Below, piece by piece: positions 1 to 57,517 of a stretch of 57,517 nucleotides of DNA (position 1 is the first letter of the stretch; each line of letters starts with the position of its first letter). Below the pieces are notes generated by a model. That model was not told the DNA's origin. It saw nothing but the letters and a program-made list of their open reading frames with translations, and ran no database searches. Source of the DNA: a virus (taxonomy: Duplodnaviria; Heunggongvirae; Uroviricota; Caudoviricetes); IMG/VR virus record IMGVR_UViG_3300029305_001878, positions 128,001 to 185,517 of that record. The stretch is one strand, 5' to 3'. The translations under genes and the position numbers were made by a program.

Positions 1-117
1 CCTAATTTCAGTATGAACTGCGCTATCTCTGCCCCGCAGAATGCTTTTGAAAAAATTGGTTATACAATGAATCCTAAATTATTTGATACCGTTGCTAAAA
101 TGGAGGTTATGGGATGA
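1..117 (+). CDS. 3' end of a hypothetical protein (partial)
   Basis: Open frame from the window edge (PNFSMNCAISAPQNAFEKIGY...MEVMG*) ending in a TGA that overlaps the next ATG. Confidence 0.6.
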   Translation, partial: PNFSMNCAISAPQNAFEKIGYTMNPKLFDTVAKMEVMG

Positions 118-590
118 TTTTCGTGGCTAAGTCTTATGAGGGACTGGAAAAAATTGGAAACCCTTATCTTAAATCTGGTCGTTCTTATATCAAAGTCCTG
201 ACTAAGACTGGCCAGGAGAAAGAAGTCCGCGTATATACCGAAGCAGAATATAAAAGAATGTATCCAGAAATCAAGGCTAATGGTAAGGGATACGGCCCGC
301 AAATGAATTGCCTCGGCTTCAAAGATACTGATGATTATATTATTATTTTTGTTGGTAATATTATAAAAAATGAACCTTGGTTTAACGCACGCACTTGTAT
401 GCGCTATCACCGCATTTGGGGTTGGTATGTAGTCGATAAGATGTATCCTACTGAACTCCCCGAAAATGTTTATCCTTGTAAACTCTTTTGGTCAGAAATT
501 GGTCAAGATGATGGCTATCTAAAGGATGAAGCAGAAGTTATTAAAGTTGTGAAAAAGAAAATCAAAGTTGATTTTTTAAAAAAAATATGA
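114..590 (+). CDS. hypothetical phage protein
   Basis: 158-aa ORF with GGAGG RBS, ATGA-coupled to the upstream gene. Confidence 0.8.
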   Translation: MIFVAKSYEGLEKIGNPYLKSGRSYIKVLTKTGQEKEVRVYTEAEYKRMYPEIKANGKGYGPQMNCLGFKDTDDYIIIFVGNIIKNEPWFNARTCMRYHRIWGWYVVDKMYPTELPENVYPCKLFWSEIGQDDGYLKDEAEVIKVVKKKIKVDFLKKI

Positions 591-596
591 TATAAT
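568..596 (+). promoter_or_regulatory. repeated sigma-A/sigma70-type promoter TTGATT-N17-(TGA)TATAAT, about 20 copies
   Basis: -35 boxes start at 568, 2535, 3828, 6475, 7436, 8921, 10599, 10789, 10967, 11641, 12497, 15388, 15619, 15708, 17128, 19140, 22028, 22116, 47340 and 48321. Spacer is 17 nt where counted and often contains the palindrome TTTTTTATAAAAAA. Not seen in 23.6-47.3 kb. Confidence 0.85.
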
Positions 597-620
597 ATAT
601 ATAGAAAGTGAGGAGATAAT

Positions 621-779
621 ATGTATAAAATCGATTATAAGTTCGGTTATGACAATTCTTCCGGTTCTATGGTAATCCCCGCAAGGGATGAAGAAGATGC
701 TTGGGCTGAAGCATATTGTATTCTTACTTTTGATAATGGCTATAATAATGTTATTATTAAATCTATTGTAAAGATTTAA
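621..779 (+). CDS. small hypothetical protein (52 aa)
   Basis: GAGGAG RBS directly after the promoter; MYKIDYKFGYDNSSGSMVIPARDEEDAWAEAY... Confidence 0.7.
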   Translation: MYKIDYKFGYDNSSGSMVIPARDEEDAWAEAYCILTFDNGYNNVIIKSIVKI

Positions 780-789
780 GGTGGTAAGT

Positions 790-1056
790 ATGTTAAATGT
801 AAATAAAATCCTCAAAGAGCACGAGGCTTTAACGCGTGGCGATAAGGTAATCTTCTATGATAAGGATGCTTATGGAGCAGTTCAACAATATCTGGCTGAT
901 AAGAATTGTAGTGAAGACAAAAAAGACTGGCGCTACATTTATGATTATGGATGTGATTATCGTCCTTGGAGCGATGGCGTTCACGCTTCTTGTTTCTTCT
1001 GTTGGTGTAACTTTGAAGGAGTTCAGTATATGAGAGGATTTGATTGTTATGTATGA
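790..1056 (+). CDS. hypothetical protein
   Basis: ORF in operon context; start trimmed to the first ATG. Confidence 0.7.
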   Translation: MLNVNKILKEHEALTRGDKVIFYDKDAYGAVQQYLADKNCSEDKKDWRYIYDYGCDYRPWSDGVHASCFFCWCNFEGVQYMRGFDCYV

Positions 1057-1264
1057 TTGGGCGCCTGGCGAAATGCTTTTCGCAATGGAATGTGCGGGAG
1101 ACCTCCCCACACGCACCGGTAAAATTAATAAGTTTATTTTAGACTATTTACAAGATAAAGATAATGGAATTGAATCTTTAATTGCTGAACTTGGCGGTTT
1201 GACAATGAAAGAAGTTGATTATATTAATCAAGAAATTCAATCCAGGAGTCCAAGATATGTATAG
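1049..1264 (+). CDS. hypothetical protein (ends in TAG; extends to 1285 under code 15)
   Basis: ORF overlapping the upstream stop codon. Confidence 0.6.
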   Translation: MYDWAPGEMLFAMECAGDLPTRTGKINKFILDYLQDKDNGIESLIAELGGLTMKEVDYINQEIQSRSPRYV

Positions 1265-1274
1265 GTGATAAAAA

Positions 1275-2483
1275 ATGATTTATAAAAAGAATGCTTTCCA
1301 AGGTCTATTGGAAAAATTCGCTTGCGAAGTAGACAAGAAAAATTATAAAAAGATGCCTTATTCTACTTGGAAAACAATTAACAAGTGGAATGGCGCAGAC
1401 ATTTGGGTAAATAGCAAGACATATATTCTTGAAGATATTGATTGCCCTTTTAATTACTGCGACTTTGAAATGGATGATGGCAGTTTTGGTCAGTTTCTTA
1501 ATGACATATGGAAAGAAAAAAATAATGCGCCTGGTAGGGCAATTAGATATGTTGATACTGCTACTGGTGAGTTTGTAGATACTGGATTGACTGCGACTGC
1601 TTCTACAGAAAGTAATACTGCGATTACTGCTAATAGTATTAATTCTATTAAGGTATCTCCCTTAATGGTTTATGATAGTTATGATAGCGCTGCTGATTAT
1701 GCTATTACGAGTGATATTGGTGGAAATTGGGGTACAATTGATATTGATTTCGTCACTAATGACGAATTTTATAAAACTATTGAAGATATAAAAAACCGTC
1801 TTGATACAAAGATGGATATTAATGAAAAGGAGAATAATAATAATATGAAGATGTTTGGTAATTTTGATTTTGGTAAGGTTGATGGCAACACTGTCCGTAT
1901 GTCTATGTACGGTCTGGCTGTGAAGAACAATGTCGGTACTTGGGTGTCCTATAATTCTGCTACCAATGAAGTCGTTGATGTTGATGTTATGAACTTTGAT
2001 GGTTCTAACTTTATGTATAAGATGCCTGTTGCTATTGAGCAGGTTAAGGTTGGCGATGTTGTTATCCACAACCGCAAGCCCGTGTATGTTACCGGTATTG
2101 CTGATGGTAAACTGTCTGCTATCGATGTGATGGCCGGTGAAGAGAAGGTTGTCCTGCTGACTCGCAATATGTTTGGCTTTAATTTCGTTACCAAGGTTGT
2201 GTCCCTGATGGATATGACTGGTATGACCAAGCCCTCCGCAGAGAATCCTTTTGGTAATATGTGGATGCTGGCTCTGATGGGCGACGGCAAGGAATTTGAC
2301 TTTAAGGATATGTTGATGATGCAGATGCTGTCCGGTCAGGTTCCCGCAAATGGTATGAATCCTATGCTGATGCTGATGCTGGCAAAGGATGGCGCTGCTG
2401 ATAATGATATGATGATGGCTCTGGCTATGTCTGGCGCTTTCAATACTAATACTCCTGTTTCTATCCCCGAGGCTAATCGATAA
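1275..2483 (+). CDS. hypothetical protein with a Met-rich C-terminal region
   Basis: 402-aa ORF; C-terminal half is rich in M/N/G repeats (NPMLMLMLA, MMMALAMSG). Confidence 0.85.
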   Translation: MIYKKNAFQGLLEKFACEVDKKNYKKMPYSTWKTINKWNGADIWVNSKTYILEDIDCPFNYCDFEMDDGSFGQFLNDIWKEKNNAPGRAIRYVDTATGEFVDTGLTATASTESNTAITANSINSIKVSPLMVYDSYDSAADYAITSDIGGNWGTIDIDFVTNDEFYKTIEDIKNRLDTKMDINEKENNNNMKMFGNFDFGKVDGNTVRMSMYGLAVKNNVGTWVSYNSATNEVVDVDVMNFDGSNFMYKMPVAIEQVKVGDVVIHNRKPVYVTGIADGKLSAIDVMAGEEKVVLLTRNMFGFNFVTKVVSLMDMTGMTKPSAENPFGNMWMLALMGDGKEFDFKDMLMMQMLSGQVPANGMNPMLMLMLAKDGAADNDMMMALAMSGAFNTNTPVSIPEANR

Positions 2484-2584
2484 AAACCTCCTCCTTTCTT
2501 TTCTCCCTCTGATTTAAAATCAGAGGGAGTTTTATTGATTTTTTATAAAAATTATGATATAATATAAATATAATAAGAAAGGAA

Positions 2585-3169
2585 ATGATATCGATGTGGA
2601 TTTTTAAAGTTTTATGGATTATCTTAAAGTGGACTTTAATCCTAGGAGTTCCTATTCTAGGCATTATTCGAGTATGTATATTCTGTGAAGAATGGAAAGA
2701 ACACAATAAACCTTGGGGTCAAGAGACATTAAAAAGTACTACAATGACTTTTGAAAATTTTGCAAAATTATATCCTATTAGTTCTGAAAGATGGTATTTT
2801 AGACCTTATGCAGAAAAAAACTATTCATTTTTAGGTAAAGAAATTGAATGTGTGGGACAGCAACTCTTTTTTAAAGATAATACTAAAATTCCTCAATGGT
2901 CTATTGGATATAAGGCTTTTACACAGATTTATTTTAAGAGTAAATTAGATTTCTTAAAATATCAAAAATGGCTTGAACATCGAGCAGCAATGATTAAAAC
3001 CAATAAAGATATTGAAACTCAAAAAGAAAGCATTGAAAATATGGATGCTATCTTGAAAGTCATTCAAGGAGATATCGATAAAGTAAAAGAAGAGGCTGAT
3101 GAAAAAATTGCTCACGGTCTTAAAGAAACTTATCGAATTTATAAAAACTTTAAATGGGAGGAAATATAA
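2585..3169 (+). CDS. putative membrane-anchored protein
   Basis: N-terminal hydrophobic stretch (WIILKWTLILGVPILGIIRVCIF) and a coiled-coil-like C-terminus; follows a promoter. Confidence 0.75.
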   Translation: MISMWIFKVLWIILKWTLILGVPILGIIRVCIFCEEWKEHNKPWGQETLKSTTMTFENFAKLYPISSERWYFRPYAEKNYSFLGKEIECVGQQLFFKDNTKIPQWSIGYKAFTQIYFKSKLDFLKYQKWLEHRAAMIKTNKDIETQKESIENMDAILKVIQGDIDKVKEEADEKIAHGLKETYRIYKNFKWEEI

Positions 3170-3463
3170 ATGCCGGCTCGTAGAAGTAGTAATAAATATA
3201 CACTTGAGCAGAATGTTAATTTTGGTATGCGCGTCCTCGATGTGCTTGCCGAAGCACCAGAAGCACTAGAAATCAGGCAGATTCAGGCAAGCGATATGGT
3301 TCTTAATACTTTGACTTCTCAAAAGATTGCGCGAGTCCTATCTGAATTGAGTGATATGGGTATGGTTCTTAAAAGTAAGAATGCCCGAACCGGTAAGATG
3401 AACTATAAAGCGCGTGGAGTGTGCGAAGCGCAAGGTTATGATGTAGAAAAGATGGTGTATTAA
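3170..3463 (+). CDS. putative winged-helix DNA-binding protein
   Basis: 97 aa; LTSQKIARVLSELSDMGMVLKSK resembles a wHTH recognition helix plus wing. Confidence 0.55.
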   Translation: MPARRSSNKYTLEQNVNFGMRVLDVLAEAPEALEIRQIQASDMVLNTLTSQKIARVLSELSDMGMVLKSKNARTGKMNYKARGVCEAQGYDVEKMVY

Positions 3464-3528
3464 ATGCGGCGATTCTTTTTCTGTTGGAAGATTGCACCTA
3501 TTTTGTTATTTAGATAAGGAGAATAAAA

Positions 3529-3801
3529 ATGCGTAAGATTATTTGTATGCTGTTGGCAGTTATTATGATTATGTGCTTTACTGCTTGCGGCAATGAATCT
3601 TGGGGTATGGGTAATTATGAATGGCATCATATTCATTTTACTGATATGGTTGAGGGTCATTGCGCAACTATTTCCAAATGGCACGATAATGAAACTGGTA
3701 TTGAAGTAGAAACTGTAGAGAATGGGTCTATGTTTTTGAGTGAAGGGTCTTATATTATGTTTGACTCGGCTTCTAGTTGCCCTTACTGTGAAAATGAGTA
3801 A
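3529..3801 (+). CDS. putative lipoprotein
   Basis: Signal peptide MRKIICMLLAVIMIMCFTAC with a lipobox-like FTAC; AAGGAG RBS. Confidence 0.7.
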   Translation: MRKIICMLLAVIMIMCFTACGNESWGMGNYEWHHIHFTDMVEGHCATISKWHDNETGIEVETVENGSMFLSEGSYIMFDSASSCPYCENE

Positions 3802-3880
3802 AAAAATCAAGAGGGAAAAATTCCCTCTTGATTTTTTTATAAAAATATGATATAATATATATAGAAAGTGAGGGAAATAT

Positions 3881-4156
3881 ATGAATTACCTGTCTATGGA
3901 AACTGCTAATGTTATTAATTTTCGTTCTTTGGCAAGAGAATTGGATATGCCGTTCAGAGAACTGTTTGCGGCTATGTTCCCCGAGAGAAAATACGAATGG
4001 TATGAATATGATACTTTCATTCGTGTTAGTTGGTTTTCTCGTTGCAATGATACTGGTTACGGAGAAGAAACCAATAATTTTTGGAGAACCAAAGTAATTA
4101 GCACTCTTGAAAATTCGGGCTATAAACTGACTAATTTTATTTATTTCGTATTTTAA
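3881..4156 (+). CDS. hypothetical protein
   Basis: ORF with GAGG RBS after a promoter. Confidence 0.75.
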   Translation: MNYLSMETANVINFRSLARELDMPFRELFAAMFPERKYEWYEYDTFIRVSWFSRCNDTGYGEETNNFWRTKVISTLENSGYKLTNFIYFVF

Positions 4157-4172
4157 GAAAGGAATTGATACT

Positions 4173-4412
4173 ATGTATAAGCCTTGGGTTAATGCCGAAG
4201 AATATCTAAAAGCAGAAGAGCAGAAGAGATTTAAAGAAGAAGAAATTAATCATCGTGATTATCTCATTCAAGAAATTATTACCGCTATGAATACTTTGCG
4301 AAAGAATTATCCAGAAGTTGAAATGAGGATCTATTTTTCTTCTAATCAAACTATGGAAGATATCTGTGGAACATTTATTGATGGATTAGATTGTTCTTTT
4401 TCGTTTGAATAA
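4173..4412 (+). CDS. hypothetical protein
   Basis: ORF with AAGGA RBS. Confidence 0.7.
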   Translation: MYKPWVNAEEYLKAEEQKRFKEEEINHRDYLIQEIITAMNTLRKNYPEVEMRIYFSSNQTMEDICGTFIDGLDCSFSFE

Positions 4413-4427
4413 TAAGGAGGAAATGAA

Positions 4428-4688
4428 ATGACTAAAGATATTAAGCAGAAAGCAATTGTTGGTATTTATTCTACCTATGGCTCTATGTCTGCAGAGCAGG
4501 CAAGTTGTTTCATTAAGCGCAAGATGGATTTGACTATTAGCGCAGCCTCCGTATCCGGTGTAATGCGTGCTCTGTATGCTAAGGGGTTTGCGGGTTCCAG
4601 TAGAAATGAAAAGAATAAGACCATTTATTGGTTGACTGTCCCCGCTTGGGAAATTGAAAAGGATGGTGAAAAAGATGGTGGCAAGTGA
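4428..4688 (+). CDS. putative winged-helix protein
   Basis: AAGGAGG RBS; ISAASVSGVMRALYAKGFAGSS...KTIYWLT is wHTH-like. Confidence 0.6.
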   Translation: MTKDIKQKAIVGIYSTYGSMSAEQASCFIKRKMDLTISAASVSGVMRALYAKGFAGSSRNEKNKTIYWLTVPAWEIEKDGEKDGGK

Positions 4689-5496
4689 AATGGCTCGCAC
4701 TCGTGAAAGAGTGGAAGACCATTATGAAGAAGCATTAGAGAAGTTCCAAAAGAATAACATTGTCGGCATCTTTCTTCAAGGTAGTCAGAACTATGGACTA
4801 GAATTACCGGAAAGTGATATTGATACTAAATTGATTATCACCCCTTCCTTTAAAGAGATTGCGCTGAACCATAAGCCTATCTCTACTACTCATATCCGCG
4901 CAAATCAAGAGCATATCGATTTTAAAGATATTCGTTTATATATGGAAACTTTTCGCAAGCAAAACTTGAATTTTCTTGAAATTCTTTTCACCGATTTCCT
5001 TCTAGTAAACGATATGTATGTTGAACAATGGAAGCGTTTGATTAAAGCACGTGAAACAATCGCACATATGAATCCAGTGCGCGCTGTCAGAAGTATGCGA
5101 GGAATTGCTGAACAAAAATATTATGCAATGGAACATCCTTACCCTAGTAAAATGCATCTTATTGAGAAATATGGGATGGACGGAAAACAGGTAAGTCATT
5201 TAATTCGTGTAGATGATTTTCTAACTCGTTATATTCGTGGAGAAGAGAGTTATCAAGAATGTTTACATCCTTCTTTTGATAAAGTAGATGAAATTCTTGC
5301 TTATAAAAAACAAGAAATTCCTCTTGAAATCGCTAGGATTAGAGCAAAAGAAGTTTTAAACCATACTATTCAAATTGCTACAAGTTTTTGTGATAAGTAT
5401 AAAGAAGTTGAAGATCCTAAAATGCGTGATTTGCTTGAAGATGTTTCTTATAATATTATGAAAACATCTGTTATTTATGAAGTAAAAAATAGGTAA
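4675..5496 (+). CDS. predicted nucleotidyltransferase (pol-beta superfamily, PF10127-like)
   Basis: Catalytic signature GIFLQGSQNYGL..PESDIDTK; start codon uncertain (4654, 4675 or 4690). Confidence 0.8.
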   Translation: MVASEMARTRERVEDHYEEALEKFQKNNIVGIFLQGSQNYGLELPESDIDTKLIITPSFKEIALNHKPISTTHIRANQEHIDFKDIRLYMETFRKQNLNFLEILFTDFLLVNDMYVEQWKRLIKARETIAHMNPVRAVRSMRGIAEQKYYAMEHPYPSKMHLIEKYGMDGKQVSHLIRVDDFLTRYIRGEESYQECLHPSFDKVDEILAYKKQEIPLEIARIRAKEVLNHTIQIATSFCDKYKEVEDPKMRDLLEDVSYNIMKTSVIYEVKNR

Positions 5497-5508
5497 TTTG
5501 TTGGTCAA

Positions 5509-5567
5509 TGATAAGCAATCTTCTCATTTTATTTTTGATAAAAATAAAAAGGAGAAGATTGCTTATG
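5509..5567 (+). promoter_or_regulatory. hairpin sequestering the RBS and start codon of the GIY-YIG gene
   Basis: ATAAGCAATCTTCTC pairs with GAGAAGATTGCTTAT, which covers part of AAGGAG and the AT of the start ATG. Confidence 0.7.
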
Positions 5568-6227
5568 GGTTTTATTTATAAAATAAAAAATAATATAAAT
5601 AATAAATTATATATTGGAAAAACAGAACGCTCTATCGAAGAAAGATGGAATGAACATTGTCGTCACGCTTCTTTATATCCAAACATTCCTTTATATAGAG
5701 CAATGTTAAAATATGGAAAAAATAATTTTTCAATTATTTTGCTTGAAGAATGTGATAATTAGATAATTGATGAAAGAGAAATCTATTGGATAAACTATTA
5801 TAATACATATATGGGTGATGGATATAATTGCACTGGTGGAGGCGAAGGTGGAATTAAACCAATTTCTTAGGATGAAATTGAGATAATTGCCAAAAGATAT
5901 TTAAATGGAGAGCGATTAGATCTTTTATGTAAAGAATTTCATCATCGTTATCCAAAAGTTAGAGAAGCATTAATTTAGTATGGAGTTGAAATAAAAACAT
6001 TCGCGGGGCCAGAATCTCAAAGAAAAAAAATTGTAGCAATCAATCCCCAAACAAATAAAATCGAATTTATTTTTAATTCAGTAACAGAAGCAGGAGAAGT
6101 TTTACATAAACCAGGAACAAAACCTTCAAATACTTCTAAAAATATAGGAAGCGTTTTAGGTAAAAATAATATTAGATATGGATATAGATGGAGATTATAT
6201 CAAGAAGGCGATATTATAGGAGATTAA
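5565..6227 (+). CDS. free-standing GIY-YIG homing endonuclease (3 in-frame TAG)
   Basis: GFIYKIKN...KLYIGKT, EREIYWINYYNT...GYNCTGGGEG; TAGs at 5760, 5868 and 5976; frame ends at TAA 6225-6227. Confidence 0.85.
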
Positions 6228-6228
6228 T

Positions 6229-6435
6229 ATGATTGTTTATTTTGAAAATAGCCTAGGAGTTAGGCGCCAAATCGGGAATGCCGATTCCAGTAGCGAAGTT
6301 ATGCGCATTATTCATAATTTTCTCGAAGAGCGCACTTACAAAAGTTATTATACTCGCTCTTGGGTTGAAAATAATGAAACTATTTATGATGTAGGAAGTC
6401 ATAGTGAATTTTTTATTGTTGATGGTCTTATTTAA
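6229..6435 (+). CDS. hypothetical protein
   Basis: 68-aa ORF with AGGAG RBS. Confidence 0.7.
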   Translation: MIVYFENSLGVRRQIGNADSSSEVMRIIHNFLEERTYKSYYTRSWVENNETIYDVGSHSEFFIVDGLI

Positions 6436-6530
6436 ATAACCCATCTATAAAGATTTTTAAAAATAAAGAATGGATTGACTTTCATAAAAATATATGTTAT
6501 AATATAAAAAAATATAAAGGAGAATGTAAA

Positions 6531-7403
6531 ATGATTAAGTTACTTTCTTATTAGGGTGAGCCTACCTTAATTGAAGTTAATCGTTATCCTAATAATGAAG
6601 CCTATTTCAAAATGCCTGCTGACCACGAAGAAAAAGAATATTATGGTATTGAATGGCATTATGAAAGTGATAGCGAAATGTTCATTATTATGTGCCTGAT
6701 TGGGGAATTACCCAGTTTGAAGCATATGCTGTATATGCCTTATTTACCTAATTCAAGAACTGACGCAAAGAAATATGAAGATGATGTTGATACTTTAAGA
6801 TGGTTCTGCAAGTGGGTTAATAGCCTTGGTTTTGAAAATGTAAAAATGATTGATACTCATAGTGTAGTAGGCGCTTCTTTAATTGACAATAGTTATGCTG
6901 TTGCCAATGAAGCATATGCTGTTATGGCTATTGATGAAATTGTTTTAAGTTTAATTGGAAACGCTTCTATGGATGAGGCTCCTGAATGGGCATTAGAAAA
7001 TATCGTTCTTTTCTATCCTAATTATAGTGCTTATAAGAGATATGGCGAGAGTTTAAATCTGCGCGATTTTAAACATACTTATGGATACACAAAGAGAAAT
7101 TGGGAAACTGGCGCATTGTCTAATTTGATGATTGCCGACCCCGAATTAATTGATGGCAAAATGGTTGTTATCATTGATGATATTTGCTCTTATGGTGGCA
7201 CTTTTATTACAAGTGCTGATAGTCTTATCGCCGCAGGTGCTAAAAATGTATATTTATATGTTTCTCACTGCGAAGATACTATTTGGGAAGGCAAACTCCC
7301 TACAAGTGGTTTAATTGACCATATGTATACTACTAATTCTCTAATTAAAGAAAATCAAAAGGAAGATTGGTTGACAATTTTGGAAGCCAATGTTAACGAT
7401 TAA
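6531..7403 (+). CDS. ribose-phosphate pyrophosphokinase-like protein, divergent paralog (1 in-frame TAG)
   Basis: AAGGAG RBS before ATG 6531; TAG at 6552; MPYLPNSRTD, DTHS, VVIIDDICSYGGTF PRTase loop. Confidence 0.8.
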
Positions 7404-7496
7404 AAAATAAAGGGTGCTGGCAACAGCACCCTTTTTTGATTTTTATAAAAAAATATATTATAATATATATATAAAATATGAAAGGAAATGATTTAT

Positions 7497-8069
7497 ATGA
7501 AGTTTCTTGTAATTGTTGATGTACAGCACGATTTTGTTGATGGTTCTCTCGGCAGTGATGAAGCATTTGATGCTTATATGCGCATTCGTGACTATCTGCA
7601 GAATGTAGACGAAAATTATCGTGTACTGTTTACGCAGGATACTCATAATGCAAATTACCTGGATACTTTTGAGGGCAAGCGTTTGCCGGTAAAGCATTGC
7701 ATTAAGGGTGAGCACGGTTGGAAGATTATGAGCGACTTGCGCGCTGAATTCGATAACGCACCTTATGTAATTCATAAGGATACTTTTGGTTCTTTTAAGT
7801 TGCCCATTGAAATGCAGGAAATTCTGAATTTCAATGAAGAAGTAGATGAAATTGAAATTTGCGGTCTTTGTACTGATATTTGCGTTATCTCTAATGCACT
7901 GATTCTACGCGCCGCATTCCCTAGCGCAAAGATTACCTGCTTTGCCAATCTTTGCGCTGGCACTACCCCGATTAATCACGTGAACGCATTGGAAGTTATG
8001 AAGTCTTGTCAGATTGATGTAGCATACATCGCAAAGGTTGGTGAATATAATGATTCGTCTAATCAGTAA
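7497..8069 (+). CDS. pncA: nicotinamidase / isochorismatase-family hydrolase
   Basis: LVIVDVQHDFVDGSLG, TQDTH, HCIKG..GW, KDTFGS, GLCTDICV catalytic motifs. Confidence 0.85.
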   Translation: MKFLVIVDVQHDFVDGSLGSDEAFDAYMRIRDYLQNVDENYRVLFTQDTHNANYLDTFEGKRLPVKHCIKGEHGWKIMSDLRAEFDNAPYVIHKDTFGSFKLPIEMQEILNFNEEVDEIEICGLCTDICVISNALILRAAFPSAKITCFANLCAGTTPINHVNALEVMKSCQIDVAYIAKVGEYNDSSNQ

Positions 8070-8889
8070 TAATTTTCAAGATACTTATACTGTAGATATT
8101 GATAAATTTTCTGCAGGTGAAACAAAATTTCTTCTTCCTTATGATGGGAAATATTATAACGGCATTCATTGGCATTATGAAAATGATGGTGAAATGTTTG
8201 CCATTATGTGTTTGGTAAATGAAATGCCTGCGCTAAAAGAATATTTGTTTATGCCTTATTTCCCGCACGCAAGAATGGATAGGACTAAAAATAAAAATGA
8301 TGTATTTACATTAAAGTGGTTCTGTAAGTGGCTGAATAGTTTGAATTTTAATCTTATTGAAGTGTGGGACCCGCACAGCGATGTATGCGTTGCACTTTTG
8401 GATAATGTACACATAAATCCTATTGACCGTAAAATTACAAAGGCTATTAGATATATTAGTGCAGATGCGGAAGATAAAAATGATTATATTGATAATGAAT
8501 TTGCGCTCTTTTATCCTGACCAAGGTGCTGCAAAGCGTTACAGCGGCAATGGTAAAGTAGGTAATTATTTTTATAGTTGTACTTATGGAAATAAGACAAG
8601 AGAGTGGGGCACCAATCAAATCACTGGCTTAACTATTGCTAACCCAGAAGTAGTTAAGAATAAGGATGTCTTGATTGTAGACGACATTTGCTCTTACGGT
8701 GGTACCTTCTACAGAGCAGCGACCGCACTTAAAGAAGCAGGCGCGCGCAAAGTATATCTCTATATTACTCATTGCGAAAACGCAATTTGGAAAGGCAAGT
8801 TGCCTGATAGTGGTTTAATTGAAAAAGTTTTTACAACTAATTCTATTTACCATTACCTTGGTGAAAGTAATTGGCTTGTTGAGGTCTAA
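8050..8889 (+). CDS. ribose-phosphate pyrophosphokinase-like protein
   Basis: FSAGE, PYFPHARMDR, DPHS, YPDQGAAKRY, VLIVDDICSYGGTF. Confidence 0.85.
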   Translation: MIRLISNNFQDTYTVDIDKFSAGETKFLLPYDGKYYNGIHWHYENDGEMFAIMCLVNEMPALKEYLFMPYFPHARMDRTKNKNDVFTLKWFCKWLNSLNFNLIEVWDPHSDVCVALLDNVHINPIDRKITKAIRYISADAEDKNDYIDNEFALFYPDQGAAKRYSGNGKVGNYFYSCTYGNKTREWGTNQITGLTIANPEVVKNKDVLIVDDICSYGGTFYRAATALKEAGARKVYLYITHCENAIWKGKLPDSGLIEKVFTTNSIYHYLGESNWLVEV

Positions 8890-8979
8890 ATATTAAGGGT
8901 GTTAGCAATAACACCCTTTTTTGATTTTTTATAAAAATTATGATATAATATTTATAGAAAATGAAAGGTGATGATATTA

Positions 8980-17894: not shown

Positions 17895-17984
17895 AAGGCA
17901 GAATTGATATTACAGCAAATCTTTTGGTTTCATATTTGGGTCAATCCCCGGATACGAGGTTCAAGTCCTTGATTTTCTGCCTTG
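17895..17984 (+). ncRNA. ACAGCAA-stem element copy 3 (contains a T-arm)
   Basis: AAGGCAGAA/TTCTGCCTT stem, ACAGCAA at 17912-17918, internal CGAGG-TTCAAGT-CCTTG. Confidence 0.6.
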
Positions 17985-18008
17985 AACAAGAAAATTTAAT
18001 AGGTGTTT

Positions 18009-18133
18009 TAGACGGCGTTACTGCAATTTTATTACTAATAGAATTGTATTAAAAGAAAAAAATTTTATTGTGTTTAAATAAAATTTTAGGTAAGTCGGCC
18101 GACTAATAAAGTTTTTAAAAAGAAGCCGTCTAG
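18009..18133 (+). ncRNA. ACAGCAA-stem element copy 4 (ACTGCAA variant)
   Basis: TAGACGGC/GCCGTCTA stem with a long AU-rich insert. Confidence 0.55.
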
Positions 18134-18337
18134 TAAGACTTCCAACAGGAGAACCAAGGACTATTGTATGCGGGCCTTGGCTGGAAGAAAAGCCTATCCT
18201 TTCTTATATAGTTAAGTATATAAGGAAACAAAAACTATGTCCTGCTATCGAGAGTTTTTACATCCTGACCCAAAGAATGGTTTGTTTTTTACTCGATAGT
18301 TTTTTTATATATACAATTGAATAAAGGAGGTATTTAA

Positions 18338-18403
18338 ATGATTATCGGAGATATCGATGATTTTATTTTTGCAGATGAAGAAGCATATGTCAGTGAGAGA
18401 TAA
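18338..18403 (+). CDS. small acidic peptide (21 aa)
   Basis: Strong AAGGAGG RBS; MIIGDIDDFIFADEEAYVSER. Confidence 0.45.
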   Translation: MIIGDIDDFIFADEEAYVSER

Positions 18404-18418
18404 TTGCTTTTTCATCAA

Positions 18419-18503
18419 TTATCTTAATGCGCCGAGTCGTTAAAGCGATTCGCTGGTCCCAAGCCCAGAGTTCGGGTTAACCGAAAACCGCAGAGGGAGA
18501 TAA
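18419..18503 (+). ncRNA. twister self-cleaving ribozyme (P1 type)
   Basis: P1 TTATCT/AGATAA, TAA, P2 TGC/GCA, P3 CGAGTCG/CGATTCG, P4 CTGG-TCCCAAGC-CCAG, P5 TTCGG/CCGAA, GAGGG; matches the twister core layout. Confidence 0.75.
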
Positions 18504-18506
18504 TAT

Positions 18507-18598
18507 GGAGAGGTACCCAAGGGGTCATAAGGGGGCGGTCTACTAAACCGCTAGCCGGAACATCCCGGGCGTGGGTTCGAATCCCACCCTCTCCGCCA
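18507..18598 (+). tRNA. trnS: tRNA-Ser(ACU), A34 anticodon
   Basis: GCGGT/ACCGC stem, CTACTAA loop, long variable arm, G73, CCA. Confidence 0.85.
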
Positions 18599-18601
18599 TA
18601 T

Positions 18602-18676
18602 GGGGTTGTAGTTTAAAGGTAAAGCGGAGGACTTATAATCCTTTGTTGCTTGGTTCAAGTCCAGCCAGCCCTACCA
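18602..18676 (+). tRNA. trnI: tRNA-Ile(UAU)
   Basis: GAGGA/TCCTT stem, CTTATAA loop, A73, CCA. Confidence 0.85.
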
Positions 18677-18682
18677 TCCTAT

Positions 18683-18754
18683 AAGACGCACACAGCAATT
18701 TTATATATATTCATTCTTAACCTTTTAAATTAACGATATGATTATGGCGTCTTG
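18683..18754 (+). ncRNA. ACAGCAA-stem element copy 5
   Basis: AAGACGC-ACACAGCAA...GCGTCTTG. Confidence 0.65.
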
Positions 18755-18761
18755 ATTTTAT

Positions 18762-18837
18762 GTTCCAGTAGCATAATGGATAGTGCATCGGATTTCTAAT
18801 CCGAGTTGTCAGGGTTCGAGTCCTTGCTGGAACGCCA
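18762..18837 (+). tRNA. trnR: tRNA-Arg(UCU)
   Basis: GTTCCAG/CTGGAAC acceptor stem, TTTCTAA loop, CCA. Confidence 0.9.
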
Positions 18838-18860
18838 TTATATAAAAAAGGAGAATATAA

Positions 18861-19100
18861 ATGAAATTTACTAACGCAAAGTAGATTCAAGATTTTCTCG
18901 AAGCAGTTAATCAATGTAATAGTGAAGTATATTTAATCAGTCCAGAAGGAGATAGATTTAATTTAAAATCTTCTTTATCTCAATATGTTGCTATTGGAGC
19001 ATTATTAGGTGAACGTGGCGATTATTTAGAATTATTCTGCAATGACAGAGTTGATGAATCTTACTTAATGAAATTTTTATATGAACACCCAGAGGTTTAA
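18861..19100 (+). CDS. small HPr-fold-like protein (1 in-frame TAG)
   Basis: AAGGAG RBS; TAG at 18882; FLEAVNQCNSEVYLISPEGDRFNLKSSLSQY resembles small clostridial HPr-like proteins. Confidence 0.6.
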
Positions 19101-19244
19101 TTAATTATCTTAATTAATTAAACCTTTTTTCTATTTTATTTGACTTTTCTCTTTTTTTATTGTATAATTTAATTGGGTATAATTGTGTAATAATAAAAAT
19201 TTTATCTTGAAGATATATAGAATTATAAATGAAGAGGTGAGCAA

Positions 19245-19955
19245 ATGGCTTGTATAGATGATGCTTGCGCTGCAAGTTGCACTGGCGATTGTTTTACTAC
19301 TTGTACTGGCGGATGTAGTGGTGGATGTTATACTGGATGTACAGGATGCGGAGGTAACTGTACTGGTACTTGTGAATCTGATTGCGCAAAAGGATGTTCT
19401 TCTACTTGTAGTCCTGCAGGTGCTTGTTATTCAAACTGTGCGGTAGACTGTCAAGGTACTTGTAAGGGTACTTGTGATGGAAGTTGTACTGGCGGCTGTG
19501 ATGGTAGTTGTTCAGGTGATTGTTGGGGTACTTGTACTGGCACTTGTAGTGGAGGTTGTAAAGGCTCTTGTACTGGCTGTTCTGGTACTTGTAAGAGTAC
19601 TTGCGCGACTGGGTGCGCAGTAGGTTGTTCTACGACCGCAAATATAGAAACGTTTAATCAATTAGACGCATTAAGTATTTCAATAAGTGACTTAATGTAT
19701 GCAAGTGAAATAGAAATTATTGAAAAATCTGCATTAAATGAATTAAAGAGACGTAGTATTACTACTAATAATACTGATTTAACTGTTAATGCAGGGGATG
19801 AAATTCTTCGAACTATATTAGAGTCTATCTATAATAAGTTAATTGATTTGAATTATAGTCCAAATGCTAATGATAATAATCAAGATGCTACAAAAGCAGA
19901 TGAAATAAACAGATATATTACTTTTATAAAAACAAAATATCAAGAGGAAGTTTAA
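19245..19955 (+). CDS. CXXX-repeat Cys-rich protein, putative radical SAM target 1
   Basis: About 30 Cys, mostly every 4th residue among small residues, followed by a ~100-aa non-Cys domain. Confidence 0.85.
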   Translation: MACIDDACAASCTGDCFTTCTGGCSGGCYTGCTGCGGNCTGTCESDCAKGCSSTCSPAGACYSNCAVDCQGTCKGTCDGSCTGGCDGSCSGDCWGTCTGTCSGGCKGSCTGCSGTCKSTCATGCAVGCSTTANIETFNQLDALSISISDLMYASEIEIIEKSALNELKRRSITTNNTDLTVNAGDEILRTILESIYNKLIDLNYSPNANDNNQDATKADEINRYITFIKTKYQEEV

Positions 19956-19958
19956 TTA

Positions 19959-21242
19959 ATGAAAAAAGGTCAAGAAAGTTATAGTGAATTTATTGGAAGA
20001 ATTTATCCTGATTCTCAAATGGTAAAATCAGTTACATTACAGGTAACTGAAGATTGTAATTTATGTTGTACTTATTGTTATTAGATTAACAAAAAGAAAA
20101 ATTCTATGTCATATGAAACTGCTATAAAGTTTATTGATTATATTTTAAAAGGTGATAGTGATTATTTAAACTTTGAAAATAGCGGTGGTTTTGTTTTAGA
20201 CTTCATTGGTGGAGAACCTTTGTTGGAAGTTGATTTAATTTGTGATGTTTCTAAATATTTAATCGAGAAAATGATTAGAGAAAATCATCCTTGGTTGCAT
20301 AAATTTAGAATTTTAGTAGGCTCAAACGGCACTTTATATTTTAATGAAAAATTCCAAAAATTATTAGAAACATATGGTAATTGGATAGTATATGATGTAA
20401 CCATTGACGGCAATAAAGAATTGCACGATAGTTGTAGAGTATTTCCAGATGGCAGCGGCAGTTATGATTTAGCAGTTGCGGCTATGAGAGATTATAGTCA
20501 CGGTTTTAAGGATAGATTATCTTCTAAAATAACTTTAGCACCTGAAAATTTACCTCTTATGAATGAGGCATTGCGGCATTTTATTTCTCTTGGCTTTACT
20601 GATATTAATGCAAACTGCGTTTTTGAAGATGTTTGGTCTATTAAAGATGCTAAAATCTTTTATCAGCAATTAAAAGAATTTGCTGATTATGTATTAGATA
20701 ATGATTTAGATGAAAAAATTTATTGTTCTTTATTTAGAGAAGAGGCTTTTAGTCCTTATACTGGTAATAATGATAACTGGTGTGGTGGCACGGGTAAAAT
20801 GCTTGCTATGAACCATACTGGTAATTTATATCCTTGTTTAAGATATATGGAATCTTCTCTTGGTGATAGTGTAGAACCTATTATTATAGGTCATATTGAT
20901 ACTGGTATTGGTTCTAATGAAAAAGAACAAGAATGGATAAAAGGATTACAAGCAATTACTTATACAAGTCAATCTCCCGAAGAATGTTTAAATTGTCCAA
21001 TTGCAGATGGATGCGCTTGGTGCTCTGCTTATAATTATCAAGTTTTTGGTGAAATAAATAAAAGAGCAACTTTTATTTGTATAATGCATAAAGCAAGAGC
21101 ATTAGGCAATTATTATTATTGGAATAAATATTATAAGAAATATAATAAAGAAGAAAGAAAAAAAGTTTATATCCCTAAAGAATGGGCTTTAGAAATTATT
21201 TCTGAAGATGAATTTAATTATTTAATTGAATTATCAAAATAA
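19959..21242 (+). CDS. radical SAM/SPASM peptide maturase, CXXX-repeat target family (TIGR04115-like; 1 in-frame TAG)
   Basis: TEDCNLCCTYCY* (CxxxCxxC, TAG at 20082), DFIGGEPLL, WCGGTGKML..YPCLRY, CLNCPIADGCAWC..NY..RATFICIMHKAR. Confidence 0.9.
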
Positions 21243-21258
21243 TAATTAAAAAAGGAGG

Positions 21259-22026
21259 TTGGAAAATATGGCAAACGGTAATAATTGTATAGATGATGTT
21301 TGTACTACCAGTTGTGTTGGTGATTGTTTTACTACTTGTACTGGTGCATGCAGTAGTGGTAATGTATGTAAAGGCGGATGTACTGGTGGATGTTATAAAA
21401 CTTGTACTGGTGGATGCGGTGGCGGATGCGGTAATGATTGCACAGATACTTGTAATGATACTTGTAATACAACTTGTGTGAAAACTTGTGCTGATGATTG
21501 TACTGGTGGATGCAAAGAAACTTGTACTGGCGGATGTGATAATACTTGTAGTAGTTGTTCTTATGGTTGTGCTTCTGATTGTTACGCTTATTGTGTGGAC
21601 TATTGTAATAATAGTTGTAGTGGAGGATGTAAAGAAGGTTGTAGAACAGTTTGTTCAAATGCTTGTAAAGATGATTGTGGAGCCGCTTGTAAATCAAGTA
21701 ATCAAGAAACCTTATTAGTAACACCAGTTACTAATTTAAGAAATAACTTAAAAATTGGTGCAATAGTTCACGCAGATGAATTAGATTTAATAGAACAAGC
21801 CCTTATATTTGAATTAGAACGCAGAAACTTAACTTCAACTACAGGAGATACGCAATTAAGTAGAGATACTGCGGTTTTAGCAAATATAATCAAATCACTT
21901 CACGAAAAAAGTGAAAAAGCATCCTATAACAAAGATAGTAACCAATTCTTAATAGATGATGATGAATTAGTAGGCTATATTGACTATGTTATAACATTAT
22001 TTGGTCAATATGTACAACAATCTTAA
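21259..22026 (+). CDS. CXXX-repeat Cys-rich protein, putative radical SAM target 2
   Basis: Same architecture as 19245..19955, with a shared N-terminus CIDDxCxxSCxGDCFTTCTG. Confidence 0.85.
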   Translation: MENMANGNNCIDDVCTTSCVGDCFTTCTGACSSGNVCKGGCTGGCYKTCTGGCGGGCGNDCTDTCNDTCNTTCVKTCADDCTGGCKETCTGGCDNTCSSCSYGCASDCYAYCVDYCNNSCSGGCKEGCRTVCSNACKDDCGAACKSSNQETLLVTPVTNLRNNLKIGAIVHADELDLIEQALIFELERRNLTSTTGDTQLSRDTAVLANIIKSLHEKSEKASYNKDSNQFLIDDDELVGYIDYVITLFGQYVQQS

Positions 22027-22159
22027 TTTGATTTTTTTTAAAAAAAATGATATAATATATTTACAAAGTTAAGGAAAAGAAAAATTAATTTTTCTTTTCC
22101 TTAACAGAAGAAAATTTGATTTTTTAAAAAAAATATGATATAATATATTTACAAAGTTA

Positions 22160-22223
22160 AAGACTCAAACAGCAATTTTATTAAACATCTGAAATGGGTT
22201 CTGATAAATTTTAAGGAGTCTTG
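22160..22223 (+). ncRNA. ACAGCAA-stem element copy 6
   Basis: AAGACTC-AAACAGCAA...GAGTCTTG directly after a promoter. Confidence 0.65.
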
Positions 22224-22230
22224 TTAATAT

Positions 22231-22304
22231 AGAGGATGTAGTGTAATGGCAACACGCCACATTTGGGATGTGGAATCGCGGTTCAAATCCGACATCTTCT
22301 ACCA
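22231..22304 (+). tRNA. trnP: tRNA-Pro(UGG)
   Basis: CCACA/TGTGG stem, TTTGGGA loop, CCA; irregular T stem. Confidence 0.8.
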
Positions 22305-22307
22305 TAT

Positions 22308-22384
22308 GCGGGATTGGCGCAGCAGGTAGCGCATCTGACTTACATTCAGGAGGCTCATAGGTTCAAATCCTATATCCCGCACCA
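22308..22384 (+). tRNA. trnV: tRNA-Val(UAC)
   Basis: GCGGGAT/ATCCCGC acceptor stem, CTTACAT loop, CCA. Confidence 0.9.
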
Positions 22385-22407
22385 AAGTTTCTTCATAAAT
22401 CGCTCCA

Positions 22408-22523
22408 AAGACACATACAGCAAATTTTGTTTAGTAAAACAATGTGTTATAGGTTCGAGTCCTATCTTGTGAGTATTTTGCGAGTCGACCAATTGGTAGG
22501 TCAATTGTCTAAAATGTGTCTTG
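22408..22523 (+). ncRNA. ACAGCAA-stem element copy 7, enclosing a circularly permuted tRNA-like module
   Basis: Order inside the AAGACAC/GTGTCTT stem: ACAAT, T arm ATAGG-TTCGAGT-CCTAT, CTTGTGA, linker, TTGCGAG, D arm GACC/GGTC, ATTGT. Confidence 0.7.
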
Positions 22524-22551
22524 TAATTTTCCCTTCGTTCAAATTAAATAT

Positions 22552-22627
22552 TGGGGATTGGTGTAATTGGTAGTCACATTTGACTTTGACTCAAACAGCG
22601 TAGGTTCGAATCCTGCATCCCCAGCCA
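22552..22627 (+). tRNA. trnQ: tRNA-Gln(UUG)
   Basis: TGGGGAT/ATCCCCA acceptor stem, CTTTGAC loop, G73, CCA. Confidence 0.9.
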
Positions 22628-22729
22628 CGCCAGTGAAGAGTGAACAAATGTAGGCACACTGGGGTATCAATAAAAGGCGGTATGTGTGGTTAAAGAGGGC
22701 AGACCTTAATGCAACCTCATTTTTAATAT

Positions 22730-22817
22730 GCCGCTGTGGTGGAACAGGTAGACACCACAGACTTAAAATCTGTTGCTCTTTTTGGGCGTGCCGGTTCGAG
22801 TCCGGCCAGCGGCACCA
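22730..22817 (+). tRNA. trnL: tRNA-Leu(UAA)
   Basis: ACAGA/TCTGT stem, CTTAAAA loop, long variable arm, CCA. Confidence 0.9.
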
Positions 22818-22943
22818 TATGATTAAAATCAACTAACATTTTGTTAGTTGATTTTTTTTATTTGTTTGGACCGACCGGCAACAAACGCAAGAATCGAAAA
22901 CCCAAATCAAAAAATCGATTTAGAAATTTTAAGGAGGATTTAT

Positions 22944-23513
22944 ATGTCATATCAATTAACGCGTAATACTCTATCTCGATATCTAAATACTGATACATTG
23001 AAAATCCAAGAGTGTAAAGAAATAGAAAATTTTCAACCTTTGTTACAAAAGAACTATGGAGAAGATTATGATTGCTCATTGGTTTCAATTACTATGATAA
23101 TTAATAACTATCGAAAAGAATTAGTTCCTTTAGATATTTATAAAAAAGTAGAAAAGATTGCTAAAAATTATTTTTATAATGGAAAAGTATTTGGTACTTT
23201 ACCTTTCTTTATAAAAAGCATTTTTGATAGAACTTTAAAAGAATATAAAATATATAAAACCACAAAAGCAAAATATTTAAAAGATTGCGGTTTTACCTAT
23301 AATTTAATAAAGGAAAACATAAAAGCGCAAAAGCCTATGATTTTATCTATGTGGAATGATGGCCGCAACTATTATAAGAATCATAGTGTAGTAATTATTG
23401 GATATGCTATAATAAATAATAAAAAGTTTTTAATAGTATTTGATAATTGGAGTCGTGAAAAGGCTTATATTGATTACTCAAAATTAAATAAAATGAGTTG
23501 CTTAAACTATTAA
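22944..23513 (+). CDS. papain-like (C39-like) cysteine peptidase
   Basis: AAGGAGG RBS before ATG 22944; DCSLVSITM (Cys), NHSVVIIGY (His), VFDNW (Asp). Confidence 0.65.
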   Translation: MSYQLTRNTLSRYLNTDTLKIQECKEIENFQPLLQKNYGEDYDCSLVSITMIINNYRKELVPLDIYKKVEKIAKNYFYNGKVFGTLPFFIKSIFDRTLKEYKIYKTTKAKYLKDCGFTYNLIKENIKAQKPMILSMWNDGRNYYKNHSVVIIGYAIINNKKFLIVFDNWSREKAYIDYSKLNKMSCLNY

Positions 23514-23603
23514 AAAAAAATTTGACAAAACTAAAAAATCTATCTACAAATTATTTTAATAATTTTAGAAGAGATAACTTTTGATTGGAGGTTAAAGTTT
23601 ACT

Positions 23604-23972
23604 ATGGCCGTAACTATATAGTTAAAGCGTGGTACTGCCGAGGCTTGGAAAAGAGTTAATCCTATTCTTGCTGTTGGTGAACCTGGTTTTGAAAAAGATA
23701 CTAATCGCTTAAAAATTGGTGATGGTATTAATAATTGGGTTAATTTACCTTATCAAGATTAGAGTAACGAAAATGTATTTAATACCAATACTCGTTATGA
23801 ATTTCCAAGTATAGGTAAAGAAAATGTTATTTATAAAGCCTCCCAAGAAGCAAAATTATATCAATGGAATCCTACCTTAAATATCTATGAGTCTTTAATT
23901 GGTTCAGGAGATGGTGGCAGTCTCGATGATATAGATTTAATAAATGGAGGTAACGCATATGGCAACTCTTAA
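23604..23972 (+). CDS. tail-fibre/adhesin N-terminal motif protein (2 in-frame TAG)
   Basis: TI*LKRGTAEAW..NPILAVGEPGFEKDTNRLKIGDG; TAGs at 23619 and 23760. Confidence 0.8.
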
Positions 23973-25221
23973 TACCAGAATAGCGTTAAGAAGTGACTCT
24001 TCAGCCAATTGGGCAAATAATAGTTCTGTTATTTTACTGAAAGGCGAAATGGGTATTGAATTTGACGATTCTGGCAATGTCAAAATGAAAGTCGGCGACG
24101 GTATCTCCACTTGGGCCGCACTACCTTATTTTGCAGGTAGCGACGCAAGCACCGAAACCGCAAAACCAAGTCAGGTATTCCAAGCCGATATTGAAGGCGA
24201 AGAAACTGATTTAGAGGCAATTAATCGTGTTGTTGGCGAAGCAGTTGTCTCTGAAGGCGATATGGCTATCGTAAGAGCCACTACCGCTGAAAAAACTTTC
24301 CATACCGCTTATGTTTATGACAATGGCGCTTGGGCTGCTATGGACGGCAATTATAATGCTGAAAATGTTTACTTTGATGAAGATTTATTAACTACTGTTG
24401 CAGTTGGTAATATTGAATTAGTAAATGGACAAGCAACTATTGCTTCTACTGGCAAAAACTTAAAAGAAGTTTGGGAATCTATCTTTGTTAAAGAGCAGAA
24501 TCCTGAAACTATTGATCCTGCAGTATCTTTCACTTCTGCTACTACTGGTAGTTATGAAGTTGGTACTTCAGTCACTCCAAAATGTACTGTTAAATTAGAT
24601 CCTGGCTCCTATTCTTATGGACCTGAAACTGGCATTACCCCAAGTAGTTGGACTGTCCAATTAAAGAATGGCTCTACTGTTGCTCAAACTCGTTCTTCTG
24701 CATTTGCCGAATTTGATTCTATCATTTTAAGCGACGGCGCTAATTATTCTTATGTTGCAACTGCCGCATATGAAGATGGCGCGATGCCTTTAACCAATAG
24801 AGGTAATGAATATGCAGATGGACAAATTAAAGCAGGTAGCGATAGTGAAACTTATAGCAGTAAAATTTCTAGTTATAGAAATACTTTTTATGGCACTTTT
24901 ACTGAAAAAGACACACCTACCAGTGAAAATATTAGAGGATTAGCCGGAAAATCTGGTCGAGCATTATCTAACGGTTCTTCTTTCACTTTTGATGTTCCTG
25001 TTGGCGCATTAAGAACTGTTATTGCTTATCCTGCTTCTTTACGAGATTTAACTGCGGTAAAAGATAATAATGACTCTATGAGTAACATTATTTCTTCTTT
25101 CACTAAAATGACTGTATCCGTACAAGGTGCTGATGGATTTAGCGGTATTGATTACAAAGTCTATTATATTGACTATGCTAACGCTAATGATGTGGCTAAC
25201 AAATATACTGTAAATATTTAA
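23959..25221 (+). CDS. putative virion/tail-fibre protein
   Basis: N-terminal IALRSD..W...ILLKGEMGIE..KMKVGDG motif; no TAG. Confidence 0.8.
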   Translation: MATLNTRIALRSDSSANWANNSSVILLKGEMGIEFDDSGNVKMKVGDGISTWAALPYFAGSDASTETAKPSQVFQADIEGEETDLEAINRVVGEAVVSEGDMAIVRATTAEKTFHTAYVYDNGAWAAMDGNYNAENVYFDEDLLTTVAVGNIELVNGQATIASTGKNLKEVWESIFVKEQNPETIDPAVSFTSATTGSYEVGTSVTPKCTVKLDPGSYSYGPETGITPSSWTVQLKNGSTVAQTRSSAFAEFDSIILSDGANYSYVATAAYEDGAMPLTNRGNEYADGQIKAGSDSETYSSKISSYRNTFYGTFTEKDTPTSENIRGLAGKSGRALSNGSSFTFDVPVGALRTVIAYPASLRDLTAVKDNNDSMSNIISSFTKMTVSVQGADGFSGIDYKVYYIDYANANDVANKYTVNI

Positions 25222-25235
25222 GGGGGTAAAAAACG

Positions 25236-27134
25236 ATGGCTTTAACATTTGGTAAAATCAATCGTGCGGCGAGTTTTAACCCTACAACCGCGTTCCCACT
25301 TGATGCGCGCAGTTATTTTGAAAGTTATGATTTAGCCGTTGCTGCTGCCTTAACTGCCAAAGAGGCAGGCGATACTACTACTGTTCACTATTATGGTGAA
25401 ACTTTATGTGTCGTTGAAAATGGCGCTGCTAAACTTTATATCATTCAGCCAGAAGGCAAATTAGAGCCAGTAGGCAGTGATGTTAAAGTTAGCGTAAATG
25501 AAAATGCTTTTACTTTTACTGATGGTAAAATTGATTTACTTGGCTTTAGTGAAGCAGTCGCGGGCGCGCAATTAGTAAAAACTGAAGACGGCAAAATCTC
25601 TTGGGTAAAACCTGATGCTACCACTGTAGAAGGTTTACAAACTGCGGTTAGTACTTTAGAAACCAATGTTTCTAATTTAACTACTCTTGTAAATAATAAA
25701 GCAGATTCTTCTACTGTATACACCAAGACCGAAGTTGACAATAGTTTAACTGCTATTACTAATACTTTAGATAATAAAGCAAATGCGGCTGATGTATATA
25801 GTAAGAGCGAAGTTGATGGTTTAGTTTCTCCCAAGGCTAATGCTGCTGATGTATATACTAAATCTGAAATTGACGCTTTAGTTAATCCTAAAGCCAATAG
25901 CAGTGATGTTTATACTAAAGCCGAGGCTGATAGCGCGATTGCCGCAGCGGTTGCAGGTGCCGAACATCTAAAGAGACAAATCGTTGACCAAGCCGATATT
26001 GACATTTATCTTGCTGGACCTACTCTGGCTGAAAAGAATGTCATTTATATGGTTAAGACTGGTGCATCCAGTGATGCTTATAAAGAATATATGCGATTTG
26101 ACGCAGAAGATGGCACTGTAAGTTTTGAACAAATAGGCGATACTTCTGTTGATTTAAGCAATTATGTTACTTCTGATGCTTTGAATAGTAAGGCAGACGT
26201 TAGTGTTACTGATAATCTGGCTGCTTTAATTCAGGCAAATACTAATAATATCGCTTTAAAGGCTAATCAATCTGATTTAGAGACTTTATCTACTTCTGTT
26301 GGAACTAATACCAATGAAATTGCTGCTTTAAAAGAAGCAATGAATGATAAAGCCGCAAAGAGTGATTTAGAGAGTTTACAAGAAATTGTTAATTCCAAAG
26401 CCGCACAAAGCGATTTAGATAATTTAAGCAGTACTGTTTCTGCTAATGGCGAACAAATTGCTTTATTAGAAACTAATAAGGCTGATAAGAGTGATTTAGA
26501 ATCTTTACAAGAAGTTGTTAATTCTAAAGCCTCTCAAAGTGATTTAAATGCTTTAGCAAAGATTGTTTCTGATAATTCCACGGCTATTGCAACAAAGGCT
26601 AATCAATCTGATTTAACTGCTTTAAGCGGCGTTGTTGATAATAAGGTTGATAAAGTTTATAGTGAAGTCGATGGAGAACAAGTTGCTTGGACTTTATTAA
26701 GTCCTACTAATGCTAAAAAGTTAGAGTAGTTAAGTATTGATGAAGATGGTAGTGTTGGTATCTCTGGTACTGTTGCTGCCGATAAGGTCGAAGGTCTTGC
26801 TGACTGGATTACAAGTAAGCGTGACACCGTTCCTGGTTTATTCTCAACTACTTATCAATCTAAACTTGATGGTATTGAAGAAGGCGCTCAAGTTAATGTA
26901 ATTGAAGCAATTAAACTTGCGGGCGCTGATGAAAATCTCGCTATTGCTAACAAGACTGTTGAAATTCCTTATGCAACTGATAGTCTTGCTGGTATTGTTA
27001 AAACTTCTCAAGAAATTACTTTAAATAGTGATAAACAATTAGAAGTTTTAAGTTTGAACGTGGATAAGTTAGTACAGACTGGTGATTTACTGCTGAATTG
27101 CGGTGGAGCCACTGGTTTTACTTATTCTGAATAA
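25236..27134 (+). CDS. putative tail fibre with tandem KA-x-x-x-DVYTK and KAxQSDL repeats (1 in-frame TAG)
   Basis: Read-through at 26727 extends the frame to TAA at 27132; C-terminus contains KLDGIEEGAQVN. Confidence 0.8.
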
Positions 27135-27163
27135 TTTTAAATTTGAAAAGGAGATAATTATTT

Positions 27164-29140
27164 ATGGCTACTGCTAATAAGACTTTACAGACAAGAATTC
27201 AATTAAAGTATGACTCTTATGAAAATTGGATTAGCAATAACCCTGTATTATTAAAAGGTGAAATCGCTGTTGCTACTGTCTCTGTCCCCGCAGAAGGACA
27301 AACTAATACTCCCGATTTTCAGAATCTGCCTAACGTTGTTTTAAAAGTTGGCGATGGTAGTTCTCATTATAATGATTTAAAATTCGTAAGTGGTTTAGCC
27401 GCTGACGTATACAAATGGGCTAAGGCTGATAAAAAGCCTACTTATTTTGCTAATGAAATTCAGGGTTTAACTGAATATGTTCAGAATATTTCTGACGTTG
27501 ACACTAACACTGAATATCAGTTAGTTGTTGTCGATGCTGAAACTTATAAGTATAAATTACAAAAGCGTGTTTATGCTAACAATGCTTGGGGCGAATGGGC
27601 TGATACTGAGACTTTAGATTTAAGTGGTATTAACACTCGTTTAGGTAGTTTAGAGGCTACTGTTGAAGGCTTAACTGGTTCTTCAGGCGGTATTCAGGGT
27701 GCTATCAATACTGCTATTGGTGCTTTAGACTCTGATGAAAAACAAGAAGCCGGCGCTGATGGCTTAGCATTAAGAGTAGTCCAAGTTGATGGTGCTATTA
27801 CTTCTATCTCTGGTTCTATCGCTGCTAATACCTATGATGCTTATGGCGCTGCTGCCGATGTTTTAGGCTCTAATTCTGATGCTGCTGATGCTAACACTGT
27901 TTATGGCGCAAAAGCCGCTGCTGCTGCCGCTCAGACCGCTGCCGCTGCTGCTCAAAAGGCCGCTGAAGATGAAGCCACTGCTCGTAAAGCCGCTATTAAT
28001 GCTCTGGATTACAATGGTTATGTTGCTGGTAACGCTGAAGGCGCAGTTATTTCCTTCGTTGGCGAAATCAGTGAAACTGATGGTGTAATTAGTGCTACCA
28101 AGCGTGATTTAGTATTTACTGATGCTTATTCTGCTTCTAATCCTGCTGCTACTAAAAAGTATGTTGATGATACTGTTCGTACTAATGTCGCTGATTTAAC
28201 TGGCGCTATGCACTTTGAAGGTGTCTTTGAATCTCAGCCTGCCGTTGATAATTACAGTGCTGGTGACGTTATCATTGTTGGTCAAACTGAATATGTTTTA
28301 TCAGAACAAGATGATACTAAGGTTTGGATTGAACTTGGTAACGAAGGCGCTATTGCTGCTGCTATCCAGGCTTTAGATAGCGATAAATATAATGACGTTG
28401 ACGCAGGAGAAAACCCAGTTGCTAATCCTGCTAAAACCATTACTAGAATCGTACAGGTAGATGGCGTTATTACTAATGTTGAATCTGCTGAAATTGTTAT
28501 TGATTCTAATCACGTTACTGTTGATAATCAAACTTTAACTGCTAAATTGGCTAGTTTAGCACAAGAGACTACTGCTTCTCACGAAGCCTTACAGAGAGAA
28601 ATTGATGCTAATGAAACTGCTATTGGCGTTTTAAATAGTGGTTCTGAAGTTGCAGGTTCTGTTGCTAATAAAATTGCTACTGCTATTAATGCTTTAGATA
28701 GTGAAGTATCTAATACTAAAGGAACAGATGGTTTATCATTAACAGTAACTCAAGTTGATGGTGCTATTACTTCTATTTCTGGCTCTATTGATCCTGAAAC
28801 TTACGACGCTTATGGCGCTGCAAAGGCAGTTCAAGGTACCACTGAAAGCACTGTTGCTGATGCTATGACTGCTGCCGCTGCTGCTCAAAAGGCTGCTGAA
28901 GATGAAGCCACTGCTCGCGATCTCGCTATCAAGGCATTAGATGGTTCTGCTACTGCTACTGCTACTGACAATGGTACTGTTAATGTTTTAACTAGTGTTG
29001 TTGAAACCGATGGTGTTATTTCCAAAGGTGCAGAAGTCAACTTGTCCAAGGTTGCTCAAAGTGGTAAAGTCCAGGACTTAATCCAAGACGCTAACACTTA
29101 TATCGTATTCGATTGCGGTGACTCTGTAAACAATATCTAA
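27164..29140 (+). CDS. putative tail fibre, Ala-rich, with an internal duplication
   Basis: QVDGAITSISGSI..YDAYGAA and AAAAQKAAEDEATAR occur twice at both protein and DNA level; no TAG. Confidence 0.8.
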   Translation: MATANKTLQTRIQLKYDSYENWISNNPVLLKGEIAVATVSVPAEGQTNTPDFQNLPNVVLKVGDGSSHYNDLKFVSGLAADVYKWAKADKKPTYFANEIQGLTEYVQNISDVDTNTEYQLVVVDAETYKYKLQKRVYANNAWGEWADTETLDLSGINTRLGSLEATVEGLTGSSGGIQGAINTAIGALDSDEKQEAGADGLALRVVQVDGAITSISGSIAANTYDAYGAAADVLGSNSDAADANTVYGAKAAAAAAQTAAAAAQKAAEDEATARKAAINALDYNGYVAGNAEGAVISFVGEISETDGVISATKRDLVFTDAYSASNPAATKKYVDDTVRTNVADLTGAMHFEGVFESQPAVDNYSAGDVIIVGQTEYVLSEQDDTKVWIELGNEGAIAAAIQALDSDKYNDVDAGENPVANPAKTITRIVQVDGVITNVESAEIVIDSNHVTVDNQTLTAKLASLAQETTASHEALQREIDANETAIGVLNSGSEVAGSVANKIATAINALDSEVSNTKGTDGLSLTVTQVDGAITSISGSIDPETYDAYGAAKAVQGTTESTVADAMTAAAAAQKAAEDEATARDLAIKALDGSATATATDNGTVNVLTSVVETDGVISKGAEVNLSKVAQSGKVQDLIQDANTYIVFDCGDSVNNI

Positions 29141-29154
29141 TCTAAAATTTTTCA

Positions 29155-29190
29155 AGGCTCATTCAATTTAATTGAATGAGCCTTTTTTTT
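29155..29190 (+). terminator. Rho-independent terminator
   Basis: AGGCTCATTCAAT/ATTGAATGAGCCT plus T-tract. Confidence 0.8.
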
Positions 29191-29230
29191 ATATATAAAT
29201 AGATATGAATATAAAAAAGGAGGCTAAATA

Positions 29231-32200
29231 ATGGGAAAGGCTTTAAATACCATTATTAAATTACGTGCTGATGCTTCTCATAATTGGATTGCCGCGAACC
29301 CCATTCTACAAGCAGGCGAACCTGGTGTAGAAATCGATACTTTAAAATTAAAAATCGGTAATGGTGTTTCAACTTGGCAAAATTTACCATATACAACTGG
29401 CGAAGCAGAAATCGTAGGCAATAGTGGTATGATAATAGTTGATACTCTGCCTGAAGTTGGTAGTCCTTCAGCCCTCTATAAAGTTGAACATAGTTAGAAG
29501 ATTTATTTTTGGAATACTTTAACTAACGAATTTAACTTATTAGATTTCTCTGAAACTCCCACCTTCGAAGATACTAATACAGATAACATTATTGTATTAA
29601 ATAGTCTCTCTGATTTACCAGAAGAAGGAGTAGATAATTATCTCTACAAAGTATTAGAAAACCAAAAGATTTACTTATGGGATTCTAGTAAGAAAGAATT
29701 TACATCTTTAAATAATGAAGAGATAGTTATACCAGAGTTTGAAGATACTAATACTGATAATATAGTAGTAGCATCTACTTTTAATGATTTTCCTGCTGAA
29801 GGTCAAGAAAACTATTTATATAAAGCACAAGATGAATAGAAATTTTATTTCTATAATCCAAGTCTTGGTGTTTATGATTATCTATTTACAACACCCGAGT
29901 TTGAAGACACAAATACTGACAATATAAAAATCGTAGACACTTTACCAGAAGTAGGAGAAGAAAATATTTTATATAAATTATCTTCTACTCAATCCTTCTA
30001 TTTTTGGAATAATTTAACAAATTCTTTTGAACCTTTAATTACAGTTACTGAAGATATTATTCCAGAAGTCAAAGGTGGCATTGAAGTCGTTGATACGATT
30101 GAAAACTTGCCGGCCACAGGTTCTTCTGATATGTTATATAAAGTATTAGAAGATGAAAAAGTTTATACTTGGAATGCTTCAACTAATGAATATGCTCAAG
30201 TAAGCGGTTCAACAAGTGCGGGCGAAGGCAAAAATAATATAATTGTTGTTGAGAAATATGCCGATTTACCTGAAATAGGTGAAGCAGATGTATTATATAA
30301 GGTCGCCGCAGACCAATTATTCTATACTTATAATACAATAACCAATGCTTATCAGCAAATGGGTCAAGGCGGTGGTGTAGCAACTGAAGGTTACACTATC
30401 ACTCTACAAAATACCATCGACCGCATTTTCGCTGCTATCGAGGGCGATCCAATCACTATAGGCTTTAGATATTCATCTGTTGATGCTACTGGATTTGCCG
30501 ATGGTCCTGGTATTGGTACTTTAATAGTTAACAATGTAAAAAAGGCTACTGTCGCAATTCCTCAAAAAGTTCAAACTTTAGATATTACTAAATATTTAAG
30601 TTTGGGTGAAAATAATGTTGAATTAACAGTTGAAAATAGTGAATCAAATTCTAAAACATTGGCTTTCTCTATTGAAGTAGTAAACTTATATTTAACTACT
30701 AATGTTAAAGATATGGATACTTATTTCAGTGAAACTGCAATTCCATTTACAATTACCGGTCCCGGCACTAAACTTATGCATTATATCATCGACGATGAAG
30801 AGATTGCTAGTGAGGAAGTTACAAGCACAACTCAATTAGCACATAGTTATAGAGTTCCTATGCAAGAGGCGGGCGCTCATATATTAAAAATCTATGCTGA
30901 ACGTGAAGTTAATAATATGACTATTACAAGTAATACATTAGTTATTGGTATGATGTTTGTAACTGATGAAATGGTTGATACTCATATTTTATCAAACTTC
31001 CAATAGAAGACAGGAGCACAAGGTGAAATTATTACCATACCTTATATGGTATATAACCCATTCCTTGAAACTGCTGATGTTATTTTAACTATTTATAATG
31101 AAGATGGTAGCGTTTATTTTACTAAAGAAATTACTGTTGATTAGACTGTGCAGAACTGGGTTACTCAAGATTATCCTGCTGGAAAAGTAACTTTTGAAAT
31201 TCAAGCACATTCTGATTCTGGTACTGATGCAGTAAAATAGTTTGTCATTGATATTGAACCTTCAGTTTTCGATCTAGAAATTTCTAGAGATAGTTTAACT
31301 CTTGAATTTAGTGCGGCCGGCCGTTCCAATAGTGAACGTAATCCCGAGTCTTGGTCTTATGGTGACTACGTTGGCGAATTCGAGCGTTTTGCTTGGTCTG
31401 GCGCAGATGGATGGGTTGAATCCGACGCGGGAGAGACTGTTTTAAGATTTTTGCCCAAGAACAAATTAACAATTCCATTCTATCCATTCGCTACCGATAA
31501 GCGCAATACTGGCTATACCATTGAATTAGAATTAGAAACTCGTGACGTTGCAGACTATGATGCAGTTGTAGTTTCTTGTATGGATGAAAATGGTATTGGT
31601 TTTGAAATTAAATCTCAATCTGTTGTCTTTAAAACTGAACTTTCTGAATTAGATATGATGTTTAAAGAAGATGAAAGAGTTAGAATTACAATTGTAGTTG
31701 AACCTTCCACTTTAAATAGATTTATCTATATGTTCATTAATGGTATTATGTGCGGTTTAACGCAATATACCTCAAATGACAATTTTAAACAAGCAAACCC
31801 CAAACCTATTGTAATAGGTTCTGAAAAGTCTGGTATTGACTTATATAAACTTCGTTTCTATGAAAGAAACTTTACTTACATTGAACAATTAAATAACTAT
31901 ATCTGTGACCGCTCTACCAATGCAGAAAGATTTGAATTAAAAGAGCGCAATGATATTTATGATATTTCAGGCAACTTAACAATTGGCTCTCTACCTCCTG
32001 AAATTCCTTATCTAGTTATGCAATGTGAAGAATTACCTCAATTCAAAGGCGATAAAAAGAAATCAAAGAGTATGTACTTTGTTGACCAATTGCGCCCCGA
32101 GCGTTGTTTCTCTGCAAAGGGTTGTCAATTCGACGTTCAAGGTACTTCTTCTGCTGGCTACCCTATTAAAAACTTTAAAATAGCCTTTAAAGAAGGTATT

Positions 32201-32998
32201 ATCTTACCCGATGGAACTTCTGCAGACGGTTATGATATTTTTGAAGGTGGCATTTTAGCAGAAACATTCTGTTTAAAAGCCGACTTTGCTTCATCTGAAC
32301 AAGCCAATAATGTTATGTTAGTTGACTATTATGATGAAATAGTTCGTGATTATTTCTTAACTCCTGCCCAAGAGGAAGATGAAAGAGTTAGAACTGGCGT
32401 GCGCGGCACTCCTATCGTTGTCTTCTGGGAAAATACTGAAACTGGTGAAATCAAATTCCAAGGTCAGTATAATATGAACGATGATAAGAGTAATGAAATT
32501 GTATTCGGTTTTGATAGAACTAAATATCCTAACTTGGAATGCTGGGAATTCTGTAACAATACTTCTTCTCGTGTATTATTCCAAAGAAGTGAATATGAAG
32601 AAACTACCACTGATAAAGATGGTAATACTGTTCCTGCGTGGACCGCAGATTTTGAGGCTCGATTCCCCGATTTAGATGACCCATATCGTGATTACACTCG
32701 ATTCAAGCGAATGACTGACTGGGTTGTTTCTACAGATAGACGTCAAGCAACCGATAATGAATTACCTGAACCTATCACATATGCAGATGTTGAATATACT
32801 AAAGATACTGCAGAATATCGTTTAGCAAAGTTTAAAGCAGAATTTGAAAATTATTTCTGTAAAAACCCAATGATTTTCTATTATGTTTTCACTGAAACTT
32901 TCTTAATGATTGACAACCGCGCAAAGAATATGTTCTTAACTTCTTTTGATGGAGAACATTGGTTCCCAATTCCTTATGACTTTGATACTGCGATTGGT
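29231..32998 (+). CDS. exon 1 of a ~2120-aa virion-associated protein (CotH-kinase-like core)
   Basis: ORF-track pieces 29231, 30107 and 31451 share one frame interrupted only by TAG; ends PYDFDTAIG at the intron boundary. Confidence 0.8.
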
Positions 32999-34046
32999 AT
33001 TAATATTAATGCCTGTTAAACCTTTTCCGTTTCATCAACGGGGTTTATGAATTAAAATTCATAGGCTAACGGGGAAACCTGACCGCATAATGGCGAAGGC
33101 AATCCCGTGGGAAATTATTTAAACTATTTAAAAAAAATAAAGAAAGGAGGATAAAAATGATTGGAATTATTTATAAAGTAACAAATAAAATAAATAATAA
33201 AATATATATAGGTTAGAGTATAAATACTTTAAACCGAAGACGTACAAATCATTACTCTTCAGCAAGAAATCATAATAATAATTCAATATTTCATAAAGCA
33301 TTAATGAAATATTCTAAAGATGATTTCACTTGGGAGATTGTAGAAACAATTTCTAATAATAATATAGAGTTATTATAGAAAGAATTAAATGAGAAAGAAT
33401 GCTATTTTATAAAATTATATGAATCTAATAATTTAAATAAAGGATATAATATGACCGCTGGTGGCGAAAGTTTTCAAGAACAAGCACAAAATTTTTGGGA
33501 TGATCCAAATCGAAGTGATAGTTGGAGAAAAGAATTAAGTAGCCGAATGACAAAATATTGGTCTGATGAATCCCATATAAAGCATTAGAGTGAGCAAATG
33601 AATAAATTTTATAAAACAAAAGAAGGACAAGAAAAAGCCAAACAACATAGTAATTTTATGAATGATTATTATAATGGTGTTAACGCAAGAAAAAATAAGG
33701 CTAAAACTTCTCATTATTTTATAAAAGCAATTTCTCCAAATCAAGAAGAGTTAATTTTTATTTCATCTAAAGAGCCTGATTTATATTTTAATAGAAAAAT
33801 AAATTTAAGGGCTAGGCTACATCAAGTTGGAGACATATGGATTCCAACAACTAGATGTCCTCATTTATATGGATGGAAATTTGAAGCAATAGAAAAATAT
33901 GAAATAGTTTAAATAAAAACCTGTAACGACTATCTCCGTATCGGGAGAGTAGGGGTGCTATTGATACGCACTTCGAAATGGGTTTTGTAGATTTTAAAAA
34001 TCTATTAAGATATAGTCTGTCCCATTAGAAATAATGGATTTAGATG
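32999..34046 (+). mobile_element. group I intron carrying a homing endonuclease
   Basis: P1 formed by exon GGU with intron ...AUUAAUGCC (U-G splice pair); core elements TAACGGGGAAACC, GCAATCCCGTG, GTAACGACTA, AAGATATAGTCT; terminal G at 34046; splicing restores DTAIG-INNEGKLVF in frame. Confidence 0.85.
33157..33912 (+). CDS. intron-encoded GIY-YIG homing endonuclease (2 in-frame TAG)
   Basis: AGGAGG RBS; MIGIIYKVTN...KIYIG*S, ELNEKECYFIK..GYNMTAGG; TAGs at 33214 and 33376. Confidence 0.85.
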
Positions 34047-36641
34047 ATTAATAATGAAGGAAAACTTGTCTTCGACTATGATTTAGAAGACTATGACCAA
34101 GTTGATGGTGATGATGTATTTAATGGACAATAGAGTACGCTTTGGATTAACGTAAGAGATGCTTTCGGTAATGATATTCGTAAGATGTATCAAGATTTGC
34201 GCTAGAGTGATAAATTCTCTTTTGAAACTATTAATGCAAAAATGACTGCTCACCAAGAAACTTGTTGGCCAGAAGCAATCTGGAATACTGATGCTAATAT
34301 AAAATATATTCAACCCTTCTTTACTACTGGTATTAACTACTTTGAAATGTGCCAAGGCAATAAAAAGGCTCAACGTGAATGGTGGTTATTTAATGCATTT
34401 AAATATCGCGATTCTAAATATTATGCGGGCGACGCAGTTGATACATTCGCATTCTTTAGAGCATATGATAAGGGCAATGTTACTGTAACTCCTTATCAGC
34501 ACTTATGGCCAAGAGTAGAATATACTCGTAGTTATCCTTATACTGTAAGAAGTAAACGCAATGTTCCTAATGTTATGATTAATAAAATGGATAACGTCCA
34601 AGATACTGAAATCTGGATTGACTCTATTGATAGAATTGTTAGTTTGGGCGATATGAGTGCGCTAATGACTGACACTGTTGACTTTGCAAAAGCCGCAAAA
34701 TTACAAGAAGTTATTTTAGGTAATCCTACTGAAGGATATGCAAACACACACTTATCTGAATTAAGTTTAGGTACTAATAGATTATTAACATATTTAAATG
34801 TTGAAAATTGTACAAATCTATCAAAGGCAATCAGTGTTGAGAGTTGCGCCAACCTTGAAGTCGTTAAAGCGAAAGGTTCAGCGCTTCCCGCGATTGACTT
34901 CCCTATTGGAGGACATTTAAAAGAATTGTATCTTCCCGATACATTCTCTAACTTAACCTTGCGCAATCAGCATATGATTGAAGTATTTGATTTAAGCACT
35001 TATGAAAACTTAACTTCTATGTGGATAGATGATACTCCTGGATTACCAATAGAAGAGATTTTATTAAATTCTCCAAAATTAAATCGTGTAAGATTAGTTA
35101 ATTTAACTTGGCAGGTAAGTAATGAAGATAATTTAAAAACTATTTTCAATAAATTAAAAACTTGCGCTGGCCTCGATGCTAATGGTAAGAATGTAGATAA
35201 AGCAGTTGTAACTGGTTATATTGAAATCAATTCTATCTCTGACGATTTCTTGGAAGAATTAAATGAATATTTCCCTGAACTGATTGTTATCGTTGATGGT
35301 AAAACAAGATTTTTCTTGCGCTATGTTAACTGGAATAATGAATTATTATACAAATATGCTATTTCTCAAGGTAGTAATGCTATTGACCCTGTACAAAATG
35401 GATTAATTGAAACTCCTATTAAAGAAGGTAGTGAAGATACTCGTTATAGTTACACCGGATGGAGTAGTTTACCCACTAATATCCAAGGTCCTCAAAATAT
35501 GGTTGCTTTATATGCAACTGAATTTAGAATACAATTCCTTGATGGAGATAATAATGTAGTTAATACTCAATGGATTATTGCCGGCGAAAGCGCAATAGAT
35601 CCAGTAGAGAACGGATTAATTAACATCCCAGTAAAATCTTCTGATGTACAATATAATTATGTATATGCTCATTGGAATGAAACATTTACTGAAATTGTAA
35701 GTCCTATGAATGTTACACCCTATTTCACTGCATTCTTGCGCGATTACCCTGTATATTTCTATAATGGTGATGAAAAATTACAAGAATCTCGAGTATATTA
35801 TGGTAATTTCGCTGTGTATGAAGGCGAAGAAAGTGAAATTAAGAAAAAAATTGGCGGAGTACCTTCTGATTATTATGAATTCGCTTCTTGGTCTCCCTCT
35901 TTAAGTGAACCTGTTACTGGTACTACTTATTTCTATGCTCAATATGTATTTGACGGATATATTGAAGATAGTTGGGAAACTATTATAACCAATGTAAGTA
36001 CTGGTAATTCTGACGCTTATGGTTTTGGCGGTAAGAAGAAGATAAATTTAATCTATACCAATTTAGGACAAACATATACACAAGATGTTGAGTTTGAAAT
36101 TGTAGATAAAAACCACGATATTTTAGAAAATATTGACCCAAGTTATAATAATGGTGCTGAAAAAGCGGGTTTAACTTTCCGTTGTGAATTACCTTTAAAT
36201 AGAACTATTAATAATGGTCCAAAGACAGTAGGTACTTCTTCTGGATTGAACATTGGTGGTTGGGAAATTTGCGACGTTCGTACTTGGTTAAATGATGAAT
36301 TCTTTGAATGTTTACCTGATATTTTAATAAAAAATATTAAATCTGTTGAAAAGATAAGTGATTTAGGTTATCAAGAAAAAGGATTAAAAACTACATATGA
36401 TAAGATCTTTTTACCTTCTTTAGAAGAATTAAATATTAAGAATAGTAATTTTACTGTATTAGGACAAGGCACTCCTTATGTTTTATTCTCTGATAATGCA
36501 AGTAGAAAATCTGATATTATGTATTGGACTCGTTCTACATATCCAATGACCCACATCTGGTGCGCTATTGACTTGAATGGCTATGCGTCTTATAGTGGCG
36601 GCGGCAATAAATCTAAAATTATATTCTTCTTCTGTATCTAA
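34047..36641 (+). CDS. exon 2 of the large virion-associated protein (LRR-like region, beta repeats, C-terminal DUF6273-like domain)
   Basis: In frame with the 34242 ORF after 2 TAGs; LTYLNVENCTNL and LKELYLP repeats; GGWEICDVRTWLN...DKIFLPSLEEL...YWTRS. Confidence 0.8.
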
Positions 36642-36659
36642 TAAAGGAGGTATTTAATT

Positions 36660-36989
36660 ATGTATAAAGTAATGCATAACAATCAAATTATTGATGTTTT
36701 AGAAGATTTATGCTATGTTAAATGTCTTCCTAAAACATAGAGAATAATATCAGTTGATGAGCGTTAGGCTAATGGTATTGTTTCTTCTGATGGCGAACAA
36801 ATCTATCATTTATATGGTACAAAAGATACTTTTAATGAAAAAAAATTAACAGTAAGTGTTAAACCAATAGAAGAAGAAGAATATTTAAGATTAACTACAT
36901 AGGTTAAAGAAAATGCCGATTTAGCAAATCGAATTAAAGAATTAGAAATCTTGGTTCAAAGTCTTCAAGAATTAATTTCAAAAAGTTAA
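36660..36989 (+). CDS. hypothetical protein (3 in-frame TAG)
   Basis: AAGGAGG RBS; TAGs at 36738, 36765 and 36900; coiled-coil-like C-terminus. Confidence 0.7.
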
Positions 36990-37161
36990 ATATATTGTGA
37001 AAAATAATAAGTTTGAAATTGATAACTTATTTAATCTTTTAACTCTTTGAAAATGATAATGAGAAAAGATTTCTTTTAATATAATTATTATGGGTATTAT
37101 TATATTCTTTTCGAAGAGTATAATAATACCCTTTTTTTATTTATCTTTTAAAAAAGAAAGG

Positions 37162-37461
37162 ATGATAAATTTGGCTGGTAATAAAACTTTCCAATCTCGT
37201 ATTGTGCATAAACACGATACAGAAGAAAACTGGCTAAAAGCAACCAATTTTATACCTTTACAAGGCGAAATAATTATCTATGATATTGATGATAATTATT
37301 CGTATGAAAGATTTAAAATTGGTGATGGAACTACAAATGTTAATTCTTTACCGTTTGTTATTAATATTATACCTATTACAAATGAACAAATTGATGAAAT
37401 ATGTGGTGCAGGTACTTCTCCAGTATTAGGAGAAGGAGTACTTGGTGAAATGATACTTTAA
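37162..37461 (+). CDS. small tail-fibre-motif protein
   Basis: HKHDTEENW...PLQGEIIIYD...KIGDG motif; start approximate. Confidence 0.7.
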   Translation: MINLAGNKTFQSRIVHKHDTEENWLKATNFIPLQGEIIIYDIDDNYSYERFKIGDGTTNVNSLPFVINIIPITNEQIDEICGAGTSPVLGEGVLGEMIL

Positions 37462-37482
37462 TATTATTAGGAGGAACAAACT

Positions 37483-37929
37483 ATGAGTTATCAGAAACAG
37501 ATTTTTGAAAATGGAGATACTTTAACTGCTGAAAATTTAAATTATATGGAAGTTGGTATCGAAGAGGCTTTAATCCCTTTTAGATTTGTTATTGATTATA
37601 AATGTAGAGAGGATTCATTAGATGAAGCCACTGTTGATAAAACATTCGAAGAATTAAAAGAGGCTTTTCTTTCTGAGGCTTTAATGGATGGATATTTGAT
37701 TCAAAGAGAAGGACAATGGAATGAAGATGAAGAAATTTATACATATGAAAAACCAACTGCTATTTGGAAAGTTCTTAAAGTTTTATTAATGGATAAGTAT
37801 GAATGGGACGATGAAAATGATGTTGAAATTACAATACCAGATTATATTTTTATTTTCTATCTTACTGATTATCGTGAAGTTCAGTATAATGCAGATGGTT
37901 CTTGGGTACATTGGGGCGGCAATGGTTAA
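37483..37929 (+). CDS. hypothetical virion-associated protein
   Basis: AGGAGG RBS; YQKQIFENGDTLTAENLNYME motif. Confidence 0.75.
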   Translation: MSYQKQIFENGDTLTAENLNYMEVGIEEALIPFRFVIDYKCREDSLDEATVDKTFEELKEAFLSEALMDGYLIQREGQWNEDEEIYTYEKPTAIWKVLKVLLMDKYEWDDENDVEITIPDYIFIFYLTDYREVQYNADGSWVHWGGNG

Positions 37930-37958
37930 TAAATAATCTTTAAAAAGGAGGGCTATAA

Positions 37959-39827
37959 ATGGATGATAATATCTTTAATGTCTTAACTATAGACGGATTA
38001 TCTTATTTATGGACTACATACATAAAGCCTAATCTTAATAAAAAAGTAAATAAAGTTGAAGGTAAAGGATTATCTACTAATGACTTTACTAACGAATATA
38101 AAGAACAATTAATAAATGCTAATAATAAAGTAGAGAATATTAAAAATTCTGACTGGAATTAGAATGATGAAACTGAAATTGATTTTATTGAAAACAGACC
38201 TTTCTATAGTGATTATGTTGTAAAAAAAGATATTTTAACAAATTATACGGTTACTACTACTACTGCTATATTAACTGATGATGGTACTGAATATTATGCT
38301 GGTTCATTACCTCGTCCAGATGATGATTATGAAGATAATGATTTATATAAAGTAACTTTCAATGGAGTAGAATATTATTGTACAGCATATGTTCCAGAAG
38401 GTTCTGAAGGTTTCCAAGTAATCGGTAATGGAGATTTAAGTGGCGAAAATGGACGTCCTCATAATAATGAACCTTTCTATGTAACATTGTATGAACTCTA
38501 TACTGAAACCGCAGGAACTTTTACAATCTCTATTCAAGCAATTGAAGGAGAAGTAAAACAAATTGATAAAAAATACTTGCCTTATATGGTCGGCGCAACT
38601 GCTGATGATTATGGTATGGCAGGTATAGTCCCCGCACCTGAACCAGGCGACGAAAATAAACTTTTAAAAGGCGATGGTACTTGGTTTGAATTCCCTAATG
38701 AACTCGTTTCATTAGCACATAGAAGCCTTACAGTTCCTAATGGAAGTTGGAAATCTAATGTATTTGTTGCAAGTGGAAATGGATTAAGTATTATCACTGC
38801 AAAGAATGGAGAATATATTTATTCTTCTAATGGATATGAGTGGATAAAAAATACTATTGAAATAGAAAATTTTAACTCTTTAGAAAAAGCAATTTATTTT
38901 AAAGATAAATTTTTCTTATATATTAATTTATATGTCGACAGCGCATATACAGGTGTAATTCTTACTTCAACAGATTTTAATAATTGGGAACAAATTGATA
39001 ATCCAGATAGAACAGTCCCAGAAAAAATCGTAAATGGATATTTATATAGTAATAATAAATGGTCTGAAGATGGTTTCACTTGGGTAAGCGATGGAAATTC
39101 TTTTAATGACGTATGTTATGGTAATGGCTTATATGTTGCCGTACTTCGTACAGGAACTTCCGGTGGCACTGCGACAATTAAAACTTCTACTGATAGAATT
39201 ACTTGGTCTGATACCGGAGTAACTCTTGGTAACTACTCTTCCGGTTATGATTTAATAGAATATATTAATGGGAAATTTATTGCATTTGACAGTCTTTCAG
39301 AAACTGCTTATTCAACAGATGGAATTAACTGGACAGTAGTAAATAATACTTTTATTGGTATACCTTGCACTATTGCTTATAACGATAATATTATTTTAGT
39401 AATTAGAGATGGTAATGTAGATAACAGTACATTTGTTTTATATTATTCGCTAGATGGCGGTGTAACGTGGACAAGTAGTCGTTTTATACAAGACTATTTT
39501 TATCGTTATGCTTCTGGATATAATTTTGTTAAAACTGACAATGGTTTTATTTTAATCCAAAGTAATAAAATCTTTTATAGTGCAGATGGTATTTCTTGGA
39601 GTTTTGATGGACCTCTCGGTTTAGAATATCAAGATGGAACCATTATTACTGAACAAGTTAAAAATTTAATATCTCCCAATGAAATGGTTGGTGCGACTTC
39701 TTCTAATGAAGGCAGTGAAGGTTTAGTACCTGCGCCTGCCGCAGGCGATGAAGAAAAATACTTGCGCGGCGACGGCACTTGGGGAGAAATTAATTCTTGC
39801 GCGACTATTTTGAGAGTATGGGAGTGA
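37959..39827 (+). CDS. putative receptor-binding protein with BNR/Asp-box-like repeats (1 in-frame TAG)
   Basis: VEGKGLSTNDFT, SDWN*ND..FIENRP (TAG at 38160), repeated S.DG..W motifs. Confidence 0.8.
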
Positions 39828-39836
39828 TAATTTAAT

Positions 39837-40892
39837 ATGGCTTTATATTTAGGAAATACAAAAATAAATTCTTTATAGGCTGAATATACCATTAATTCTG
39901 GTGTAACTTCAGTTAATGGATAGACTGGCGCAGTTGTTATTGACGATATGACTGGTGCGACTGCTGAAGCATCTGGTGCTTCTGGTTTTGTTCCTGCTCC
40001 CGTTGCTGGTGATGAGGGTAAATATCTAAAGGGTGATGGCACTTGGGCTGAAGTCAGCACTGGCTTAACCAATTTAGTTGATGGCTCTGCCGAAGGTTCT
40101 GTGAGAGGAACTGGTACTCTTGAAGAAAATCAAGAGGATTATGAATATACTATTGGCGAATACGCTTTTGTTGAAGGGTATCTTACTAGAGCCACTGGAG
40201 ATTTTTCTCACGCTGAAGGTTTTGGGACAAAAGCCCTTGGTCAAGATTCTCATGCAGAAGGCAATAACACTGAAGCATCAAACTATAGTTCTCACGCAGA
40301 AGGCTATTACTCAAAAGCAACAGGACATACTAATCACGTTGAAGGATATCATACAATTGCAAGTGGTAAAGCAGGTACGCACGTACAAGGTATGTTAAAT
40401 GTAGAAGATACTGATAAAACTTATCTTCATATTGTTGGTAATGGTACCGAAGATTTCTATATGAATCAAGTACGTTCTAACGCACACACTATTGACTGGG
40501 ATGGTAATGCTTGGTTCGCAGGAGATGTATATGTCGGTTCTACTTCTGGAACTAATAAAGACGAAGGAAGTAAGAAACTTGCTACTGAAGAATGGGTAAG
40601 TGAAAATGCTGGTGGCGGCGCTACTGGCATAACCGCTACTCTCTCTGCTTCTGGTTGGACTGAACAATCCGATGGCTCTTATGCACAGACTGTATCAGTT
40701 GCTGGTGTAACCGAAGATAATCAAGTTGTAGTAGACGTTGCATTGTCTGGCAGTGATATGGACGCAGATATTGAAGTGTTGAAAGCTTGGGGCTATGTTA
40801 ATAGAGCAAGTCAAGCAGTTGATAGTCTAACATTCTATTGTTATGGCGATGTGCCTACTGTATCTATCCCATTGAATGTGGTGGTGATGTGA
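39837..40892 (+). CDS. tail-fibre protein with YadA-head-like SHAEG repeats (2 in-frame TAG)
   Basis: VTSVNG*TG; TAGs at 39876 and 39921; SHAEG repeats; AHTIDWDGNAWFAGDVYVG. Confidence 0.8.
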
Positions 40893-40893
40893 T

Positions 40894-42171
40894 ATGGCAG
40901 TTGTGATTAGCAAGCAGATTATAGTTCCTATAGCTGGTAGAATGGCAGTATCCGATATTGAAGTTGGGAGTAGTGTATTTTTAAATGTTGGCGGTGTAAA
41001 GACTGAATTTCTTGTAATTCATCAAGGTCTGCCGTCCAGTATTTACGATTCTTCTTGTGATGGAACATGGTTGCTAATGAAGGATACCGTACCAGATAGC
41101 AATATGGTTTGGTATGACCCTGAATATGTAACCGAACGTGCAATATATCATACTTCAGAAGTTCACAACTATCTTACTAACACCTTCCCTTCGTTAATTG
41201 ATACTGCTATTATAAGCAAGATTAAAACGGTTAAAATACCTTATGTTCCAGAAGCATCGGTCTCGTCAGGTTCGAATGGATTATCTACTAAATTTTTTGA
41301 ATTATCTACTGCCGAATTGGGCTGGACAGCTAAAAGTACTTATTATACTTCTTATAATGATGGTGCTTGCTTACAATATTTTGAGGGTGCTGCGTCAACC
41401 GACAGCAGACGAATAGCGTATGATTCAACTGGAACCGCAACTTATTATTGGACACGTTCTCCCGAAGATGATTATAGCGAAGGTGTCATGGGTTGCGCAT
41501 ATCGAGTAACAAAAACTGGTTACTATTCTACCCTTGATATGAACCAGTATAGTAATCTTCGTCCTGCGTTTGTTTTAGATAGTAGTGCAGAGATTGACAC
41601 AAGAACTTTCGAGATTGTTGGACAAAGTGATAATATTAACTATATTGAGTCTACAGGAACACAGTACATTAATACTGGCATTACACCAAATCAAGATACA
41701 CGATTTGTAATTGACTTCGAAACACTTGAAGTAAATGGAGAAACGCACATTGCTTCTGTGAGACATAATGCAAGTACTCCTGTGTTTACTTTGTTCTTTG
41801 GTAATAGTGGTACTTATGGAACTAGATATGGCACATCGAGTACCGCATATGTTCCTGATTTATCTGGTGTAGGAAGACATGTATTTGATAGAAACAAAAA
41901 TGTTCTTACAGTTGACGGTAATAAAACAGTTTCTGCAAATTATGAGACGTTTGACCCTTATTATACTCTCACAATTTTTGCTAGAAATGATGGAACTTCT
42001 ATTAACGGTCACATAAAAGGCCGTTTGTACTCATGCCAAATCTATGACAATGATGTTCTAGTTCGTGACTTTGTTCCTAGTTATGGCACAAATGGAAAAG
42101 CTTGTCTGTATGACAAAGTAACTAAACAATATTTCTATAACGCTGGCACTGGCGAGTTTATTGTGGGGTGA
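40894..42171 (+). CDS. DUF6273-like plus ConA/laminin-G-like putative receptor-binding protein
   Basis: GTWLLMKD...YYWTRSP...LRPAF, then YIESTGTQYINTG...RDFVP. Confidence 0.75.
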   Translation: MAVVISKQIIVPIAGRMAVSDIEVGSSVFLNVGGVKTEFLVIHQGLPSSIYDSSCDGTWLLMKDTVPDSNMVWYDPEYVTERAIYHTSEVHNYLTNTFPSLIDTAIISKIKTVKIPYVPEASVSSGSNGLSTKFFELSTAELGWTAKSTYYTSYNDGACLQYFEGAASTDSRRIAYDSTGTATYYWTRSPEDDYSEGVMGCAYRVTKTGYYSTLDMNQYSNLRPAFVLDSSAEIDTRTFEIVGQSDNINYIESTGTQYINTGITPNQDTRFVIDFETLEVNGETHIASVRHNASTPVFTLFFGNSGTYGTRYGTSSTAYVPDLSGVGRHVFDRNKNVLTVDGNKTVSANYETFDPYYTLTIFARNDGTSINGHIKGRLYSCQIYDNDVLVRDFVPSYGTNGKACLYDKVTKQYFYNAGTGEFIVG

Positions 42172-42175
42172 GTGT

Positions 42176-42754
42176 ATGGCAGTATTATTAACAGGAAGAA
42201 ATCCTATTAAAACTTATGAAACAATCATTGTCACCGCAACTGAAACTGTAACCGCACATCCTGTCTCTTACGATTCTTCTGAATATTCCTATGATTCCAT
42301 TAGCAATGAATCAAATCCAATAGGTAAGGGTTCAGATAATACAACTTACGCAACTATTAATTTAAAAACTGGTGGTAGTGCCGAAACATACGTATATTAT
42401 AACTTTGACCTTTCTTCAATTCCTAGTAACGCTACAATTGACTCTGTTACATGTGTTGCCAAAGGTTATATTTCCAATGCATCGTCGACGTACATACCCA
42501 CTAGAACGATTCAGCTATATTCTGGTAGCATAGCGAAAGGTGGCTCTGCTACTTTGACTACAACTGCTACTACTCATACATTCGATGGTGGCGCATGGAC
42601 AAGAGAAGAGCTGAACGATTGCAGAATAAAACTATATGCCAAAAGAGGCTCGTTTATGGGTACATCTACAGCCAGAAATATGCAGTTTTATGGAGCAGAT
42701 TTAACTATTACATATACCTATGACTACGAAGAAGAAAAGGTGGAGTATATATGA
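42176..42754 (+). CDS. hypothetical virion-associated protein
   Basis: T/S-rich ORF in the tail operon. Confidence 0.75.
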   Translation: MAVLLTGRNPIKTYETIIVTATETVTAHPVSYDSSEYSYDSISNESNPIGKGSDNTTYATINLKTGGSAETYVYYNFDLSSIPSNATIDSVTCVAKGYISNASSTYIPTRTIQLYSGSIAKGGSATLTTTATTHTFDGGAWTREELNDCRIKLYAKRGSFMGTSTARNMQFYGADLTITYTYDYEEEKVEYI

Positions 42755-43032
42755 GCGTATTATTTACTAGAAGAGGGACACCACCTACAATTGTACGAAT
42801 AATCTCATTTAATCTTGAGACGTACAGTTCTTATGAATGTCAAGCTGAAGAAGGTATGACTTGGGGAGAGTGGATTGATAGCAATTATAATACCATTGAT
42901 GTTTATCTTAATGACGATGGGCAAGTTATGCATCAAACACATTATTATATAACAAATGAATCCGATACAAGTACCGTTCTAACGGCAAATGACATAATAG
43001 AAGAAGATGCTTCATATGTTGGTATGGCATAA
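42751..43032 (+). CDS. hypothetical protein
   Basis: ATGA-coupled; AEEGMTWGEWIDS.YN motif. Confidence 0.75.
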   Translation: MSVLFTRRGTPPTIVRIISFNLETYSSYECQAEEGMTWGEWIDSNYNTIDVYLNDDGQVMHQTHYYITNESDTSTVLTANDIIEEDASYVGMA

Positions 43033-43047
43033 TAAGGAGGATATTCA

Positions 43048-43482
43048 ATGTATCTATTAATTAATGATAATAAATATACGGTATCCAGACGTATTAAAGA
43101 AAAAGATACTCTCAAGTTTTTATCTGTGTCTCCTAATCCAGAAAATATAACTGGAAATATTGAAATGTATCGTGATGATGGTTTTTTACTGTCAACAGAC
43201 AATATAGATGATTATAAGAAAGTATCTTATACTGGAACACTATTAAAACTTACTAATGTAACTGAAGACAATAAAGTGAAGCCTACAATTACTCAAATTT
43301 TAGGCAACCGAATTGGCGCATTAGAAATTGAAAAGGCTGTAATGGCAGAACGTCTTGCGGAAACAGATGAAATCGCAATTGAATTATATGAAGCAGGTCT
43401 TGCTCAAGAGGCTATTAATGCAGAGCAAGATGAAGCAATTATTGAAATTTATGAAACTATGGAGGCATTAACAAATGGCTAA
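43048..43482 (+). CDS. hypothetical protein, possible fibre-assembly chaperone
   Basis: AAGGAGG RBS; acidic coiled-coil-like C-terminus. Confidence 0.75.
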   Translation: MYLLINDNKYTVSRRIKEKDTLKFLSVSPNPENITGNIEMYRDDGFLLSTDNIDDYKKVSYTGTLLKLTNVTEDNKVKPTITQILGNRIGALEIEKAVMAERLAETDEIAIELYEAGLAQEAINAEQDEAIIEIYETMEALTNG

Positions 43483-43645
43483 AATATATTGGAGACGCAT
43501 TAAGGCTGGCACTCGATTTTTTGCCAATGTGCCAAAAGAAGAATTGAAAAATGAAATTCGAGAACTTGCCAAAGATGAAGTTCTAAATGGCATCATTAGT
43601 ATTAATGAATATGAGGAACTTATTGGAGAATCTTATGCTATTTAA
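43475..43645 (+). CDS. small protein, XkdX/CD1375-like (56 aa)
   Basis: MAKIYWRRIKAGT...VP...NEYEELIGESY, typical of small genes after tail-fibre genes. Confidence 0.6.
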   Translation: MAKIYWRRIKAGTRFFANVPKEELKNEIRELAKDEVLNGIISINEYEELIGESYAI

Positions 43646-43666
43646 TATAGAAGGGAAAGATGAAAA

Positions 43667-44464
43667 TTGGCAACAACAGATACTTTACTTTCTCAATTAA
43701 TCATTAATAAAATGCCAAGGGCTACTTATGATGAATTAAAAGCTAATGGACAAATTAATGACAACGAATTATATTTCATCACAGATACAAGTGATGAAAC
43801 TCAACCTCAAAGAATTACTTTAGTGGCAAGTGCGGGACAGACTGCCTTCACTATTCCATTTAATTATGATTCTAATTCAAGCAATTTAACAGTTTACTTT
43901 AACGGACTATTAATGAAGGAAACTGATAACTATACAGTCGATACCACAACTAATACAGTTAATTTAGTAGATTTCGCTGCTGAAGAAGGCGATATAATTA
44001 CTATAATGGGTATTTTAGGCGCTTTAAGTATTGACTTCGACCAAGAGGCAATAGAAGCAATTAATAGTATTAATCAAGCAACCGCAAACGCAGAAACTAC
44101 TATTAATAATAAAGTAAGTGCGGCAAATGCGGCGATTGATGAAAAAATCGAAGAGGTTAATAACATTATTAATGAGTTACCCAGTGATGTAACAACTTTA
44201 ATGTCTAAAAATGCTACAAATACTATGACCTCAACTGGTAAAATAACTATGGCAAGTAGTTACACACCTTCTAGTAATTATGATGTAGTTACTAAAGGTT
44301 ATGTAGATAACGCGGTCGGCAATATAATTACACAAGCCTATTCATATGGAACAAGCGCTCCAAGTGACACAAGACTATTATGGATTGATACCTCAACCGG
44401 CAACGGCATCTTGAAGTATCATAATGGTAGTGCTTGGACTGCTATCAGCGCAATCTGGAGTTAA
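43667..44464 (+). CDS. putative tail protein
   Basis: ASAGQTAFTIP...LTVYFNGLL; C-terminal APSDTRLLWIDT..NGILKY.NGSAWTAISAIW. Confidence 0.75.
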   Translation: MATTDTLLSQLIINKMPRATYDELKANGQINDNELYFITDTSDETQPQRITLVASAGQTAFTIPFNYDSNSSNLTVYFNGLLMKETDNYTVDTTTNTVNLVDFAAEEGDIITIMGILGALSIDFDQEAIEAINSINQATANAETTINNKVSAANAAIDEKIEEVNNIINELPSDVTTLMSKNATNTMTSTGKITMASSYTPSSNYDVVTKGYVDNAVGNIITQAYSYGTSAPSDTRLLWIDTSTGNGILKYHNGSAWTAISAIWS

Positions 44465-44478
44465 GGAGGTAATTTATA

Positions 44479-45267
44479 ATGGCAAGACCTAAATTATTAG
44501 ATAAAATATATGGATTAACTCCTGATGTTATTGGGGCGGCAAGTAATCCAAACTTATTAGATAACTGGTATTTTGTGAGACCTATAAACCAAAAAGGTCA
44601 AACAACTTACTTAGGAACCTCGGGGTATACTTTTGATAGATGGCATTTTGGTACTACAACTAAAGTAGAATTATTGGAAAATGGAATTAAATTTACAAAT
44701 ACTTATGCAGATGGGGCTAGTTATGGCAGACAATATTTGAACCCCCCTTTACGAGCAGGAACTTATACTTTATCAGTATTAGCAAGCGAAGTTATAGGAA
44801 ATGCTCGTTTTTATTTTAGTGATAATGAAGGTAATACTGTTAATAGTTCCAGTTTATATGTAAAAGCAGGGTTAACAAGTATTACAAAAACTTTTACAGA
44901 AAATCAAATATATCGTATTTAGATGGCATTGCCAATTAATAGTTATATGACTATTCAAGCAATTAAATTAGAATTTGGCGACACTCAAACTCTCGCTCAT
45001 CAAGATGAATTAGGAAACTGGGTATTAAATGAAATTCCAAATTATGCAGAACAAATGGCCATTTGTGAACAATATGATTTTAATACAGGTGTATATATAG
45101 GATTTATTGATGCATTACCATTAACGGGAGGTTCTATGTCAGGCTCCGTCCAAGCATCTGCTTCCTCTTTAACAACTGGCCAAGTTAGAAATATCTATTG
45201 TTCAACTGCCGAACCCACTGCTTCGGATGGAAGTGTCGGTGATATCTGGGTAGTGTATGAGGAGTGA
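44479..45267 (+). CDS. putative tail protein (1 in-frame TAG)
   Basis: ORF-track pieces 44479 and 44923 are separated only by TAG at 44920; NPNLLDNWYF and IKLEFGDTQTLAHQD motifs. Confidence 0.8.
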
Positions 45268-45272
45268 TTTAA

Positions 45273-47336
45273 TTGGCAAGTTATACATTAACTAATTTAA
45301 TTTCCAATGGTAACTTTTCCTCTAGTTCAACCTCTGGATGGGGTGGTGATAATGGTTCAGTCGCAAGAACAACTTATTTAGGTAAAACTTGTTTATAGGT
45401 AACCGCTAGTAGACAATATGGTGGTGCTGCCTATTCATTTACTGGAGTTGCTAATAATGTATATTATTTTTCTGCTTTAATGGCTAAAAGTAATAATAAT
45501 TTAGCAGGAGTTTCTATCGAATATCGGTCAAGTCCTTGGAGTTCTTATGGTAGATATGAAACCACAAAGAATTTAGACTCTTGGACTAAAATTAGTTTTA
45601 CTTGTCCAATAGCAAGTAAAACTGGTGTTGGAGTAAAAATTGATACAACTAGAGCAGCAGCCGTATCTTCTACAATATATCTTACTGATTTTATATTAAT
45701 TAATTTGACTAAACACTTTGGCGCGGGTAATGAACCCTCCTCTGCTTGGTGTGATAAAAATATATCTTATTTTAGTAGTACAACTACAGTATCAGCAGAT
45801 ACCTTTGAAATAAGTCCTGATACTTTACAAGATGGAGATATTCTTGAATTTTATACTACAAATAAAGCAGAAACTATTCACCTTCCAAAAGGAATATATA
45901 AATTTGAATGCTATGGAGCCAAAGGTGGTTGTAACAGAAATGATTCTAGTGCATATGGTGTTGGTGGCTCTGGCGGATATTCAGTTGGTACTGTTAAATT
46001 AAAAGATAAACTTACTCAACTTTTTATTTATCCTGGTGGCGCTGGATACGAGGCTGATAGTTCTACTGCTACTTGCGGAGGTTTTAATGGCGGTGGTACT
46101 GCTAAATATTCTGCTGGCAGCGGTGGCGGTGCTTCAGATATTCGTATAGGCACTGACTCTTTATATGCGAGAGTAATCGTCGCAGGTGGCGGTGGTGGCG
46201 CGCAAGGACGTGGCTCTACTTCCTATAAAGCAAGTGGCGGCGCAGGTGGCGGTTTATCAGGCCAATATGGTGGATATTATGGTACACTTGTTGAAGATAC
46301 AACTAATGGTGGTCCTGGTGGCACTCAAACCGCAGGTGGTGGTGTCGTGAGTTCCACATATGGAAACACTGCTGGTAGTTTTGGTATTGGTGGTAATGGC
46401 GGCTATAGAAGTTCGACATATGGAGGCACTGGTGCTGGTGGCGGCGGCTGGTATGGCGGCGGCACTGGTTATAACTACTATTCTGGTGGTGGCGGTGGCT
46501 CTGGTTATGTTTATACAAGCGAAACCGCTTCTAATTATCCATCTGGATGTTTATTAAATAGTAATTATTATTTAACTGACGCGCAAACTGTAGCAGGCAC
46601 TTCCTCTTTCCCCATTCGTGATGGATTCGAAGCAGTTGGCAATGAAGCGCAAGGTTTAGTCAGAATTACTGTTATTAAACTATCTAAAGTTCCTATCCGA
46701 GTAAAAACCACTTCAAATACTTGGAAAGAAGCAGTAAGTGCTTGGGTCAAAGTTAATTCAACCACTTGGAAAGAACTCGCAAGTCTCAAGACAATTAGAG
46801 TTCCTAATGGATATACCGCTTTAGAATATATTGAAAGTTCAGGTACTCAATATATTAATACTGGATTTAAAGCAACTAATAATACTAAAATGATTTTAGA
46901 TGCTGAACTTACTTATGGCTCAAGTTGGATTATGATTGCTGGTTCTTATGATTCTGGCGCTTATTATTCTTGGTGGGCAAAAGCATCTCAATTATATAGT
47001 TATTATGCAAGTTCTAATCAAAATATGGCAGGTCCAACCCAACGAACAAAATTAATTGCAGATAAAAATAATTGGAGTTATGATGCTAATACTTTATCAT
47101 TAACAAATACTTCATTTACTGCAACTAATCCAATATATTTATTTAGTGTAAGTAATGGTGGTAGTTATGCAAATGCTTCTATGAAACTATATTCTTGTCA
47201 AATTTATGATAATGGAACTTTAGTTCGTGAATTTTAGCCTTGCATAAATCCAGATGGAGTAATAGGTTTATATGACATTATAAATAATGTATTTTATAGT
47301 AACGCGGGAACAGGTACTTTTGGAACTCCTTCCTAA
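45273..47336 (+). CDS. glycine-rich-domain plus ConA-like putative receptor-binding protein (2 in-frame TAG)
   Basis: TTG start after GAGG; TAGs at 45396 and 47235; GGGGASDIR..VIVAGGGGG; YIESSGTQYINTG. Confidence 0.8.
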
Positions 47337-47419
47337 AATTTGATTTTTTTAAAAAAAAATGATATAATATATTTACAAAGTTAAGGGATAGAAAATCTTT
47401 TATCCCTTAACTTAAATAT

Positions 47420-47504
47420 GCCGGTGTCCCATAGTGGTCGATTGGAGCGGTCTTGTAAGCCGTCGGCTATACCCACGTCAGTTCGAATCTGACCACCGGC
47501 TCCA
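47420..47504 (+). tRNA. trnT: tRNA-Thr(UGU) with an extended variable region
   Basis: GCCGGTG/CACCGGC acceptor stem, CTTGTAA loop, 13-nt variable region, TCCA end. Confidence 0.8.
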
Positions 47505-47538
47505 TTCAAAAAATAAAATGAGAAAAAGGTGTTATATT

Positions 47539-47892
47539 ATGAAGTATTCTCTGGATAAGTATAAGTATTTTATTGCAAAGAAGACTGATGGTACTCCCTA
47601 TCAAGTAATTGCGGTTTCCACTTATGCGGGTAAGACAGTGCGCGGTGTCGCTAAACTGACTCCGGGTGACGCGTTTGACGAAGCAAAGGGTCGAGAACTT
47701 GCGGCCGCACGTTGTAATGAAAAGATTGCGCGCAAGCGTCTGGCTCGAGCAACGAAGAAGATGGCAGAAGCCAAGGCTTCCTATGAAAAGGAAAAGGCTT
47801 GGTATGATCGTATGATTAATTATTGTAATGACTCTATTCAGGCTGCTAATACTGCTCGTGAAAATGTAAGAGAACTTGAAAATAATATGTAA
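47539..47892 (+). CDS. hypothetical phage protein
   Basis: VIAVSTYAGKTVRGVAK..PGDAFDEAKGRELAAARC; start trimmed to exclude the tRNA. Confidence 0.8.
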   Translation: MKYSLDKYKYFIAKKTDGTPYQVIAVSTYAGKTVRGVAKLTPGDAFDEAKGRELAAARCNEKIARKRLARATKKMAEAKASYEKEKAWYDRMINYCNDSIQAANTARENVRELENNM

Positions 47893-47913
47893 GCGCTAAC
47901 GCGCTTACTATAT

Positions 47914-48003
47914 GGAGGAATGGCCGAGTGGACGAAGGCGATTGTCTTGAAAACAATAGGCGGGTGAAACCGCCCGTGGGTTCGAATCCTACTTCCTCCG
48001 CCA
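47914..48003 (+). tRNA. trnS: tRNA-Ser(UGA)
   Basis: GGAGGAA/TTCCTCC acceptor stem, CTTGAAA loop, long variable arm, GCCA. Confidence 0.9.
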
Positions 48004-48025
48004 TATTCATTAAGGAGGTATTCTT

Positions 48026-48319
48026 ATGCGTTCATCTGCTTATAAGCGACAAATGACTTGGAGAAAAGCAAAGAGAAAGGCTAATCTTGAAAAAGCCATT
48101 AATCCTAATGGTAAACCTATTTATGATAATCTCCATCAATATAGTAAGAATTCAATCCATTGTTCTTGTCCTGCTTGTCAGGAAAAAACACGAAATAAGG
48201 GAGACCGCCGAGTAAAATCTGGTAATTATAATCCTGCTAAAAACTATAAACACGCTGAATATAAGCGTATCGTTGGTATGGATTATGATGAATTTGAGAT
48301 TTATATTGAAGAATCTTAA
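48026..48319 (+). CDS. small basic protein with an HCSCxxC motif
   Basis: AAGGAGG RBS; K/R-rich; SIHCSCPACQ. Confidence 0.75.
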   Translation: MRSSAYKRQMTWRKAKRKANLEKAINPNGKPIYDNLHQYSKNSIHCSCPACQEKTRNKGDRRVKSGNYNPAKNYKHAEYKRIVGMDYDEFEIYIEES

Positions 48320-48369
48320 ATTGATTTTTTAAAAAAAATATGATATAATATATTTACAAAGTTAAGAAA

Positions 48370-48421
48370 AAGACATAAAACAGCAATGATATACTTGCGA
48401 AAAGGTAAATAATGTGTCTTG
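48370..48421 (+). ncRNA. ACAGCAA-stem element copy 8
   Basis: AAGACAT-AAAACAGCAA...GTGTCTTG directly after a promoter. Confidence 0.65.
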
Positions 48422-48450
48422 TAAGTTTTTACTTTATAAAACTTACATAT

Positions 48451-48525
48451 TGGGGAGTAGCATAGCGGCAAATGCTCTAGTCTCTAAAACTAGCGAAGTG
48501 GGGTCGGCACCCACCTCCCCCGCCA
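48451..48525 (+). tRNA. amber suppressor tRNA (CUA), Gln-like body
   Basis: CTAGT/ACTAG stem with CTCTAAA loop; begins TGGGG like tRNA-Gln; G73; CCA; atypical T loop GTCGGCA. Confidence 0.85.
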
Positions 48526-48564
48526 GTTCATATTTTATGAACCTCCTGTTTTTCTATTAATAAA

Positions 48565-48665
48565 AAGACTCTAACAGCAAATATTGGTTTATTTTTATAA
48601 ATAATAAAAAAGAAGATAATAAAAAAGATGCATTGAGGATTTTTTATTTTACCAATAGAGTCTTG
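48565..48665 (+). ncRNA. ACAGCAA-stem element copy 9
   Basis: AAGACTCT-AACAGCAA-ATATTGGT...ACCAATA-GAGTCTTG. Confidence 0.65.
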
Positions 48666-48676
48666 TAATTAAATAT

Positions 48677-57517: not shown

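Follow-up and report, generated by a model that had tools for sequence, protein, structure and literature searches.

A phage cassette that pairs a radical SAM/SPASM maturase with CXXX-repeat proteins and its possible link to the host-recognition apparatus

Introduction

The known substrates of radical SAM/SPASM maturases are small secreted peptides and a single enzyme subunit, QhpC. The locus examined here places an enzyme of this type between two long Cys-rich proteins in a 185-kb phage genome, and raises the question of what a virus would do with such a set of genes: release a modified peptide, bind metals, act on the infected cell, or build a covalently modified part of its own particle. 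We analyzed the whole 57,517-nucleotide stretch of this genome, hereafter the window, together with related viral and bacterial loci. Positions refer to the window unless genome coordinates are indicated.

Organization of the cassette

Three tightly packed genes, preceded by one promoter-like site, form the core of the locus (cassette 1):

19094 to 19132, plus strand: AT-rich hairpin with 14-bp arms followed by a T run, read from the sequence and not called by a G+C-based scan
19140 to 19168, plus strand: promoter-like site TTGACT-17-TATAAT, a consensus match only (11/12 positions)
19245 to 19955, plus strand: target A, a CXXX-repeat protein of 236 aa (TIGR04114, 23.1 bits; phrog_6085, E 2e-8)
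19959 to 21242, plus strand: maturase 1, a radical SAM/SPASM protein of 427 aa with TAG read as Gln (TIGR04115, 436.2 bits; phrog_1802, E 1.6e-57)
21268 to 22026, plus strand: target B, a CXXX-repeat protein of 252 aa and paralogue of A (TIGR04114, 29.7 bits)

The target genes flank the maturase gene at distances of 3 nt (A) and 25 nt (B). For target B, the start ATG at 21268 is likelier than the TTG at 21259, because a GGAGG lies 13 nt upstream of the ATG and only 4 nt before the TTG. A preliminary description of this DNA, made from its letters alone, had placed the three genes at these positions, which ORFs, HMMs and Cys counts bore out. It had also named a promoter at 19140; this is indeed the best promoter-like match between 18800 and 22400, but such sites are no more frequent in the region than in shuffled sequence (21 versus 19.8). 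The hairpin just upstream looks like the terminator of the preceding unit.

Cassette 1 is embedded in a tRNA array, outside the fibre operon, and has a promoter-like site and a hairpin of its own. Tail-fibre-like genes begin 2 kb downstream, with fibre-like N-termini encoded at 23944, 27164 and 29231. A blastn search of the cassette and fibre genes against GenBank phages gave no match. The gene set originally listed needs correcting in two respects: a stand-alone gene for a C39-like peptidase (Peptidase_C39_2) lies 0.8 kb 3' of cassette 1, and the genome carries a second maturase and target cassette, described below. The earlier statement that neither a transporter nor an RRE gene is in view survives in part, given that a scan of the ORFs near both cassettes turned up no exporter; the absence of an RRE holds for the window only, and two genes for an accessory protein lie in other parts of the genome.

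Cysteine ladders of the two targets

Targets A and B each consist of a Cys ladder of about 130 residues followed by a conserved domain predicted as four helices:

19251 to 19628, plus strand: Cys ladder of target A, residues 3-128 (Cys-gap count)
19659 to 19952, plus strand: predicted C-terminal four-helix domain of target A, with an invariant ExxRR (AF2, profile search, hhalign)
21286 to 21690, plus strand: Cys ladder of target B, residues 7-141 (Cys-gap count)
21730 to 22023, plus strand: predicted C-terminal four-helix domain of target B (C-domain HMM, E 5e-24, with this domain itself one row of the C-domain alignment)

The regularity of the ladders is striking. Target A contains 32 Cys, and 27 of its 31 Cys-Cys intervals equal 4 (binomial tail 9e-23); similarly, target B contains 34 Cys with 30 of 33 such intervals (2e-26), the null being random placement of Cys at equal density. 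Cys makes up a quarter of the ladder residues, and Gly, Thr and Ser lie in between. Both proteins show the tandem CXXX periodicity of TIGR04114 and score above its 20-bit cut-off, and their sole PHROGs match is phrog_6085, which has no function annotated. Over their whole length they share 35% identity (E 2e-37), an alignment that includes the C-terminal 100 or so residues with ELKRR in one and ELERR in the other, and the N-terminal motif CIDDxCxxSCxGDCFTTCTG is common to both, with 54 of 66 nt identical there. As read from the sequence, neither has an N-terminal leader or a signal sequence, the ladders beginning at residues 3 and 7. The initial account had given most of this picture, namely about 30 Cys mostly at every fourth residue, the shared start, the missing leader and the related C-terminal domain, and each element held up, as did its family assignment once TIGR04115 and TIGR04114 were both found above their cut-offs. 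For target A, the ESM Atlas offers a poor model (pLDDT 0.45) with meaningless neighbours.

Maturase 1 and its amber codon

Maturase 1 belongs to TIGR04115 by a wide margin: it scores 436.2 bits where the cut-off is 350, with an E of 1.2e-130 and an alignment that spans positions 2-359 of the 359-position model. When the genome was searched, the score was 435.2 bits. The cluster motif CX3CX2C is present as CNLCCTYC at residues 33-40, and seven SPASM Cys occupy positions 275, 293, 343, 346, 352, 355 and 374, with the spacing CX13GX4C at 275-293, CX2CX5CX2C at 343-355, and the additional C374. These radical SAM and SPASM motif residues are invariant among 14 homologues. Two further features bear on its expression:

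20082 to 20084, plus strand: in-frame TAG at codon 42 of maturase 1, directly after the cluster motif (CYQ), where homologues have an invariant Gln
48451 to 48525, plus strand: suppressor tRNA with anticodon CTA, tRNA-CUA (ARAGORN)

The single TAG of the gene aligns with Gln in all 14 maturases compared and, together with the tRNA-CUA, upholds the Gln reading proposed at the outset. The tRNA-CUA and the phage tRNA-Gln(UUG) have the same acceptor stem and G73. Moreover, TAG is present in 81 of the 159 large ORFs, and a suppressor tRNA combined with a TAG at a conserved Gln is the pattern of TAG-to-Gln recoding. Without suppression, translation would end in a 41-aa stub; from the sequence, maturase 1 is predicted to be producible only if the phage tRNA-CUA reads TAG as Gln. 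We also considered whether the TAG-free genes of A and B mark early expression and rejected this, since they contain only 4 and 7 Gln codons and the absence of TAG is not significant.

A predicted helical domain at either end of the ladder

The AF2 model of the C-terminal domain of A comprises four helices (pLDDT 79.7, pTM 0.74), which answers the call for a structure prediction made in the preliminary description. A word-based protein search with this domain returned nothing, and its relatives were found only by exhaustive HMM search, in which the C-domain profile detected 32 clusters among 1.84 billion representative proteins. Comparison of the profile by hhalign with the domain found at the N-terminus of most related targets in phages gave 90.9% and E 1.2e-6, which indicates that the same helical domain, as judged by profiles, sits N-terminal to the ladder in other phages. 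An HMM of the N-terminal domains alone matched neither A nor B, and the link is made only by profile-profile comparison.

In fold searches with the helical domain, no hit in the PDB, BFVD or AFDB reached E 1e-3, and nothing significant was found among solved structures for either this domain or the accessory protein, the Foldseek E being 0.29 at best. The single VIA score, Z 8.1 to a designed helical assembly, falls in a range that the tool calls common for unmatched models. Neither the helical domain nor the accessory protein nor the 84-aa ORF that precedes maturase 2 is named by Pfam, NCBIfam or PHROGs.

The helical domain and the accessory protein co-occur in 56 of 80 viral and 46 of 80 bacterial loci. 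In 23 viral loci, maturase and accessory protein are present and the helical domain is not detectable, and some ladder proteins are likewise without it; the domain is therefore not obligatory in cis.

A second cassette and a small accessory protein

The second cassette of the same genome comprises maturase 2, which scores 344.4 bits with TIGR04115, just below the 350 cut-off, and a target of 430 aa. It precedes an endolysin gene by 2.4 kb. Cassette 2 and its relative L074 adjoin genes for SPFH and PhoH-like proteins, not fibre genes.

Cassette 1 has no accessory gene of its own. However, a profile built from the ORF directly 5' of the maturase in related loci identified a small accessory protein encoded twice elsewhere, at genome coordinates 18481-18768 (E 1e-18) and at about 26.1 kb (roughly 26091-26381; E 3e-7). 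The protein is present in 79 of 80 related viral loci, and the family is predicted to adopt a small beta-alpha-alpha-beta-beta fold. Fold searches returned only generic helical hairpins from the PDB, and uncharacterised "phage protein" relatives plus one possible fusion to a SPASM protein from AFDB. Complex prediction of the accessory protein with the helical domain yielded an ipSAE of 0.00, a "no answer" that bears neither way on binding. The curated accessory model TIGR04116 (cut-off 50 bits) had no candidate in the 185-kb genome even at E 10 and none among the small ORFs of relatives; TIGR04119 (CXXX_matur) likewise had none in the genome at E 10.

Relatives and their genomic neighbourhoods

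Viral contigs with relatives of the cassette number at least 171, and at least 562 species genomes, chiefly from Clostridia, carry one as well. Neglectibacter timonensis SN17, Desnuesiella massiliensis mt10, Eubacterium pyruvativorans i6 and Brevibacillus sp. SYSU BS000544 are candidate cultured lysogens with a related cassette. A CXXX protein adjoins the maturase in 77 of 80 viral and 70 of 80 bacterial loci, and tail, baseplate or lysis genes are the neighbours in those relatives whose surroundings were read. For instance, four bacterial loci of the C-domain type (L133, L141, L149 and L150) have baseplate and fibre genes just upstream, and the L010 and L013 cassettes are surrounded by fibre genes or followed by lysis genes.

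The targets themselves vary in size and composition. One relative of 834 aa combines a ladder with two ALK/LTK glycine-rich domains, L061 encodes a ladder-domain-ladder-beta-rich protein of 968 aa, and ladder cores reach 145 Cys. A distant clade of the enzyme, in L151 and L154, adjoins peptides of 64-79 aa with 10-11 Cys. The adjacent ladder ORFs of L001- and L022-type loci were considered as one recoded gene, and this was rejected, since the ORFs end in TAA or TGA-TGA and an RBS comes after each of these stops.

Proposed function and alternative explanations

We propose that the locus is a phage CXXX-repeat maturation system whose cross-linked ladder proteins stay with the tail-fibre and host-recognition apparatus, a reading to which we give a rough probability of 0.55. 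In the anoxic cytoplasm of the host, the maturase would use 5'-deoxyadenosyl radical chemistry to cross-link the ladder Cys covalently, probably with the help of an accessory protein supplied in trans. The most likely products would be Cys-to-carbon thioethers, since the closest characterised relatives of the enzyme, namely PapB, the SCIFF maturase and QhpD, all form such bonds. The helical domain could serve as a docking handle for the maturation machinery or as an attachment piece of the finished protein. Mature A and B would belong to the tail-fibre and host-recognition apparatus, as redox-proof components or attachments, and would not be exported peptides.

Gene content and neighbourhoods suggest that the cassette in phages probably modifies a protein of the virus particle rather than yielding a secreted peptide. 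The preliminary description had preferred a modified phage protein over a secreted bacteriocin, and the relatives in prophage baseplate or tail-fibre modules or before lysis genes, the fusions, and the fibre-like genes 2 kb 3' of cassette 1 all point the same way. A more specific version, in which a thioether-stapled rod or cap sits on the host-recognition apparatus of phages infecting strictly anaerobic gut Clostridia and the ExxRR domain is a portable N- or C-terminal handle between ladder and enzyme, is offered tentatively, as a possibility that we would sooner doubt than defend.

Modified A and B might instead work inside the host during infection or at the cell envelope, serving for example host take-over, superinfection exclusion or counter-defence. 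Cassette 1 is self-contained and moron-like, with its own promoter-like site in the tRNA array, the SPFH and PhoH-like genes beside cassette 2 and L074 would suit such a role, and A and B lack TAG where half of the large ORFs contain it, although this difference is not significant. Yet the maturase itself requires the suppressor tRNA, and the many independent relatives in baseplate or fibre modules, or fused to fibre-type domains, argue for the particle; we regard a role outside the virion as unlikely. A ladder with Gly, Thr and Ser between its Cys could also chelate metals, as a metallothionein-like thiolate array that loads or stores Zn, Fe or Fe-S, with an enzyme that does not cross-link or that receives its clusters or sulfur from the ladder. 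This reading seems to us distinctly unlikely: strict four-residue spacing over at least 30 repeats and near-universal pairing with a SPASM maturase form an enzyme-substrate pattern, the nearest characterised enzymes all convert Cys thiols to thioethers, and metal binding would not need a dedicated accessory protein.

The remaining explanation is a classical RiPP, with the helical domain as a follower or leader that is cut off, for example by the C39-like peptidase, and a Cys-rich core freed at lysis as an antimicrobial or signal. It draws on the enzyme family, which is of the RiPP maturase type, on the short Cys-rich peptides beside the distant-clade enzymes in L151 and L154, and on the Peptidase_C39_2 gene near cassette 1; in 165 related loci, however, no equivalent of that gene lies within 6 kb of the cassette. 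The cores would, moreover, span 126-135 residues here and contain far more Cys in some relatives, the ORFs scanned around both cassettes included no exporter, and some relatives fuse the ladder to fibre-type domains of 450-600 aa. We consider a released peptide quite improbable, the least likely of the readings weighed here, and retain the virion-associated maturation system as the preferred one.

Implications

If the virion-associated reading is true, RiPP-type chemistry would operate on a virion structural protein and provide covalent reinforcement where disulfides cannot survive. The action of such an enzyme on proteins of 200-970 aa, encoded by a widespread phage cassette, would represent a new class of post-translational modification in virions, and would explain, in a form open to testing, how phages of anaerobes keep their extracellular parts stable without disulfides. 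In this 185-kb recoded gut-type phage, an amber codon at the position of an invariant Gln would place a further gate on the maturase. With two-part targets, made of a ladder and a portable helical domain, and a trans-acting helper, the system would be simple to reconstitute in a heterologous host. Some such prophage cassettes are probably counted as bacterial RiPP clusters by genome-mining tools and, if the proposal is true, some "ranthipeptide" clusters of Clostridia may be prophage tail parts.

Comparison with known systems

The best characterised match of maturase 1 is PapB (NF047865), with 172.1 bits over the whole rSAM-SPASM core against a cut-off of 340. According to PMC12373016 and to general background on freyrasin, PapB makes Cys thioethers in a substrate with repeated Cys-X3 motifs. 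Scores were lower with the SCIFF maturase (TIGR03974, 111 bits, cut-off 425, E 7e-32) and QhpD (TIGR03906, 100 bits, cut-off 453, E 1e-28). Both are rSAM/SPASM enzymes that join Cys to a side-chain carbon, and the QhpD substrate is a protein subunit, not a released peptide; their substrates and genomic contexts are unlike those described here. The PapB substrate PapA is a short peptide of leader and core that bears six CX3D motifs, whereas the present targets have no N-terminal leader and about 30 CX3C units, most of which lack Asp at the position that PapB uses as acceptor. Because all three scores lie far below the respective cut-offs, the cross-link chemistry is proposed by analogy. A classical exported RiPP is defined by a short precursor with an N-terminal leader, a leader peptidase and an exporter; the present precursors are leaderless and 236 and 252 aa long, the scanned neighbours include no exporter, and the nearby C39-like peptidase is not conserved with the cassette.

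The closest counterpart is the CXXX-repeat radical SAM system of NCBIfam/TIGRFAMs, defined by comparative genomics only and comprising a TIGR04115 maturase, TIGR04114 or TIGR04117 targets and a TIGR04116 accessory protein. In common with it, the maturase and both targets score above cut-offs, the genes are adjacent and the motifs are complete. In contrast, the present system is phage-borne and has an amber codon in the maturase, and its targets are proteins of 236-430 aa with two or three domains rather than short peptides. Their four-helix domain is recognised by no NCBIfam or Pfam model and, while TIGR04116 and TIGR04119 are unmatched, our own profile finds a small accessory family. Literature searches on TIGR04115, on CXXX or Cys-rich repeats with radical SAM, and on phages with thioethers or ranthipeptides found no study. 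The cassette is thus a phage variant of a curated CXXX-repeat system, catalogued but with no study found, and what is new is the homology between N- and C-terminal helical domains indicated by profile comparison, together with the accessory genes predicted to be encoded in trans.

Organization of the CXXX-repeat cassette

Cassette 1 consists of three co-directional genes located after a promoter-like site and an AT-rich hairpin. Its elements, together with a nearby peptidase gene, are listed below in window coordinates.

19094-19132: AT-rich hairpin with T run
19140-19168: promoter-like site, 11/12 matches, the best of the region
19245-19955: target A, CXXX-repeat protein
19959-21242: maturase 1, radical SAM/SPASM gene
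21268-22026: target B, CXXX-repeat protein
22848-23513: stand-alone Peptidase_C39_2 gene (PF13529; score 33.5 bits, cut-off 24)

The preliminary description of two targets with cysteines mostly at every fourth residue (a "ladder"), a common N-terminal block and related C-terminal parts was borne out on every point. Target A contains 32 cysteines, with 27 of 31 gaps exactly four, and target B contains 34, with 30 of 33; under a binomial null of random placement at equal cysteine density, the tails are 9e-23 and 2e-26, respectively. A and B align at 35% identity (E = 2e-37), share the block CIDDxCxxSCxGDCFTTCTG (54/66 nt identical) and carry a related C-terminal part of about 100 residues. Both pass TIGR04114 and also match phrog_6085.

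Ten tRNA genes lie upstream of the cassette (15525-18837) and four downstream (22231-22817), so that it resembles a self-contained unit inserted into a tRNA array. The downstream block is preceded by two TTGATT-17-TATAAT boxes with a TG extension (22028-22056 and 22116-22144), which enclose a perfect 18+18-nt palindrome (22069-22104).

The maturase and its amber codon

With TAG read as Gln, maturase 1 comprises 427 residues and reaches 436 bits against the TIGR04115 cut-off of 350, in agreement with the type first proposed for it, and 197 bits on phrog_1802. Neither the CX3CX2C motif nor any of the seven SPASM cysteines is missing; as judged from sequence, an intact TIGR04115 enzyme is flanked by two TIGR04114 targets. 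The closest characterized families are PapB (172 bits), the SCIFF maturase (111) and QhpD (100). A maximum-likelihood tree built from 87 maturases places maturase 1 inside a large clade of Clostridia phages and prophages, where it groups weakly (support 86/76) with the enzyme of L074, a locus of another TAG-recoded phage. A separate group of loci with C-terminal domains adjoins a clade neighbored by short classical CXXX peptides, with neither the helical domain nor the accessory protein described below. The well-supported branches require the C-terminal architecture label to have changed at least twice.

The 185,517-base IMG/VR virus record is complete by CheckV; the window covers its bases 128001-185517 and has a G+C content of about 34%. 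Many of the window's long ORFs stay open only when TAG codes for an amino acid, and TAG is present in 81 of the 159 large ORFs of the whole genome. Of the window's 19 tRNA genes, the one at 48451-48525 has the anticodon CTA. ARAGORN labels this suppressor 'Pyl'. The sole TAG of maturase 1 is codon 42, directly after the cluster motif, in a column that is invariantly Gln in an alignment of 14 maturases, and the tRNA-CUA has the same acceptor stem and G73 as the phage tRNA-Gln(UUG) (22552-22627). On these two grounds, the predicted reading of TAG as Gln in this phage is well supported. If the suppressor were absent, translation would stop after 41 residues, and an internal start at 20106 gives a predicted protein without the cluster motif; by its coding sequence, production of maturase 1 depends on the suppressor tRNA. 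Targets A and B contain no TAG codons, which is uninformative because they have only 4 and 7 Gln codons and the TAG share in this genome region is about 10%.

A predicted helical domain, probably shared by both ends of the ladder

A word-based search with the C-terminal domain found no relatives; its profile, run against 1.84 billion representative proteins, recovered 32 clusters, most of them a CXXX ladder followed by the domain and several of them stand-alone proteins of about 100 residues. Glu40, Arg43 and Arg44 (ExxRR) are invariant. AlphaFold2, given the domain alignment, predicts four helices (pLDDT 79.7, pTM 0.74), for which Foldseek returned nothing significant in PDB, BFVD or AFDB.

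The arrangement differs in most related phage loci: there, some 105 residues with the pattern …ELxxIKxKVKxEMxRR… form a domain at the start of the ladder protein, and a conserved junction, SSCRGxCTGLC, comes next. An HMM of this N-terminal domain alone matched neither A nor B. Because profile-profile comparison aligns the N- and C-terminal domains (probability 90.9%, E = 1.2e-6, 88 columns), we read them as a single family that can probably precede or follow the ladder; locus L061 has it mid-protein (968 aa). The domain may serve as a handle by which enzyme and helper dock, or else as a piece used for attachment. An obligatory handle in cis is argued against by 23 viral loci with enzyme and helper in which a detectable helical domain is absent, and by ladder genes that lack it.

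Many standard-code phages (L001, L022, L041, L052) split the system over two genes, a short one with the helical domain and 11-18 cysteines and a separate, domain-less one with 44-64; the first ends in TAA or TGA-TGA, and the second has an RBS of its own.

A second cassette and the accessory protein

The same genome contains a second cassette, whose main elements are given in genome coordinates (G000:C1).

~18.4-29.1 kb: cassette 2 (locus L088, 4482-15106)
18481-18768: accessory copy 1 (profile E = 1e-18)
~23.0-24.3 kb: maturase 2 (434 aa, five TAGs, 344 bits)
~26.1 kb: accessory copy 2 (profile E = 3e-7)

Accessory copy 1 is followed by an SPFH-like gene, an ORF of 349 aa that matches no family, an 84-aa ORF and maturase 2, which forms a long branch of uncertain position in the tree. 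Next come a 430-aa target, in which the same helical domain (E = 2e-10) comes after a shorter ladder, accessory copy 2, a PhoH-like gene, an endolysin and a 116-aa ORF whose hydrophobic stretches suggest a possible holin; the cassette lies 2.4 kb ahead of the endolysin gene. It is syntenic with that of L074 (192.8-kb contig), where the order is SPFH-like gene, C-domain target, accessory, maturase and PhoH-like gene.

The accessory protein corresponds to a small ORF (95-120 residues) that 79 of the 80 related viral loci have directly 5' of the maturase. Across the genome, its profile detects two copies, none of them in cassette 1; the 84-aa ORF just 5' of maturase 2 occupies the accessory position and matches only loosely. 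At the sequence level, the system includes a shared helical domain and helper genes encoded in trans. The curated TIGR04116 and TIGR04119 models detected nothing in the genome. The accessory protein has a high-confidence predicted fold, beta-alpha-alpha-beta-beta (pLDDT 94), and its AFDB relatives are uncharacterized "phage proteins." A weak match to the fold lies at residues 441-535 of a 662-aa "SPASM domain-containing protein" (AFDB cluster A0A2E2AVK5; TM 0.55, probability 0.99, E = 0.028), which may be a natural helper-enzyme fusion.

Distribution and genomic context

At least 171 IMG/VR contigs encode a maturase about 50% identical, with CXXX proteins beside it in 77 of the 80 contigs retrieved. 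A species-level genome collection gave at least 562 confirmed matches, mostly in Clostridia (Oscillospiraceae, Lachnospiraceae and Clostridiaceae). The cassette lies 3' of baseplate and tail-fiber genes in the four C-domain-type bacterial loci read (L133, L141, L149 and L150), between two fiber genes in L010, and between fiber and lysis genes in L013. In one phage group, the ladder is fused to two ALK/LTK-type glycine-rich domains (809-834 aa).

In the window, genes starting at 23944, 27164 and 29231 have tail-fiber or Mtd-type N-termini. Two large ORFs at 29231-36641 (1262 and 865 aa) both match phrog_14959; the first has a tail-fiber N-terminus, and a GIY-YIG homing-endonuclease ORF (33157-33912) separates them, which fits a split fiber-like gene. 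The ORF at 40894-42171 matches a Hoc-like head-decoration family (phrog_10993, E = 1e-23).

Within a distant maturase clade, L151 and L154 (Clostridium spp.) show the system in its classical form: next to the maturase, they encode CXXX peptides of 64-79 aa with 10-11 cysteines. In the Bacteroidota loci of this clade, L155-L168, ladder ORFs are either about 130-215 aa long or absent. A detectable helical domain is missing from all of these distant-clade loci, and accessory matches are confined to L160, L162 and L166 and are marginal (E = 2e-4 to 5e-4).

Proposed function

SPASM maturases act on adjacent Cys-rich substrates, and the nearest characterized relatives, PapB, the SCIFF maturase and QhpD, all make Cys thioethers. 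For these reasons, we infer that maturase 1 would cross-link the ladder cysteines in the cytoplasm, and the genomic context suggests that the mature targets would become part of the particle's host-recognition apparatus.

The C39-like peptidase gene, 0.8 kb 3' of target B behind four tRNAs, could instead suggest that A and B are exported RiPPs. This is unlikely because of target size, because relatives carry fusions and because the ORFs scanned around both cassettes include no exporter; moreover, the peptidase is not conserved with the cassette, as none of 165 related loci has a C39-like homologue within 6 kb. A metal-binding role for the targets is a less probable alternative. For this copy, the targets may also act inside the cell, outside the virion, a less probable reading to which the self-contained position of cassette 1 within the tRNA array lends some weight. 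Cross-linked targets that serve in host recognition remain our preferred reading.

Relation to known systems

The gene set is already curated in NCBIfam and PHROGs, and our literature search found no experimental or descriptive paper on it. We class the cassette as a variant of this known but uncharacterized system, to which it adds the amber codon at the maturase's invariant Gln, a second cassette in the same phage genome, helper genes encoded in trans to cassette 1, and a probable common family for the helical domains at the N- and C-termini.
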